Virus record (IMG/VR): IMGVR_UViG_2737471860_000002
Location: 1 to 26,886 of that record
Reading direction: 5' to 3' (one strand)
Length of the DNA stretch: 26,886 nucleotides
From: a virus
Lineage: Duplodnaviria; Heunggongvirae; Uroviricota; Caudoviricetes
This document shows, one piece after another, positions 1-26,886 of the stretch (positions within the stretch are counted from its first letter, which is position 1; the number at the start of each line of letters is the position of its first letter). Below the pieces are notes generated by a model that was not told the origin of the DNA, made no database searches, and saw only the letters and a list, made by a program, of their open reading frames with translations. The position numbers and the translations under genes were made by a program.

Positions 1-9612: not shown

Positions 9613-11088
9613 TTAAAGTTTGAACTGAATCAGGCCTGCCAGCACACGCAGCTGGTTCACCAGATTCGGGTGGCAGATAAAGTTCAGGCGGTTTTTATCG
9701 CTGCTGTCGCGTGTCACCTGAAGCGTGTCCCTGTAATCGCTGAAGTTCTCCACAAGGCCCGCCGGGAGAAGTTCGGTCTGGCAGATATCCAGCAGCTCTG
9801 CGGTGCACAGCTTCGGCGTCATCACCGGCTGCCCCGCATCCAGCGAGTCCAGCACGTCATCATCCGCCAGCTTGTGGCGCGGATAACGGTTCGAGAAACG
9901 GTTTTTAATGATGTAACGGATACGGCCCAGCGTGGCGGGTGACTGCACATCTAGGTACGACACATCCGCATCACCGTACTGGTTAACCCGGTACATGGTG
10001 ATTTCTCGCTCGATACAGACGTTATCACCGGCGTCCACCATGTGTGTGGCAATGCCGTCATGCAGCAGCAGGTTACGTTCCGGCATATCCCAGCGAACAT
10101 TACGCGCAGGCGGCAGAATGCCGGTCAGAACCAGCGTCTGAAGCGGACGCGCCGGATCAATGGCGAGGTAATACGCTGCCGTTGCGCCGTATGACGCGGC
10201 CCACATCCACGCCGGGTGCGGTGACAGGTTGGTGCCGATACAGCTAATCAGCCAGTCATTGCGGGTTTCACCAAACGTGCCGGTTTCCCCGTGTGTGCCA
10301 CGAAACGCCGTCCACAGCTGCGCCTCCATCATTTTGAGCGGCCCCCAGCGGTTCAGCAGTTCATCACGCAGGGTGTTCAGGCTTTTCGTGTCGGTGAACG
10401 GGGCGATGATATCGGTAAACCACTCCGGGCCGATGGCCGCAACGGCGTCTGCCATTTCCGGTGTCCCGGTGCCGCCGGTAAACGCGGTTGCGATCACCTT
10501 CACACCTGCCGGGAAGGCTTCACCGGTGTAGTAGTTCAGGCGAACGTCGGCACCGTTGCCGGTGACGCCGTGCCAGTTCACGGTCAGCTCCACGGTATCT
10601 GTGGCATCATCCTTCACCGCAGCGGTCACCTGCGTGGCTGGCTTTTTCGTCACCGCATCAGCAATGGCTTTTGCAATGTTTTCCTTCGTAGCCCCGGCGA
10701 TCACGCCCACCTGAACGGAGACACCGTTAATCAGCAGTGCCACCGTTCCGGCTTCAGTCGCTGTACCCAGCACGGTCAGCGTGGCTTTTGCGGCAGCGCT
10801 AACAGGTGCGGAAACCGGCATTGCCCAGGTTTCCGTGTACGTGTTGGCACGACGCAGCATTTTGAGCATTTCAGCCAGCATCGACCCTTTGCCATAAAGC
10901 TGGTCTGCCTGGCTGTCACTGGTGATGCGGGTCAGTGACAGGGCGTCTGCGCTGCCGGACGATACCGCATGGCCCATGACCAGAATTTTTCGGCTTTGCG
11001 CGGATGCACCATCCAGCGCCTGTGAATTGTCGATATCGATCCAGACAAGCGGGACGCGGATATCATCAGGAATTGAACCCAGCGACAT
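9613..11088 (-). CDS. Tail sheath protein
   Basis: 491-aa ORF, first large gene of the tail module; sheath-tube-chaperone-tape measure order. Confidence 0.8.
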   Translation of the reverse strand: MSLGSIPDDIRVPLVWIDIDNSQALDGASAQSRKILVMGHAVSSGSADALSLTRITSDSQADQLYGKGSMLAEMLKMLRRANTYTETWAMPVSAPVSAAAKATLTVLGTATEAGTVALLINGVSVQVGVIAGATKENIAKAIADAVTKKPATQVTAAVKDDATDTVELTVNWHGVTGNGADVRLNYYTGEAFPAGVKVIATAFTGGTGTPEMADAVAAIGPEWFTDIIAPFTDTKSLNTLRDELLNRWGPLKMMEAQLWTAFRGTHGETGTFGETRNDWLISCIGTNLSPHPAWMWAASYGATAAYYLAIDPARPLQTLVLTGILPPARNVRWDMPERNLLLHDGIATHMVDAGDNVCIEREITMYRVNQYGDADVSYLDVQSPATLGRIRYIIKNRFSNRYPRHKLADDDVLDSLDAGQPVMTPKLCTAELLDICQTELLPAGLVENFSDYRDTLQVTRDSSDKNRLNFICHPNLVNQLRVLAGLIQFKL

Positions 11089-11288
11089 TATTTTTTCCCT
11101 CTGGTTTTGTTGTTATTTTTCGGAAGTGTGGTTATTTCCACATCTCCCTCGGCCTCACGGCGCAGCCAGTAAGCGCAGACGTCGAGACGTTCCCCTTCCG
11201 GGGATAAATGCGCGCCATCCGGTTTACGGACACGGACGCTTTCCCGCGCTGGCTTAATCAGTTTCTGTTCCATCGTCACCCCGTACAT
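11088..11288 (-). CDS. Small hypothetical virion-module protein (start may be the internal Met at 11273)
   Basis: 66-aa ORF with TAATG overlap onto the sheath start; basic C-terminus. Confidence 0.45.
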   Translation of the reverse strand: MYGVTMEQKLIKPARESVRVRKPDGAHLSPEGERLDVCAYWLRREAEGDVEITTLPKNNNKTRGKK

Positions 11289-11865
11289 GGATCACGTCGT
11301 TAATTTCAGTGTGTTCGCCGCAGCGCAGCGTTGCCCCGAGGCGCAGGAAGTCCGGGAGCGTGGCGAGATCAATCTCTTCATCCAGCCGGAATTCCTGCTC
11401 CCACGTCACCGCCCACATGGTGACGCCCAGCCCGTCGAGGCTGACGGAGTAAATGTTGTCTGCCCGCACATCAGCAGCCATGCGTTCAGCCCCCATGCCC
11501 CAGGTGGCATCCGACGACAGCAGACGTTTGATCACCTTTCCGGTCAGGACTTCACAGCGCACGTCGCGGGAGTACCCCCACGAATCCGTTGCCATGATGT
11601 AAGCCACCCAGGTGACCAGACCGGACAGCCCGCCACGCGGGTTGATATCCCGGACACGCAGGGCCGCGACACGGATACAGCCGGTGCGACCGGACAGATA
11701 GCGTTTCACTTCCTCCGGGCTGTTGAACTGGCCGATGTGACGCTCCACCACGCTGGCCCGGTCGGGGGTATCCCCCTGAAGTACTGTTTTCAGCCAGGCC
11801 ACAATGCGCTCTGCGGCCGCAACGGTGCTCCCCGGCGTGCGCAGTTCAGGGCGTTGTTCTGTCAT
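11254..11865 (-). CDS. Neck/tail-terminator candidate (Mu gp37/gp38-like)
   Basis: 203-aa ORF between head-completion genes and the sheath; 4-nt overlap with the upstream gene. Confidence 0.5.
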   Translation of the reverse strand: MTEQRPELRTPGSTVAAAERIVAWLKTVLQGDTPDRASVVERHIGQFNSPEEVKRYLSGRTGCIRVAALRVRDINPRGGLSGLVTWVAYIMATDSWGYSRDVRCEVLTGKVIKRLLSSDATWGMGAERMAADVRADNIYSVSLDGLGVTMWAVTWEQEFRLDEEIDLATLPDFLRLGATLRCGEHTEINDVIHVRGDDGTETD

Positions 11866-12407
11866 GGCAGAACCTCCTTCCAGAAATGACTGATAACCTG
11901 TTGCAGCTCCTGCTGGTTGGCAGAAGACAGCCCCAGAAATTCACGTTGTGGAATGTTCATCATGCGGTTATGTGCGCCGACGGTCTGCCAGACCGGATAT
12001 TTCAGCGCCCGCCCGAAACACTGCGAGATAAGTCGTTTGTGGGCGCTGACCGGCACACTGCCGGAAAAGCCGTCATTCATGATGCGGGCATAATCCAGCG
12101 GTGAACCGATACGCACCACGCGGTTTTCCACGATGTACTGGATACTCTCCAGCAGATGGCCTTCACCACGCAGCAGACTCTGGTTGCCGTGGCGGGTCTT
12201 TTTGTACCCGTCAGACCAGTCCGGCCAGCGTTCGCCACCCGGACTGGTTTTCTCATCGATGATGCGGCGGCGGGTCTGTGATTCCACCACCGCACCGATG
12301 CTCTCCAGCAGCTCTGCCTGCAATGAACCATCTGCCAGCTTTTCAACGGCGCGGCGGATATCCTCCAGACGCTGGTCACCGCTGACCTGTACAGAAATCC
12401 CCATCAC
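11862..12407 (-). CDS. Phage virion morphogenesis protein (Mu G / P2 S family-like)
   Basis: 181-aa ORF; internal SLLRGEGHLLESI motif resembles the virion-morphogenesis family signature. Assignment by pattern only. Confidence 0.45.
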   Translation of the reverse strand: MMGISVQVSGDQRLEDIRRAVEKLADGSLQAELLESIGAVVESQTRRRIIDEKTSPGGERWPDWSDGYKKTRHGNQSLLRGEGHLLESIQYIVENRVVRIGSPLDYARIMNDGFSGSVPVSAHKRLISQCFGRALKYPVWQTVGAHNRMMNIPQREFLGLSSANQQELQQVISHFWKEVLP

Positions 12408-12841
12408 AGCACCCCTTTCAGGTTGTTACGGGTGAACAGCCGGGCATTGGCACCCACCACAATGATTTTCCCGTGGTCGGTTTCTGCCGGGGTGGCATAC
12501 GTCGGCAGTCCCAGGTCACGGGTGCCGTTCGCCATCTCACGCAGGGTTTTAATGGCGTCGTCGTAGCGTTTCTGGATCAGCTCCGTGATTTGATTGTCAC
12601 GCTCTGACAACCAGTAAAACGCCAGCGATACCGCCACGCGTTGCAGCGGGCGCGGGATTTCCGTCACCCCCAGCGGCAGCTGGTAGCGGCGGGACAGAAA
12701 CGAATCAATTTCCGCTTCGGCATCACTGATGGCCTGACGGATTTTGTCTTCATCCAGCCCGTTGGTTTCCCGGTTAATCGCCATGTTCCAGACAAGATTG
12801 CCGTCCGCGCGTAACAGGTCTTCCTGCGTGATGTATCCCAT
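12404..12841 (-). CDS. Head-tail connector / head completion protein (Mu gp36-like)
   Basis: 145-aa ORF, 4-nt overlap downstream and 1-nt overlap upstream; position after the capsid gene. Confidence 0.55.
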   Translation of the reverse strand: MGYITQEDLLRADGNLVWNMAINRETNGLDEDKIRQAISDAEAEIDSFLSRRYQLPLGVTEIPRPLQRVAVSLAFYWLSERDNQITELIQKRYDDAIKTLREMANGTRDLGLPTYATPAETDHGKIIVVGANARLFTRNNLKGVL

Positions 12842-13152
12842 CAGCCTTTCTCCGCTTCCCGGACAATCAGATTCGGCTCTGCCATCAGGCGGGTGGCAAC
12901 CGCAGCGGTCACCGCCACATCCTCACCGGCATGAGACCAGAAACGGCCACAACGCCAGAACCCGCTTTCAGACACGGCCCGGACGTTCAGCCGGACAGGG
13001 GCGTCACCCTGTACAGCAACCGGGTCTTCAGCCGGACGTGGTTCATCCGCCTGGCCGTCAGCCACAATAACGTCTGCCAGCGGTGCCGGGTTTTCCTGTG
13101 CTGCGCTGTTCTTTGTGTTTTTCGTGCTTTTGGTTCCTGCTTTTTCACTCAT
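12841..13152 (-). CDS. Hypothetical protein downstream of major capsid (Mu gp35-like position)
   Basis: 103-aa acidic, Ala-rich ORF; first gene after the capsid-gene hairpin. Confidence 0.5.
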   Translation of the reverse strand: MSEKAGTKSTKNTKNSAAQENPAPLADVIVADGQADEPRPAEDPVAVQGDAPVRLNVRAVSESGFWRCGRFWSHAGEDVAVTAAVATRLMAEPNLIVREAEKG

Positions 13153-13170
13153 GGCTCTGCCTTTTAAAAG

Positions 13171-13206
13171 GCAGTTAAAAGGGCATTCACAGCACCTTTT
13201 AACTGC
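13171..13206 (-). terminator. Stable hairpin just downstream of the major capsid gene (12-bp stem, 12-nt loop); candidate partial terminator or mRNA stabiliser
   Basis: GCAGTTAAAAGG (13171-13182) and CCTTTTAACTGC (13195-13206) are exact reverse complements. An adjacent palindrome CTGCCTTTTAAAAGGCAG sits at 13157-13174. Confidence 0.45.
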
Positions 13207-13223
13207 GGTTTACGGATGACGGT

Positions 13224-14129
13224 TTATGCCGGGGTGGTGATGTACGGGCTGTCCACGATCTCCACATCCTTGTACCAGATGTTGGAATCGCCGCCGTTAA
13301 CCAGCATGGCGTCAATAATGAGCTTCGCGTCCGCACGGTTTTTCGGCCCCACCACAAGGGTGGTCGGGCGGATGCCCAGTGGTTCACCGTTGGTGCCCTT
13401 CATGCCCCGCAGTAACTCATTGGCTTTTTTGTAGTTCTCCACCGTCAGTGCCGCACGGGAACCGACGGCGGTCTGCCAGAAGCCGAAGCCTGCATTACAG
13501 CGACCGTCCACCCCGTACAGGAATTCGTTATTCTTGAAGGTGTGCTCGCTGTTCAGATCGTCCAGGGCTTCAAACTTAAAGGCGCGTCGCGTCTGCCAGA
13601 TAATGGGTTTCAGTACCTGCGACTCATCAATCAGGAACCACGGCTCACCCTTGTCTGATGCCGGGGTGCCGACAACGTTGCTGTACGTGCCGTCACCCAG
13701 CGGGTGGTCTTCATCAAAGAAGTTCTGGCCGTCAAAGCACAAAGTTTTGAATCCGGCACACAGCAGGGCGTAACACAGCTTGTCCGGGAACACGGCTGTC
13801 ATACGTCCATAGCGTTCAGCAGTAATGCTGTACTGACCAATCTGGTCATCTTCAATGTGTTCGCGCTTAACGCGAATGGAACTTTCCCAGAGTTTGTTGG
13901 TGATGGTGTAACCATAACCGTCCAGCGTTGCCAGCTGACGCTCACCGACCCATTCTTTGATGTCCGGTAAATCTTTCATCCAGCCGTAAGTGTTGGAGGC
14001 GGACGAACTCGGCACCTCAGAAGCAATGCGATTCCACTGCGGTTCGACACCACTCAGTCCACGGGTAAAGGCGGCGCTCAGGCAGGTGGTCAGTGCATGA
14101 AGGATTTCAGAACTGACAGTCTGTCCCAT
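13224..14129 (-). CDS. Major capsid protein (Mu gpT-like)
   Basis: 301-aa ORF immediately after the protease/scaffold gene (1-nt overlap); size and position match the Mu-type major head subunit. Confidence 0.75.
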   Translation of the reverse strand: MGQTVSSEILHALTTCLSAAFTRGLSGVEPQWNRIASEVPSSSASNTYGWMKDLPDIKEWVGERQLATLDGYGYTITNKLWESSIRVKREHIEDDQIGQYSITAERYGRMTAVFPDKLCYALLCAGFKTLCFDGQNFFDEDHPLGDGTYSNVVGTPASDKGEPWFLIDESQVLKPIIWQTRRAFKFEALDDLNSEHTFKNNEFLYGVDGRCNAGFGFWQTAVGSRAALTVENYKKANELLRGMKGTNGEPLGIRPTTLVVGPKNRADAKLIIDAMLVNGGDSNIWYKDVEIVDSPYITTPA

Positions 14130-15091
14130 TAGTTGTTCTCCTGTTTTGGTTTAGCGGCGAGGAACTCTTCCCCGGTAATACCCATGCTGCGACACATCGC
14201 CAGTTCGGCGTCGGTCAGTGTCTGCGCGGGTTTATCCTTGCCCTGGCTGGGCTTGTCGTTGTTCACCAGCGGCTGTGTACCTCTGGTGTATTCCGCAAAC
14301 TGTTTACGGCCTTCTTCCGTGCGACAGGTGGCAAGGAACATGTCACGGTTTGCCGGGGCCACTTTTCCGGCTTCGATGGCCGCATCCACAAGCGCTTCTG
14401 CTTCCTTCTCTTCAAGTTGCTGAAGGCGTTGTTCTGCGGTTTCGGCACGGTTCAGTGCCAGATTGTGGGTTTCCACCGGCACAAACTTCGTCAGGTCAGG
14501 TGTCTGTGCGCGGTTCAGCGCCACCTGTTCGTTCTCCTGAAGTTGTTTAATGGCGGCCACGGTATCGTCCACCGTGGCAGATTCAGCCAGCCCAAGCAGG
14601 CCGGTGATTTGCACAGGTACTGTCATCGGGTTTTTCTCCGTATTCAGTGCAGGAAAATCCAGGTTAGGTTTGTTGGTCAGCCCGACGCTGGACAGGCGTG
14701 TCACCACACCCTCCGCGTCATGGAAAAACGCCGGGCTGTAATAGCGGTAGCGGCGCTCGCTCAGCATCCAGCGGGCGGACTCACTCCAGGCAACACGGCC
14801 TTCAATGGTGCCGCTGTCCGTCACCCGCAGTTCTTCAACCCAGCCATACGCCGGAGCATCTTCACCACGCGGGCCTTTAATTTCGGTGGCGTGTTCAATG
14901 TCCACCGGAATTTTGATGTCGGACGAACGGGCAACCACCTCATGCGGATTGCGGTTAATCCACGTCCGGCCATCGCGCCCGGTAAACTCACCCGCAGGAA
15001 CGAGTTCAAACCATTCCGGCAGTTGAACAGGTGTCAGCTCAGGGATAGGTTCTGGCAGGGAAAAACACAGCGCCAGCAGTTCCGGTTGCAT
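14129..15091 (-). CDS. Head maturation protease with C-terminal scaffold domain (Mu gpI-like); candidate internal scaffold start at 14626
   Basis: 320-aa ORF; C-terminal half is coiled-coil-like. In-frame internal ATG at 14626 preceded by GGAG about 10 nt upstream. Confidence 0.7.
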   Translation of the reverse strand: MQPELLALCFSLPEPIPELTPVQLPEWFELVPAGEFTGRDGRTWINRNPHEVVARSSDIKIPVDIEHATEIKGPRGEDAPAYGWVEELRVTDSGTIEGRVAWSESARWMLSERRYRYYSPAFFHDAEGVVTRLSSVGLTNKPNLDFPALNTEKNPMTVPVQITGLLGLAESATVDDTVAAIKQLQENEQVALNRAQTPDLTKFVPVETHNLALNRAETAEQRLQQLEEKEAEALVDAAIEAGKVAPANRDMFLATCRTEEGRKQFAEYTRGTQPLVNNDKPSQGKDKPAQTLTDAELAMCRSMGITGEEFLAAKPKQENN

Positions 15092-15140
15092 GTCAGTCTC
15101 CGTCGTTTTGGGTTACCGACGGTCAGTATGCGGGAGGCAG

Positions 15141-15164
15141 AAAAAAAGCCGGATTTACCGGCTT
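15141..15164 (-). terminator. Intrinsic-terminator-like hairpin (7-bp stem AAGCCGG/CCGGCTT, 5-nt loop) followed by a U7 tract on the minus strand; copy A of a duplicated 38-bp element
   Basis: Stem 15146-15152 pairs with 15158-15164; the plus-strand A7 at 15141-15147 is the minus-strand T-run. A near-identical element occurs at 22840-22877. Confidence 0.55.
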
Positions 15165-15184
15165 CACTGAAAACAGGGAAATAC

Positions 15185-15227
15185 CCCTTCAAAACCCCTT
15201 CAAAAACGCCACAGCGCCTTCAAAAAC
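15185..15227. repeat. Three direct repeats of CCTTCAAAA(A) in the F-I intergenic region
   Basis: Read directly: ccccttcaaaa / ccccttcaaaaa / gccttcaaaaa within 43 bp. Confidence 0.6.
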
Positions 15228-15279
15228 GTCATGGCATACACTCACGCCATCAGAATAAAAAACGCGTTTCTGGTGCGTT

Positions 15280-16056
15280 TCAGGTGGGATTTACGGCGCT
15301 GTCAAATCGGGCCTGTTTTGTCGCCAGCTGGCGCGCCAGTTCCTGCTCACGGTTTATGCCGGGATTGTAGTTCCAGCCCGGATCAATCCCTTCCGGCACA
15401 TCTTCCTCTTCGCCCGTACGTTTGTTCACCCAGCGGACAGTTCTGATTTCCGGCGCTTCGGTGTGAATGGTGCCCTGTGCCGCCAGTTGCGCATATTCAC
15501 CACGGCTGACCTGACGGATGGTGCATTTGCATCCCCAGCCGTTAGGGGCAAAATGTGTCTGCCAGAACGGATGATCCACCGGCAGACACAGACGCGCCCA
15601 TTTCACATGCTCCGCCCGGTGCTCACGGGATGGCCCCAGCTCATAAATCAGATACGGCATGGCCCGCTTTGTCCGCTGAATGCGTTCCCACTGGCCCGCC
15701 GCGCGGGCGGTGCGCATGTTGGTGTCAAAAATCGTGCGGAGGCGGCGGTCGCTGCCCAACTGTACTGTGCGCGTTTCGCCCGTCAGCGGATCATCCATCT
15801 CCTGAACGCCCCACCATCCGCGTTTTATCAGCAGCGGTTGCAGCGCCTCCCGGAACTCGCTGAACGTCTGCCCGCTTTGCAGGGCGTCTTCCACAAGGGC
15901 TTTCACATCCGACAACAAATCCAGTTGCAGCATTTTTGCCACGGTGAAGCTGTTCCGGTGCTCTTCCCGCCATACATCCCGGTAATCAAAACCGGGGCGC
16001 AGCTTCTTCGCCTTCAGCCACGCCAGCGCCTCTTTCGGGATGAGGGTTTCACGCAT
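15280..16056 (-). CDS. Mu F-like head morphogenesis protein
   Basis: ORF track gives 15280..16113; I place the start at the Met at 16056 (MRETLIPKEA...), giving an 8-nt overlap with the portal stop. Position after the portal gene. Confidence 0.65.
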   Translation of the reverse strand: MRETLIPKEALAWLKAKKLRPGFDYRDVWREEHRNSFTVAKMLQLDLLSDVKALVEDALQSGQTFSEFREALQPLLIKRGWWGVQEMDDPLTGETRTVQLGSDRRLRTIFDTNMRTARAAGQWERIQRTKRAMPYLIYELGPSREHRAEHVKWARLCLPVDHPFWQTHFAPNGWGCKCTIRQVSRGEYAQLAAQGTIHTEAPEIRTVRWVNKRTGEEEDVPEGIDPGWNYNPGINREQELARQLATKQARFDSAVNPT

Positions 16057-17620
16057 GAGCAGCGTCTCCCAGCGCACGCGCCTTAAAGCACACCTCTGCC
16101 AGTTGCAGGGCAAAGTCGTCCGCGTTCAGCGTTTCCTGAAGCTCAGGCAGGCGTTTCAGAAAGTCATCAAAACTGTCGCATTCCTGCGCCAGTGTCAGCA
16201 CCGGGTTCGTGAACGCCTCGCCGGTTTTCTGCCAGTCACGCAGGGCATCATCCACCATCTGTGCCAGTTCGTCGGGGTGTTCCCGGTTCAGGGCGACGCG
16301 CTCGCGGTTCATCGCCATTTCACCCGGCATCCCGGCGGAAATCGGATGCAGAACATCAGCCCCTTCGTCCGGTTCAGCCAGGCCGAACCGGTCCCGCAGC
16401 TCCGATTCCTGAACCCGCATCCCCCGGTCAATCAGCGGCACCAGAGCATCTGTCAGCGCCTTCAGATCTTCTGCTTCACTGATACGCAGAACAACACGGG
16501 GGTAGTGCGCCTGTGGCCCGTAGTTGGCCTCGATATAGGGACGCACCAGATATTCATTCAGCGTGTTAGCCAGCTGTCGCGCGTCCCAGCGCACAATGTC
16601 CATGCGCACCTGATTGTGCACGTCCGCCTGTGAACGCGAACTGCCGTTATCCGTGGTCATGGTCTGCCCCAGCACAGCCTTACTGATTTGTGCATCACAC
16701 CATTCCGCCATTTCACGGAACAGTGCGCCGCCGTTATTCCGGCTGGCGGTTTCCTGCATCTCCAGTTGCATAGACTGCGGAATGGCACACCCTGCATCCG
16801 AGGCAATGGAGGCAATCGCATCAATCAGTACGCGGATTTGCTCCTCCGTGGCGTTGGGACCGTATTTCCCCACCGTAACCGGAATGCCGAATTTTTCCGC
16901 GAATGCCCACCAGTCACGCACGGTATAGGATTTCAGCATGTACATCACCGCCACCAGACGGGCCAGACCGTTACGCAGCGGCAGACCGGATTTCAGACGC
17001 GGCTGGTGAACAATGAATTTTCCCGGTGTCAGCGGTACGCCATCCACCGGTTCATCGTCAGTCAGCAGGCGGAACTGGCGCAGCGTGGGCTTTTCGGCTT
17101 TCAGGAAACGGGGATCAACCCACTCATAATCACGGGGCACCCAGTGGTTGTTGCGGGTGTTCCACAGAATTTCACAGACCGCCACGCCTTTTCCCAGCCC
17201 GTCGAGCAGATCAAACATCAGTTCGGGGATTTGCGGCGCGGCCATCAGCTCACGGATGGCATCCGCCAGCTGCACATCGGCATCGTCGTCACTGGCAGCC
17301 ACCACCACCGGCTCGATACCCGCCACCGTCAGCTTGCGGGTGCGCAGTACCGAGGCGTAATGCAAATCGCGTTCTTCCATCTCTTCGGCAAGGATAAAAA
17401 AATCACGCGTGATGCCGTCGGCGGCATTGCGCAGAATGCCTGCCAGCCTGCCGGGATTCAGCCCGGAAGCAATGCTGATGCCCGGCGAGGCCGAGCGCAC
17501 GCCAGCCTGACGCGGACGGGCCTGTATTTCATCGAGCGTCTCTTTTTTGAGCCTGTCTTCCTCACCGGTTGCCGGGTTCAGCAGACGGCGAACGGCCCCG
17601 GCCAGTTGTTTCAGGTTCAC
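16049..17620 (-). CDS. Portal protein (Mu gpH-like)
   Basis: 523-aa ORF directly after the large terminase (ATGA overlap); size and position typical. Confidence 0.75.
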   Translation of the reverse strand: MNLKQLAGAVRRLLNPATGEEDRLKKETLDEIQARPRQAGVRSASPGISIASGLNPGRLAGILRNAADGITRDFFILAEEMEERDLHYASVLRTRKLTVAGIEPVVVAASDDDADVQLADAIRELMAAPQIPELMFDLLDGLGKGVAVCEILWNTRNNHWVPRDYEWVDPRFLKAEKPTLRQFRLLTDDEPVDGVPLTPGKFIVHQPRLKSGLPLRNGLARLVAVMYMLKSYTVRDWWAFAEKFGIPVTVGKYGPNATEEQIRVLIDAIASIASDAGCAIPQSMQLEMQETASRNNGGALFREMAEWCDAQISKAVLGQTMTTDNGSSRSQADVHNQVRMDIVRWDARQLANTLNEYLVRPYIEANYGPQAHYPRVVLRISEAEDLKALTDALVPLIDRGMRVQESELRDRFGLAEPDEGADVLHPISAGMPGEMAMNRERVALNREHPDELAQMVDDALRDWQKTGEAFTNPVLTLAQECDSFDDFLKRLPELQETLNADDFALQLAEVCFKARALGDAAHA

Positions 17621-19152
17621 AGTAAACCTCCCTCATTTTTCAGGCCGCGTGTCAGCTTCATCTGGCGGCGCGCGTTGCGTTCTTCCGGTTTTGCCGGGCG
17701 GTTCAGGCGGTGCAGCTCGTAACGGTGGCAGTCATCTTTACTGGCAAGGAAGCCCAGGAAAATGGCCACAGCGGCGTCGCCGTGACGCTTGCGGCCATCG
17801 CTGCCTTTAGTACGGGTATCGTCAATGCCGGGAACGCCACGCAGTAACTGAATGGCCCCGAGGTCATTGATCACGTCTTCATGCTTCGGAAGGATCAGCT
17901 CATCATCTTCAAATGCTGCACGGAAACGGGGCATGTTTTCGCGGTAGAACGCCACGGACAGCATCACCTGTTCCACTTCGTCGCCGTACCGCTCCGCCGC
18001 CTGTTCTGCCAGATACTGACCATTCCCCCGCGCATCCATTTTGATACCGTCACGACGGGGCAGACGATCGCAAAGCCAGAACAGCACCTGCTCCTGCTGT
18101 TTAAACGGCACATTGCCAAGCTCAACCAGGAACGGCACCTCGCGGGTGGTGTCATTGTTCACCGTCACCGGGGCCAGTACGGTCAGGTCACCCGAACGCG
18201 CAAAGTCTTCCCCCAGACAGTGGCGCAGGTTCTTCGGGAGTTTTTCCAGTTCAGGGCGCACCACTGTTTCCAGCCATTCCCGGATATCTGCCCGGCGCTG
18301 GCTTTCCGTCAGTGCGTTAAATTCCGGTGTGCCGGTAAAGCGCAACACTTTCCCGGTGCCACGGGCCGCACGTTCACGCAGTGAGCGGGGGATATACGTG
18401 CCGCCGCCGTTTTTCGGGACGCAGTAATATTCCTCCAGTGCGTCTTCGCGGGTGGCGGTATTTCGCAGCAGGCCTTCTTTCCATTCCGCCTCGGCTTCCG
18501 GTGACCACACCATGCCGCGCACCTGACAGATACGCCGGTACAGCCCGTCATTGCAGGCGTCGTCCAGCGTGATGGTGTGAATGCTGTAATCTTTTTTGCC
18601 CGCGCGGCTTTCCTGAATCAGCTGGTTAAACAGGTTGTCCACGCCGTCATGGGTGGAAATAAGGCGAATTTTGCCGCCCCATGTTTTCAGCGGCAGCACA
18701 GCCTTCAGCAGCTCGTCCAGTTTTTCATGGAACGCGGCTTCGTCGATGGTGACATTCCCCTGCATCCCGCGAATGTTGCTCGGGTTGCTGGACAGTGCCT
18801 TGACCTTAAAACCGCTGGCGAAGTACACGACGAACGTCAGAATGGCCTTGTCTTCGTCGGTGATCACTTCCTCGCAGATTTCTTCCGCTGCCGCATTAAA
18901 CGCTTTCGCCCACATCGCCACGGCGTCGATAAATTCGCGGGCCATCTCCTTATTCGAACCGATATAAAAGTGATCGCGCCCGCCGTCTTCCTTCTTCAGC
19001 GATGCCGTCAGTGCCGCATCTGCCGCCTCCGCCCAGGTTAAACCGGTACGGCGGGATTTCTCTGCAATTTTCAGGTCGGCATCATCCGCCACCCAGCGTT
19101 TCTGATACGGCAGCAGGACATCGTATTCACTGAATGTGTTCATCCTGGTCAT
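17617..19152 (-). CDS. Terminase large subunit
   Basis: 511-aa ORF after the small terminase (4-nt overlap); N-terminal Walker-A-like KSRRTGLT and acidic C-terminal nuclease-like region. Confidence 0.75.
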   Translation of the reverse strand: MTRMNTFSEYDVLLPYQKRWVADDADLKIAEKSRRTGLTWAEAADAALTASLKKEDGGRDHFYIGSNKEMAREFIDAVAMWAKAFNAAAEEICEEVITDEDKAILTFVVYFASGFKVKALSSNPSNIRGMQGNVTIDEAAFHEKLDELLKAVLPLKTWGGKIRLISTHDGVDNLFNQLIQESRAGKKDYSIHTITLDDACNDGLYRRICQVRGMVWSPEAEAEWKEGLLRNTATREDALEEYYCVPKNGGGTYIPRSLRERAARGTGKVLRFTGTPEFNALTESQRRADIREWLETVVRPELEKLPKNLRHCLGEDFARSGDLTVLAPVTVNNDTTREVPFLVELGNVPFKQQEQVLFWLCDRLPRRDGIKMDARGNGQYLAEQAAERYGDEVEQVMLSVAFYRENMPRFRAAFEDDELILPKHEDVINDLGAIQLLRGVPGIDDTRTKGSDGRKRHGDAAVAIFLGFLASKDDCHRYELHRLNRPAKPEERNARRQMKLTRGLKNEGGLL

Positions 19153-19730
19153 ACACTAATCCCCAGTATTTCACGTTTGATGGTGTCAGCCGCACCGCCT
19201 GACAGACCGCCTGTTCTGACCAGCTCTTCGGTTTTCTCTGCCATCTCCTGCGCAAACGCATCGCGGATCGCTTTCTCGCGTTTATGGCTGGTCATGGCTG
19301 CCGCTTCCAGACGCTGGGCAACCAGCGCCAGTTGCCCCAGCGCCTTCGGTGCAACGGGCTTGTCGTCTTCTGCCATCGACATGGACGTTTCAAAGGCCAG
19401 CGTTTTTACAAACTCCATCAGCAGCTTGCCGACGTCTGACGTCGGCGCGGAACCCAGCTTTGCCGCCCAGACTTCGGCCATTTCGCGGGAGGCGCGGATT
19501 TTGGCCCCGACTTTTTCCATGCGGATGGCATAGCGGTTTAAGCCCGTCCGGCTTAACTGCATCTCTTCCGGCAGGTTATGTTCGTCAATCAGGGCGTTGA
19601 TGGCTTCGCGGATTTCTTCCTGTGTGTGCCGCTTTTCCCGCAGCATCTGATGCAACTGCTCCCGGATGCTGTCCGGGAGTAAATCCACTTTGGAAAGACG
19701 GCCACGGGTGGGGCGTTGTTCATTTTCCAT
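19149..19730 (-). CDS. Terminase small subunit (Mu gpD-like)
   Basis: ORF track gives a start at 19751; I prefer the ATG at 19730 (MENEQRPTRG...), preceded by AGGAGG 7 nt upstream. Helix-rich basic protein ahead of the large terminase. Confidence 0.65.
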   Translation of the reverse strand: MENEQRPTRGRLSKVDLLPDSIREQLHQMLREKRHTQEEIREAINALIDEHNLPEEMQLSRTGLNRYAIRMEKVGAKIRASREMAEVWAAKLGSAPTSDVGKLLMEFVKTLAFETSMSMAEDDKPVAPKALGQLALVAQRLEAAAMTSHKREKAIRDAFAQEMAEKTEELVRTGGLSGGAADTIKREILGISV

Positions 19731-19867
19731 GTGTGCCCTCCTGTTGCTCACTACGCTGTGAACTTTCGTATGCAGATTTCAGCGCGCCACTCTGGATTTC
19801 ACGCCATGTCAGGTTGTGCGCCAGACGGCGGAGTTCATCACGGGACGCTTTACTTATCGGATTCTTT

Positions 19868-20167
19868 TTACGGTTCACGACGGCCCCCGTCTTCAGTTCC
19901 CGGTGTTTTCAGACCGGCGTATATTTCTTCGCGAACGGACCGGATATCCTTACCCAGCAGCTTCCACAGCCGCGCACATGCCGGTGATGAACGCAGGGCA
20001 CATTTCATGGGGGTATCCGGTGCATCCGGGTTCCATGGCTTTCCTGTATGTTGTTCGTATGCACGGACAATGGCGTTTTGCTCGATATCTGCCATGACAA
20101 GGCAGTACGCCAGCTGCCGCACGACGGCCCGTTCTCCGCGACTTAACGGCTTCAGTTTTCGGGTCAT
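19868..20167 (-). CDS. Hypothetical protein (99 aa)
   Basis: ORF tightly packed after the 97-aa gene (3-nt spacing); no family recognised. Confidence 0.5.
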   Translation of the reverse strand: MTRKLKPLSRGERAVVRQLAYCLVMADIEQNAIVRAYEQHTGKPWNPDAPDTPMKCALRSSPACARLWKLLGKDIRSVREEIYAGLKTPGTEDGGRREP

Positions 20168-20169
20168 GC

Positions 20170-20463
20170 TCAGTCTCTCGCACGGGGTTTTTTAACGCCC
20201 GGCACACCGGACAGGCCATTTGCCACATCCTCGCCGCTGCCGGTGATTTCAGCCACGTAACAGCCGCCCACATCAGACAGACGAACCAGCCCCTGCTCGC
20301 GCAACCATGCAAGCTGGGTGCGTACCACATCACGGGATACCTTATGACCGTAAGCCTGAAGGCAGGTCTGCAACACGGATTCATTCGCGCTGTCGCCACA
20401 GTCCAGCAGGGAACGCAGCAACACAAGACGACGGTCTTCAGTGAGGATCTCTTTCATCGCCAT
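20170..20463 (-). CDS. Hypothetical protein, possible winged-helix DNA-binding fold (97 aa)
   Basis: TAATG-type overlap with the upstream gene; RRLVLLRSLL...VSRDVVRTQLAWLREQGLV looks wHTH-like. Inference only. Confidence 0.5.
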   Translation of the reverse strand: MAMKEILTEDRRLVLLRSLLDCGDSANESVLQTCLQAYGHKVSRDVVRTQLAWLREQGLVRLSDVGGCYVAEITGSGEDVANGLSGVPGVKKPRARD

Positions 20464-20768
20464 TAATTTTTTTCCTTTAACTCGTTCTCTAATAACAAAT
20501 CACTGATGCGGGATACCTGGCGGATGGATGGCCCCAGCTCTTTGATTTCTCCCCGCAGGTTGCTGATATCCAGTTGCAGACGGTGGAACTCATCACGATC
20601 AGGTAGCTGATGTACCTGGCTTTCCATCACCGACACGCGGGAACGCAACAAATCAAACTCTTCGCGTTTGACGTACGTCTTCGCCAGAATCAACTGAAGC
20701 AGGTTTATTGCTGTCATTAACAGCGCCCACAGAATGGGCCAGTTGGCTCTGATCATTTCCCAGGACAC
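20463..20768 (-). CDS. Small membrane protein with N-terminal TM helix and coiled coil (i-spanin-like or Mu-specific membrane protein)
   Basis: 101 aa; hydrophobic WPILWALLMTAINLLQLILA followed by a heptad-like charged region. Confidence 0.5.
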   Translation of the reverse strand: MSWEMIRANWPILWALLMTAINLLQLILAKTYVKREEFDLLRSRVSVMESQVHQLPDRDEFHRLQLDISNLRGEIKELGPSIRQVSRISDLLLENELKEKN

Positions 20769-20980
20769 GTCTTCCTCCTGCGTTCCCGCATCTGCTGACA
20801 GTCAATACAGGTCACCACATCCGGCAGCGCCGCAAGGCGCTGTACCGGAATAACGTTCCCGCAGTCATTGCAGAAGCCCCGACTGTGGGGCGCTTCTTTT
20901 GTCCGTATCTGCCAGGCTTTAACGACGCTCTGACGCTCGTTCAGAACCACTTCACTGATGCGGTCGATTTCGTCGGTCAT
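20753..20980 (-). CDS. TraR/DksA-family C4 zinc-finger protein
   Basis: 75 aa with CNDCG...(17 aa)...CIDCQ, the CxxC-x17-CxxC spacing characteristic of this family. Confidence 0.7.
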   Translation of the reverse strand: MTDEIDRISEVVLNERQSVVKAWQIRTKEAPHSRGFCNDCGNVIPVQRLAALPDVVTCIDCQQMRERRRKTCPGK

Positions 20981-21585
20981 TTCGGCCCCGCAGATATTTT
21001 GTGACGACTTGATTTGCTGTAACGGGCAAAGCCGTCAAGGGTTCGCACGCCGAGATAGCCCAGCGCAGGGGTAAGCAACATCAGCGTGATATCCCAGTCC
21101 GGTGATGGCATATGCAGCGTGATACCTCTGGCACCGGCAATGGCTCCGGCAATCTGGCCGCAGGAAAGCAACAGCACATAGGCAAGACTGCTGTAACAGG
21201 ACAGGCGGGCCAGCAACGGGCGCGTCTGGCGCACATAGCTGTCCGTGGCGTTGTCACCATTGCGGATGGTTTCCTGCTGTTCGTGGTGTGCGGCCTGCTG
21301 ATCAGCCAGCACCAGCTTCTGCCGTTCCACCTCCAGTTGTTGCAACTGAATTTTCAGGGTTTCCAGCTGCATCAGTTGCTCCGGTGACAGCATCACCAGC
21401 TTTTGTTCCAGAATGCGTTGCTGTTCAGCCACCGGCAGGCTTTCCCGGACGCTTTCCACCATACCGGCCACCGAGTCAGCGGCGGCAGATGTACTGCCAC
21501 CAAACCAGCGCCCGACGGAACGAATCAGCCCCGGCCCGGCTTTCAGCAGAACAGAGGCGATGCCTGAAAGGGTTAACGGATCCAT
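20977..21585 (-). CDS. Hypothetical lysis-region protein with central coiled coil and two C-terminal hydrophobic segments
   Basis: 202-aa ORF; 4-nt overlap with the downstream TraR-like gene; composition read from translation. Confidence 0.5.
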   Translation of the reverse strand: MDPLTLSGIASVLLKAGPGLIRSVGRWFGGSTSAAADSVAGMVESVRESLPVAEQQRILEQKLVMLSPEQLMQLETLKIQLQQLEVERQKLVLADQQAAHHEQQETIRNGDNATDSYVRQTRPLLARLSCYSSLAYVLLLSCGQIAGAIAGARGITLHMPSPDWDITLMLLTPALGYLGVRTLDGFARYSKSSRHKISAGPK

Positions 21586-21983
21586 GAATCCCCCTTATGA
21601 AAACGGCGCTGATGTTTATAAAGTGCCGCGCAAAAAATACCGCCCAGCCAGAACGCCAGCTGATAAGGCTCCTTCAGATAAAGAATGCCGAATGTCAGCA
21701 TGAAAAAACCAACGGCCCAGACCACCCATGACCACACGACAATTCGAAGGGAAGCGGCCCGGAAACGCCTTTTGGGTTGCAGGCGATAAGGTACGTTGCC
21801 CAGCTGGAAACTGTGAATCAGACAGAGTGTCGCGCCGTATGCCAGCACCATGACCGCAAACGCCCGCCATCCGGCAAAACAGCTCGCCAGAAAAAGTACT
21901 GTCGACAGCCCCAGAAACGACCACTGGCACAACATAAAGCGGGAGTAAATAACGCGAACAAAAAGACTATTCATTCTGTGCAT
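21573..21983 (-). CDS. Polytopic membrane protein (about 4 TM segments), holin-like candidate
   Basis: ORF track gives a longer 193-aa version; I favour the start at 21983 (MHRMNSLFV...), with AAGGA about 9 nt upstream, because the N-terminal extension overlaps the 75-aa ORF and looks non-protein-like. Confidence 0.5.
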   Translation of the reverse strand: MHRMNSLFVRVIYSRFMLCQWSFLGLSTVLFLASCFAGWRAFAVMVLAYGATLCLIHSFQLGNVPYRLQPKRRFRAASLRIVVWSWVVWAVGFFMLTFGILYLKEPYQLAFWLGGIFCAALYKHQRRFHKGDSWIR

Positions 21984-22194
21984 TGAGTTTTTCCTTGTAC
22001 TTCTGGCACTGCCAGAAAATGTCCCGTGTATCCACGGAGTTCCAGCCACGCATGTAGTAGCTGGCGTGTGTGCCGTCATGGCCGGTATAGTCCAGCGGTT
22101 TCGGGGGCGGACCTCCGGCCATGCGGTGCAGAACCTCCTGACGCAGGCGGTCACGCCGCCCGGCTTTCAGTGAGGCATCCCAGCCTTTACCCAT
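21967..22194 (-). CDS. Small basic hypothetical protein (75 aa) immediately after the endolysin
   Basis: 8-nt overlap with the endolysin stop, consistent with translational coupling. Confidence 0.45.
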   Translation of the reverse strand: MGKGWDASLKAGRRDRLRQEVLHRMAGGPPPKPLDYTGHDGTHASYYMRGWNSVDTRDIFWQCQKYKEKLNAQNE

Positions 22195-22792
22195 ATCCCC
22201 CCCGCGTGGCGGACATGATGCCTGGAGGGGTATTGATGATTTCCAGACAGGCGTCGGTCAGCTTTTCCATGCGGTTAAACCATCCGTTCAGGTATTTGCC
22301 CTGGGCGGGTTTTGATTTGATGATGTCGGCATAAAAGCGGGAACGACGGACAATGCAGCGGGTCAGCAACCAGTCCGGGGTGGACAGGCTCACGGCCTTA
22401 CGGGTACGCGGGCCGATGATGCCGTCAGCATCCACATCAGCGGCTTCCTGCAAAATCCTGATGGCTTTTTTAACGCCATGCTGAACCGCCGCATCGAACA
22501 CAAACATCGCCACGCCATCAGGCCACTGGTCACATCCGGCAGGCAGCCAGTAATCGCGCCAGTAAATCTGCGCAACCTGTTCGCGGGTCAAATCCCTGAT
22601 GCGGGTATCCGGTTTGCCGTCGCCGTTGACATCAGTTTTGCCATCAATCACACCGTCGCGGCGGTCAGAAATGCCGTATTTGGTTTCACCGCCACGGTCA
22701 GTGGGGTCATTGACATAGACGCCTTCGATATCGGGACGCAGAATAAAATTCAGCGCATGCTCAAAGGCTGGGGAGAATTTTTGATTTTCCAT
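22187..22792 (-). CDS. Endolysin, GH108-type lysozyme with C-terminal peptidoglycan-binding domain
   Basis: 201 aa; N-terminal ...DIEGVYVNDPTDRGGETKYGISD... matches the GH108 signature (EGGY, NDP.D.GG.T..GI) as I recall it; first gene after the Mor-like gene. Confidence 0.75.
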   Translation of the reverse strand: MENQKFSPAFEHALNFILRPDIEGVYVNDPTDRGGETKYGISDRRDGVIDGKTDVNGDGKPDTRIRDLTREQVAQIYWRDYWLPAGCDQWPDGVAMFVFDAAVQHGVKKAIRILQEAADVDADGIIGPRTRKAVSLSTPDWLLTRCIVRRSRFYADIIKSKPAQGKYLNGWFNRMEKLTDACLEIINTPPGIMSATRGGYG

Positions 22793-22804
22793 AAAAGCAC
22801 CTGT

Positions 22805-22831
22805 GAAGCAGATTTAAACGTGGTCTGCTTC
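22805..22831 (-). promoter_or_regulatory. Hairpin (8-bp stem GAAGCAGA/TCTGCTTC, 11-nt loop) immediately upstream of the endolysin ribosome-binding site
   Basis: Inverted repeat read directly at 22805-22812 and 22824-22831. Confidence 0.4.
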
Positions 22832-22847
22832 ATGGTGCCGGAGGCAT

Positions 22848-22871
22848 AAAAAAAGCCGGATTTACCGGCTT
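22848..22871 (-). terminator. Intrinsic-terminator-like hairpin plus U7 tract directly downstream of the Mor-like gene; copy B of the duplicated 38-bp element
   Basis: Stem 22853-22859 pairs with 22865-22871; plus-strand A7 at 22848-22854. The wider element GGAGGCA-N-AAAAAAAGCCGGATTTACCGGCTTCA-N-TGA spans 22840-22877. Confidence 0.55.
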
Positions 22872-22877
22872 CATTGA

Positions 22878-23327
22878 TTAAGGGCGTCGTGGCGGACGAC
22901 GAACGGGGTGAGGCAGGTTCGGGGAGTGGTAGAACAAATCCGGCTGGTATTTATTACGCTCCAGACGCCGCATCCGTTTGATGGCCTTGTAGACGGTTTT
23001 ATACGTCACTCCGTAACGCTGAACCAGTTCAGGAATATTATGGCCGTTAAAATCACGCCAGATACGCATATCCCGGACAAGATTCTCCAGAATATTCCCC
23101 CTCGGAACATAAACCTGCATCCCGCCAATATGGCGACAAATCGCCACAACCAGCTCAAGGGAATGAGCAGGGTCTGCGCCAATCCGGGCCAGCTCTTTAC
23201 GCAGCAGTGCGTTCAGTTCAGAAAGTAACGCCGGATAAGCGGTGTTTTCCTGGTAATCGTTAAGATATTCCAGAACGCTGTCGTCCCGAAGGTCTTCGAA
23301 TAAATCCTGCTCTTTCATCTGTTTCAT
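22878..23327 (-). CDS. mor: Mor/C-family transcriptional activator
   Basis: 149 aa; strong resemblance by memory to Mu Mor (DLF.DL.DD..L..L, ALLAELN.LLR.EL.R.G.DPAHSLE.VVAIC.H.GG.QVY.PRG, RD.RIW.DFNG.N..EL...YGVT..TVYKAI.RMRR); lies directly after gemA as in Mu. Confidence 0.7.
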   Translation of the reverse strand: MKQMKEQDLFEDLRDDSVLEYLNDYQENTAYPALLSELNALLRKELARIGADPAHSLELVVAICRHIGGMQVYVPRGNILENLVRDMRIWRDFNGHNIPELVQRYGVTYKTVYKAIKRMRRLERNKYQPDLFYHSPNLPHPVRRPPRRP

Positions 23328-23875
23328 ACAGCAATTCTCCCGCTGTTTCGTGCGCGGGCATATGCACTGGTCAGTGCATCATAGCCGCGCAGCTCCCGCC
23401 CGGATGGGCTTACAGGTAAAGGCACACCATGTCGGGCAAAGGCTTCCCGGATGCAGCGCATATGCCACTGTTTGAGCGTTTCGAGCACAACCTGCAACGA
23501 TTTCCCGTGACACCAGGCCAGAGTGGAAACACCCTGGCCGCCATTACGTCTGGCCGTCAGGCGTTCAACGTATTTGTCCAGCGCGGCGTCGCTGCTATCA
23601 GCGACAAAGCCATCCTGAAACATCTGCTGCCAGATTTTATAAATCTTCTCGCGCGGTGTGACATACCCCTTAAAGCGACGGCGGGGATGTTTTTTCTGCT
23701 TTTTAAAACCGCGCTCTTTCATGGCATCGAGCACACGTTCCAGTTGTGCGACGGTCAGCTCGCGGCAACTGGTCTTGCCTGTGCACTGCACCAGAAAGGC
23801 GCGGTAAGTGTCATCGTCGAGTTGTAGATCACGACGGGCGACATGAATTAATTTAATCAGGGATGTGCGATTCAT
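23324..23875 (-). CDS. gemA: GemA-like protein (Mu gp16 family)
   Basis: ORF track gives a start at 23911; I prefer the ATG at 23875 (MNRTSLIKLIHVARRDLQLDDDTYRAF...), preceded by GGAGG. Position upstream of mor as in Mu. Confidence 0.65.
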   Translation of the reverse strand: MNRTSLIKLIHVARRDLQLDDDTYRAFLVQCTGKTSCRELTVAQLERVLDAMKERGFKKQKKHPRRRFKGYVTPREKIYKIWQQMFQDGFVADSSDAALDKYVERLTARRNGGQGVSTLAWCHGKSLQVVLETLKQWHMRCIREAFARHGVPLPVSPSGRELRGYDALTSAYARARNSGRIAV

Positions 23876-23895
23876 TATCGTACCTCCGAAAAAGA

Positions 23896-23915
23896 GGCGG
23901 TGCGGCAACACCGCC
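23896..23915 (-). promoter_or_regulatory. Hairpin (7-bp stem GGCGGTG/CACCGCC, 6-nt loop) followed on the minus strand by UCUUUUU, immediately upstream of the gemA RBS
   Basis: Inverted repeat read directly; terminator-like on the minus strand, and it also lies in the 5' leader of the plus-strand ORF. Confidence 0.4.
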
Positions 23916-23947
23916 AGAATCCACTCACTAAACAGAGGAAACTTTTT

Positions 23948-24214
23948 ATGAAAAACAGTGAACAGCCTTATGATGTTGCAGGGTATGTCATTGCCTCAAG
24001 GTTGCTGATACTCCTTGTCAGAAAGGGGCTGATTACCGCAGAGGAAGGCAAAACGATCCTCGAAGCCGCAGCAAGCGGAGCGGCAGAGGCTCCGGCATTG
24101 AGAACAACGAATAATCCCATTCTGCAAATATCACAGCTAATCACTGATACCATCAGTTTGTTAGACCAAGATTCTGATGAATATCAAAAGCCTCAGCCAT
24201 CTGAGCATCCGTAA
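23948..24214 (+). CDS. Hypothetical opposite-strand small protein (88 aa)
   Basis: ORF track gives 23900..24214; I place the start at the ATG at 23948, with AGAGGA 8-9 nt upstream. Mixed charged/hydrophobic composition. It is the only plus-strand candidate in the window, and its 3' end is convergent with and overlaps the next minus-strand gene by about 60 nt. Confidence 0.4.
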   Translation: MKNSEQPYDVAGYVIASRLLILLVRKGLITAEEGKTILEAAASGAAEAPALRTTNNPILQISQLITDTISLLDQDSDEYQKPQPSEHP

Positions 24215-24467
24215 GAATATCTTTATTTGATAGTCCCAGCCTGCGACGAATGTATTCCTCGCGGGCTGCTTCATTTTGTAGCGCCACGGCAGCTTCCACC
24301 TGGTTCATTTCACGGTTAATAATGCTCCGGACTTCTCTGGCGGTGAGGTCATGCTCAATACCATATTTAACGATATCGTGCATACGTTCCAGCATCTTTA
24401 AATTAGCCATGACGCCATCAATATCAACTGGTGTGAATTTCATTTCTTTATTCTCTGGTTTATTCAT
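24153..24467 (-). CDS. Hypothetical early-region protein (104 aa)
   Basis: Start placed at 24467 (MNKPENKEMKF...), preceded by AAGAGG 9 nt upstream; 8-nt overlap with the upstream gene. Confidence 0.55.
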   Translation of the reverse strand: MNKPENKEMKFTPVDIDGVMANLKMLERMHDIVKYGIEHDLTAREVRSIINREMNQVEAAVALQNEAAREEYIRRRLGLSNKDILTDAQMAEAFDIHQNLGLTN

Positions 24468-24642
24468 TTCGTAATACCTCTTCGCAATAAAAGATTTCAC
24501 TGGGATAACGTTTTTGTATGCGCTCCATCACCTGCATACACACCTGCTCTGTGGGCCAGATTTTTTCTGTTACCGGAATGGCATCACAGGCATCATTTCC
24601 ACAGGTGCCAACCAGCAGGACAAAGCCAATTAACTTAATCAT
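24460..24642 (-). CDS. Small Cys-containing protein with N-terminal signal/TM segment (possible lipoprotein, non-canonical lipobox)
   Basis: Start at 24642 (MIKLIGFVLLVGTCGNDAC...) with AGGAA upstream and an ATGATTAA-type overlap with the upstream stop. The longer track ORF would overlap the upstream gene by about 100 nt. Confidence 0.5.
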   Translation of the reverse strand: MIKLIGFVLLVGTCGNDACDAIPVTEKIWPTEQVCMQVMERIQKRYPSEIFYCEEVLRNE

Positions 24643-25177
24643 GCTCGCTGATTTCCTGTGTTTCCGCCGGAACTGGTGAATAATCAAGAATGAGATAGCG
24701 CAGGACGTGGTCGGTGATATTCCAGCCACTGGAGCCACAAATAAAACGACCCAGCCGGATATCGATATAAGCCATCACAAAACGGGGCATTCCCTGTTTG
24801 CACATCTCGTCATCCACTTCAGCAACGATGTAAACCGACTCGCAGGTCAGTACGCCTGTCGCAAATTCTTTTGCCAGTGCCGGAATGGCATTGCCTTCCA
24901 GCCAGGGCAAAGAGCGGCGGAACGCGCACCATTGAGCATCATCAACATCGGGGTGTTCAGTTGTTGCGTTTCGTCTTACTGGCGGCGTTGGACGAGGGCG
25001 CGGAACGTCATAAAATCCATTGCATTCAGTGAGAACTCCGGCATCAACCGCGTCACGCAGGAAATACACCATTGAGGAAGGTGGCATCTTCATTTTTTCA
25101 GCCAGAACCCCGCAGGTCAGACGCCCGTAAGCCCGTAATAATGTGCTGACCCCATTCAGAACTTTTGCATCAATCAC
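24635..25177 (-). CDS. Hypothetical early-region protein (180 aa), possible N-terminal HTH
   Basis: ORF 3 nt downstream of the 182-aa gene; no family recognised. Confidence 0.55.
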   Translation of the reverse strand: MIDAKVLNGVSTLLRAYGRLTCGVLAEKMKMPPSSMVYFLRDAVDAGVLTECNGFYDVPRPRPTPPVRRNATTEHPDVDDAQWCAFRRSLPWLEGNAIPALAKEFATGVLTCESVYIVAEVDDEMCKQGMPRFVMAYIDIRLGRFICGSSGWNITDHVLRYLILDYSPVPAETQEISEHD

Positions 25178-25180
25178 CGG

Positions 25181-25729
25181 TTATTCCTCCGTCAGTGCCA
25201 CAAATTCAGAATGTTTAATGCGCTGGCATTCGGCGGGAACCGGCCCCTTCACTTCGCCAGCCAGAAGGTACACCGCAAACAAAATGCTGAATCCGTCACG
25301 GCTGCGGTGCATCTCCCACACTGATTTGAGGTCGAACAGGTCAACGTCGGTAGCCACGTTAAGTTCATTGCACAGCCAGACCGGAAAATCCGGGTATTTT
25401 TCGAGCTGATTTTCACAGTCCCGGATGCGCTTCCCGTATTCACGGCCTGCCGGTATTGTCATATCCGGCATTGCCGCCCATAACTGAATATCGCCAATGA
25501 AAAGTGTCTTTGATTCAGTTGCCCATCCTTCCGGTGGTAAGCGGTTAAACCAGACACGCGTAACCCTCTCAGGCCCTTTGTCACCAGACAAAGACACACC
25601 GCTTGCTTTCACTGATTGCTGTAATAACGCAATAATCTCACCACGCTTAACAGAAACATCTTTCAGCCAGCGAATCGTGTAAGCGTTAGCGGCTGCGTCA
25701 CTCAGTTTAAAATAAGCACATGCTGTCAT
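25181..25729 (-). CDS. Hypothetical early-region protein (182 aa), Mu semi-essential-region-like
   Basis: First ORF after gam, separated by a 96-bp AT-rich intergenic region; no family recognised. Confidence 0.55.
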   Translation of the reverse strand: MTACAYFKLSDAAANAYTIRWLKDVSVKRGEIIALLQQSVKASGVSLSGDKGPERVTRVWFNRLPPEGWATESKTLFIGDIQLWAAMPDMTIPAGREYGKRIRDCENQLEKYPDFPVWLCNELNVATDVDLFDLKSVWEMHRSRDGFSILFAVYLLAGEVKGPVPAECQRIKHSEFVALTEE

Positions 25730-25825
25730 TTTATTTCCTCTGGTCCTGTTTCAGGCGCGAGTAGTCCCCTGACGCATCGCGCCATAACTAAACGAATGTG
25801 AATTAATTAAATATTAATGGTGGTA

Positions 25826-26350
25826 TTAAATACTGGCTTCCTGTTCAAACGGAATAATGGAAAAATCTTCAAGACCTGATTTAACTGTAATTCCGGCAAC
25901 ACCTGCGACCGCTTTCGGTTCCAGTAAAATCGCTTCTTTATTGATTTCCTGCTTCGTTCGAATAAAGCGTTGCAGGCCAAGACGCTCCAGCGTTTCCATC
26001 ACCGCATCCACACCGCGAATACTCACTGATGGCGGGCGTTGACGCCATGACACATCACCGGTGACAAGATTCGCCGTCTTCACTTTGCCGCCGTTCGTCA
26101 GTTCGTCGCGGTTCGCTTCACACCATCCCTGAACGCCTTTTGAAAGGGTTTCAATATCGGTTTTAATCGGTGCAATCCGGGCCGCAAATTTTTCCGTAAT
26201 TTCCGCGATGGCATCATTCATTTCCGTTTCCAGACGTGATGCTTCGCGCTGTAAATCCCCGATGCGTTTAATATCGGTAATCACCGCATCGCGGTTTTGT
26301 GGCACATAAGCCGCTGCGGCACTTTTGATACGTTTTGCTGGTTTAGCCAT
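25826..26350 (-). CDS. gam: Host-nuclease inhibitor Gam (Mu Gam, Ku-like DNA-end-binding protein)
   Basis: 174 aa, the length of Mu Gam, with N-terminal MAKPAKRIKSAAAAYVPQNRDAVITDIKRIGDLQRE... recognised as Mu Gam-like; AGGAGC RBS upstream. Confidence 0.8.
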   Translation of the reverse strand: MAKPAKRIKSAAAAYVPQNRDAVITDIKRIGDLQREASRLETEMNDAIAEITEKFAARIAPIKTDIETLSKGVQGWCEANRDELTNGGKVKTANLVTGDVSWRQRPPSVSIRGVDAVMETLERLGLQRFIRTKQEINKEAILLEPKAVAGVAGITVKSGLEDFSIIPFEQEASI

Positions 26351-26369
26351 AAATTAAAGCTCCTGTTAA

Positions 26370-26669
26370 TTAATATCCGCTGTATACAATGCTGGATACA
26401 GCTCGATTGCTTAATTCCATCTTTCGGGCAATGACATGAATATCCAGTCCTTCTTTATAAAGTTCACGACATAAATATTTGTCGTGTTCACTGATTCGGT
26501 ATACACACAATGATATTCCGTGCCTTCTGGCATGTGCCAGGAGGGCGGTTGTGGCGACTTTCAGTTTTTCCGCCATTTCTTCAACGGTCATTTTCCCGAC
26601 GTTGGCTTCGATAAATTCCCGGTCTTCGCGTGACCAGCGCTTACGATTACACTTCATGTCAGCCACCAT
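26370..26669 (-). CDS. Small HTH-type DNA-binding protein (99 aa)
   Basis: RWSREDREFIEANVGKMTVEEMAEKLKVATTALLAHARRHGI resembles a GcrA-like / sigma-region-4-like helix-turn-helix. Inference from pattern only. Confidence 0.5.
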   Translation of the reverse strand: MVADMKCNRKRWSREDREFIEANVGKMTVEEMAEKLKVATTALLAHARRHGISLCVYRISEHDKYLCRELYKEGLDIHVIARKMELSNRAVSSIVYSGY

Positions 26670-26855
26670 TCAGTACAGCAGAGGCTCGCGCAGTGATGCC
26701 GGAATATGCCGCAGCGATAACTGAACCGCTTTGAGGGCCAGCGAGGAATAACAGCAGCGCGCCCAGTCTTTTGCCATTAACCGGTAATCGCGCCAGATAC
26801 GCTGCCACATTTCACGGGCCTCAGGGTCTGATGCGCAGATGTATTCGCGGTCCAT
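26670..26855 (-). CDS. Hypothetical small early protein (61 aa)
   Basis: ORF abutting the next gene, in the position where Mu carries small kil-region genes; no family recognised. Confidence 0.4.
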   Translation of the reverse strand: MDREYICASDPEAREMWQRIWRDYRLMAKDWARCCYSSLALKAVQLSLRHIPASLREPLLY

Positions 26856-26886
26856 GACGTATTCCCGGCTTTGTTGAATAAATCAG

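Follow-up and report, generated by a model that had tools for sequence, protein, structure and literature searches.

Why does a late operon whose gene junctions overlap or abut leave 71 nt between its major capsid gene and the next gene, and what is the hairpin in that gap for? The window (the whole stretch of DNA analysed, 26,886 nt) is the late region of a Mu-like prophage with every gene on the minus strand, and the gap at 13153-13223 is one of very few in it. The original prediction placed a perfect 12-bp inverted repeat (13171-13206) and an adjoining palindrome in a 71-nt gap after the capsid stop codon, and proposed that structures placed in this way commonly work as partial terminators or as stabilisers of RNA, lifting capsid expression above that of the genes downstream. 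The length of the gap and the repeat, with its two arms, were both confirmed. All genes there run on the minus strand, and the gap coordinates make sense solely on that strand, where the sequence between the capsid stop and the following ATG, both included, reads TAA, ACCGTCATCCGTAAACC, GCAGTTAAAAGG, u, GC, ugugaau, GC, CCTTTTAACTGC, CTTTTAAAAGGCAGAGCC, ATG. The features of the gap and the genes around it are listed in Table 1.

Table 1. Positions of the hairpin (H1), the palindrome (H2), and the neighbouring genes in the window, in order of transcription.
Feature	Position	Strand	Sense sequence	Basis or match
Mu F-like gene	15280..16113	minus		
gpI protease/scaffold gene	14129..15091	minus		
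gpT major capsid gene, 301 aa	13224..14129	minus		PF10124 Mu-like_gpT, E=1.2e-111, full length
gpT stop codon	13226-13224	minus	TAA	ORF list
Gap from gpT to next ORF, 71 nt	13153-13223	minus		sequence and ORF list
Spacer from stop codon to H1, 17 nt	13207..13223	minus	ACCGTCATCCGTAAACC	
H1 5' arm	13195..13206	minus	GCAGTTAAAAGG	pairing probability ~1
H1 apical part (bulge, two G-C pairs, loop)	13183..13194	minus		MFE and centroid structures
H1 3' arm	13171..13182	minus	CCTTTTAACTGC	
C + U4 tract after the stem	13166..13170	minus	CUUUU, then AAAA	sequence
Palindrome H2, 18 nt, perfect	13157..13174	minus	CTGCCTTTTAAAAGGCAG	
Likely Shine-Dalgarno, 7 nt before ATG	13160..13163	minus	AAGG	read from sequence
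103-aa ORF	12841..13152	minus		phrog_10420, E=3e-52, unknown function
gp36-type head-tail adaptor gene	12404..12841	minus		PF07030; phrog_195 head-tail adaptor

The 103-aa ORF holds the position of Mu gene 35, while BLASTP detected no similarity between its product and Mu gp35 and a Pfam search found no domain in it; the N-terminal third is rich in Lys, Thr, Ala, and Pro and has a low-complexity look. It is followed by the gp36-type adaptor gene, a neck protein gene and, further on, the sheath gene. PHROG matches indicate that the genes 3' of the hairpin code for low-copy connector and neck proteins, the gp36-type adaptor being the first low-copy connector gene transcribed through the hairpin.

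Past the 12 bp of the perfect repeat, H1 gains two G-C pairs (13193-13192 with 13184-13183) beyond a bulged U at 13194 and is closed by a 7-nt loop, UGUGAAU (13191-13185). The stem thus has at most 14 bp with the bulge, plus an outer 4-bp extension across a 2x2 internal loop, and its middle is AU-rich. Folding of the sense strand of the gap, which had been suggested as a check, gave -22.3 kcal/mol (z = -3.55 against dinucleotide shuffles), an energy equalled in one of 200 shuffles. H1 alone folds with -19.1 kcal/mol, and its probability of formation in the ensemble is close to 1. Ranked by raw 50-nt folding energy, H1 comes merely about 340th to 390th of 8946 windows, but raw energy is a poor yardstick here because the genome has a GC content of 55% and the gap 46.5%. 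Perfect stems were counted against composition-preserving shuffles in place of raw sliding-window energy. By this measure, H1 stands alone: no other perfect inverted repeat of 12 bp or more with a loop no longer than 14 nt occurs in the window, where 60 shuffles that preserve local composition gave 0.03 on average. The hairpin is beyond chance.

We also considered a repeated extragenic palindrome or mobile element and rejected it: the H1 arm sequence has no second copy in the window, and its one match with two mismatches elsewhere in the window is within chance expectation. In an Rfam search at a permissive threshold, the gap overlapped no family above its gathering threshold; the best overlaps, Flavo-1 (18.4 bits, threshold 42) and mir-4742 (16.7 bits, threshold 85), are at chance level.

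In the tail region just one more gap of appreciable size (8764-8849, minus strand) is present, between a 131-aa ORF and a 597-aa tape-measure-like ORF. It is spanned in another frame by a 69-aa ORF (8750..8959), which suggests a frameshift-extended form of the tail assembly chaperone. At 8791-8819 there is a 12-bp hairpin, GGAACAGCTACC/GGCAGCTGTTCC, whose one mismatch on the sense strand would be a G·T wobble on the plus strand.

Conservation of the stem among relatives

The close relatives compared came from 48 complete genomes of E. coli (DNA identity 93-97%), 13 loci in other bacterial genomes, and 70 viral contigs. With capsid proteins at least 69% identical there were 82 loci, representing 39 distinct gap sequences downstream of T, and a hairpin is found at the same place in all 39. 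In 38 of these the helix is gapless and 8-14 bp long (median 12), and in the 39th (L070) an 8+4-bp helix is broken by an internal loop. At least four versions of the helix occur: GCAGTTAAAAGG in this window and its E. coli relatives, GTTACAGCGGG in Klebsiella, Raoultella, Kluyvera, and Pluralibacter, CTTTATCGGGTG in Serratia, and TTTATCGGGCGT in Brenneria. The window-type stem is invariant over nine distinct sequences except in L026 and L027, where the two outermost pairs are lost, the third becomes G·U, and 10 pairs are left. All other changes of the window type, both substitutions and indels of 5-10 nt, are confined to the bulge, the loop, and the upstream spacer, and among close relatives every substitution falls in the bulge or loop of H1.

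The spacer at 13207-13223 is prone to indels. Relatives carry insertions of 5, 7, and 10 nt built from CCGTAA(A/T)C-like units (L003, L004, L020, L025, L035), and the spacer of the window itself can be written TAAACCG-TCATCCG-TAAACCG. These repeats suggest slippage or duplication events; relative to Mu, the outer GCAG arm seems itself to stem from an insertion of this kind. One of these relatives, L003, is a prophage-region copy on a 136-kb E. coli plasmid (pCFSAN004178P_01, NZ_CP012497.1), and the chromosome of the same strain has near-identical copies of the Mu-like region at two places, consistent with transposition of a Mu-like element.

RNAalifold returned no structure for the mixed alignment of 39 sequences. 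MAFFT had set the sequence types in different registers, so the mixed alignment was abandoned; instead, each hairpin was scored in its own register and separate alignments were made per stem type. Within the stem types other than that of the window we found compensatory series: GCGGGC/GCCCGC to GCGGGC/GCCTGC (G·U) to GCAGGC/GCCTGC (A-U), GTTACAG/CTGTAAC to GTTAAAG/CTTTAAC, and TTTATCGGG/CCCGATAAA to TTTAGCGGG/CCCGCTAAA. In each of two sub-alignments three pairs have changed on both sides, and G·U intermediates are present. The covariation scores were matched by 0 of 500 and 2 of 500 column shuffles and were above all controls in which the partner was slid. The 21 distinct stems together hold 238 Watson-Crick pairs and 11 G·U pairs; A·C mismatches number 3, only one of them clearly inside a stem, and mismatches of other kinds number 2. 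As a G·U pair on the sense strand is an A·C mismatch on the other strand, this asymmetry points to the sense-strand RNA as the selected object. Selection thus appears to act on the sense-strand RNA helix, and not on a DNA palindrome or an antisense RNA.

The same counts bear on the possibility that the element works as DNA, either as a palindrome bound by a protein (a Mu C-type activator or a nucleoid protein) or as a promoter. The gap does hold two overlapping palindromes with repeated TTAAAAGG/CCTTTTAA units, and the late activator C of Mu binds dyad-symmetric sites (PMC2582627). However, a protein site should be conserved, while the arms are wholly different between close relatives, and what is kept is pairing of the RNA type (11 G·U against 3 A·C on the sense strand). 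A promoter scan of the gap (13153-13223) showed no promoter-like site, and the late promoters of Mu are four, Plys, PI, PP, and Pmom, none of which lies between T and gene 35 (PMC2582627). We consider a DNA-level element highly improbable. It should also be noted that the sole sigma-70-like consensus match between 9 and 18 kb (11087-11116, minus strand, ATAACA-18-AATAAT) has its end right at the start codon of the sheath gene; as the scan gave this one match compared to 3.2 in shuffles, we do not take it as evidence of a promoter.

The palindrome and the downstream ribosome-binding region

The palindrome that had been described as adjoining the repeat does exist, but it is not separate from H1: the 5' half of H2 shares 4 nt (CTGC) with the H1 3' arm, and its 3' half contains the likely Shine-Dalgarno sequence. 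H2 and the complete H1 are mutually exclusive, and in ensemble folding H2 was seen only if the H1 5' arm was blocked. A third pairing, H3, joins the H1 3' arm to the Shine-Dalgarno region. The AAGG of the window aligns with the GAGGA of relatives, and the H2 core, CCTTTTAAAAGG, is the counterpart of their conserved CCTTTAAAGAGG ribosome-binding region. Furthermore, H2 is restricted to the window type, with a mismatch in L026 and L027 and an altered centre in L005. In our reading, the palindrome is mainly a ribosome-binding region that by chance is self-complementary.

This arrangement raises the alternative that H1 controls or insulates the translation start of the 103-aa ORF. In one version, folding of H1 as opposed to H2 or H3, which sequester the Shine-Dalgarno sequence, sets the output of the 103-aa protein; in the other, H1 simply keeps coding RNA further upstream from pairing with the ribosome-binding site. 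Across relatives the hairpin keeps a nearly constant distance to the next start codon (17-24 nt), while its distance from the capsid stop codon ranges from 14 to 31 nt; this would suit a role in translation just as well, although constant spacing may merely reflect the conserved ribosome-binding region. The presence of AAGG within both H2 and H3, and the release of H2 by blocking of the H1 5' arm, would suit a switch, and in many relatives a CCNCC stretch could pair with the GAGGAUGG Shine-Dalgarno region. Against a switch, H1 at -19.1 kcal/mol is far stabler than H2 (-8.5 kcal/mol) or H3 (-4.5 kcal/mol) and is fully formed in the ensemble, the pairing of H2 is specific to the window type, and no trigger is evident. 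A ribosome at the capsid stop codon, 17 nt from H1, should leave the hairpin closed, an argument that follows from the known ribosome footprint. With H1 the stabler by 10 kcal/mol and the stop codon at that distance, we judged a ribosome-driven H1/H2 switch unlikely, and control of the translation start in general is in our opinion an unlikely main role of the hairpin.

Terminator features and the Mu/D108 counterpart

H1 has the stem-loop expected of an intrinsic terminator, stable, with 12+2 bp, on the transcribed strand and in the correct orientation. Its tail, CUUUUAAAA, contains only 4 U, fewer than the approximately five or more in 8 nt that characterise terminators, and a consensus terminator scan did not call the site of the window hairpin. 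Tail scores were calculated with the d'Aubenton-Carafa formula. Five reference terminators scored 4.3-6.3, and the hairpins after the capsid gene scored 4.57 in L084, 4.18 in Mu (inner hairpin), 3.98 in SuMu, 3.04 in this window, 1.5-2.7 in the Serratia and Brenneria types, and 1.5-1.9 in the Klebsiella type. The Klebsiella, Serratia, and Brenneria versions keep the hairpin and have no U-tract. At best, then, the window hairpin would be a weak terminator. With a U-tract that is weak here (4 U) and absent from sister types, classical termination would be leaky at best, and it cannot be the conserved activity given that sister types have no U-tract at all. In addition, the sheath, tube, and baseplate genes lie downstream with no convincing promoter between, so most transcription must read through.

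The scan did call a canonical terminator-like hairpin elsewhere in the window (GAAGCCGG-taaat-CCGGCTT followed by U7, 15165-15145, minus strand), which indicates that this phage uses textbook terminators at other positions. The called hairpin lies in a 188-nt gap (15092-15279, minus strand) that separates the F-like gene from the gene for the gpI protease, downstream of three direct repeats, (C)GTTTT(T)GAAGG, at 15180-15235. We take the position of this gap to match the Mu G-I intergenic region, with the end of the lys transcript and the PI promoter. The Mu record annotates a gyrase cut site in that region.

After gene T, Mu and D108 read TAA CCGTCA TTAAAAGGCGGT tcag ACCGCCTTTTAA CCTGATTTAAAGGAAAAGGAGG. 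The D108 RefSeq record (NC_013594, 20117-20137) labels GGCGGTTCAGACCGCCTTTTA a rho-independent terminator, an annotation that is itself a prediction. While the capsid proteins of the window and Mu/D108 are only 38% identical, the gap aligns in blocks (a GTAA-CCG lead-in, TTAAAAGG, CCTTTTAAC, and TTTAAA), and this block-by-block agreement shows the window hairpin to be homologous to, though diverged from, the one that Mu and D108 have between T and gene 35. In both, the hairpin follows the gpT stop codon directly and precedes the first head-completion gene, with a TAA-CCGTCA lead-in, TTAAAAGG...CCTTTTAA arms, a stem of approximately 12 bp with a U4 run, and TTTAAAGG downstream before the Shine-Dalgarno sequence. 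The two differ in the core. Mu and D108 have a GC-rich core, GGCGGT tcag ACCGCC, followed immediately by UUUU, which makes their hairpin fairly canonical in shape for a terminator. The window core is cut to four G-C pairs, interrupted by a bulge and closed by a 7-nt loop, so that no GC-rich 6-bp core stands directly before UUUU; an insertion of approximately 14 nt supplies the outer GCAG/CTGC pairs. Accordingly different are the energies of the cores, only -2.3 kcal/mol for GGUGC...GCCC in the window compared to -9.2 kcal/mol in Mu.

More distant Mu-like phages vary more widely. L084 (capsid 45% identical to that of the window) has a textbook intrinsic terminator after its capsid gene, with a GC stem and U6 (~2395-2430), and SuMu (L093, capsid 40% identical) has GGGTGGG...CCCACCC and then TTTAT at the same place (2133-2160). 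RS1 has an 11-bp GC palindrome at this position and a Vibrio phage an 8-bp stem without a U-tract; a U-tract is likewise missing after the GC-rich stems of L019, L085, and L089, the hairpin of MP22 is no more than weak, and JBD25, L087, and L088 have neither gap nor hairpin. These comparisons indicate that the position of the hairpin is conserved among Mu-like phages and its terminator character is not. What is mildly new is that the RNA helix is under selection even where the feature that makes a terminator is absent. As the helix is conserved across the clade and the U-tract is not, the shared function would depend on the hairpin and be independent of termination.

Loss of the terminator features could also mean that the hairpin is an inherited remnant with little present function, in which case the GC-rich core and the U-tract of a Mu-type ancestral terminator would have been lost, with the palindrome lingering through slow decay or replication slippage. 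The Mu core GGCGGU/ACCGCC is indeed degraded to GG-U-GC/GC-CC, the outer arm derives from the ~14-nt insertion, the spacer is prone to indels and duplications, and some Mu-like phages do with a weak hairpin (MP22) or none (JBD25, L087, L088). Simple decay does not, however, account for the compensatory changes and the strong excess of G·U over A·C, which show that pairing is selected in sister lineages. Nor would it be expected to leave the window-type stem invariant in nine sequences bar L026 and L027 while bulge, loop, and spacer vary, and four unrelated stem sequences at one position are hard to obtain without selection. We therefore regard a functionless remnant as quite unlikely.

A stem-loop that may favour capsid mRNA

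The reading that we prefer, and hold to be somewhat better than an even chance, is that a stem-loop in the late mRNA defines or protects the 3' ends of capsid mRNA and in this way tunes the expression of the capsid gene relative to the genes downstream. The stem-loop would form in the sense (minus-strand) late mRNA just past the capsid gene and would set or shield the 3' ends of the upstream protease/scaffold-capsid message. In part, H1 may be a leaky intrinsic terminator, its 12+2-bp stem being followed by CUUUU; mainly, it would be a barrier to 3'-to-5' exonucleases after read-through transcripts have been cut in the AU-rich flank. Most polymerases would still pass, sheath and tube genes being downstream, and the capsid message would outlast or outnumber that of the genes for head completion and neck, whose products are of low copy. 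In the variants of Mu and the window, leaky termination would come on top of this. Here we infer every functional step, that is termination, stabilisation, and the effect on the expression ratio.

Several observations make such a device plausible. A conserved sense-strand RNA helix occupies the intercistronic gap between the capsid gene and the connector genes, as would be expected of a stabilising stem-loop, and a device that favours capsid mRNA makes sense where the downstream genes encode low-copy connector and neck proteins. Across the relatives compared, a stabiliser appears to fit the data better than a terminator does, and by analogy with known stem-loops a 3'-exonuclease block is the simplest candidate for the shared function. 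The role first proposed for the structure holds in part: it agrees with the position of the hairpin, the transcribed strand, its conservation, and the D108 homologue annotated as a terminator; the terminator half fared poorly, given 4 U, a site left uncalled by the scan, and a tail score of 3.04. In the literature on Mu-like phages we found no transcript 3'-end, half-life, or expression data for homologues of the hairpin, and the Mu-related work that we found consisted of computational terminator predictions or promoter studies only.

Two further readings stand beside this one. The first is that the element is an RNA processing site, cut by RNase E in the UUUAAA flank or by RNase III in the stem, without termination; the cut would leave a stable capsid mRNA on one side and a downstream mRNA of lower stability on the other. 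An AU-rich single-stranded flank, UUUAAA/UUUUAAAA, adjoins the stem in all types, Mu included, and most relatives keep the hairpin without the U-tract. The conservation of the flank has a simpler explanation, since it overlaps the ribosome-binding region. Typical RNase III substrates extend over about two helical turns, and the stem of 12-14 bp is shorter than this and does not provide the roughly 20 bp or more of near-continuous double-stranded RNA. We consider processing as such very doubtful, and it overlaps the preferred explanation, from which it differs only in how the 3' end is made. The second is that the hairpin is a U-tract-independent cis-RNA module, and not a terminator, that sets capsid-to-connector stoichiometry in Mu-like late operons. 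Such a conserved module could be a site recognised or processed by a host RNase or a phage protein, and in the variant of this phage it could be a three-way switch among H1, H2, and H3, which share CCUUUUAA/UUAAAAGG, that gates translation of the 103-aa ORF. In this specific form the proposal is quite improbable.

The preferred reading, a stem-loop that protects capsid mRNA, has counterparts in several systems, and the element belongs to the known Mu-type hairpins after T and, more broadly, to the stem-loops found after capsid genes. In T7 and LUZ100, a terminator directly after the capsid gene limits transcription of later genes and raises capsid expression (PMC10134795), and inefficient or leaky phage terminators are known to balance expression (PMC9163698). 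The window hairpin resembles T7 T-phi (after gene 10) and its LUZ100 counterpart in being a stem-loop directly 3' of the major capsid gene. The differences are that T-phi works with a phage RNA polymerase, a long U-tract (tail score 5.15), and a dedicated capsid promoter, whereas the window has the host polymerase, no local promoter, and a U-tract of only 4 nt. In phiX174, partial terminators have been mapped experimentally after J, F, G, and H. These leaky sites likewise follow structural genes, including that for capsid protein F, and yield nested, graded mRNAs, but phiX174 belongs to another phage class and the sequences are unrelated. The malE-malF REP, Rhodobacter puf, and E. coli papBA systems have intercistronic stem-loops that stabilise upstream 3' ends, with measured mRNA half-lives. 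Like the window hairpin, these stand in sense RNA after a gene whose product is needed in excess, and they block exonucleases without a U-tract. Unlike REP, which is repeated genome-wide, the window hairpin is single-copy in the window.

If confirmed, this role would explain how a Mu-like phage with a single long and tightly packed late operon obtains hundreds of capsid subunits, but connector proteins in no more than about a dozen copies, from one promoter. The result would open no new field, since hairpins that follow capsid genes are well known in phages. It does bear on annotation: rho-independent terminator labels at the post-capsid position probably misname the conserved activity. For annotation pipelines and for phage engineering, including Mu-based tools, the hairpin would be a short cis element that should not be casually deleted.

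A separate point of annotation concerns the 203-aa protein encoded at 11254-11865 (minus strand), which matches phrog_490, labelled 'portal protein'; RefSeq labels Mu gp37 (Mup37, L096) as portal likewise. A portal role is implausible for a protein of this size encoded after the adaptor and neck genes, and the label is probably a propagated mislabel. The portal candidate would be one of the upstream ORFs of approximately 510-520 aa, at 16049..17620 or 17617..19152.

Follow-up and report, generated by a model that had tools for sequence, protein, structure and literature searches.

The question raised by this locus is whether a single reading frame in a Mu-like head module supplies two proteins: a head maturation protease and, from a start codon within the same gene, a separate scaffolding protein. 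The gene concerned is a minus-strand ORF at 14129..15091 of the 26,886-nucleotide stretch of phage DNA analysed here (the window). It encodes a protein of 320 aa (35.5 kDa) which matches both the Pfam family PF10123, Mu-like_Pro ('Mu-like prophage I protein'; E 1.1e-44, residues 29-311), and phrog_328, 'head maturation protease' (E 3e-89), and it is a full-length, Mu I-like head maturation protease-scaffold gene. An initial annotation of this DNA had drawn attention to an in-frame ATG at 14626, with GGAG about 10 nt upstream, and had proposed that a nested scaffold gene may begin there.

The protease-scaffold gene and its surroundings

The position of the gene, after the portal and F-like genes and directly before the gpT gene, is that of a Mu-type head module. 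Large terminase (TerL, 17617..19152), portal (16049..17620), the Mu F-like protein (15280..16113), the protease-scaffold gene and the gpT major head protein (13224..14129; PF10124, E 1e-111) are all encoded on the minus strand. As with Mu I and T, which likewise overlap, the protease gene is followed by a T gene to which it is joined by a stop/start overlap, here TAATG at 14127..14131. The module differs from that of Mu in that no gene G stands between F and I, a G-like virion morphogenesis gene being found downstream instead (11862..12407). Elsewhere in the window there are further Mu-like functions, namely Gp27, GemA, a Mor/C-family activator, a GH108 endolysin, Gp36 and a virion morphogenesis protein. 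The full-length start of the protease gene, ATG 15091, is preceded by a Shine-Dalgarno (SD) sequence, GGAG, at 15098..15101, with a 6-nt spacer. Of 5,426 complete E. coli genomes, 51 contain near-identical DNA (90-96% identity), and in the single genome inspected, that of strain VL40, RefSeq annotates the homologue as one 'phage protease' and lists no nested CDS.

Some of the ORFs and starts listed for the window merit separate comment. A 317-aa ORF on the plus strand (14417..15370), antisense to the protease gene, is regarded as the kind of shadow ORF that GC-rich coding regions typically produce. For the F-like ORF the listed start is a TTG whose SD is weak; because an ATG at 16056 (codon 20) has GGGAG as its SD, and because the E. 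coli F-like homologue is 254 aa long according to RefSeq, the true start is probably 16056 or lies a few codons downstream of it, in an overlap with the end of the portal gene (16049). The longest-ORF starts of three other minus-strand ORFs, 23324..23911, 24153..24500 and 19149..19751, have probably also been placed too far upstream; their internal ATGs at 23875 (GGAGG, anti-SD energy -10.8 kcal/mol), 24467 and 19646, respectively, are served by far better SDs than the GTG starts in the list.

An AlphaFold model made from 59 sequences (mean pLDDT 81) divides the 320-aa protein into three parts. The N-terminal protease domain (residues ~5-140; 14672..15079, minus strand) is beta-rich, modelled at pLDDT >90 and predicted to adopt an assemblin-like fold. 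It is followed by an inter-domain linker (residues 141-158; 14618..14671, minus strand) which is predicted to be disordered, with pLDDT <50 at residues 145-153, and which holds both the internal start and its SD. The remainder is a helical region (160-313) with two long predicted helices, 174-196 and 206-240, and others at 246-255, 259-271, 294-303 and 307-313. The structural neighbours of the protease domain are assemblin-fold proteases, and a search against PDB chain sequences gave no match at E <= 1. We take HK97 gp4 to be an assemblin-fold capsid maturation serine protease too, alongside T4 gp21 and the herpesvirus protease. His67 and Ser119 are invariant in alignments of 59 and of 22 sequences and are candidate catalytic residues. 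At the other end of the protein, the conserved C-terminal helices (residues ~292-313; 14153..14218, minus strand), with the pattern LTxxELAMCRSMGITxEEFL, would be common to both products and may, by analogy with other scaffolds, form the capsid-targeting end.

Conservation of the probable internal start

[quoted passage not shown] Its SD, GGAG at 14636..14639 on the same strand, is separated from the ATG by a 9-nt spacer, AAAAACCCG, in agreement with the distance first noted, and the minus strand around the site reads ...AAT ACG GAG AAA AAC CCG ATG ACA GTA.... The putative nested ORF (14129..14626, minus strand) shares frame and stop with the protease gene and would encode a Mu Z-like scaffold of 165 aa (18.0 kDa). 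Position 1 of the profile phrog_15607 aligns to residue 156 (E 3e-40).

From the window sequence alone, Met156 and its GGAG are within chance, and their significance comes only from conservation across homologues. The 35 minus-strand genes of the window hold 187 internal in-frame ATGs, nine of which (~5%) have a GGAG, GAGG or AGGA core at -16..-5, and the nested site comes eighth in order of anti-SD pairing energy, with -6.6 kcal/mol. Several of the sites ahead of it are probably true gene starts. A GGAG lying by coincidence ahead of an ordinary internal methionine could thus account for what is seen in this one sequence, and the same gene even has a stronger but unconserved GGAGG, 5 nt before GTG130 (-10 kcal/mol). 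We rejected GTG130 as an alternative start, since GTG is present at this codon in only 25 of 49 representative homologues with a mean SD energy of -2.9, and since it lies inside a beta-strand of the protease domain. The anti-SD energy of the full-length start equals that of the internal site, both being -6.6 kcal/mol, so that SD strength does not explain the excess of scaffold over protease that is expected. An Rfam scan of the whole window gave no match.

Conservation was assessed in a set of 886 homologous proteins, with DNA from 125 loci and a codon alignment of 115 unique genes, from which 49 representatives sharing <90% amino-acid identity were drawn; these include Mu and reach down to ~25% identity. 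In 109 of the 115 unique genes the Met156 column is ATG, and five of the remaining six have an ATG shifted by one or two codons; the column is invariant in a 22-sequence alignment (A1). Among the representatives, a start codon preceded by an SD occupies the nested site in 48 of 49 (ATG in the exact column in 45), and in 48 an ATG or GTG stands 6-9 nt downstream of the SD. The rare Val variants seen at this column in the protein clusters are always GTG, after GGAGGA or GGAGGG. At the domain boundary, an SD followed by ATG or GTG is present in every one of the eight distant phages examined (Mu, BcepMu, Ochrobactrum POA1180, Pelagibaca P1, Ralstonia RS138, Pseudomonas MP38, Alteromonadaceae B23 and Faecalibacterium Mushu), and the arrangement is kept in phages from Firmicutes as well as from Alpha-, Beta- and Gammaproteobacteria. 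Conservation of this depth, in 49 representatives down to so low an identity and across phages of such different hosts, effectively excludes coincidence, to which we give scarcely any credence. The sole representative with neither start nor SD at the boundary (ALNHQQAVPSHEKTTSYNAVKLALGL) is L043, from a gammaproteobacterial MAG (PIVM01000124.1, gene at about 2501-3316), which may be a decaying prophage or belong to a lineage relying on the fusion protein alone.

Reliance on a fusion protein could in principle hold for the window gene too, and this would resemble P2 gpO, in which an N-terminal protease and a C-terminal scaffold lie in one polypeptide; gpO is reported to be synthesised solely at full length, with self-cleavage following (bioRxiv 10.64898/2026.09.13.751334). 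Under this explanation only the full-length protein would be translated, its scaffold being released by autoproteolysis in the linker or acting in cis after it, and the ATG and GGAG would be by-products of a conserved peptide. The linker does contain such a peptide: TNKPNLxxPALN is highly conserved although it lies in a segment predicted to be disordered, as would be expected of a cleavage or recognition site, the conserved columns of the linker region being T139, N140, P142, N143, P147, L149 and N150. By analogy with the herpesvirus R site it is a candidate autoproteolytic release site.

Constraint on the peptide, however, fails to account for the way in which the motif is written at the nucleotide level. 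The codon for Glu152 is GAG in 42 of 42 representatives, whereas GAG makes up 15-53% at the five other conserved Glu columns and ~35% of all Glu codons (470 GAG vs 854 GAA). The wobble base preceding this codon covaries with the register of the motif: all 27 representatives whose next codon begins with A or C have G at that base, which gives GGAG, whereas those in which the next codon is GAx, giving GAGGA, have G there in only two of 18 cases and otherwise A, C or T (Fisher p = 2e-10, with related sequences treated as independent). Three representatives without the Glu (L034, L035 and L028) retain GGAG or AGGA in another register, written through other amino acids; their sequences at this point are GAA GGA GGT, CAA GGA GAC and AAG GAT AAA. 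Given the GAG-only Glu152, the register covariation and the persistence of the motif with other residues, these codon-level signatures are read from the alignments as selection on an RNA motif and not on the protein. Together with the finding that Val at the start column is always GTG, they make it improbable that the fusion protein is the only product. Cleavage and internal initiation are nonetheless compatible and may coexist, and if TNKPNLxxPALN is a cleavage site then both would operate.

As an internal control, a gene-wide scan of 298 well-occupied columns found that only the Met156 column joins a conserved start codon with top-ranked anti-SD pairing, the mean at the nested start being -6.3 kcal/mol in the 49 representatives, where the gene as a whole averages -1.8 (sd 1.5). 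In the same set, the mRNA is less structured in the windows at residues 143-157 than anywhere else in the gene, although this low structure and the A-richness of the site may in part follow from the amino acids that make up the linker. The motif falls exactly at the boundary of the folded N-terminal domain, and one could therefore suppose that it acts as a translational pause which aids folding of the protease domain and initiates nothing; a second SD-like peak at residues 263-265, which has no start codon, shows that such sequences can arise within this gene with no start attached. A pause, though, needs no start codon, yet ATG or GTG is retained at the spacing typical of initiation in all but one of the representatives, and the second peak is explained by the conserved residues E-G-R-x-Q-F. 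We accordingly rejected the latter as a start, its codon being that of Phe265, and regard a pausing role for the motif at the boundary as very unlikely.

Stand-alone scaffold genes were also considered, since the 50%-identity representative library contains many proteins of ~160-175 aa which start at the equivalent of Met156. Both of the stand-alone homologues of ~165 aa that were inspected lie next to a truncated end of their contig, at distances of 14 and 49 nt. They are gene-calling artefacts and carry no weight in favour of independent scaffold genes.

We therefore come back to internal initiation. From the comparative sequence evidence, it is highly probable that the start at 14626 yields a separate scaffold protein, and the nested-scaffold interpretation first offered for this gene is strengthened by the retention of start and SD in nearly all representatives, by the preservation of the SD at the nucleotide level and by the correspondence with Mu Z set out below.

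Comparison with Mu I/Z and other protease-scaffold systems

In the GenBank record of Mu, gene I (18056..19141) encodes the capsid maturation protease (Mup32), and Z (18590..19141), which lies in frame inside I, encodes the scaffolding protein p20 (Mup33); a ribosome-binding site for Z is annotated at 18576..18580. The record describes 'scaffolding protein Z, p20, start site internal to gene I', and its notes on I/Z cite PMIDs 3904174 and 11922669. The earlier statement that the Mu scaffold is made from the 3' part of gene I is thus correct according to the annotation. In the full-text literature, a search for direct evidence on Mu gpZ found only secondary statements.

The window protein is 27% identical to Mu gpI over its full length (BLASTP E 5e-15, residues 27-319 vs 21-361), and in both BLASTP and MAFFT alignments Met156 shares one column with Mu Met179, the annotated Z start, which provides the comparison with Mu that had initially been proposed as a check. 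The two contexts are TEKNP-M (ACGGAGAAAAACCCGATG) in the window and QENKP-M (CAGGAGAACAAACCCATG) in Mu. The systems therefore have in common the family PF10123, an internal in-frame start in a shared column and a GGAG 9 nt upstream of it. They differ in length, the window proteins being shorter (320 and 165 aa) than those of Mu (361 and 183 aa).

The likeness extends to the region upstream. A late-promoter-like block at 15112..15170 (minus strand) consists of the dyad AAGCCGGTAAATCCGGCTT, a T-run and then CCTCCCGCATACTGAC, which matches CCTCCCGCAAACTGAC inside the annotated Mu late promoter (17977..18043) upstream of gene I, the common element being CCTCCCGCA(A/T)ACTGAC; from this match we infer a promoter function. 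Unlike in Mu, the position of the activator site is taken in the window by the perfect dyad. A block of ~40 nt, TCA.TGAAGCCGGTAAATCCGGCTTTTTTT.TGCCTCC.GCA, with the exact 19-nt dyad, is present in two minus-strand copies, one upstream of the protease gene (15127..15170) and the other (22834..22877) between the Mor/C-family activator (22878..23327) and the GH108 endolysin (22187..22792); two such hits were obtained in none of 100 shuffles. In the homologous locus L084 the dyad is kept through compensatory changes (GGCGG/CCGCC). The two blocks are probably Plys- and PI-like late promoters, with the dyad as activator site. A pattern scan labels the dyad upstream of the protease gene (15146..15164) as a terminator-like hairpin (15145..15165), but an activator-binding or promoter role is at least as likely, because the element recurs upstream of a lysis gene and sits at the position of the Mu late promoter.

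Two kinds of repeat were also observed in this intergenic region (15092..15279). The stretch upstream of the promoter-like block (15185..15230, plus-strand numbering) contains CCTTCAAAA three times as exact direct repeats, at 15186, 15197 and 15217, and related TTTGAA/TTTAAA repeats are conserved in the homologous intergenic regions of Klebsiella and Kluyvera relatives. The Mu counterpart, the G-I intergenic region, contains the strong gyrase site. In relatives, a conserved inverted repeat, CTGTCCGT...ACGGACAG, lies directly upstream of the full-length protease ATG and overlaps the position of its SD (15092..15125 in the window, 2945..2985 in L002 and 2455..2490 in L033). It folds with -18.5 kcal/mol (z -3.4) in Kp4866-3 and with a z of -2.1 in Kluyvera, and the window retains a remnant of only 6 bp (CCGTCG/CGACGG; z -0.5). 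It is a matter of speculation that the repeat, if transcribed, masks the full-length SD in these relatives and so damps translation of the protease relative to that of the nested scaffold.

An in-frame scaffold start inside the protease gene is also annotated in BcepMu (gp32/gp33), KS10 (gp28/gp29), PaMx73 (gene 27) and DMS3/MP38 ('protease (I) and scaffold (Z)'). The scheme of a protease with a nested scaffold has been stated for KS10 (PMC2628397) and proposed for PaMx73 (PMC4378225). These starts, too, have an SD in front of them: the BcepMu scaffold starts at residue 221 of 376, CAGGAGAAAGACGCA-GTG, and that of PaMx73 at Val177 with ACGAGGA; several nested scaffolds of this set use GTG, unlike the ATG of the window, and the proteins share <30% identity with the window protein. 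P2 gpO stands apart, being reported to have no internal start, whereas the window gene has a conserved one with an SD. The C protein of lambda, which we take to be a protease of the ClpP/SppA type (S49) and not of the assemblin fold, differs in its protease domain; the only Pfam match of the window protein is PF10123. The window gene would work like lambda C/Nu3 but is not a member of that group, so that the relationship is one of analogy of mechanism and not of homology. In herpesviruses, UL26.5 is produced from a separate 3'-coterminal transcript of UL26, as opposed to the internal bacterial ribosome-binding site of the window gene. For the archaeal virus HFTV1, ribosome profiling has recently shown two products, gp17 and gp17.5, from one frame (bioRxiv 10.64898/2026.09.13.751334; also PMC11565193). 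Neither the herpesvirus nor the HFTV1 pair has detectable sequence similarity to the window protein.

A two-product model and its implications

The scheme that we propose is the one annotated for Mu I/Z and BcepMu gp32/33, with lambda C/Nu3 and herpesvirus UL26/UL26.5 as analogies. A single late mRNA with two starts in one reading frame would give rise to two proteins. Initiation at ATG 15091 would produce the 320-aa protein, in which an assemblin-fold serine protease domain is followed by a flexible linker and the helical scaffold region. Initiation at ATG 14626, guided by the GGAG 9 nt upstream in unstructured, A-rich mRNA, would produce the 165-aa helical scaffolding protein, the equivalent of Mu gpZ/p20. 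Since the two products share their C-terminal region, the protease would be expected to enter the procapsid along with the scaffold, co-assembling with it and with gpT. The protease would then cut the scaffold, which would leave before DNA packaging. We infer the synthesis of the 18-kDa product, its role as a scaffold, the ratio of protease to scaffold and the cleavage steps from the homology, the position of the start and the systems named above.

The nested scaffold described here is new and unannotated, but nested genes of the Mu I/Z kind are already known; the result agrees with the Mu annotation, introduces no new principle and has mostly annotation value. In the E. coli homologue examined, the nested gene escapes PGAP-style annotation, and most phage records under the match carry just one annotation, either as a protease or as a hypothetical protein. 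If the 51 E. coli genomes with near-identical DNA are all annotated like VL40, the scaffolding protein of this prophage lineage would be absent from their protein catalogues. The codon-level test used here, which considers SDs in alternative registers, a Glu encoded by GAG only and Val appearing only as GTG, might serve more widely to find nested scaffold genes, with no need for expression data.

A broader reading joins these observations, and we put it forward tentatively, regarding it as possible though rather doubtful: the nested start would be ancestral to the whole Mu-like_Pro family, from phages of Proteobacteria to those of Firmicutes, and the protease:scaffold ratio would be set by RNA context and not by SD strength. 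If this reading is true then, taken together with HFTV1 and the herpesviruses, it would favour the view that a capsid maturation module making two products from one frame is an ancient trait of assemblin-fold protease-scaffold genes.

Follow-up and report, generated by a model that had tools for sequence, protein, structure and literature searches.

A probable Mu-like central control region between the F-like and protease genes of a Mu-type prophage

[quoted passage not shown] It belongs mostly to an already known kind of element and does not constitute a new kind of system. The sequence features, homology, conservation and position of the spacer were established directly. All genes in the window lie on the minus strand, and those that frame the argument are the following:

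15280-16113, minus strand: F-like gene (PF04233)
14129-15091, minus strand: protease gene I (PF10123), with its ATG at 15091
13224-14129, minus strand: gene for the major head protein gpT (Pfam)
22187-22792, minus strand: gene for a GH108 lysin, lys (Pfam)
22878-23327, minus strand: gene for a Mor orthologue of 149 aa (PF08765)

Together with Gam, GemA, gp27, the large terminase and the portal protein, also detected by Pfam, they give the window the gene content of a Mu-type late region. An earlier note on this DNA had described a gap of 188 bp between F and the protease gene, and it indeed runs from the stop codon of the F-like gene to the ATG of I. Of 5,426 complete E. coli genomes, 49 carry prophages of approximately 95% identity, among them a complete one of 34,327 bp inserted in aaeB of E. 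coli PSS-15, the ends of which (locus L001, positions 2656 and 36982) are Mu's own attL and attR with a 5-bp CCGCG target duplication. The I protein is 27% identical to that of Mu, and its nearest phage relatives are those of Klebsiella phage Kp4866-3 (59%), Shewanella MuM16-2 and Vibrio martha. Since the att ends are those of Mu but the head genes belong to the Kp4866-3/martha group, the prophage is a mosaic in which a different late region is attached to Mor and a transposition module of the Mu type. Megablast of the region against phage genomes gave no match, distant blastn gave chance matches only, and a search of genome contigs with the I protein retrieved only remote relatives. The 3' end of the F open reading frame (15280-15305) is unlike that of the relatives, in which a TAA ends the frame approximately 25 nt sooner and 13-14 additional bases are present, so that their F-I spacer measures approximately 214 bp, against 188 bp in the window. 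A Mu G-like virion morphogenesis gene (L001 17856-18398, approximately 11862-12407 in the window) lies downstream of a gp36-like gene, whereas Mu places G between F and I. We rejected two small open reading frames of the spacer (ATG-GCG-TGA and one of 10 codons), which the relatives do not keep.

No strong gyrase site has been studied better than the Mu SGS, a standard substrate in studies of gyrase mechanism. Its presumed counterpart occupies the F-proximal half of the spacer, where we distinguish three segments:

[quoted passage not shown]
15227-15250, minus strand: variable segment, the predicted cleavage core, aligned to Mu ATAAAATC^AGCC^GCACAG
15251-15279, minus strand: conserved stretch just past the F stop, containing a AAACGCGTTT palindrome (15260-15269)

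The direct repeats that had been noticed earlier are present in exactly three copies in the window, reading CCTTCAAAA on the plus strand (15186-15194, 15197-15205 and 15217-15225) and TTTTGAAGG on the coding strand, with start-to-start spacings of 20 and 11 bp within the coding-strand block GACGTTTTTGAAGGCGCTGTGGCGTTTTTGAAGGGGTTTTGAAGGGG. Elsewhere in the window we found no 9-mer with three copies inside 45 nt, and 200 shuffled sequences yielded none either. The block is conserved at 95.8%, measured here and below as mean pairwise identity among 25 close relatives, which exceeds the synonymous-site baseline of 92.4% at third codon positions of the I gene. Its 10-11 bp A/T periodicity falls in the top 0.16-0.3% of the window; the right arm of Mu ranks first of 11,450 positions in its own locus. 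We considered transposase binding to the repeats and rejected it, given that the Mu end-site consensus does not fit. Near the left end of the PSS-15 prophage, at its Mu-type attL (L001 36761-36780), two TTCAAAA-type units stand 11 bp apart in the orientation opposite to that of the central repeats, which may be due to chance.

The GenBank record of Mu bears out the proposal that its G-I spacer holds both a gyrase site and the promoter PI: it annotates a gyrase cut at 17879/17880, 20 bp past the G stop, and beyond it a terminator and then PI. The Mu sequence immediately 3' of the cut, GATTTTTTAAAACGCGCCACGGGATTTTTAAACCGGTATTTAACGG, aligns unit for unit with the window block. A prophage of E. 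coli SE11, with F, G and I genes of the Mu type, carries the window repeat block in its G-I spacer at 95% identity (43-nt block, L006 4001-4043) and bridges the two. That this block is 95% identical, although Mu and the window have I proteins only 27% identical, suggests that the central block has been exchanged as a module. Alignment with the Mu G-I region, the check that the earlier note had proposed, shows homology with the SGS right arm at the repeats and, further downstream, a match between CCTCCCGCATACTGAC and the CCTCCCGCAAACTGAC of PI. The right arm is described as anisotropically flexible, as wrapping the C-terminal domain of GyrA and as essential for SGS activity, a description that the phasing and periodicity of the repeats fit (PMC10052514, PMC6379681, PMC13284261). 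Through the SE11 alignment and the A/T periodicity, the window block thus looks like a phased, flexible and Mu-homologous right arm. Like the Mu site, it lies 3' of a head-morphogenesis gene and 5' of I, with three alignable T-tract units. The two differ in the units themselves (TTTTGAAGG in the window; TTTTAAAAC, TTTTAAACC and ATTTAACG in Mu), in their spacing (20 and 11 bp against 21 and 12 bp in Mu), in the upstream gene, which is F in the window since the G homologue has moved downstream, and in the core, which varies among relatives and is not confidently alignable.

By this alignment gyrase is expected to cut ahead of the first repeat at a distance of approximately 11-18 nt, which corresponds to about 15237-15244. 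The segment concerned (15227-15250) is the least conserved long segment of the spacer, its identity being 89.6%, whereas synonymous sites reach 92.4%. In the Topo-Seq weight matrix of Sutormin et al. (2018), the Mu SGS scores 14.3. From the published consensus sequence of Topo-Seq we built a template, a crude one of GC periodicity and not a weight matrix, which placed its best position in the window region at 15241-15244 (rank 6 of 26,754). The same template gave rank 3 of 11,369 in Mu, with the cut misplaced by 5 bp, and rank 2 of 7,911 in SE11, whereas in the PSS-15 relative the score was much lower (rank 94 of 42,083) and fell at a different position. Both the periodicity and the crude-template scores of the window are comparable with those of the Mu control. 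Plain matching of GC classes to the Topo-Seq consensus was discarded because GC content dominated it.

The repeats are also central, as a Mu-type strong gyrase site should be, lying at 46-51% of the length of six genomes: 48.7% in Mu, 48.1% in Kp4866-3, 50.8% in MuM16-2, 50.2% in martha, 50.5% in Vibrio phage 1.028.O and, measured in the complete PSS-15 prophage because the window stops short of the prophage ends, 45.9% from the left end, that is, 1.4 kb off-centre. The central sites of other Mu-like prophages examined by Oram and Pato (2004) were reportedly still cut by gyrase. Only the Mu site and, on the authority of a review, a single prophage site are known to work in vivo: among the alternative sites tried, only that of the E. 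coli O157 Sakai prophage promoted Mu replication, so that homology does not guarantee SGS activity.

The same three units, spaced by 20 and 11 bp, recur in five further Mu-like phages (Kp4866-3, the IMG/VR contig L034 with an I protein 56% identical, MuM16-2, martha and 1.028.O), and the genera with a triple repeat upstream of I comprise Escherichia, Klebsiella, Shewanella and Vibrio. A degenerate version of the pattern retrieved from IMG/VR 24 Mu-like I loci among the 239 matches listed, and in 21 of these 24 listed loci the repeat stands 134-280 nt 5' of I in the same orientation; the listed loci with both repeat and I include lineages approximately 30% identical to Mu I. The matches listed also contain many unrelated AT-rich contigs. 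We therefore rejected the degenerate pattern as a stand-alone signature, being too loose, and for the same reason only the I-adjacent subset of its matches is informative.

Other explanations of the repeats deserve consideration. They might form a bent-DNA element bound by nucleoid proteins (IHF, Fis or HU) that serves the I promoter or the compaction of the prophage, with no gyrase site, while the terminator and promoter would stand as described. We consider this unlikely, although several observations speak for it: the distance from repeat to I is fairly constant in most lineages (134-182 nt), as a promoter-linked role would have it, flexible AT-rich phased units are the DNA favoured by many bending proteins, the expected cleavage core is poorly conserved, and the Mu domain also relies on IHF, Fis and HU (PMC3820752). 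Against it, experiments have defined the homologous Mu sequence as the right arm of the SGS, and the repeat lies 278-308 nt from I in marine Mu-like phages and approximately 1 kb from it in two IMG/VR loci, still in central position. Moreover, the units vary between TTTAAA and TTTGAA across phages and their phase is kept, which fits indirect readout by wrapping and not a base-specific site.

Far less probable is a role of the block in RNA, as a structured 3' untranslated region, upstream of the terminator, that affects the stability or processing of the lys-to-F transcript. A 65-nt RNA does fold at -21.1 kcal/mol (z = -3.6), but the predicted helix consists mostly of G-U and A-U pairs, arising from a T-run followed by purines, the variation among relatives does not look compensatory, and the best Rfam match, sroD, reached 18.8 bits against a threshold of 50 and was rejected as noise. 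Least probable of all, and only marginally credible to us, is that the repeats are slippage debris and that only the terminator and promoter are functional in the spacer. The first inter-repeat spacer and the adjoining segments do vary, as slippage would predict, but the number of units, their orientation and their spacing persist across genera in which the I proteins share only 30-60% identity, and the 95.8% conservation of the block stands above the 92.4% synonymous baseline.

None of the models proposed for the spacer accounts for the conservation of the stretch just past the F stop (15251-15279), which reaches 98.1% against the 92.4% baseline. The short AAACGCGTTT palindrome reported there is present, but it is not beyond chance expectation, since the window contains 19 perfect 10-bp palindromes. 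It sits within a larger dyad, CATCAGAA-N12-TTCTGATG, or CA(C/T)CAGAA-N12-TTCTGATG, which the window carries with one mismatch. No U-tract follows the dyad, which is therefore not an intrinsic terminator; the stretch could form the left part of the gyrase site or be bound by a protein.

The I-proximal half of the spacer contains a compact cassette of overlapping signals:

15141-15165, minus strand: intrinsic terminator (8-bp stem with five G-C pairs, 5-nt loop, U7) at the end of the lys-to-F late operon
15153-15168, minus strand: Mor-type activator site AGTGA-AGCCGG-TAAAT, a 5-6-5 imperfect dyad overlapping the ascending stem and loop of the terminator
15125-15130, minus strand: predicted -10 element CATACT, at the same 22-nt distance past the Mor site that Mu Pm shows

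The hairpin (GAAGCCGG-TAAAT-CCGGC and then T7, from 15165 to 15141 on the minus strand; whole sequence GAAGCCGGTAAATCCGGCTTTTTTT) is predicted to fold at -12.6 kcal/mol (z = -3.4), and a GC-rich stem-loop with a U-tract at the end of an operon is what an intrinsic terminator should look like, so that termination is predicted here, with 3' ends at 15141-15147. It is conserved at 99.5% among the 25 relatives, and the terminator/promoter cassette as a whole at 99-99.5%, against approximately 92% at synonymous sites. The description of a terminator-like hairpin consequently holds, but the element is more than a terminator because it overlaps an activator site and recurs upstream of lys. Mu itself has comparable overlaps, since its annotated terminators after mor and after C also overlap the next activator site; the hairpin overlapping Pm, a predicted terminator in the Mu record, is presumably the early terminator t9.2.

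In Mu Pm, positions -57G and -54A precede a Mor dyad spanning -51 to -36, of 5-6-5 structure with a GC-rich spacer (PMC4390567, PMC4287176). This numbering places the Mu +1 at position 9224 of AF083977, with AGTAA-AGCCGG-TTAAT as the Mor site and TATCCT as the -10 element 22 nt further on. The activator site of the window is identical to this Mor site at 14 of 16 positions, and the Mu promoter sequence (AGTAAAGCCGGTTAATCCGGCTTTTTTTACGTCCTCAATATCCT) is nearly that of the window hairpin cassette. As in Pm, a 5-6-5 dyad centred at approximately -43.5 is followed by a -10 element, and a -35 hexamer is absent, CCGGCT occupying its place; by analogy with Pm, transcription would start near 15117. The spacer yielded no canonical sigma-70 promoter, and the proposed -10 hexamers here and upstream of lys (CATACT and CACCAT) are weak and were picked by Pm geometry. 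The -10 region also aligns with the CAAACT of Mu PI, sharing CCTCCCGCA[A/T]ACTGAC with it. A late promoter had been suggested at this place by analogy with the C-dependent PI. Its position and -10 region do match PI, but its recognition appears to be of the Mor/Pm type. C sites have the consensus TTAT-N5-6-ATAA at -43.5 (PMC12867686); we found no TTAT...ATAA upstream of the window -10 and, in the complete PSS-15 relative, a single annotated Mor/C-family gene, which is Mor-like, so that with neither the site nor a C gene the promoter is most likely not C-dependent. The resemblance to PI thus lies in the place upstream of I, the near-identical -10 region and a hairpin before the RBS, and the difference in the activator site and in the lack of a C gene in the related prophage. 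Kp4866-3 and L034 retain a Mor-type site and -10 element upstream of I, without the terminator stem.

A second copy of the cassette lies upstream of lys:

22836-22877, minus strand: second copy of the Mor site, terminator and spacer (93% over 42 nt), between mor and the GH108 gene
22832-22837, minus strand: predicted -10 element of the lys copy, CACCAT, in the place matching CATACT; predicted transcription start near 22824 and predicted 3' ends at 22848-22854

The similarity between the two copies extends 12 nt beyond the T-run, and in the whole related prophage only these two Mor-type sites were found. In relatives with an extra open reading frame after mor the cassette is still directly upstream of lys, and its travelling with lys argues for a promoter and not merely for the end of the mor transcript. 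The 42-nt copy implies a shared activator for lys and I, presumably Mor: the window protein has 63% identity with Mu Mor and 32% with Mu C, and its helix-turn-helix is near-identical to that of Mu Mor, as would be expected of the cognate activator. As in Mu, then, the cassette would unite a 16-bp site overlapping a GCCGG-loop-CCGGC-T7 hairpin, a weak -10 element at 22 nt and no -35 element, with a Mor orthologue encoded just upstream of one copy; the window differs in having two copies, predicted to drive lys and I, which are late genes in Mu, and no C-encoding middle operon. The phage appears to run a two-step cascade (early genes, Mor, late genes) with no C protein. Some relatives (L009 1094-1591, L010 1129-1608) encode a Mor of 133-136 aa and a 159-165-aa open reading frame between mor and the lys cassette. 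The spacer upstream of com-mom (L001 3603-3725) contains clustered GATC sites and no Mor-type site, and control of mom may differ from that of lys and I.

Between the predicted start and the protease gene, two further features adjoin:

15100-15122, minus strand: inverted repeat CCGTCG-N11-CGACGG, with its 5' arm between the -10 element and +1
15098-15101, minus strand: Shine-Dalgarno sequence GGAG ahead of the ATG at 15091, overlapped by the 3' arm of the inverted repeat

The lys copy has an inverted repeat at 22805-22831, with 3 nt between its 3' arm and the Shine-Dalgarno sequence. This layout recurs, with unrelated stems, at Pm, Plys and PI of Mu, in Kp4866-3, L034, SE11 and the Sp18-type prophage and in several IMG/VR lineages, and was present at every Mor/C-type promoter examined; in locus L002, inverted repeats at 219-249, 1450-1486 and 9027-9049 have their 5' arm directly after the -10 element and their 3' arm beside or over the RBS. 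At nine promoters the 10 nt after the -10 element pair with the RBS-proximal region better than in shuffled sequences (each p 0.001-0.07), the promoters being non-independent and the hexamers picked by geometry. Predicted folding energies are -8 to -14 kcal/mol for read-through RNA, against 0 to -3 kcal/mol for RNA beginning at the predicted +1, and only read-through RNA could form the RBS-side hairpin. A known precedent is gene e (lysozyme) of phage T4, the translation of which is confined to late transcripts initiated within a hairpin that masks the RBS. The likeness would lie in a 5' arm placed upstream of an activator-dependent start, so that only read-through RNA folds. The two cases differ in phage, promoter type and sequences, the 3' arm of the lys copy stops 3 nt before the Shine-Dalgarno sequence, and for the Mu family the reading is ours and uses predicted starts. 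A literature search found no description of such an RBS-hairpin arrangement for Mu, and this promoter-coupled hairpin may be new. Among related spacers, the F-I interval of marine Mu-like phages (L040 approximately 553-565; L041 and L042 approximately 563-578) is 310-340 nt long, with two terminator-like hairpins and, a short way 5' of I, a strong Shine-Dalgarno sequence and an ATG-TAA mini-ORF, and in an O157 Sp18-type prophage (L008 2065-2145) RefSeq annotates a 'tRNA-OTHER' between F and G on the opposite strand.

From these features we infer gyrase cleavage, Mor binding, the transcription start and an effect of the hairpin, which could be combined as follows. Gyrase would cleave the SGS homologue approximately 11-18 bp upstream of the phased repeats, and processive supercoiling that starts from mid-prophage would assist in pairing the two Mu-type ends for replicative transposition. 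Transcripts of the lys-to-F operon would end at the terminator (15141-15165). A Mor dimer bound to AGTGA-AGCCGG-TAAAT near -43.5 would recruit sigma-70 RNA polymerase to the weak -10 element CATACT, and transcription activated near 15117 would proceed through I and T (protease and capsid) into the downstream operon, the same Mor cassette also driving lys. The RBS-side hairpin would form only in read-through RNA.

Taken together across the family, these observations lead us to a broader reading, held tentatively and with somewhat less than even confidence: that a triple phased TTTRAA repeat (spaced by approximately 20 and 11 bp) 5' of the protease gene is the signature of a central gyrase site in Mu-like phages of many genera, that Mor/C promoters are generally coupled to an RBS hairpin with its 5' arm between -10 and +1, and that this lineage runs a Mor-only two-step cascade. 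What merits follow-up is the repeat signature shared across the family, together with the coupling of the hairpin to the promoter. If the reading is true, the central gyrase sites of Mu-like phages would be predictable from sequence, and efficient translation would be limited to transcripts initiated by the activator, as opposed to those arising by read-through. Variant units with unchanged phasing, together with the family-wide signature, would provide a comparative set on gyrase-site strength. For annotation, such hairpins should not be labelled as plain terminators. Finally, a relative of Mu that drives its lysis and head genes directly by Mor would bear on the evolution of the three-tier cascade of Mu.

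Follow-up and report, generated by a model that had tools for sequence, protein, structure and literature searches.

Bacteriophage Mu turns on its middle operon (gp18-20 and C) from a single-copy promoter, Pm, which is activated by Mor. In the Mor dyad of Pm, a G/C-rich hexamer is flanked by two 5-bp inverted repeats; the dyad occupies the 16 bp from -51 to -36 with its centre at -43.5, and is preceded by the bases G, T, A, A and A at -57 to -53 (PMC4390567, PMC4287176). According to the papers on Pm, the promoter has a -10 but no -35 element, and Mor alone protects -56 to -36; bases just downstream of Mor and C sites are also reported to matter for activation. In record AF083977, positions 9163-9233 of Mu are annotated as 'middle promoter, activated by Mor', and a terminator predicted by TransTermHP (9179-9200) lies within this interval. 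[quoted passage not shown] Like Pm, these promoters have no -35 and carry a dyad of the Mor/C family centred at -43.5, in their case a C box (TTAT-N5-6-ATAA; CATAA(C/T)CCC in Plys, PI and PP). Predicted terminators are found just upstream of Plys and PI in Mu, too. Late promoters of the P2/P4 type, which are Ogr/Delta-dependent, also serve several late operons with the same activator dyad at each in place of a good -35, but their activator is a zinc-finger protein unrelated to Mor, the centre of the dyad is near -55, and no terminator is built in.

The DNA considered here (hereafter, the window) is the whole 26,886-nt stretch of viral sequence IMGVR_UViG_2737471860_000002:1-26886. It is a Mu-like prophage of E. 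coli whose genes in the window all lie on the minus strand. In strain PSS-15, the annotated genes follow the order known from Mu (transposase, B, Gam, GemA, Mor, endolysin, terminase, portal, gpF, protease, gpT, tail, baseplate), and the GemA protein of the prophage is 80% identical to that of Mu. A preliminary description had reported a 38-bp element at 15133-15170 and 22840-22877, with two differences between the copies, ahead of the lysis block and the protease/head block. A pattern search agrees, finding exactly these two occurrences in the window (zero and two mismatches, respectively) and none in 100 dinucleotide-preserving shuffles of it. Extended without gaps, the repeat (family D9) reaches 42 nt at 93% identity, and both copies read TCA(G/A)TGAAGCCGGTAAATCCGGCTTTTTTT(C/A)TGCCTCC(C/G)GCA on the minus strand. 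The GC-rich hairpin followed by U7 that had been noticed on this strand was recovered in both copies by a terminator scan (8-bp stem with five G-C pairs, 5-nt loop, T7); each folds at -12.6 kcal/mol, a stability reached by none of 200 shuffles, with the centroid hairpin of copy 1 at -12.6 and its MFE at -12.8 kcal/mol. Both copies have the G+C-rich stem, short loop, U-run and position downstream of a gene that define an intrinsic terminator in sequence terms, and the window returned no Rfam match at gathering thresholds.

The gene context bears out the described position, since endolysin and head protease genes follow the two copies. Copy 2 is flanked by the Mor-family gene and the GH108 endolysin gene; the TAA stop of mor directly adjoins it, with the element or hairpin beginning about 2-5 nt past the stop. 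Copy 1 follows the gene for a gpF-like minor head protein (15280-16113) and precedes that for the gpI-like head protease, with its hairpin 115 nt past the gpF-like stop. The ATG at 15091 is about 41-42 nt from copy 1 and that at 22792 about 47-48 nt from copy 2, in agreement with the 42 and 48 nt given earlier. Copies 2 and 1 occupy the places of the Mu late promoters Plys (before endolysin) and PI (before protease I), respectively. Coordinates are collected in Table 1.

Table 1. Predicted regulatory features and adjoining genes of the window (positions counted from its first letter)
Feature	Coordinates	Strand	Basis or remark
Repeat copy 2, predicted composite of terminator and Mor-type promoter, before lysis/terminase/portal operon	22836..22877	-	Alignment with Mu Pm; positional equivalent of Pm
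Putative Mor box copy 2, AATGAAGCCGGTAAAT, 13/16 bases as in Mu AGTAAAGCCGGTTAAT	22860..22875	-	Predicted -51 to -36; Mu position from PMC4390567, PMC4287176
Predicted terminator hairpin copy 2, GAAGCCGG-TAAAT-CCGGCTTT	22852..22872	-	dG -12.6 kcal/mol, z -3.4
Seven-T run copy 2, overlapping 3' end of hairpin	22848-22854	-	Terminator scan
Predicted -10 hexamer copy 2, CACCAT	22832..22837	-	Same register as TATCCT of Mu Pm
Predicted transcription start copy 2, an A	near 22824	-	By analogy with Mu; leader 32 nt
Predicted fold-back leader of endolysin gene	22796..22839	-	Folding, read-through RNA vs RNA from +1
Repeat copy 1, predicted composite of terminator and Mor-type promoter, before head protease/capsid/tail operon, in Mu PI position	15129..15170	-	Alignment
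Putative Mor box copy 1, AGTGAAGCCGGTAAAT, 14/16 bases as in Mu	15153..15168	-	Degenerate box search
Predicted terminator hairpin copy 1	15145..15165	-	Terminator scan and fold, z -3.2
Seven-T run copy 1, overlapping 3' end of hairpin	15141-15147	-	Terminator scan
Predicted -10 hexamer copy 1, CATACT	15125..15130	-	Register with Mu
Predicted transcription start copy 1, a G	near 15117	-	By analogy with Mu; leader 26 nt
Leader inverted repeat of protease gene, CCGTCG ... CGACGG	15100..15122	-	Folding
Only Mor/C-family activator gene in window	22878..23327	-	63% to Mu Mor, 32% to Mu C
Putative third Mor box, hairpin-less, AGGGAAAACGGTAAAT, inside baseplate-V gene	4252..4267	-	Degenerate box search; kept in relatives
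Predicted -10 hexamer of third site, TATTAT	4223-4228	-	Spacing as at hairpin-less protease copies
GH108 endolysin gene, first after copy 2	22187..22792	-	Gene context
Head maturation protease gene (gpI-like), first after copy 1	14129..15091	-	Gene context

On alignment, what identifies the element is its homology to Mu Pm, which the preliminary description had missed. Mu DNA immediately following mor, ACAGTAAAGCCGGTTAATCCGGCTTTTTTTACGTCCTCAATATCCT, aligns without gaps to both copies over about 46 nt as TCA(G/A)TGAAGCCGGTAAATCCGGCTTTTTTT(C/A)TGCCTCC..CA...T and has the same hairpin (8-bp stem, 5-nt loop, T7) right after the mor stop; a published cloning primer named for Mu Pm carries the same bases as this Mu stretch. 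Taken with the stated bases, the positions in the Pm papers make AGTAA-AGCCGG-TTAAT the Mu box, and they put +1 at the 54th base of the alignment register and TATCCT at -13 to -8. In the same register, the box reads AGTGA-AGCCGG-TAAAT in copy 1 (14 of 16 bases shared with Mu) and AATGA-AGCCGG-TAAAT in copy 2 (13 of 16). The distance from its start to that of the -10 is 38 nt in Mu as well as in the two copies, and 38-39 nt in 21 relatives. The repeat itself covers about -52 to -11, with the -10 hexamer directly after it; this hexamer matches the consensus at four of six bases in copy 1 and at three of six, a weak match, in copy 2. At the -35 position both copies have TCCGGC (one of six matches), a -35 being absent likewise at Pm. 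The proximal UP subsite (-57 to -52) is GTTTTC in copy 1, TTAATC in copy 2 and GTAAAC in Mu; the copies are A/T-rich there, without the A-tract that is important in Mu. The stretch between T-run and -10 also differs, being TGCCTCC.GCA here and ACGTCCTCAA in Mu Pm, and the copy 1 spacer resembles that of Mu PI.

We therefore regard the element, with a probability of roughly 0.85, as a composite of a Mor-type promoter and an overlapping terminator that is homologous to Mu Pm; Mor binding, activation, transcription starts and termination are predicted by analogy with Mu. A promoter running from about -52 to -11 within the repeat disposes of the puzzle that too little room is left downstream for a conventional one. 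As had been supposed, a consensus scan detects no sigma-70-type promoter in either gap between element and start codon, but the predicted promoter overlaps the element itself. Terminator and late-activator site had been put forward as alternatives. Every sequence feature of an intrinsic terminator is there, and so is the Mor box of the sole Mor/C activator; the two functions would apply together, and the box is the offset AGTGA-AGCCGG-TAAAT rather than the hairpin dyad. It comprises the 5' arm and the loop of the hairpin and forms an imperfect 5-6-5 dyad, distinct from the dyad of the hairpin. A cryo-EM preprint describes a Mor tetramer that covers about 26 bp, so the 3' arm may also be contacted, and the limits of the box are possibly wider than 16 bp. 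A search of a literature library under 't9.2', a name for the early-operon terminator, found nothing.

The Mor-like protein of the prophage shares 63% identity with Mu Mor (E 4e-63) and 32% with Mu C. The helix-turn-helix segment is TVYKAIKRMRRL in the prophage and TVYKAIRRMRRL in Mu, and the recognition helix is identical save for one K/R change. No second Mor/C gene was found in the window, in the whole PSS-15 prophage or in the ~20-kb stretch of each of ten relatives, and the C box is absent from both copies. Clamp-binding motifs of the Mor/C family have been defined as Qx[D/E][L/M]F and QPDLF, with a C-terminal motif of the YQPDLF type reported for MuC and a putative motif at the N terminus only for Mu Mor (2026 paper, PMC12867686). 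In the prophage activator, EQDLF is found at the N terminus and YQPDLF towards the C terminus, the latter on an extension by which the protein is 20 residues longer at this end than Mu Mor, whose own C terminus reads QPSLL. The protein thus joins Mor-type DNA recognition with a C-type tail, a combination that fits a late activator. With a C gene missing from the prophage, promoters of the Mor type would stand where Mu has the C-dependent Plys and PI, and the lack of both C protein and C box points to a cascade of two steps (early to Mor to late) versus three in Mu. Where Mu has one Pm, this prophage has at least two copies and a probable third box, which would drive the lysis and morphogenesis operons directly.

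Ten relative loci, selected through the Mor protein (proteins 58-76% identical) and not through the element, come from Pluralibacter, Raoultella, Klebsiella, Serratia, Kluyvera and Brenneria. The lysis copy is present in all ten as GAAGCCGGT(A/T)AATCCGGCTTTTTTT.TGCC, 81-96 nt before the endolysin start, with a dG of -12.6 to -12.8 and T7, while the upstream sequence is different in each. An extra gene parts it from mor in 10/10, which ties the element to the lysis operon. This small gene (loci L003-L012; for instance, 10420-10720 of L005) has a start that resembles a signal peptide or membrane segment and may be an accessory insertion that shares the transcript of the early operon; in the window, mor adjoins the element with no intervening gene, as in Mu. 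At the protease copy, the full element is found in the window and in three of the ten relatives. Two further relatives have both arms altered together and the T-run lost (AAACCGG/CCGGTTT in L003, AAGGCGG/CCGCCTT in L012), and in four the 3' arm and T-run have decayed (dG -4.7 to -8.8 kcal/mol, 3-5 T), giving loss of the T-run at 6/10 protease copies and loss of the matched 3' arm as well in four of those six. All ten protease copies nevertheless keep a GGGAAAGCGGTTAAT-like box and an xACACT hexamer at a distance constant within 1 nt. By boundary type, the T-run is kept at 11/11 early/late boundaries (plus Mu) and lost at 6/10 late/late boundaries. This conservation pattern indicates that the promoter is the constant part, with the terminator kept at the early/late boundary and optional between two late operons. 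The invariant 3' arm and T-run of the lysis copy could, however, be due to needs of the promoter rather than to termination. The loop variant, TAAAT or TTAAT, is identical at both promoters in all ten readable genomes (the window and nine relatives), and we considered whether this reflects co-evolution with the activator; since the third site and the lysis copy differ in this respect in at least two IMG/VR contigs, it is not used as evidence.

The search for more copies that the preliminary description had proposed extended beyond these ten relatives to wider collections. An exact scan of IMG/VR yielded 123 instances, of which 84 are upstream of endolysin, 22 upstream of protease and 13 upstream of Mu gp18 (true Pm). 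The endolysin instances comprise 49 distinct 60-mers, all with a CAnnAT-type hexamer in register; this set was picked by hairpin sequence and is thus silent on how often the hairpin is lost. Among 5426 complete E. coli genomes, 46 contain at least 80% of window positions 14000-24000 (10 kb) at 94-96% identity. The element occurs only in these 46, at a median of two and at most six places per genome, and the E. coli records have nothing annotated under it. The unannotated isolate Klebsiella phage Kp4866-3 carries the same pair of elements; an additional Mor-box match at its positions 8363-8378 looks like chance. Mu has one perfect Mor box, at Pm, and its further matches with two mismatches look like chance, too. 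A 45-nt element query against a phage collection gave no match, meaning no near-identical copy in the isolated phages there, as the query is too short for identity at the Mu level.

The hairpin dyad AAGCCGG/CCGGCTT might itself be the activator site, in place of the offset 5-6-5 box: at the lysis copy its arms match perfectly and do not vary, L003 and L012 alter both arms together at the protease copy, and the preprint tetramer covers about 26 bp. We consider this unlikely. The published mutational and footprint data, at -51 to -36, fit only AGTAA-AGCCGG-TTAAT, and the centre of the hairpin dyad falls about 6 bp further downstream, on a base and not between bases; a site at about -37 was dropped on these grounds, the Pm-paper positions placing the box 6 bp further upstream. 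Moreover, L006, L008 and the third site (4252-4267) have the box with no matching 3' arm. It is quite unlikely, too, that the repeat is an intrinsic terminator and nothing else, placed at two operon boundaries and taking no part in initiation, with the late promoters elsewhere. The Mu counterpart is an experimentally defined promoter, even if TransTermHP predicts it as a terminator, and the gap of about 41-48 nt to the start codons is short and offers no sigma-70-type promoter to the consensus scan. Both copies do satisfy all Rho-independent sequence criteria on the coding strand, and copy 2 sits just past a stop codon. Yet the protease copy in relatives loses the T-run, and often the 3' arm, while retaining the 5' arm, loop and -10 distance, which is not how a terminator would decay. 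Between genera, moreover, stem changes are confined to a single position, in two loci; the usual drift of terminators is by compensatory changes.

An attenuator or antitermination target, through which late genes would be expressed by regulated read-through of the hairpin, is very improbable. A terminator directly before the late genes and a second conserved hairpin after it are in keeping with such a device, but no antiterminator pairing with the terminator stem and no leader peptide were seen, and the predicted masking of the ribosome site by the second hairpin in read-through RNA argues that this RNA is meant to be silent. Homology to an activator-dependent promoter accounts for expression with no read-through. 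Nothing supports the attenuator suggested in the preliminary description. The two copies also form a direct repeat flanking a 7.7-kb module, as would suit a small REP- or MITE-like repeat that is mobile or prone to recombination, or a by-product left by chance when modules recombined. This explanation is barely credible: many copies at unrelated chromosomal sites, the mark of REP and MITE elements, were not found in the 5426 E. coli genomes, where the element is confined to prophage carriers and always has these gene boundaries and this strand.

Because of their positions, both copies were compared with the C-dependent promoters of Mu, Plys and PI; only the PI core is homologous. In alignment A1, the gpF-protease spacer is homologous to the Mu G-I spacer in two blocks. 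Block 1 is the region of the Mu strong gyrase site, and block 2 is the PI core plus leader, CCTCCCGCA(A/T)ACTGAC, within which the copy 1 core CCTCCCGCATACTGAC matches CCTCCCGCAAACTGAC of Mu PI. Between the blocks, Mu has a C box, whereas this lineage has a Mor box and hairpin. As aligned, one core promoter has exchanged its activator site, and a PI core that goes with a C box in Mu and a Mor box here suggests that temporal circuits of phages are rewirable by swapping an activator site of ~30 bp.

The same spacer has other features. Upstream of copy 1, at 15171-15260 on the minus strand, there are three TTTTGAAGG(G) repeats (GACGTTTTTGAAGGCGCTGTGGCGTTTTTGAAGGGGTTTTGAAGGGG) that align with the block beside the annotated strong gyrase cut site of Mu between G and I, ATTTTTTAAAACGCGCCACGGGATTTTTAAACC; the relatives have TTAAACGCGCCACGGCGTTTTTAAACG in this block. 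The stretch 15171-15260 is probably the central gyrase site of the prophage. A further terminator-like hairpin, ATGGCGTGAGTGTATGCCAT then GACGTTTTTG (15231-15250, minus strand), is found between the gpF-like stop and the gyrase-site-like block, and Mu, too, has a predicted terminator between G and PI (17908-17953).

Searching the window with the degenerate box gave one further site, AGGGAAAACGGTAAAT at 4267..4252 on the coding strand, against a chance expectation of 0.24 matches per window; this site (4252-4267) has no hairpin and no T-run. Relatives with a baseplate-V protein 63-70% identical keep both the box and a -10-like hexamer. Codon usage there is fixed to box-compatible bases, with Gly as GGG in 37/37, Asn as AAT in 37/37 and Val only as GTA or GTT, versus two to four codons for each of the invariant residues nearby in the gene. 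The third site is likely a promoter and a candidate counterpart of Mu PP, which is likewise inside a gene, gene N; it is less secure than copies 1 and 2.

A second inverted repeat follows the -10 hexamer at each Mor- or C-dependent promoter examined. The predicted stem starts exactly 1 nt past the -10 in 60/63 endolysin leaders, 6/6 Pm leaders and 5/12 protease leaders, which, with start positions transferred from Mu Pm, places nearly all of the 5' arm upstream of +1. In the copy 2 leader, GGCACC and UGAAGCAGA, upstream of the predicted +1 save for the last base, pair with UCUGCUUCA and the Shine-Dalgarno sequence GGUGCU; the fold is worth -21.2 kcal/mol in read-through RNA versus -5.7 from +1. 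At copy 1, the 3' arm overlaps the GGAG Shine-Dalgarno, the 5' arm is again upstream of the predicted +1 save for its last base, and the corresponding values are -11.6 and -2.4 kcal/mol. The arms covary over 31 distinct versions: 5' arms paired with their own 3' arms average -9.2 kcal/mol versus -5.2 when swapped. Opening the region from Shine-Dalgarno to AUG costs a median of 10.9 kcal/mol in read-through RNA versus 4.3 from +1 across 31 leaders. In 22 of 31 leaders, the 17 nt naturally found upstream do better than at least 95% of their shuffled versions. The leaders of Mu Pm, Plys and PI (L178: 9207-9263, 10440-10495 and 18014-18071) behave in the same way, at 10.4-14.2 versus 2.2-2.5 kcal/mol. 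The leader is thus predicted from folding, given the start sites assigned above, to mask the ribosome site (Shine-Dalgarno and start codon) in read-through RNA only.

A precedent is the 'fold-back inhibition' by which Tn10/IS10 is protected from external promoters (Davis, Simons and Kleckner 1985, as cited in PMC13181058). There, as here, sequence upstream of an element's own start pairs with the ribosome-binding region, such that only read-through transcripts are masked. The Tn10/IS10 device guards a transposase gene, whereas the one predicted here from folding would serve a phage temporal switch and is joined to a terminator and an activator site in a module of ~90 nt. A literature search for fold-back inhibition at Mu promoters found no paper. 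We tentatively propose, as an idea that may well prove wrong, that terminator, activator-dependent promoter and fold-back leader form a three-layer insulation module common to Mu-type middle and late promoters, including Pm, Plys and PI of Mu, with the late programme here hanging on one Mor/C-hybrid protein. In such a module the terminator would halt incoming transcription, the promoter would lie over or beside it, and the leader would have its 5' pairing partner (the -10 hexamer plus bases -7 to -1) upstream of the transcription start. By folding back, read-through RNA would conceal its Shine-Dalgarno sequence and start codon, RNA initiated by the activator would be open, and the lysis and head genes would stay silent both transcriptionally and translationally until Mor acts.

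The element would accordingly be read twice, as DNA and as RNA. As DNA it would be an activator-dependent sigma-70 promoter without a -35 element: the Mor-like protein would bind the 16-bp box A(G/A)TGA-AGCCGG-TAAAT at about -51 to -36 and recruit RNA polymerase to the weak -10 (CATACT or CACCAT) after the repeat, with starts near 15117 and 22824. As RNA, an incoming transcript would fold the 8-bp GC-rich hairpin with its U7 and stop. In the early phase, transcription from the early promoter would pass through gemA and mor and for the most part be halted at the copy 2 hairpin and U7, which would end the early operon after mor. The switch would come when accumulated Mor occupies the boxes and brings in sigma-70 polymerase, as is known for Mu Pm. 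Copy 2 would then turn on the lysis/terminase/portal operon and copy 1 the protease/capsid/tail operon, the hairpin of copy 1 ending the first late operon (lysis to gpF); distal baseplate and fibre genes would probably be turned on from the third site.

The element belongs with a kind of signal already known, the Mor-dependent promoter of the Pm type with an overlapping terminator, here deployed in what appears to be a shortened cascade. A hairpin that had gone unannotated becomes a usable annotation, a mark of late promoters in Mu-like prophages, from which transcription units and start sites can now be predicted. It marks a family of such prophages in Escherichia, Klebsiella, Raoultella, Serratia, Kluyvera, Pluralibacter and Brenneria, among them prophages of STEC, ETEC and clinical strains. 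Mu Mor might cross-activate these promoters. The part most worth experiment is the fold-back leader which, if confirmed, would mean that the classic Mu system is also guarded at the level of translation. The prophage family as a whole appears to run a shorter cascade than Mu, from early genes through Mor to late genes, with no C.

Follow-up and report, generated by a model that had tools for sequence, protein, structure and literature searches.

A probable Mu-like gp24-gp25-gp26 block with lineage-specific additions upstream of the terminase genes of an Escherichia coli prophage

Do the small genes lying between the lysis and packaging genes of a Mu-like prophage belong to the core content of such phages, or are they later additions, and what do they encode? 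This question arose from a preliminary description of a 26,886-nt stretch of viral DNA (hereafter the window, i.e. the whole stretch that was analyzed). It described positions 19868-20980 as small putative regulators embedded between membrane proteins and the small terminase, namely a TraR/DksA-type zinc-finger protein, a possible winged-helix protein and a 99-aa hypothetical protein, and it left undecided whether these are core Mu-like genes.

Results and Discussion

Prophage context and gene layout

The window shows 95-97% identity to Mu-like prophages residing in E. coli chromosomes, which carry transposase, GemA, Mor, portal and tail genes. A megablast search of the window against sequenced phages gave no match, and the lineage was seen solely in the form of prophages, plus one unannotated Klebsiella phage (71% identity). 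The interval 19868-20980 holds four genes, with a fifth extending 11 nt into it from the left; all of them are located on the minus strand. The genes of the interval and the neighboring elements used as context are:

20753-20980, minus strand: TraR/DksA-type C4 zinc-finger protein, 75 aa, at the position of Mu gp24 (PF01258, phrog_54, TIGR02419)
20463-20768, minus strand: DUF2730 protein, 101 aa, Mu gp25 (releasin) family (PF10805)
20170-20463, minus strand: Mu gp26 orthologue, 97 aa, winged helix, VpaChn25_0724 family (NF050184, identity to Mu gp26)
19868-20167, minus strand: 99-aa protein, all-helical by prediction, from a very small family (phrog_8988)
19720-19878, minus strand: 52-aa truncated paralogue of the 99-aa gene (identity to the 99-aa N-terminus)
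19149-19730, minus strand (context): small terminase subunit of the Mu gp27 family (PF11985, E 2e-54; 47% identity to Mu gp27)
20977-21585, minus strand (context): 202-aa holin-like protein (phrog_1544, E 8e-59)
22852-22872, minus strand (context): terminator-like G+C-rich dyad followed by a T-run (8 pairs, 5 of them G-C)

The three ORFs named in the preliminary description do exist within the limits given there, and RefSeq annotates these three likewise in E. coli prophages of 96-97% identity. No copy of the TraR-like, gp26-like and 99-aa genes is disrupted in the E. coli prophage clade, and dN/dS values (0.26, 0.03 and 0.19, respectively, and 0.19 for the 52-aa gene) are part of a pattern of purifying selection acting on all five ORFs. 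With all copies intact and dN/dS low, these ORFs are not chance products. That gene list was nevertheless incomplete, as it missed the DUF2730 gene (20463-20768) and the 52-aa ORF that overlaps the edge. Overlapping ORFs on the plus strand or in other frames, e.g. 19716-20195 (plus) and 19950-20426 (minus), were rejected as by-products of G+C-rich coding DNA, being unannotated in every relative. PADLOC returned no defence-system match for the seven proteins checked, and no Rfam RNA family was found within positions 19000-23500.

The 202-aa protein, encoded directly upstream of the TraR-like gene, consists of a coiled coil and C-terminal membrane segments, and it gave a weak match, under the cut-off, to GTA_holin_3TM (E 7e-4). 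At every junction from its gene to the small terminase gene, start and stop codons overlap or lie 2 nt apart. The ATG of the TraR-like gene overlaps the stop codon of the 202-aa gene as ATGA, and the DUF2730 gene starts with GTG, is preceded by AGGAGG and overlaps the TraR-like gene by 16 nt. In the small terminase gene, AGGAGG precedes the ATG at 19730 by 6 nt, and PGAP uses the equivalent start; ATG 19730, not GTG 19751, is the likely start codon.

No sigma-70 consensus promoter was found within positions 19000-23500. The dyad at 22852-22872 closely follows the Mor-family gene and precedes the endolysin gene by 60 nt; it is nearly identical to an element found after Mu mor. It is likely the 5' boundary of the transcription unit holding the genes of the interval, whose transcription would most likely require induction and start at an activator-dependent promoter beside the Mor-family gene.

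Taken as a whole, the interval probably covers the final part of a lysis cassette and leads up to the terminase genes within the late (lysis-head) operon of an E. coli Mu-like transposable prophage. It is composed of the counterparts of Mu gp24-gp25-gp26 and a lineage-specific insertion. Such a layout is already known, and the genes are new members of known families. Gene identities, synteny and fold are established here, and it is biochemical activities and expression timing that we infer.

Core genes and lineage-specific additions

In the word-indexed protein search, all relatives of the TraR-like and 99-aa proteins showed at least 63% identity, which makes this search unfit for judging conservation. 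Slot conservation was therefore scored on loci fetched through gp26, and the counts refer to 78 species-level loci. A DUF2730 gene is present directly upstream of gp26 in 74 of the 78 loci, a C4 zinc-finger ORF upstream of DUF2730 in 63, and a small terminase gene downstream of gp26 in all 78, while the gap between gp26 and the terminase gene is filled by the 99-aa family in only 9. The same gene order is repeated in transposable phages of Vibrio, Pseudomonas and Burkholderia. These counts answer the question raised at the outset: the core content of Mu-like phages includes the TraR slot, DUF2730 and gp26, and the pair of 99-aa and 52-aa genes was added in this lineage. The preliminary description spoke of embedded regulators; the interval is nothing special and corresponds to the standard gp24-gp25-gp26 stretch of Mu-like phages. 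As it stands, this result matters little: it improves how a frequent type of E. coli prophage is annotated and settles which of its genes are core and which were added.

The 99-aa protein is a member of phrog_8988 (E 1.2e-41, residues 1-91), a family with no defined function, and gave no match in Pfam, NCBIfam, PADLOC or PDB. Its family is very small: within a set of 1.84 billion proteins, only 17 representatives reach E<=1e-3. A further eight proteins, 887-1683 aa long and matching the query in several stretches, were not counted as small homologues. A designed TPR repeat, the sole PDB match of the family profile, was dismissed as spurious, and the AlphaFold model (pLDDT 60.6) was too poor for a fold search. 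Nothing in the analysis supports the earlier listing of this protein among regulators. The 52-aa ORF, which overlaps each of its neighbors by 11 nt and is annotated by PGAP in relatives, matches the N-terminal part of the 99-aa protein with 39% identity across 38 aa (E 2e-8). Three variants of the slot were recognized: (i) 99-aa plus 52-aa genes, (ii) a 95-aa gene alone and (iii) a 52-aa gene alone; among otherwise ~95% identical prophages, the 52-aa ORF may be present, absent or alone.

Absence from Mu, occurrence in 9 of the 78 loci and polymorphism among near-identical prophages define the 99-aa and 52-aa genes as accessory, lineage-specific additions, which would have been inserted as variable genes between gp26 and the terminase gene. 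A polymorphic slot, a truncated copy, and a protein with a poor structure model and no known domain might also be expected of non-functional leftovers of recombination in a variable spot. We consider such an origin highly improbable, as the low dN/dS values of both genes are accompanied by intact reading frames in 10/10 distinct 99-aa and 8/8 distinct 52-aa alleles. Moreover, homologues of the same length (29-48% identity) occupy the same position in prophages of Klebsiella, Serratia, Kluyvera, Raoultella and Brenneria, and relatives with 31-40% identity exist elsewhere. Accessory genes maintained by selection are the reading that we retain.

The gp26 orthologue

The 97-aa protein shares 61% identity over 94 aa with Mu gp26 (E 6e-41), and it belongs to the VpaChn25_0724 family (phrog_436; NF050184, 120.7 bits, cut-off 65). 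Its AlphaFold model (pLDDT 92.1, pTM 0.83) has the topology H1-b1-H2-H3-b2-b3-H4, and the top Foldseek matches were all winged-helix DNA binders. The predicted structure thus bears out the earlier suggestion of a possible winged helix, and the curated Mu record likewise names gp26 a "winged HTH domain-containing protein". The dN/dS of gp26 is 0.03, and it ranks with the most strongly constrained small genes of Mu-like phages.

Judging by its modelled fold, the protein would bind DNA. The gp26 orthologue, which always accompanies the small terminase, most likely acts on phage DNA, either in packaging, as gene order suggests, or in the control of packaging and head genes. Alternatively, it may be a transcription factor of the ArsR/MarR type directed at phage late genes or host genes and not a packaging accessory. 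We regard this as possible but doubtful. Many database entries label the family as ArsR family regulators, and the fold matches include the DNA-binding domains of MarR, ArsR/HlyU, PadR and Fur; however, AspA and TubR, which bind centromeres, are matched as well, and the 97-aa orthologue has no ligand or dimerization domain beyond the winged helix. In the only experimental paper on the family, deletion of the homologue carried by a prophage remnant of Vibrio parahaemolyticus had pleiotropic effects on the host, altering growth, motility and the transcriptome (PMC7756092), but these phenotypes are indirect. Genomic position also speaks against such a transcription factor: gp26 lies upstream of a small terminase gene in all surveyed loci, with a DUF3486-type small terminase at most 2.5 kb after it in 78/78 species-level loci, no more than 60 nt intervening in 66 of them, and it also stands beside unrelated small-terminase types (loci L032-L034 and Pseudomonas phage Fc02). 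Action on phage DNA, as outlined above, remains the preferred reading.

The TraR-type zinc-finger protein

The assignment of the 75-aa protein to the TraR family, already made in the preliminary description, is upheld by sequence comparisons. The protein matched PF01258 (42.3 bits, cut-off 24.9, E 7.5e-11), phrog_54 (E 1e-19) and, marginally, with only 0.7 bits to spare, TIGR02419 (60.4 bits, cut-off 59.7). Residues 2-70 align with TraR of PDB 5w1s in identical numbering (E 1.5e-6), and the four cysteines (C37, C40, C58 and C61; CxxC, 17 residues, CxxC) occupy the TraR positions. At the N-terminus (MTDEIDRI), D3 and D6 are present and the DxxDxA motif is incomplete, with A8 replaced by Ile here and in all close E. 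coli relatives; Ala at position 8 is found in more distant homologues from the slot. R48 is kept and R49 is replaced by Leu. Fourteen residues follow C61, of which QQMRERRRK aligns with QAYQERQRK of TraR, and the E66-K70 helix of TraR, part of the C-terminal helix that contacts beta Si1, is kept in the alignment.

Five phage homologues of TraR bind RNA polymerase (RNAP) and inhibit rrnB P1, D3 and D6 are required in both TraR and lambda Orf73, and R48 contacts the rim helices of RNAP (PMC9239242). By homology with these proteins, binding and control of RNAP by the 75-aa protein are plausible, and an action on ppGpp-sensitive promoters may be suggested. Its N-terminal helix, with D3 and D6, would enter the secondary channel, the zinc-ribbon domain would use R48 to dock on the rim helices, and contact with the beta lobe would be made by the C-terminal helix. 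Control of this kind would be independent of ppGpp and would lower the output of ribosomal promoters in the late lytic phase. For P2 Orf82, whose activity is lower, the absence of A8 was named as a possible contributing factor (PMC9239242), and R49 is the beta'Si3 contact of TraR, needed for activation. Since both positions differ in the 75-aa protein, it is expected to be less active or to inhibit without activating. In addition, lambda Orf73 is made early, from pL (PMC9239242), whereas this TraR homologue of a Mu-like phage is placed in a late operon, which makes the gain from a shutdown of ribosome synthesis less obvious.

Loss of the zinc finger in homologues, which would speak against the TraR assignment, was not observed: the CxxC...CxxC pattern is present in 80/80 distinct slot proteins, with the 17-residue spacing in 79 of them. 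The strict DxxDxA motif occurs in only 33/80, and the C-terminal tail is nearly absent in about one third. No clean rule emerged when the zinc-finger type was cross-tabulated against the endolysin type. The zinc ribbon is the only universal element of the slot, and Mu gp24 keeps the position without D3/D6 and the C-terminal helix. These features, the A8I and R49L changes, and translational coupling to DUF2730 through the 16-nt overlap are what one would see if the 75-aa protein did not act on RNAP and were a zinc ribbon serving its lysis or morphogenesis neighbors, e.g. as a partner of DUF2730. We nevertheless judge this unlikely. The protein encoded in the window is not degenerate, since it aligns with TraR over the full length and keeps D3, D6, R48 and the basic C-terminal helix, and RNAP was bound by every TraR homologue tested so far (PMC9239242). 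Furthermore, a partner protein and RNAP binding are compatible: TraR of VP882, which binds QisA, depends on its RNAP motif all the same. An RNAP-directed TraR homologue, perhaps of reduced activity, thus remains the more probable reading.

The DUF2730 protein

The gene overlooked previously encodes a member of the releasin family, as judged from its sequence: residues 4-98 match positions 1-102 of PF10805 (E 1.1e-30), and the protein is 28% identical to Mu gp25 (E 4e-10). Close to its N-terminus there is a hydrophobic stretch (approximately residues 10-29; WPILWALLMTAINLLQLILA), followed by KTYVKR. The protein is predicted to have an N-terminal transmembrane segment in N-out/C-in orientation and a cytoplasmic coiled coil, and would be a Mu releasin-family protein tethered to the membrane on its cytoplasmic side. 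Because of this membrane anchor and the kinship with Mu gp25, the interval does not consist of soluble regulators alone, and its portrayal as a set of regulators has to be given up, one gene belonging to a family of membrane-tethered lysis proteins.

A position no more than five genes downstream of the endolysin gene is a criterion taken from PMC9239132, and the DUF2730 gene is the fifth gene after that of the GH108 endolysin. The releasin role of DUF2730 was demonstrated only with a signal-anchor-release (SAR) endolysin, in the case of Mu gp25 (Chamblee et al. 2022, PMC9239132). The endolysin encoded here is composed of GH108 and PG_binding_3 domains, and its N-terminus is polar (MENQKFSPAFEH...), with no hydrophobic leader and no SAR domain. 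The Mu-type lysis role and the releasin mechanism are therefore not transferable to the DUF2730 protein of this prophage, which offers a case of the DUF2730 family being retained beside a non-SAR endolysin.

This retention in Mu-like phages with non-SAR endolysins would be explained if DUF2730 were paired with the TraR-type protein. Such a pair may link RNAP control through the secondary channel to a membrane step that times lysis. The full proposal, in which the two proteins form a functional pair like TraR-QisA and gp26, separately, joins the small terminase in recognizing the packaging site, is speculative and in our estimate distinctly improbable.

Comparison with known systems

TraR of the F plasmid (73 aa) and the window protein (75 aa) have their three parts in the same register. 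Within the zinc ribbon they share G41, N42, I44, P45, R48 and P53, and a basic C-terminal helix with E66, R67, R69 and K70 is common to both; unlike TraR, the window protein has Ile at A8 and Leu at R49. Both genes reside on mobile elements of gammaproteobacteria in which RNAP has the Si1 and Si3 insertions. The phage homologues of TraR available for comparison are: (i) lambda Orf73, (ii) P2 Orf82, (iii) VHML Orf8, (iv) VP882 Orf61/TraR and (v) Gp34 of X. bovienii. The lambda gene belongs to an early operon and traR of F to the transfer operon, whereas the TraR-like gene of the window lies in a late lysis-packaging operon.

With Mu, the prophage shares the gene order zinc-finger protein, DUF2730, winged helix, small terminase and large terminase; the Mu-type block was also found in D108, SfMu, Vibrio phage martha 12B12, D3112-like phages of Pseudomonas and Burkholderia phage KS10. 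Mu gp24 is reduced to the zinc ribbon, lacks both D3/D6 and the C-terminal helix and gives no Pfam match, which indicates that the slot can persist without the features that insert into the channel. Like Mu gp25, the protein encoded in the window is of DUF2730 type over its full length and has a predicted N-terminal transmembrane segment with K/R residues after it. Differences from Mu lie around this block. In Mu, a SAR endolysin and spanins are encoded just upstream, and nothing separates gp26 from gp27, whereas the prophage of the window has a GH108 endolysin gene placed before the gp18 homologue, holin-like membrane proteins and the 99-/52-aa insertion, and has no separate C activator.

Phage VP882 offers a further parallel, in that its traR homologue adjoins, and is co-transcribed with, a gene for a small protein, QisA (bioRxiv 10.64898/2026.07.27.740977). 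The qisA-traR genes of VP882 are under the control of the lysogeny repressor and act before lysis, whereas the TraR-DUF2730 gene pair of the window is located in a late operon.

Identity of the prophage

Chromosomal prophages 95-97% identical to the window at 19100-22900 were found in 51 of 5,426 complete E. coli genomes. The matching element of strain STEC383 (locus L001) carries, in order, tail-fibre, portal, terminase and lysis genes, Mor, GemA, Gam, the B ATPase, the transposase and a repressor region. Since this counterpart spans tail-fibre genes to transposase and repressor region, the window element is, by its gene content, a Mu-like transposable prophage. The end of the STEC383 prophage (L001 32413-33261) adjoins a truncated potE, which fits a transposable phage inserted in a host gene. 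Megablast matched the window to no sequenced phage, and a more sensitive search returned an unannotated Klebsiella phage (71% identity) and patchy matches (~69%) to Mu, D108 and SfMu.

Genes between the lysis and packaging modules

All genes discussed here lie on the minus strand of the window.

Genes of the region in transcription order
22187-22792, minus strand, endolysin
21967-22194, minus strand, homologue of Mu gp18, 75 aa
21573-21983, minus strand, membrane protein, 136 aa
20977-21585, minus strand, 202-aa protein
20753-20980, minus strand, zinc-finger ORF, 75 aa
20463-20768, minus strand, DUF2730 ORF, 101 aa
20170-20463, minus strand, orthologue of Mu gp26, 97 aa
19868-20167, minus strand, 99-aa ORF
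19720-19878, minus strand, 52-aa ORF
19149-19730 (or 19751), minus strand, small terminase

The preliminary description named three ORFs at 19868-20980, and all of them are present, the limits coinciding with the stop codon of the 99-aa ORF and the zinc-finger start codon. It omitted the central 101-aa ORF and the 52-aa ORF overlapping the left edge; with these two additions, the observation is confirmed. RefSeq annotation in relatives contains the same ORFs. In the E. coli clade (18 IMG/VR prophage contigs and two RefSeq prophages) the full-length copies are all intact, with dN/dS values of 0.26 (zinc finger), 0.08 (101 aa), 0.03 (97 aa), 0.19 (99 aa), 0.19 (52 aa) and 0.08 (small terminase). 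On these grounds the five ORFs are real genes. The longest small terminase ORF starts with GTG at 19751. The ATG at 19730 follows an AGGAGG by 6 nt and serves as the start in PGAP annotation of relatives, which makes 193 aa a more probable protein length than 200 aa.

The zinc-finger protein and RNA polymerase

The assignment of the 75-aa protein to the TraR/DksA-type C4 zinc fingers holds. It is recognised by Pfam PF01258 (42.3 bits, threshold 24.9), by phrog_54 and, by a small margin, by TIGR02419 (the model named 'phage/conjugal plasmid C4 zinc finger protein, TraR family'; 60.4 bits, threshold 59.7), and its best match among solved structures is F-plasmid TraR (residues 2-70 to 2-70, E 1.5e-6), followed by DksA. 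The two proteins share a common numbering and are identical at D3, D6, C37, C40, G41, N42, I44, P45, R48, P53, C58, C61, Q62, E66, R67, R69 and K70; they differ at positions 8 and 49, which are Ile and Leu in the window protein.

TraR contacts RNA polymerase through three elements (Gopalkrishnan and colleagues, PMC9239242): the N-terminal helix, whose DxxDxA motif extends to the active-site region; the zinc-ribbon domain, which places R48 on the rim helices and R49 on beta'Si3; and the C-terminal helix on beta Si1. D3 and D6 are required in both TraR and lambda Orf73, and five TraR homologues encoded by phages bind the E. coli enzyme and act as inhibitors at ribosomal promoters (PMC9239242). 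Of these elements, D3, D6, R48 and the C-terminal helix are all found in the window protein. R49 has been linked to activation by TraR, and in P2 Orf82, which lacks A8, the incomplete motif was offered as a possible contributor to lower activity (PMC9239242). Given Ile8 and Leu49, we infer that the window homologue most likely inhibits sensitive host promoters, with activation reduced or absent.

The same position upstream of DUF2730 (the slot) is occupied in Mu by gp24. The zinc-finger motif is conserved in homologues: none of the 80 distinct slot proteins has lost any of the four cysteines, and 79 separate the two pairs by 17 residues. The strict DxxDxA motif occurs in 33 of the 80 (many others are one change away), and about a third have fewer than 8 residues after the last cysteine. 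Mu gp24 (L003 3025-3219) has the cysteine spacing of TraR but lacks D3, D6 and the C-terminal helix; no Pfam family matches it, but the HMM built iteratively from slot proteins still picks it up at E 8e-6. These traits place it at the degenerate end of the slot range, as a probable TraR relative that has decayed. In the curated Mu record it is still annotated as hypothetical. [quoted passage not shown]

The DUF2730 protein and the lysis genes

The 101-aa protein matches DUF2730 over its full length (E 1e-30) and Mu gp25 (E 4e-10); at its N-terminus, basic residues come after a hydrophobic segment. In Mu, gp25 serves as the 'releasin', without which the signal-anchor-release (SAR) endolysin is not freed from the membrane (PMC9239132). 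The window endolysin consists of GH108 and peptidoglycan-binding (PG_binding_3) domains, with a polar N-terminus and no SAR domain; therefore, unlike in Mu, no membrane-anchored endolysin would be available for release. As DUF2730 proteins also occur alongside cytoplasmic endolysins, where their role was left open (PMC9239132), the gene is a DUF2730/releasin family member by sequence, to which the releasin mechanism is not transferred. A TraR-DUF2730 partnership is conceivable, because VP882 TraR acts in complex with the product of an adjacent gene, the RNA-polymerase motif still being needed (bioRxiv 10.64898/2026.07.27.740977).

The endolysin gene is flanked by the Mor gene and the gp18 homologue; in Mu its place is after gp18-gp19-gp20-C. 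No homologue of the Mu-type spanin (gp23) was found by tblastn. The 136-aa membrane protein (21573-21983) shows 39-41% identity in some prophages, whose neighbouring genes are otherwise 90-100% identical, and 85-99% in others, a pattern that looks like cassette replacement within the lysis region.

The winged-helix protein

The 97-aa protein, 61% identical to Mu gp26 ('winged HTH domain-containing protein' in the curated Mu record), passes NCBIfam NF050184. About 300 homologues were found across Gammaproteobacteria, in which the core is invariant and the C-terminal tail, VPGVKKPR, is conserved. The description of the 97-aa protein as a possible winged-helix protein can be firmed up: AlphaFold models it with confidence (pLDDT 92.1, pTM 0.83; order helix-strand-helix-helix-hairpin), and Foldseek returned only winged-helix DNA binders (STIV F93, MarR-type BpsR, the centromere binders AspA and TubR, and ArsR/HlyU, PadR and Fur domains), the viral library adding nothing specific. 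Experimental work on the family comes from one paper, in which deletion from a Vibrio parahaemolyticus prophage remnant is reported to have had pleiotropic effects, which do not reveal the mechanism (PMC7756092).

Among the comparison loci, L032-L034 (5304-5891) and L116 (3222-3770) carry gp26-like winged-helix genes directly upstream of small terminase candidates. Because the candidates of L032-L034 do not match the iterated gp27-family (DUF3486-type) HMM, gp26 seems to be linked to the packaging module generally, not to a single terminase family.

Expression of the region

Every junction from the 202-aa gene through the terminase is overlapping or a 2-nt gap, and good Shine-Dalgarno sequences precede the DUF2730 GTG and the terminase ATG. 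No sigma-70 consensus promoter was found on either strand of 19000-23500 (3.1 expected from shuffles). The sole strong terminator-like site on the coding strand (22872-22852) directly follows the Mor-family gene, 60 nt upstream of the endolysin gene, and has a nearly identical counterpart, also a dyad with a T-run, after mor in Mu. The Mor-family protein (22878-23327) is 63% identical to Mu Mor and 32% to Mu C; Mor/C-family genes are single-copy, and a separate C gene is absent, in both the window and the complete STEC383 prophage. The lone activator and the dyad preceding the endolysin gene suggest a two-step rather than three-step transcription cascade. Together with the packed junctions and lack of sigma-70 promoters, they indicate that the lysis genes, those of 19720-20980 and the packaging genes may belong to a single late unit that depends on an activator and begins about 60 nt before the endolysin gene. 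The window TraR homologue would then be late, whereas lambda Orf73 is expressed early, from pL (PMC9239242).

Mor-family proteins of the E. coli prophages form two allelic groups (73-81% and 91-100% identity to the window); the flanking genes stay >90% identical (prophages L010, L011, L014-L016, L018, L019 and L021).

Core content and lineage-specific additions

The 99-aa protein matches a single family, phrog_8988, and nothing in Pfam, NCBIfam, PADLOC or PDB. When 1.84 billion representatives were scanned in full with HMMER, 17 matched at E<=1e-3, seven of them of 91-97 aa and 31-40% identical; the AlphaFold model is poor (pLDDT 60.6) and all-helical. The 52-aa ORF matches the N-terminal 38 residues of its 99-aa neighbour at 39% identity (E 2e-8) and has the same 11-nt overlap at both of its junctions, which identifies it, at the sequence level, as a truncated tandem copy. 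In near-identical E. coli prophages (L004-L021) the gp26-terminase gap holds 99- and 52-aa genes, a 95-aa variant alone or the 52-aa gene alone; this polymorphism (19720-20167) and the equal overlaps are consistent with tandem duplication and deletion.

The survey covered 31 viral contigs together with 80 loci from genomes, each species being represented by a single genome; all were fetched through gp26 and searched with HMMs iterated from the window proteins; the 78 species-level loci with sufficient upstream sequence were scored.

Conservation of the gene order among the 78 scored loci
DUF2730 ORF ending at the gp26 start: 74/78
C4 zinc-finger ORF just 5' of DUF2730: 63/78
Small terminase <=2.5 kb downstream of gp26: 78/78
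gp26-terminase gap <=60 nt: 66/78
99-aa family member in the gp26-terminase gap: 9/78

The nine loci with the 99-aa family are all from Enterobacterales (Serratia, Kluyvera, Klebsiella, Raoultella, Pluralibacter and Brenneria). The block corresponds to Mu gp24-gp25-gp26, and in Mu no gene lies between gp26 and the small terminase. Vibrio phages and Pseudomonas phage Fc02 share the order zinc finger, membrane or unassigned protein, ~100-aa protein (winged-helix where annotated) and terminase. These counts and comparisons, with the gap polymorphism, mark the TraR slot, DUF2730 and gp26 as core content of transposable phages and the 99/52-aa pair as a lineage-specific, fast-changing addition. The interpretation in the preliminary description is partly supported: the zinc-finger and winged-helix identities stand, and the putative regulators lie in standard Mu-like content. 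All the genes belong to known families, and their arrangement is already known: the same order appears in a table published in 2008 for Burkholderia phage KS10, whose dksA/traR gene was noted there (PMC2628397).

Follow-up and report, generated by a model that had tools for sequence, protein, structure and literature searches.

A probable TeaA/GTA-type holin beside a GH108 endolysin in the spanin-free lysis cassette of a Mu-like Escherichia coli prophage

Introduction

The canonical lysis of Gram-negative hosts needs a spanin. Phage Mu carries an Rz/Rz1-type spanin (gp23/23.1) together with a PF00959 SAR endolysin (gp22), the releasin gp25 and a second activator, C, and has no holin. Releasin, the DUF2730 protein of Mu, targets SAR endolysins that are tethered to the membrane and carry a basic tail in the cytoplasm; it is the essential release factor in this phage, and in every transposable phage a DUF2730 gene is conserved at a distance of at most five genes from the endolysin gene (PMC9239132). 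Seven of the nine endolysin families paired with DUF2730 have no SAR domain, and the function of DUF2730 in those cases was left open in the same study, in which the GH108/DUF2730 pairing in Mu-like phages was already catalogued (Table S1 of Chamblee et al. 2022, PMC9239132). A soluble endolysin, for its part, requires a hole-forming holin (PMC9239132).

Experimental support for PF11351 (formerly DUF3154) proteins as holins comes from two systems. TeaA of phage ICP1 causes the PMF to collapse, with DNP acting as a trigger, and a TM-containing antiholin, ArrA, is encoded alongside it (PMC7182436), while in RcGTA the PF11351-family holin rcc00556 acts with the muramidase endolysin rcc00555, both being required for release (PMC5026251, PMC3423380). 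Here we compare with these systems the lysis region of a Mu-like prophage of E. coli, in which DUF2730 is likewise paired with an endolysin without a SAR domain.

Results

The window analysed was positions 1 to 26,886 of the IMG/VR record IMGVR_UViG_2737471860_000002, in which a sequence-only reading had placed a lysis cassette at 20463-22792. This placement was borne out: the block holds a muramidase gene and five further late genes, one of which encodes a probable holin. In a Mu-like prophage of E. coli it makes up the promoter-proximal end of the first late operon. The cassette-bearing prophage was present in 51 of 5426 complete E. coli genomes, where the cassette ORFs were all intact and 93-97% conserved. 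GemA and Mor are encoded upstream, and Mor is followed by the GH108+PG_binding_3 muramidase and then by five tightly overlapping ORFs (orf75, orf136, orf202, TraR/DksA and DUF2730) down to position 20463, where only four small proteins had been counted before. All five matched phage protein families (E = 1e-20 to 1e-59) and carry CDS annotation in RefSeq E. coli genomes, and they are thus genes rather than chance ORFs. According to the ORF coordinates, genes overlap by 1-17 nt across the cassette, which argues for co-translation in one operon, downstream of a terminator-like GC-rich hairpin with a T-run (22852-22872, minus strand; 8-bp stem with 5 GC pairs, T7 tail). This hairpin lies directly after the mor stop codon, within the 85-bp gap before the endolysin gene, and a late promoter dependent on a Mor-type activator is presumed between it and position 22793; a search for a sigma-70 promoter consensus upstream of the endolysin found none. 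Megablast of the block against the phage collection gave no match, and neither did PADLOC defence profiles for orf136, orf75, orf202, DUF2730, orf99 or the early-region lipoprotein.

On the coding strand of the whole window there were three proteins with TM segments, all in the cassette, apart from a hydrophobic stretch in a structural protein of 491 aa and a pair of short, unannotated ORFs sitting inside or overlapping other genes (mor and the 24153-24500 ORF). The three are orf136 (3-4 TM), orf202 (a weak N-terminal helix and two C-terminal TM) and DUF2730 (one TM), in agreement with the number given by the sequence-only reading. That reading had regarded the membrane proteins as unclassified, which does not hold for all of them, since DUF2730 belongs to the Mu gp25 releasin family and the family of orf202 overlaps PF11351.

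The endolysin (201 aa; 22187-22792, minus strand) matched PF05838 Glyco_hydro_108 with 84 bits (cut-off 21.2) over aa 22-106, the N-acetylmuramidase domain, and, C-terminal to it, PF09374 PG_binding_3 with 63.3 bits (cut-off 24.6) over aa 110-175, so that its earlier description as a GH108 enzyme with a peptidoglycan-binding domain, unlike the lysozyme of Mu, was confirmed. It also matched PHROG 315 ‘endolysin’ (2e-54), whereas its full-length match to NCBIfam NF040573 ‘holin-associated N-acetylmuramidase’ was sub-threshold (74 bits against the equivalog cut-off of 240). The catalytic Glu of GH108 enzymes is part of an EGGY-type motif near the N-terminus, as described in the literature on N4 gp61. 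The protein reads IEGVY at aa 22-26, its Vibrio homolog EGG and its Klebsiella homolog EGSY; the Glu is present and is putatively the catalytic one. A hydrophobicity scan of the endolysin, whose N-terminus is MENQKFSPAFEHALNF, detected no 19-residue window with a Kyte-Doolittle mean of at least 1.6, and the protein is thus predicted from its sequence to be a soluble cytoplasmic enzyme without signal peptide, TMD or SAR domain.

Three of the genes that follow could be related to Mu by homology or position. The product of orf75 (21967-22194, minus strand), a small basic cytoplasmic protein without TM, shares 69.6% identity with Mu gp18 over 69 aa (E=1e-37) and belongs to family PF26867 according to precomputed assignments of its relatives; three helices were predicted (AF2 pLDDT 84), and a fold search of the model against the PDB returned nothing significant, the best matches (E of at least 0.26) being RNA polymerase omega chains. 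A gp18-holin fusion, prompted by the 284-position profile phrog_2121 that spans both proteins, was rejected, as the homologs found were only 64-87 aa long and none was fused. The C4 zinc-finger protein TraR/DksA (20753-20980, minus strand; no TM) matched PF01258 with 42.3 bits (cut-off 24.9) and TIGR02419 with 60.4 bits (cut-off 59.7); in every GH108-type locus its gene is flanked by the holin slot and DUF2730, in the position of Mu gp24, and the protein is probably an RNA-polymerase-binding regulator, not a lysis effector. DUF2730 (20463-20768, minus strand), the fifth gene after the endolysin and hence within the distance typical of its family, matched PF10805 with 106.2 bits (cut-off 24.9), aa 4-98 aligning with profile positions 1-102 of 102. 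A TMD at its N-terminus (aa 8-30) precedes a coiled coil in the cytoplasm, and its identity is 27% with Mu gp25 and 39% with the DUF2730 protein of Vibrio phage 1.028.O; the endolysin with which it is paired has no SAR domain, unlike the partner of releasin.

Directly upstream of orf202, orf136 (21573-21983, minus strand; PHROG 12596) encodes a very basic inner-membrane protein with 3-4 TMDs according to hydropathy. The slot is hypervariable: the protein is 33% identical to its Klebsiella phage counterpart, against 65-79% for its neighbours, and over 43 loci the median pairwise identity was 30%, compared with 74-78% for the neighbours. Vibrio and Shewanella versions have no orf136, and some enterobacterial versions likewise have orf202 only. 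A 176-aa entry, P0264, is a frameshift product of gp18 and orf136. The protein resembles Mu gp19 (phrog_4975) in position, size, multi-TMD character and a short C-x-G-W-R-A motif, but the hhalign probability was 11% and the PHROGs differ (12596 vs 4975). We see it as a candidate antiholin or lysis modulator, or else a candidate exclusion factor.

The following gene, orf202 (20977-21585, minus strand), encodes a 202-aa membrane protein, probably a holin of the TeaA/GTA (PF11351-like) type on the evidence of profiles and of its predicted structure. At the N-terminus lies a weakly hydrophobic helix that bears an FGG motif; a long stretch of helical, coiled-coil character comes next, then two TMDs in the C-terminal part (about aa 123-152 and 164-184), and last a basic tail. 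Its match to PF11351 GTA_holin_3TM (aa 64-162 vs profile positions 14-106 of 123) reached 20.5 bits (E=7e-4), under the gathering threshold of 24.8 bits, and among 81 aligned relatives 34 matched the profile at E<=0.01, the best at 8.4e-9. The AF2 model was of high quality (pLDDT 91.4), and in a Foldseek search of BFVD its top match was ‘Holin of 3TMs, for gene-transfer release’ (E=1.5e-7, 32% identity), matches named ‘Holin of 3TMs’ occupying ranks 1 and 4 (E=1.5e-7 and 0.1). Pseudoalteromonas phage HS6 has in the same slot (endolysin-gp18-...-X-TraR-DUF2730) a 148-aa annotated holin that matches PF11351 above the cut-off (43.5 bits), and orf202 shares its layout with this protein and with one from ICP1. 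In hhalign comparisons of the orf202 family with single PF11351 members, probabilities were 29% for the HS6 protein and 82%, over about 50 residues, for the 182-aa ICP1 protein; the family profile had no match among PDB sequences. For orf202 to fit the ‘3 TM’ description of PF11351, its weak N-terminal helix, in which Lys15 lies, would have to cross the membrane. Positive-inside analysis would place the coiled coil and the basic tail in the cytoplasm, leaving about 11 periplasmic residues.

No holin or o-spanin had been recognised by eye in the sequence-only reading; as to the holin, profile searches have now supplied a candidate, while the absence of an o-spanin held. Scanning for lipoboxes, in the cassette as well as over the whole window, revealed no separate lipoprotein (o-spanin) ORF in the cassette, alternative-frame ORFs had no PHROG matches, orf202 matched no spanin profile, and no ORF combined the lipoprotein signal and C-terminal TMD of a unimolecular spanin (T1 gp11 type). 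A 59-aa Pro-rich ORF embedded in orf202 (21081-21260) was rejected as an o-spanin: its lipobox is poor, it had no PHROG match, comparison with strain STEC383 shows 5 altered amino acids in it and 1 in the main frame, and it is missing from the Klebsiella, Vibrio and Shewanella versions. In-frame internal starts with a lipobox in orf202 (‘LLLSC’) or orf136 (‘FLASC’) were likewise discarded, being TMD segments whose Cys is not conserved in Klebsiella. Matches to known holin and spanin families, which if clear and complete would have refuted the earlier reading, go only halfway: a holin is probable and a spanin absent, and orf136 and the role of DUF2730 fall outside such an explanation.

Related IMG/VR loci were gathered with the gp26-like alignment, and 68 complete loci were compared. 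The slot between gp18 and TraR was occupied by an orf202-type gene in 54 of them, mostly with an orf136-type partner, and by a small 2-TMD membrane protein with an embedded Rz/Rz1 spanin pair in 9; the two contents never co-occurred. As they are mutually exclusive, the gp18-TraR slot appears to be a membrane-disruption slot. The sister cassettes (L072, L074, L075, L077-L079, L085, L086 and L088) have the same flanks as the present one, namely (GH108)-gp18-like upstream and TraR-DUF2730-gp26-like downstream, and carry phrog_1322 (2 TMD, 76-91 aa), i-spanin phrog_1403 and the embedded lipoprotein o-spanin phrog_5369/4719 where orf136 and orf202 are found here. The lipobox scan yielded zero o-spanins in the 54 orf202-type loci, and positives in 10 of 14 sister loci. 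As far as such scans can tell, a spanin is absent from the cassette and from the 54 related loci, and the want of an outer-membrane-breaking gene is the one real oddity of an otherwise ordinary Mu-like late lysis module.

Discussion

The reading that we favour, and hold to be reasonably probable, is that the cassette constitutes a holin-endolysin system in which orf202 is the PF11351-family holin and the other genes are accessory. Its basis is the observed domain identities, the endolysin without export signal, the family and fold links between orf202 and PF11351, synteny, and the absence of a spanin. The GH108/PG_binding_3 muramidase would be made as a soluble, folded cytoplasmic enzyme, while orf202, a divergent member of the TeaA/RcGTA-holin family, would build up in the inner membrane by way of its two C-terminal TMDs, the helical N-terminal domain facing the cytoplasm. 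By analogy with ArrA, the neighbour of TeaA in ICP1, the product of orf136, presumably translationally coupled to orf202, is the foremost candidate for a timing modulator or antiholin. The gp18 homolog and DUF2730, cytoplasmic or cytoplasmically oriented helical proteins conserved in every Mu-like lysis region, are probably modulators of the membrane step, and TraR would act on transcription. Since no dedicated outer-membrane disruptor is encoded, rupture of the outer membrane would be passive or due to an unrecognised factor.

Against this reading count the PF11351 score of orf202 below the gathering threshold, the moderate hhalign probabilities and the lack of the spanin that canonical Gram-negative lysis requires. 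DUF2730 replaces a holin in Mu, and its conservation in this cassette leaves room for a different logic, in which orf202 is not a holin and DUF2730, alone or with gp18 and orf136, moves the endolysin across the membrane. Such Mu-style lysis would draw on the constant proximity of DUF2730 to the endolysin, on its essential role in the holin-less phage Mu (PMC9239132), and on the fact that gp18 and a multi-TMD protein adjoin in Mu too. We consider it improbable, because releasin acts on endolysins tethered to the membrane and the enzyme found here has no TMD of any kind, because Mu gp25 and gp19/gp20 are neither lethal nor DNP-triggered (PMC9239132), and because family and fold evidence independently connects orf202 with holins that have experimental support. 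An exchange of roles, with orf136 as the holin and orf202 as a new envelope-spanning or outer-membrane-disrupting protein in place of Rz/Rz1, would suit the alternation with the small 2-TMD protein plus Rz/Rz1, and the long coiled coil of orf202 resembles i-spanins, its alignment to Mu gp23 being weak and at chance level. The occurrence of orf202 without orf136 in Vibrio, Shewanella and some enterobacterial versions, the hypervariability of orf136, unusual for an essential timer, the predicted cytoplasmic position of the coiled coil and tail of orf202, with so few residues left for the periplasm, and its failure to match spanin profiles make this exchange unlikely as well.

Decay of a cryptic prophage, with the lysis function of the cassette already lost, is highly unlikely. 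In E. coli it is known only as prophage copies, and a related Shewanella element was judged inactive (PMC8541194), but the ORFs are intact and conserved throughout the 51 E. coli genomes, substitutions falling in the orf202 region leave the main frame conserved, and plaque-forming Vibrio phages have the same architecture (Table S1, PMC9239132). A wider proposal, which we regard as doubtful, is that a large Mu-like lineage of enterobacteria and marine gammaproteobacteria lyses its hosts by a TeaA/GTA-type holin and a soluble muramidase, free of spanins, with DUF2730, perhaps together with gp18, acting on the holin or membrane step instead of on a SAR endolysin. If this were true, the general function of DUF2730 would be to regulate or potentiate inner-membrane permeabilisation, the orf202-type module would somehow make the spanin dispensable, and the orf136 slot would hold a co-evolving antiholin or exclusion determinant.

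With orf202 taken as the probable holin, a 202-aa ‘hypothetical protein’ of hundreds of enterobacterial Mu-like prophages becomes nameable as a probable TeaA/GTA-type holin. The case flagged as unresolved by Chamblee et al., DUF2730 with an endolysin without SAR domain, has in this cassette a genetically tractable example in E. coli, and the natural alternation between orf202-type contents without spanin and a small membrane protein with Rz/Rz1 offers a clean comparative system on spanin dispensability.

The flanking genes are close to those of Mu (identities of 81% for GemA, 63% for Mor, 70% for gp18, 61% for gp26 and 47% for gp27), and the two phages have in common the position of DUF2730, the small zinc-finger gene upstream of it and a multi-TMD gene after gp18. 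The present locus departs from Mu in that its GH108 enzyme is soluble, a PF11351-like holin candidate is encoded, a spanin is lacking and the region contains only one gene of the Mor family. The likeness to RcGTA lies in the pairing of a muramidase, rcc00555, which we take to be GH108-type, with a PF11351-family holin; RcGTA differs in being a chromosomal domesticated locus of an alphaproteobacterial host. ICP1 (NC_015157), a large virulent phage, encodes a 182-aa protein built like orf202, from the FGG-bearing helix at the N-terminus through a helical middle and two TMDs near the C-terminus to a basic tail, although the sequence similarity is very remote. Between orf136 and the ICP1 neighbours no similarity was detectable, and homology to DUF2730 was not borne out for an ICP1 protein with TMD and coiled coil (ORF139; probability 3%).

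The nearest relatives are the Mu-like myophages of the Vibrio Nahant collection (e.g. 1.028.O._10N.286.45.B6), Vibrio phage martha 12B12, Shewanella MuM16-2 and Klebsiella phage Kp4866-3. In their records the orf202 homolog is labelled only as a hypothetical, coiled-coil or TM protein; PGAP occasionally mis-names orf202-type proteins TatA/TatE. Martha and ZX4290 carry a DUF5675 endolysin, not GH108, and the E. coli and Klebsiella versions have the additional hypervariable multi-TMD gene, orf136, in the gap between gp18-like and orf202. The Vibrio, Shewanella and Klebsiella phages and the E. coli prophage share the order Mor-(moron)-endolysin-gp18-like-orf202-like-TraR-DUF2730-gp26-like-TerS-TerL, with identities of 41% for the GH108+PG_binding_3 endolysin, 39% for orf202, 39% for DUF2730 and 60% for the gp26-like protein.

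Organization and distribution of the lysis cassette

All genes of the 26.9-kb window lie on the minus strand, and the window corresponds to the late half of a Mu-like prophage, with tail genes at the left and the GemA/Mor region at the right. In transcriptional order after GemA (23324-23911) and Mor (22878-23327), the cassette consisted of the endolysin (22187-22792), orf75 (a homolog of Mu gp18; 21967-22194), orf136 (a very basic protein with 3-4 TMDs; 21573-21983), orf202 (the probable holin; 20977-21585), TraR (20753-20980) and a DUF2730 protein (20463-20768), and was followed in order by a gp26-like gene, two small ORFs, DUF3486 (Mu gp27-like) and the large terminase. Consecutive cassette genes overlapped by 8, 17, 13, 4, 16 and 1 nt, as calculated from coordinates, which is the hallmark of a single operon with translational coupling. 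The sequence-only reading had counted four ORFs downstream of the endolysin, where five were found; the presence of TM segments in three of them was borne out. All five downstream ORFs matched phage protein families (E = 1e-20 to 1e-59), and RefSeq annotation of E. coli genomes gives the same ORFs. A 3.3-kb block around the cassette was detected in 51 of 5426 complete E. coli genomes (93-97% identity), almost always in the chromosome.

The endolysin matched GH108 and PG_binding_3, both far over Pfam cut-offs, and lacked any hydrophobic stretch, being therefore taken as a soluble cytoplasmic enzyme. It differs in this from Mu gp22, a PF00959 SAR lysozyme, in agreement with the initial description of a GH108 enzyme with a peptidoglycan-binding domain, unlike the endolysin of Mu. 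At residues 49-62 a DxDxDG-like loop (DGKTDVNGDGKPDT; weak Dockerin_1 match), which could bind calcium, is inserted in the GH108 domain; it was also present in the Klebsiella phage enzyme and missing from the Vibrio homolog.

The moron slot separating Mor from the endolysin (22793-22877) was empty, consisting of 85 bp with a terminator-like hairpin (22852-22872), while relatives carried there a 110-aa membrane protein or unrelated proteins of 150-166 aa that have signal peptides (L002 4293-4772, L003 4295-4792, L005 1639-2091 and L006 1878-2210). Between GemA and the endolysin a single Mor/C-family activator was seen (22878-23327; 63% identical to Mu Mor and 32% to Mu C), whereas Mu has both Mor and C, which suggests a shorter regulatory cascade in the window's lineage. 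Beyond the cassette, orf52 (19720-19878, minus strand) matched the N-terminal 41 positions of PHROG 8988, the same PHROG as the adjacent orf99 (19868-20167, minus strand), and looks like a truncated tandem paralog of it; in phage HS6 the orf99 homolog lies within the lysis cassette, between the gp18-like and holin genes.

Identification of a candidate holin

The orf202 product has an N-terminal helix of weak hydrophobicity and an extended helical middle part, then two C-terminal TMDs and a tail with five basic residues. Its match to PF11351 (GTA_holin_3TM) was just below the cut-off (20.5 against 24.8 bits). An exhaustive search yielded relatives in 134 clusters at 50% identity, and among the 81 full-length relatives aligned, 34 matched PF11351 at E<=0.01 (best 8.4e-9), with no other family recurring. 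The AF2 model built from this alignment (pLDDT 91.4) retrieved as first Foldseek match among viral models a "Holin of 3TMs, for gene-transfer release" (E=1.5e-7, 32% identity). The syntenic protein of Pseudoalteromonas phage HS6, annotated as a holin, scored over the PF11351 cut-off (43.5 bits), its single-sequence hhalign match to the orf202 family being weak (29%), and a 182-aa protein of the ICP1 TeaA locus shared the orf202 layout and aligned with the orf202 family profile over the N-terminal 50 residues (hhalign probability 82%). Experiments support PF11351 as a holin family: DNP triggers ICP1 TeaA, which collapses the PMF and has the neighbouring TM protein ArrA as antiholin (PMC7182436), and RcGTA release requires rcc00556 together with the endolysin rcc00555 (PMC5026251, PMC3423380). 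Based on these results, orf202 is a probable holin and was placed either within PF11351, as a divergent member, or next to it as a sister, and not among the threshold-passing members. In some E. coli genomes PGAP names its homolog "twin-arginine translocase TatA/TatE family subunit" (L002 2378-2986, NZ_CP035860.1), probably a mis-annotation, since no NCBIfam or Pfam Tat model matched the window protein.

Comparison of related cassettes

The order endolysin, gp18-like, orf202-like, TraR, DUF2730, gp26-like, TerS recurred in Vibrio phages 1.028.O, martha and ZX4290, Shewanella MuM16-2 and Klebsiella phage Kp4866-3, and was kept even where a DUF5675 endolysin replaces GH108. In IMG/VR, 80 Mu-like loci were fetched via the conserved gp26-like protein and their ORFs classed by BLAST against a reference set, resulting in 68 complete cassettes. 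The window's order was found in 42 of these, two with minor variations (gp18-like and orf136 swapped; a split or duplicated GH108 match), and in 12 more without a BLAST-recognisable orf136. Nine carried instead gp18-like, a 76-91-aa 2-TMD protein, an i-spanin with embedded o-spanin (confirmed by PHROG: phrog_1403, 5369 and 4719, "Rz-like spanin"), TraR and DUF2730, and five were of Mu type (SAR lysozyme, Rz, DUF2730). Orf202-type and spanin-containing contents never co-occurred among the 68; this mutual exclusion indicates that the gp18-like/TraR interval is the membrane-disruption slot, which supports a function in lysis for the window genes located there.

Close relatives of orf136 were restricted to E. 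coli (13 clusters), with a counterpart of 33% identity in the Klebsiella phage. Most of the 12 loci lacking a recognisable orf136 held in the slot a 125-136-aa multi-TMD ORF diverged past BLAST recognition. The slot is hypervariable (window 21573-21983; L024, L058, L060-L063, L065, L067-L069 and L071, between the gp18-like and holin genes): across 43 non-identical loci the median pairwise identity of its protein was 30% (10th percentile 10%), against 74-78% for GH108, gp18-like and holin, and conservation at the very C-terminus of this protein (WIR/WIQ) is due solely to overlap with the region of the holin start codon. With the adjacent holin conserved, such hypervariability would suit an exclusion or host-interaction factor as well as it would an antiholin.

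Orf75 was 70% identical to Mu gp18, and its relatives carried PF26867. Its AF2 model (three helices, pLDDT 84) had no significant structural neighbours in the PDB. Omega chains of E. coli RNA polymerase made up nearly all of the top non-significant matches (E>=0.26, TM<=0.37); with TraR as neighbour, this could hint at an RNAP-related role while constituting no evidence of one. TraR itself scored over cut-off for PF01258 and TIGR02419, and is best read as a transcription factor.

Search for a spanin

Lipobox scans covered the cassette, the whole window and five related phages. In the cassette they returned only in-frame stretches of the orf136 and orf202 TMDs plus one non-conserved embedded ORF, and the ten alternative-frame or small ORFs of the region that were compared gave no match to a spanin or any lysis family. 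The same scan recovered o-spanins in 10 of 14 sister loci and in 0 of 54 orf202-type loci. A spanin may lie elsewhere in the prophage, beyond the window. In the early region, a 60-aa ORF (24460-24642, minus strand) that contains five Cys and a good lipoprotein signal (MIKLIGFVLLVGTC) matched phrog_16556 (unknown function); no i-spanin-like partner lies next to it, and it had no match in PADLOC.

Proposed lysis mechanism

With moderate confidence, the cassette is interpreted as a spanin-less holin-endolysin system, in which orf202, as a TeaA/GTA-type holin, would release the soluble GH108 muramidase, orf136, the gp18-like protein and DUF2730 would be accessory or regulatory factors at the membrane step, and TraR would act as a transcription factor. 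The last cassette ORF is a full-length DUF2730 (Pfam, 106 bits), the family of Mu gp25, the "releasin" required to free the SAR endolysin of Mu, which lacks a holin (Chamblee et al., PMC9239132). The same study reports DUF2730 in many Mu-like phages whose endolysins have no SAR domain, lists Vibrio Mu-like myophages pairing it with GH108+PG_binding_3 (Table S1), and explicitly leaves its role beside such endolysins open.

Mu-style release driven by DUF2730 is less likely, as is a reading with orf136 as the holin and orf202 as a spanin substitute. As gp18-like, TraR and DUF2730 occur alongside spanins too, the genes specific to orf202-type cassettes are orf202 and, in enterics, orf136, so any cassette-encoded outer-membrane function would have to lie in these; positive-inside reasoning places the orf202 helical domain and tail in the cytoplasm with only ~11 periplasmic residues, which would argue against a spanin-like role. 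A decayed cassette is a less likely reading as well.

Comparison with known systems

Annotated public genomes already contain the cassette itself, and published tables list the GH108/DUF2730 pairing; added here are the holin assignment for orf202, the consistent lack of spanins in this lineage, in contrast to sister cassettes that hold them at the same position, and the hypervariable slot of the membrane protein orf136. The latter occupies the same post-gp18 position as Mu gp19, to which homology was not demonstrable, and resembles antiholins such as ArrA by position and architecture. In the ICP1 lysis locus (NC_015157; L091 8725-10097), the membrane proteins include the three architectures also seen in the window, namely a TMD+coiled-coil protein of 114 aa, a multi-TMD protein of 151 aa and the PF11351-like protein of 182 aa, of which only the last is detectably similar to window proteins.

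Follow-up and report, generated by a model that had tools for sequence, protein, structure and literature searches.

A single Mor orthologue and recurring Mor-type boxes point to a two-tier lytic cascade in a Mu-like enterobacterial prophage

The Mu-like prophage analysed here probably runs a two-tier lytic cascade, in which a single orthologue of the phage Mu activator Mor would serve both the lysis and the head promoters. In Mu, the Mor-dependent middle promoter Pm drives gp18, gp19, gp20 and C, and it is C that acts on the late genes; in the window, by which we mean the whole 26.9-kb stretch of DNA analysed, the corresponding promoter would drive the endolysin gene and other late genes directly. 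The minus strand carries every phage gene in the window, and each gene, cassette, box and hairpin located below lies on that strand.

The penultimate gene of the early operon is a homologue of Mu gemA (gp16) at 23324..23875 (Pfam GemA, 6.8e-34; 80% identity to Mu GemA). Its start was set at the ATG at 23875, the mechanical open reading frame reaching to 23911, and this agrees with the 552-nt annotation of the gp16 family in relatives. The gene of a 149-aa activator of the Mor/C family follows at 22878..23327 (Pfam Mor PF08765, 3.5e-30), and its ATG overlaps the gemA stop (ATGA, 23324-23327), just as mor, the last gene of the Mu early operon, overlaps its own gemA at 8781-8784. An 85-bp gap (22793-22877) containing two hairpins separates mor from the endolysin gene at 22187..22792, whose product has GH108 and PG_binding_3 domains (Pfam, 1.1e-23 and 2.4e-17) and which is the first gene after the Mor-box promoter described below. 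The arrangement from which the original prediction started, one Mor/C activator, then terminator-like structure, then endolysin, is confirmed at these coordinates.

The 149-aa protein scores 104.6 bits against Pfam Mor PF08765 (cut-off 24.9), aligning with positions 3-107 of the 107 in the profile, and it matches phrog_532, a 'late transcriptional activator' family, at 4.9e-41. The original prediction proposed aligning it to both Mu proteins, and it proves closer to Mor: by BLASTP, it shares 63% identity with Mu Mor (127 residues aligned, 4e-63) and 32% with Mu C (8e-19), the two Mu proteins being 37% identical to each other. A search of the PDB returned the Mor structures 1RR7 and 9L0Y at 2e-52 over residues 7-131, and the C structure 9L0X at 9e-14. 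The region of the recognition helix in the helix-turn-helix, VTYKTVYKAIKRMRRL, is close to that of Mor, VTFNTVYKAIRRMRRL, and unlike that of C, LSQPQIYQIIARQRKL; weak HTH_28 and HTH_23 matches cover residues 94-121. The GGxQxYxPxG β-strand linker is also present, as GGMQVYVPRG (GGGQVYIPRG in Mor, GGRQFYIPCG in C), with G68, G69, Q71, Y73, P75 and G77 invariant in the alignment. These comparisons identify the protein as a Mor orthologue. The operon downstream of mor, whose first gene is the endolysin gene, holds no Mor/C gene, in contrast to the C-encoding middle operon that Mor activates in Mu. The protein is thus Mor by descent and yet does not stand in Mor's place in a three-tier cascade.

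A second member of the family was sought in all six-frame stop-to-stop frames of at least 25 aa, by hmmsearch with a Mor + C profile and by phmmer with Mu C; profiles were built from 83 homologues together with Mu Mor and Mu C, and also from the three reference proteins alone. The window gives a single Mor/C match (22881-23378(-), 1.9e-70), the next having E>2, and the same searches of Mu as a control recovered both Mor (1.4e-62) and C (1.5e-43). Two small late open reading frames, of 97 and 99 aa, had been named as possibly C-like, and they are not: neither matches the Mor/C profiles. The first (20170..20463) encodes a homologue of the winged-helix protein gp26 of Mu (59% identity, 4e-40; phrog_436), and the second (19868..20167), of unassigned function, belongs to phrog_8988 (1e-41) and has no Pfam match. 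Because the window contains neither end of the prophage (there is no repressor-transposase end, and nothing beyond the tail-fibre genes), complete relatives were fetched. These are two Escherichia coli prophages about 95% identical to the window, that of PSS-15, inserted in aaeB, and that of STEC1575, inserted between pduF and pduA, and, as a third, Klebsiella phage Kp4866-3. In each of them there is just one Mor/C open reading frame, so that the second paralogue against which the original prediction was to be checked was not found by six-frame searches of the window or of the three complete relatives. Likewise, 13 further loci in seven enterobacterial genera (Pluralibacter, Raoultella, Klebsiella, Serratia, Kluyvera, Brenneria and Trabulsiella) have one Mor/C open reading frame each within 10 kb either side.

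Three nucleotides past the mor stop begins a 16-bp Mor box, AATGA-AGCCGG-TAAAT (22860..22875), which consists of 5-bp A/T-rich arms around a G/C-rich 6-bp spacer and matches the Mu Pm site at 13 of 16 positions. The box precedes lys in 13/13 loci from the 7 genera. It is overlapped by an intrinsic-terminator-like hairpin followed by seven T residues (22848..22872; 8-bp stem with five G-C pairs, 5-nt loop, -12.6 kcal/mol, z -3.5), whose homologue in Mu is a terminator predicted at 9179-9200; between the two phages, the 24-mer AAGCCGGTAAATCCGGCTTTTTTT differs by one base. The predicted -10, CACCAT (22832..22837), lies 22 nt after the box, as does TATCCT in Mu Pm, and there is no -35. These -10 hexamers are weak, CACCAT agreeing with the consensus at 3 of 6 positions; its A2 and T6, like the G that follows the hexamer, are conserved with unchanged spacing in Mu and in every relative. 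The start of the lys transcript is predicted at about 22824. The whole sequence after mor, TCAATGAAGCCGGTAAATCCGGCTTTTTTTATGCCTCC, aligns with the middle promoter region of Mu, ACAGTAAAGCCGGTTAATCCGGCTTTTTTTACGTCCTC, and the two share the layout of a 16-bp box over the early terminator, a T-run and a -10 at 22 nt.

The register of the box can be read from Mu. Mor binds as a dimer to a pair of 5-bp inverted repeats around a G/C-rich hexanucleotide, 16 bp in all, centred at -43.5 (Ma & Howe 2015, PMC4390567). The bases that these authors assign at Mu Pm (-57G, -56T and AAA at -55 to -53; PMC4390567) fix the Mu +1 at 9224 of AF083977, and with +1 at 9224 the Mu Mor site AGTAAAGCCGGTTAAT is AGTAA-AGCCGG-TTAAT (-51 to -36) and the -10 is TATCCT. 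That Mu Pm depends on Mor has been established by experiment (PMC4287176, PMC4390567). The terminator-stem palindrome GCCGG-N5-CCGGC was also considered as the Mor site and was rejected, since the Mu register places the site over the left arm and loop of the hairpin only; relatives without the right arm of the hairpin agree with this placement. The 38-bp element that the original prediction described as terminator-like does contain a terminator-like hairpin, but it is not a terminator alone. Judged by this alignment, it is the homologue of the Mor operator and early terminator of Mu Pm, and it recurs upstream of the head genes.

The genes that follow are ordered differently in the two phages. 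The order in Mu is Pm, gp18, gp19, gp20, C, Plys and lys; here, the Pm-like promoter is followed by lys and gp18, then by genes for a membrane protein, a protein of 202 aa, a zinc-finger protein of the TraR/DksA type and DUF2730, and finally by gp26 and the terminase genes. The gp18 homologue (21967..22194, 75 aa; 70% identity to Mu gp18, 4e-35) lies directly 3′ of the endolysin gene, and gp18 is thus, as in Mu, in the operon that the Mor-box promoter would control. Since it follows the endolysin, the middle and lys operons of Mu appear to be one unit here. The order lys-then-gp18 is kept in 11 of the 11 relatives that reach that far. In other genera, an additional gene for a 165-aa secreted protein lies between mor and the cassette formed by box, terminator and -10, and so the cassette travels with lys and not with mor. 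Scans of the whole window for Rfam families at gathering threshold and for tRNAs gave no matches.

A second cassette (15129..15170) is located in the 188-bp gap upstream of the head maturation protease gene (14129..15091), which is the homologue of Mu gene I, is annotated as 'phage protease' in relatives and is the first gene after this cassette. The box AGTGAAGCCGGTAAAT (AGTGA-AGCCGG-TAAAT, 15153-15168) matches the Mu Pm site at 14 of 16 positions; its hairpin and seven T residues occupy 15141-15165, and a -10, CATACT, is found at 15125-15130 with the same 22-nt spacing, placing the predicted +1 at about 15117. The window has exactly two copies of the 24-mer AAGCCGGTAAATCCGGCTTTTTTT (0.00 expected in shuffles), and the repeat reaches 42 nt at 93% identity (15129-15170 vs 22836-22877). 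Since the protease and lys cassettes have an identical 24-mer and the same spacing to the -10, the same activator should bind both. The second cassette occupies the position that the C-dependent promoter PI has in Mu, directly upstream of I, and the element is single-copy in Mu, at Pm. In more distant relatives, all nine that include the F-I gap have a box in it.

Baseplate gene V contains a candidate third Mor-box promoter (4223..4267), which is 165 nt upstream of gene W. Its box, AGGGAAAACGGTAAAT (4252-4267), has one mismatch to the degenerate box, and its -10 is TATTAT (4223-4228); by our own estimate, about 0.05 such sites are expected by chance per window. Kp4866-3 has the same site in gene V (AGGGAAGACGGTAAAT, -10 CATTAT), the V proteins being 64% identical with an indel adjoining the site. 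Because the site also encodes the conserved residues GKTVN, we rate it as a candidate only; it is probably a third Mor-box promoter, with weaker support than the other two boxes. The degenerate consensus used, RRKGRARSCGGTWAAT with at most one mismatch, was derived from the same loci in which the boxes were counted. At this threshold, a scan of the complete genome of Kp4866-3, a partly independent test given its closeness to the Klebsiella loci, returned three sites, each of them on the coding strand; they precede lys, I and W. The Mor box, which is present once in Mu, is thus found two or three times per genome here. Two other resemblances in the window were set aside: a one-mismatch match to the palindrome at 1733-1747, which is taken as chance, as it lies inside a tail-fibre gene and has no T-run, left arm or -10; and a five-mismatch match at 25378-25401, which is on the wrong strand.

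We propose the following pathway. The early operon would end with gemA and the single Mor orthologue, and early transcripts would stop at the hairpin and T-run right after mor. Mor would then bind the 16-bp box that lies over the terminator, centred near -43.5, and recruit σ70 RNA polymerase to a promoter with a -10 element and without a -35. From the lys promoter, a single unit would be transcribed, comprising the genes of the endolysin and the gp18 homologue, the remaining lysis genes and those for packaging and the portal; in this unit, the middle and lys operons of Mu would be fused and C and Plys missing. The near-identical terminator/box/-10 cassette would close this unit and restart transcription at the head protease gene, and the probable third box, inside gene V, would boost the baseplate and tail-fibre genes. 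One protein would in this way cover the task that is divided in Mu between Mor and C. The shortened regulatory cascade suggested by the original prediction is supported by the single Mor orthologue and by the Mor-type boxes before both the lys and the head genes.

Might Mor activate the lysis and packaging operon only, with an unrelated regulator (TraR/DksA, gp26 or gp18) needed for the head and tail promoters? The lys operon does contain the TraR/DksA-type zinc-finger gene, for which Mu has no counterpart. Three conserved direct repeats of TTTTGAAGGSG immediately precede the box of the protease gene, and that box only; a second factor could bind to them. In addition, the region upstream of com in the relatives that carry com-mom has no Mor box within 3 mismatches and keeps the GATC cluster of Mu and a C-box-like sequence; therefore, at least one late promoter in the relatives is not accounted for by Mor boxes. 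We nonetheless consider such a third tier unlikely, as the protease cassette has the identical 24-mer of box and hairpin and the same -10 spacing as the lys cassette, and Mu also has gp26 and still requires C.

It is more improbable still that the repeated element is a duplicated intrinsic terminator and nothing else, with the late genes reached by read-through or antitermination and the Mor-like protein acting on a different target. Both copies do score as canonical terminators, with a hairpin and seven T residues, but conservation runs 5′ into the left arm of the box and 3′ to the -10 at a fixed spacing, and the element is homologous to Mu Pm, whose dependence on Mor is experimental. Moreover, in two of the relatives (L009 and L011) and in Kp4866-3, the right arm and T-run have been lost before the protease gene, whereas the 16-mer stays, together with a hexamer, GACACT, at 23 nt. 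Since box and -10 outlast the right arm and T-run, the conserved function is the binding of an activator, with termination as an optional overlay.

The reading of one Mor orthologue on several late promoters is in keeping with what is found in other Mu-like phages. A tblastn search of Mu C against 50,697 phage records gave matches in 50. Two matches are present in 14 of these 50, all of the Mu genus (Mu, D108, SfMu, the Yersinia YpM phages and PhiR68_1), and every other Mu-like phage, including those of Pasteurella, Vibrio, Pseudoalteromonas, Shewanella and Klebsiella and BcepMu of Burkholderia, has one. The Mor-then-C layout, which the original prediction used as its yardstick, thus holds for Mu but is the exception, both paralogues being confined to Mu-genus phages. 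The single-activator layout is usual among Mu relatives and not an oddity, and the window is a well-resolved case of a known, common arrangement. A C-type late activator in the missing end of the prophage, which would preserve three tiers, might be considered because the window has neither the repressor-transposase end nor the region beyond the tail-fibre genes and because relatives carry com-mom with a C-box-like sequence upstream, but this is very improbable and the C gene located elsewhere that the original prediction had allowed for is effectively excluded, given the single Mor/C gene in each of the two ~95% identical prophages and the complete phage genome, the restriction of two paralogues to the Mu genus in the phage collection, and the Mor-type, not C-type (TTAT-N5-6-ATAA), boxes of the late promoters visible in the window.

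At the DNA level, the only megablast matches of the window in the phage collection were to the gemA region of Mu/SfMu-type phages, and no near relative was found among the isolated phages there. Of 5426 complete E. coli genomes, about 45 contain a prophage that covers 80% or more of the window's first 25 kb.

A similar layout has been described in Mu-like phages of the Pasteurellaceae. In 3927AP2, phiMhaMu2 and SuMu, lys comes directly after a single mor-family gene, both C and the middle genes being absent (Niu et al. 2015, PMC4553209); the endolysin of 3927AP2 is of the GH108 type, as in the window. The published Pasteurellaceae phages do not have com-mom, and their activators, like that of Pasteurella phage Pmp9, are far from Mu Mor. 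Pmp9 itself has the gene order of the window, with a single Mor/C gene and a DksA-like zinc-finger gene downstream. A different element of about 20 nt, TGAAACTTCACAAACTCAC, follows its activator gene, before lys, and is repeated before its protease gene. Because Pmp9 repeats a box of its own in the same way, a single activator whose boxes precede lys and the head genes is the general logic of the arrangement. Unlike the Pasteurellaceae phages, the clade of the window keeps the Mor box of Mu and a gp18 homologue, and its relation to Pm can be read directly. A comparable economy is known in temperate myoviruses from P2 Ogr and P4 Delta, where one small activator serves all late operons from sites that lie upstream of promoters without a -35. 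These proteins belong to an unrelated zinc-finger family with different sites and have no homology to Mor.

In what it would do, the window activator resembles Mu C, which acts at Plys, PI, PP and Pmom. In both systems, the lysis, head and, probably, tail operons would be switched on from sites near -43.5, with one promoter directly upstream of the protease gene and another inside a tail or baseplate gene, and the sequence QPDLF is common to both activators. The two differ in their sequence (32% identity), in their boxes, which are TTAT-N5-6-ATAA for C and of the Mor type, RRKGRARSCGGTWAAT, here, and in their origin, C being encoded in the middle operon and the window protein in the early operon.

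The shared QPDLF deserves comment. Late transcription by MuC needs two clamp-binding motifs, an N-terminal QHDLF and a C-terminal QPDLF (PMC12867686, 2026), and Mu Mor has a partial N-terminal motif only (PMC12867686). The 149-aa protein has an exact QPDLF near its C-terminus, followed by a Pro/Arg-rich tail of 17 aa, where the C-terminal end of Mu Mor has QPSLL; at the N-terminus, it has EQDLF, in which just the DLF part is kept, as in Mu Mor. The pattern QxxLF is present at the C-terminal position in 54 of the 83 homologues. The motif by itself suggests that the window activator, like MuC, may engage the β sliding clamp, and it fits a single activator that would also do the job of C.

The second hairpin of the mor-lys gap, which the original prediction placed over the endolysin leader, is present at 22795..22840 (-21.2 kcal/mol, z -5.6; 0 of 200 shuffles as stable). 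It has two parts: an inner stem formed by GAAGCAGA and TCTGCTTC, and an outer stem in which GGCACC, in the -10 region and thus upstream of the predicted +1, pairs with AGGTGC in the Shine-Dalgarno region of the endolysin gene. At Mu Pm, and in every relative at both cassettes as in the window, the segment separating the T-run from the start codon can fold into an equivalent, strong hairpin; its 5′ arm overlaps the -10/+1 region, and the Shine-Dalgarno sequence is covered by its 3′ arm or outer stem. As the inner stems diverge too far for an alignment, z-scores were computed per sequence: the 13 leader hairpins range from -2.3 to -5.9 in spite of their different inner stems. The pairing partners vary by locus as well, being GGCACC/GGTGC in the window, ATGCCTGC/GCAGGCAT in Klebsiella and Raoultella, and TGATGA/TCATCA in Mu. 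RNA that begins at the predicted +1, and which does not include the 5′ arm, folds at -0.7 to -6.8 kcal/mol, and read-through RNA at -10 to -23; the ribosome-binding site is more often unpaired in the former than in the latter. At the lys leader of the window, RNA from the predicted +1 has almost no structure.

It is tempting to see in the cassette a self-insulating late-promoter module, in which read-through RNA would mask the ribosome-binding site of the endolysin or protease gene and RNA initiated by Mor at the predicted start would be translatable, although we hold this suggestion to be tentative and rather doubtful. Mu Pm, in front of gp18, shows this geometry too. If true, the suggestion would amount to an unrecognised safeguard that keeps early read-through from expressing lysis genes prematurely, and one whose structure, rather than its sequence, is conserved between genera.

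The textbook cascade from Mor to C to the late genes is a speciality of the Mu genus, and a single activator on the late promoters is the common state of Mu-like phages. The enterobacterial clade to which the window belongs has retained the Mor box, the early terminator and gp18 of Mu, and the rearrangement can be traced in it down to single bases. Compared with the clade, Mu carries gp19, gp20, C, Plys and another endolysin/spanin set between gp18 and the remaining late genes. The motif RRKGRARSCGGTWAAT, followed after 22-23 nt by a -10, can be used for calling late promoters in such prophages. Finally, the combination in one activator of Mor-type DNA recognition with the exact QPDLF of MuC makes this protein a natural test case for the sliding-clamp claim.

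The Mor homologue of the window, its only Mor/C-family activator, ends in a 17-aa Pro/Arg-rich tail, YHSPNLPHPVRRPPRRP, which follows QPDLF and is encoded at 22878-22931 on the minus strand. When Mor homologues were compared, this tail was limited to the E. coli and Salmonella subclade; outside that subclade, the proteins end at LF or just beyond. In the enterobacterial relatives from other genera, a 165-aa gene whose product has an N-terminal signal-like sequence (10375-10872 in the related prophage locus L007, and equivalent positions in L006 and L008-L015) sits between mor and the cassette in which a terminator-like hairpin overlaps the Mor box. The window lacks this gene, which resembles a moron located where the early operon ends.

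Two related prophages that lack C, L003 and L019, carry com-mom. Upstream of com, the sequence at 3400-3522 in L003 and 9526-9648 in L019 aligns with Mu Pmom and shares its GATC cluster; 11 nt are deleted ahead of the expected -10. This sequence contains the C-box-like TTGTGATTAAATACC, and no Mor box was found upstream of com in these two loci.

Antisense to the early operon lies a plus-strand ORF of 88-104 aa (23948-24214; mechanical ORF from 23900), a conserved member of phrog_8747 positioned between the gp15-like gene and gemA, with a bidirectional-looking hairpin at its 5′ end (23896-23915). The ORF shares 53% identity (6e-31) with the equivalent reverse-strand frame of Mu, at about 7899-8189 of AF083977, and the sole annotation at that place in the Mu GenBank record is the forward-strand Mu_54.

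On the minus strand, lys and gp18 are followed by the genes for a multi-pass membrane protein (phrog_12596, 21573-21983) and for a 202-aa protein of phrog_1544 with a weak GTA_holin_3TM match (20977-21585), after which comes the DUF2730 gene, of the Mu gp25 "releasin" family. Together, these genes are a lysis cassette whose GH108 endolysin is of the cytoplasmic type, whereas Mu has a SAR endolysin system. Within the same lysis and packaging operon lies a TraR/DksA C4 zinc-finger gene (20753-20980, minus strand; Pfam 7.5e-11); no counterpart was found in the Mu region examined, and Pasteurella phage Pmp9 has a DksA-like gene at the matching position. On the minus strand, an apparent gap of 116 bp (19752-19867) that contains no Mor box separates the 99-aa ORF from the small terminase gene; in relatives, the annotation at this place is a 52-aa ORF that overlaps the genes on either side.

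Upstream of the Mor box that precedes the protease gene, three direct repeats of TTTTGAAGG(C/G)G occupy 15184-15226 on the minus strand. In the relatives from other genera, the equivalent position holds repeats of a related sequence, GTTTAAACGYGG, and a conserved, extended -10-like TGTGRTACGATG lies farther upstream. The corresponding gap in Mu, between G and I, holds its strong gyrase site, so the TTTTGAAGG(C/G)G repeats could be the counterpart of that site, or a second factor could bind to them.

Follow-up and report, generated by a model that had tools for sequence, protein, structure and literature searches.

A plus-strand open reading frame (ORF) that runs against the early operon of a Mu-like prophage raises the question of whether it is a translated gene, an antisense artefact of a gene on the other strand, or an incidental frame in a functional RNA. 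The ORF lies in a stretch of viral DNA of 26,886 nucleotides (IMG/VR record IMGVR_UViG_2737471860_000002, positions 1 to 26,886), which was analysed at its full length and is referred to here as the window. The window was found to be a Mu-like prophage with its genes on the minus strand. Pfam searches identified GemA, Mor, a GH108 endolysin, a Gp11 C-terminal domain protein and Gam in the Mu order, and the DNA matched that of Mu, SfMu, D108 and the Yersinia Mu-like phages. Compared with Mu, the window differs in that mor (22878-23327, minus strand, assigned by Pfam) is directly followed by the GH108 endolysin. The locus of interest is bounded on one side by gemA (23324-23875, minus strand; PF06252, E=5.7e-34) and on the other by the homologue of Mu gp14 (E15), which runs on the minus strand at 24153-24467/24500 and shares 71% identity with Mu gp14.

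The plus-strand coding sequence extends from 23948 to 24214, with an ATG at 23948 and a stop codon at 24212-24214, and encodes 88 amino acids. A Shine-Dalgarno motif, AGAGGA, is located on the plus strand at 23934-23939 with a spacer of 8 nt before the ATG, and a longer stop-to-stop version of the frame has a GTG start at 23900. The ORF diverges from gemA across a spacer of 72 nt and converges on the gp14-like gene, the 3' end of which it overlaps by 62 nt. A preliminary description of this DNA, made from the letters alone, had reported an 88-aa ORF preceded by AGAGGA and placed between gemA and the upstream early genes with a convergent overlap; each of these features was borne out, with the spacer now fixed at 8 nt and the overlapped partner identified as the gp14 homologue. 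The description had also called the ORF the only plus-strand candidate in 27 kb. Taken literally this did not hold, as dozens of ORFs with 80 aa or more were listed on the plus strand, but by their coordinates the others appear to lie inside minus-strand genes, whereas this ORF fills a gap. The gap, 277 nt from the gemA start (23875) to the stop of the gp14-like gene, is the sole sizeable one in the minus-strand coding sequence.

The ORF had been presented without an identity, and the homology search that the preliminary description proposed supplied one. By BLASTP the window protein and Mu gp15 shared 54% identity and 71% positives over 87 aa in an ungapped alignment (93 bits, E=8e-32), and the protein matched phrog_8747 through residues 1-86 (E=7.1e-26). 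Matches to gp15 were also returned by tblastn in Mu, SfMu and the Yersinia Mu-like phages. In Mu an 88-aa ORF occupies the identical place and strand, and the Mu protein (Mup15/gp15, NP_050619.1, on the complement strand of RefSeq NC_000929), its SfMu equivalent, which is annotated gp16, and PHROG 8747 all resemble the window protein in length, in their position between gp14 and gemA, in their opposite orientation and in the overlap of 62 nt. The 46% of residues that differ between Mu gp15 and the window protein fall mainly in the middle and C-terminal part. Judged by similarity and position together, the plus-strand ORF is the orthologue of phage Mu gp15. The gene itself is already known and annotated: Mu gene 15 already appears in the Mu records of 1991 and 2002, a longer version being entered as the putative ORF F-134 (UniProt Q38493) in the 1991 'Mu left end' record (M64097). 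In E. coli prophages whose DNA matches the window at 99%, 94% and 72% identity, PGAP calls the same gene of 267 nt, and the RefSeq protein WP_072035588.1, from the 99% identical prophage, is identical to that of the window. The Mu-like prophage of E. coli W has the very gp15 of Mu, without a difference in the protein.

The distribution of the family was then considered in Mu-like prophages. A filter-free HMM search against 1.8 billion representative proteins gave 16 matches at E <= 1e-3, nearly all of them 60-119 aa long, and those that were retrieved share the conserved N-terminal motif of the gp15 family, [YF]D[VIL]AG[YF]..A.N.L..LV.KG.I..EEA..I. About ten diverged protein lineages of homologues were distinguished, and the flanking sequence was sufficient in nine of them. 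The gp15 homologue lies opposite the early operon and overlaps the gp14 homologue convergently, by 20-98 nt, in all nine lineages with such context, and it starts 69-74 nt from the gemA start in 7 of 8 representative loci; the corresponding values in Mu are a spacer of 70 nt and an overlap of 62 nt. In the lineage L026, four other genes are placed between gp15 and gemA. A purine-rich Shine-Dalgarno sequence (GAGGA, AAGG, AGGAG or GGAG) was found no more than 20 nt before the ATG in all lineages with an ATG start. Homologues of gp14 were present in all seven lineages aligned, and every gp14-like locus retrieved has a gp15-like ORF on the other strand. Two profile searches of genome contigs, seeded with the alignments of gp15 and of gp14, yielded no confirmed relatives.

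A distant member of this arrangement is an unannotated ORF of 119 aa in D108 (phrog_38610). Like window gp15, it lies between gemA and gene 14 on the same strand, overlaps gene 14 convergently, carries the N-terminal helical-hairpin motif and is followed by a hairpin plus U-tract. Differently from window gp15, its DNA is not alignable, it has an N-terminal extension of 26 residues, and its C-terminal half is another one. The D108 ORF matched phrog_32893, a group of related small proteins, through the same N-terminal segment as the window protein; direct profile comparison was weak (hhalign probability 15%), and the link is thus transitive via phrog_32893.

Although gene 15 has long been annotated, the coding strand at this place is disputed. 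The revised Mu GenBank record AF083977 shows here a forward-strand protein of 55 aa, Mu_54 (AAF01092.2), together with a 'semi-early promoter', and the update of that annotation was acknowledged in a publication (PMC9239132). Because the public Mu annotations differ in this way, Mup15 in one and Mu_54 in the other, which strand codes is a live disagreement between references. Mu_54 lies on the same DNA as gp15 and on the opposite strand, and its counterpart in the window is a minus-strand ORF of 61 aa at 23968-24153, the competing frame that the preliminary description had pointed out. If Mu_54 were the real gene, coupled to gp14, the plus-strand ORF would be an antisense artefact, open merely as the shadow of a minus-strand gene. 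The placement of Mu_54 on the forward strand in the revised record speaks for this alternative, and so does the position of the minus ORF, which is open in both the window and Mu and starts at or beside the gp14 stop; in the window its start falls in a TGATG overlap with that stop, which resembles translational coupling.

The pattern of substitution was examined in both frames. Differences between the window and Mu at codon positions 1, 2 and 3 of the gp15 frame numbered 23, 19 and 36, but the wobble test cannot separate the plus and minus frames for this pair, because their third codon positions coincide and third-position variation fits both of them. For this reason dN/dS, conservation at the BLOSUM level, openness of the frames elsewhere and distant homologues were used instead. 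By the Nei-Gojobori method, dN/dS between the window and Mu was 0.31 in the plus frame and 0.51 in the minus frame, which is consistent with selection on the plus frame. Between the two closest window-type variants it was 0.6 in the gp15 frame, and in the independent clade L046-L060 pN/pS in the gp15 frame was 0.2-0.4 in most pairs, with changes decreasing in the order of position 3, 1 and 2. These ratios indicated that selection on the gp15 protein is purifying but only moderate. When translations of the same DNA from the window and Mu were compared, the plus frame gave 93 bits, and the minus frame, that of Mu_54, gave 29 bits with 40% identity over 48 residues.

The openness of the two frames across lineages differed more sharply. 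The Mu_54-type ORF was open only in the window and Mu types, and even between these two its length (61 aa in the window, 55 aa in Mu) and its ends vary, whereas the plus ORF has exactly 88 codons in 20 of 20 window-type and Mu-type loci. Most other lineages contain several stop codons in all three minus frames across gp15; the plus ORF, by contrast, is unbroken in every one of the other lineages. In D108 the long open minus stretches proved to be the gemA ORF continued upstream in frame, and an ORF of 80 aa that spans the gemA start; neither one abuts gp14. Additionally, the 61-aa minus ORF had no PHROG, Pfam or database family match, and distant relatives were detected for the plus protein only.

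These results clearly favoured the plus ORF as the gene, and with it the complement-strand annotation, as far as sequence comparison can speak. The preliminary description had left an antisense artefact open, and had named the conservation of the two ORFs and the substitution pattern in related sequences as the observations that bear on it. Both pointed to the plus strand: homologues occur at the same place and on the same strand, the Shine-Dalgarno sequence is conserved, the plus frame is under purifying selection, and the competing frame is mostly closed. That the real gene is the 61-aa minus ORF is therefore very improbable. An equally small chance was given to an arrangement in which both strands code and gp15 and the Mu_54-like ORF form an antiparallel overlapping pair in the window/Mu clade. 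Both frames are indeed open in these two types, and the minus ORF is well placed for coupling to gp14, but it is not conserved outside the clade, its translation has no detectable family, and the similarity of the minus frames between the window and Mu is what would be expected from the shadow of a conserved antisense frame with shared third positions. The Mu_54-type ORF is most likely such an open shadow frame of gp15.

With the plus-strand ORF taken as the gene, the structure of its product was predicted with AlphaFold2 from an alignment of 13 sequences. The model contained three helices, at residues 8-25, 31-46 and 61-75, with a mean pLDDT of 75 that rose to about 90 over residues 11-40; the ends were of low confidence, and the termini were predicted to be disordered and polar or acidic. 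As modelled, gp15 is a generic small three-helix bundle. Its conserved part corresponds to the first helical hairpin, while the linker, the third helix and the acidic tail are variable, and the DNA for the last ~20 residues overlaps that for the C-terminal tail of gp14, which is itself variable. No match to the PADLOC-DB defence HMMs was obtained for the window protein, the D108 ORF, P0012 or P0018. The PDB sequence search with gp15 returned nothing below E=0.03 and Foldseek against PDB nothing below E=1, and the sole specific structural match was Mu's own ORF Q38493, the only entry returned from BFVD. Separately, a SHOCT-like domain (PF22746) was considered at residues 23-40 and rejected, its score being 17.5 bits against the Pfam cut-off of 27, with a weak signal in 3 of 13 family members.

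The region downstream of gp15 was inspected for signals that could end its transcript. On the plus strand, a hairpin that begins 22 nt past the gp15 stop is formed by 24237-24249 pairing with 24256-24268, and it is followed by the U-rich tail CTTCATTTTG at 24269-24278. The whole candidate Rho-independent terminator (24237-24278, plus strand) is antisense within gp14 codons Asn65 to Leu77, which belong to the conserved gp14 motif N65-x-x-A68-R...R-R-x-L77-G78. Scans of two diverged loci showed a long plus-strand hairpin and a T-run 30-50 nt after the stop of the gp15-like ORF, and a hairpin plus U-tract after the gp15 stop was present in all lineages.

Because the gp14 alignment at the hairpin is codon-anchored and free of gaps, stability, strand preference and covariation could each be evaluated there. 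In the gp15 sense the folding energy of the hairpin was -17 to -25 kcal/mol, compared with means of -5 to -11 kcal/mol for synonymous gp14 recodings (z of -2.6 to -4.8); with both codon models P was <= 0.014 for every one of the nine lineages, which are related and hence not independent trials. For all nine, the gp15 sense gave a more stable hairpin than the gp14 sense. Among 12 distinct sequences, 90% of the cells were paired, compared with 39-55% in slid controls, and 5 of the 13 pairs showed changes on both sides; the observed covariation score was reached by none of 500 shuffles. Several pairs were often G·U, for example pair 18·39, which is U·G in 9 of the 12 sequences, and these are valid only on the plus RNA, because on the opposite strand each would become an A·C mismatch. 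The U-tract is largely set by gp14 Asn, Lys, Gln and Glu codons, so that the synonymous-codon test has little power there and selection on the tract is inseparable from selection on the gp14 protein. These results suggested that 24237-24278 is probably gp15's own Rho-independent terminator, written into the gp14 reading frame.

At the other end of the unit, a GC-rich hairpin lies at 23896-23915 between the divergent starts of gemA and gp15. It consists of eight pairs, six of them GC, and the stem of the window recurs unchanged in Mu, D108 and the L023/L032 types; L027 and L026 each have a GC-rich hairpin of another sequence at this position. It can be said that the hairpin travels with the gp15 cassette, as L026 keeps one despite the four genes that separate its gp15 from gemA. 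The hairpin was also retained in the gp15 deletion variant L009. The preliminary description had placed a GC hairpin in the leader of the ORF. The hairpin at that place proved real, but it was scored as terminator-like on the minus strand, where TCTTTTT comes after the stem, directly ahead of the ribosome-binding site of gemA; on the plus strand of the window the stem has no T-run behind it. Across lineages the T-run stands mostly in the sense of the early operon, and in L023 it is found on both strands. The likeliest role of the hairpin is to attenuate or terminate transcription of the early strand before gemA. Alternatively, it may mark where the gp15 mRNA begins or serve as a cassette boundary, and it would lie inside the gp15 5' UTR if transcription starts further upstream.

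The promoter of gp15 was less evident than its other signals. A consensus sigma-70 scan found no plus-strand promoter for gp15. Our own position-weight-matrix scan gave as the best candidate TTAATC (23853-23858), a spacing of 17 and TATCGT (23876-23881), with 6.9 bits; this weak candidate (23853-23881, plus strand) overlaps the gemA start codon, scores lower in Mu, is weaker or absent elsewhere and is not conserved in position. On the minus strand, weak promoter candidates were located immediately upstream of the hairpin, at the place that the Mu record gives for the 'semi-early' gem promoter; their -35 element lies over the gp15 start codon, and the version in the window is poor. On both strands, the promoter searches thus gave only weak and inconsistent candidates. 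Rfam returned no meaningful match.

Taken together, it is highly probable that the ORF, the orthologue of Mu gene 15, is a genuine translated gene for a non-essential cytoplasmic three-helix protein and forms a compact unit directed against the operon, with its terminator within gp14. The unit would comprise the Shine-Dalgarno sequence, the ORF and a Rho-independent terminator hidden in the convergent gp14 codons, and its transcription may be driven by a promoter that is weak or depends on an activator and that lies at the gemA start or close to it. As gp15 runs towards the early operon and its RNA would be complementary to the junction of gp14 and gemA, transcription of gp15 and transcription from Pe would be mutually antagonistic, and owing to this antagonism gp15 would be made mainly when Pe is quiet, as in the prophage. 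Transcription of gp15 could then damp leaky read-through towards gemA and mor, and the protein, through its conserved N-terminal helical hairpin, may serve as a small accessory factor that binds or oligomerises. In Mu lysogens, early transcription at a low level and expression of gem have been reported (PMC3820752).

The same features invite the alternative that the functional product is the plus-strand RNA and the ORF is incidental or secondary. A cis-antisense RNA reaching from the gemA-proximal hairpin to the terminator in gp14 would lower early read-through into gemA-mor, either through transcriptional interference or through cleavage by RNase III. Such a product would suit a unit that converges on the early operon and would be fully complementary to the gp14-gemA junction, that ends in a selected, strand-specific terminator hairpin and is bounded at its other end by a conserved hairpin, and it would agree with the modest constraint on much of the protein. 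It leaves unexplained, however, why an intact ORF of similar length, a Shine-Dalgarno sequence and the protein motif persist where the DNA is unalignable (D108, L026 and L027), and why pN/pS in the L046-L060 clade takes the values and the order of codon positions given above. An RNA without need of the protein was therefore considered quite improbable. A role of the RNA and a role of the protein are not mutually exclusive.

For the translated gene 15, a more far-reaching function was also considered, to which we gave only a low probability, somewhat above that of the RNA alternative. In it, gp14 and gp15 would form a convergent two-gene switch, in which prophage transcription of gp15 from a repressor-independent promoter blocks or destroys leaky early transcripts before they reach gemA-mor. 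This transcription, ended by the terminator in the gp14 codons, would act as a safeguard against lytic commitment. The gp15 protein might in addition have a function specific to the lysogen, for instance in exclusion or in modulating a partner from the host or the phage, and full Pe activity would in its turn silence gp15. A possible precedent is the Mu-like Pseudomonas phage Fc02, which has opposite-strand overlapping genes, olg1 and gene 10 (PMC9936078). Like the gp15 locus, that of Fc02 is an overlap of genes on opposite strands in the early/regulatory region of a transposable phage, and one overlapping set is expressed in the lysogen and gives superinfection exclusion (PMC9936078), which by analogy may serve as a model for genes placed like gp15. 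Unlike gp15, the Fc02 locus lies beside the repressor and ner, and the analogy is functional only.

The searchable literature contained no transcript, ribosome-profiling or proteomic data for Mup15/gp15, and nothing on gene 15 was returned when Mup15/gp15, RNA-seq of Mu, the promoter of the gem operon or the semi-essential region was looked up. What is undocumented there is the case for the complement-strand annotation, the near-obligate pairing of gp14 with gp15 and the terminator embedded in gp14. The comparative evidence bears directly on the conflict between Mup15 (RefSeq) and Mu_54 (revised GenBank) in the Mu reference genome, and a strand-specific terminator-like hairpin over conserved gp14 codons offers a tidy example of dual coding. 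The pairing hints at a role in how early transcription reaches gemA and mor, and the gp14-gp15 pair would provide a defined and easily testable target in the poorly understood 'semi-essential' early region of Mu-like phages.

Opposite-strand genes of this kind may also be morons, as the preliminary description had suggested. Lambdoid morons are additional genes that bring a promoter and a terminator of their own and are expressed in the prophage. Like them, gp15 is a small dispensable accessory gene that has its own Shine-Dalgarno sequence and, as it appears, a terminator of its own, and by its orientation it is independent of the surrounding operon. Unlike them, gp15 was conserved in all sampled gp14-bearing lineages, has an ordinary GC content and showed no clear promoter. 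The moron reading was upheld for the self-contained look of the unit, its candidate terminator and its dispensability, and failed on sporadic or recent acquisition and on base composition, while for the promoter there were weak candidates only; by these features gp15 fits the idea only in part. GC content was 0.48-0.51 in gp15 and 0.51-0.55 in the gemA flank, which does not indicate a foreign origin. The gene was present in every gp14-bearing lineage retrieved, barring one recent deletion, that of the E. coli prophage L009. There gp15 has been removed cleanly between ATCA microhomologies, from just upstream of the Shine-Dalgarno sequence to about codon 70. Truncated or frameshifted gp15 variants also occur, and these losses indicated that gp15 is dispensable, at least for carriage of the prophage.

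For the interval from gp14 to gemA, the choice of coding strand was in conflict between two public Mu reference annotations, in which Mu_54 was placed on the forward strand of AF083977 (L001, 2126-2293) and Mup15 on the complement of NC_000929 (L003, 891-1157). The comparative sequence data favoured Mup15, the Mu orthologue of the plus-strand gp15 of the window, over Mu_54.

In the Mu-type prophage of E. coli JCKP02 (L009), gp15 was lost by a clean deletion (826-936) between two ATCA repeats, which began just 5' of the Shine-Dalgarno motif and ended near codon 70, while both hairpins flanking gp15 and an intact gp14 were retained. This prophage is a natural gp15 knockout of possible experimental use. 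Among the database proteins collected with the gp15 family profile, P0006, P0009, P0011, P0013 and P0014 shared the N-terminal half and then diverged abruptly or ended early, which looks like frameshifts in the sequences, arising from pseudogenisation or assembly errors. The profile also matched one large protein, P0016 (536 aa), in three stretches (E=3e-4), and this could be either noise or a gp15 helical module that is repeated in a different setting.

In the early-strand RNA (window 23876-23950, minus strand), CCUCU, which is complementary to the Shine-Dalgarno motif of gp15, can pair with the gemA Shine-Dalgarno GGAGG around the hairpin. The same pairing was predicted for Mu (L001) and the Mu-like prophage loci L023 and L027, for all three of which minimum free energy (MFE) folds were obtained. 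By this pairing, gemA translation would be masked on read-through transcripts and would escape masking on those from the annotated semi-early promoter, or the pairing may follow trivially from the divergent arrangement of the two Shine-Dalgarno motifs. At the position of the 'semi-early' gem promoter of the Mu record, only a very weak match was detected in the window (23916-23990, minus strand; TTTTCA-16-TTTAGT, 3.2 bits), whereas the match in L023 was far better (TTGAAA-17/18, 8-9 bits); thus, independent expression of the gem operon may not be alike in these phages.

The gp18-gp20/C block of Mu was absent from the window (22187-23327), where an endolysin with GH108 and PG_binding_3 domains directly followed the Mor-family gene, so the prophage appears from its gene content to have a single Mor/C-type activator. 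The same layout, without the block, was found in the Mu-like locus L026. The place of the Cys-rich, 60-aa gp13 of Mu was taken in the window by an unrelated 61-aa ORF (24463-24645, minus strand) with a hydrophobic, signal-peptide-like N-terminus (MIKLIGFVLLVGTCG...), for which no match was obtained in a Pfam search.

Inside the gp14/gp15 overlap, a weak terminator-like hairpin with a 5-bp stem and a GCTTTTGATA tail was located on the minus strand (24192-24205). It is probably a chance occurrence; the region had three sites of this kind, with 1.1 expected.
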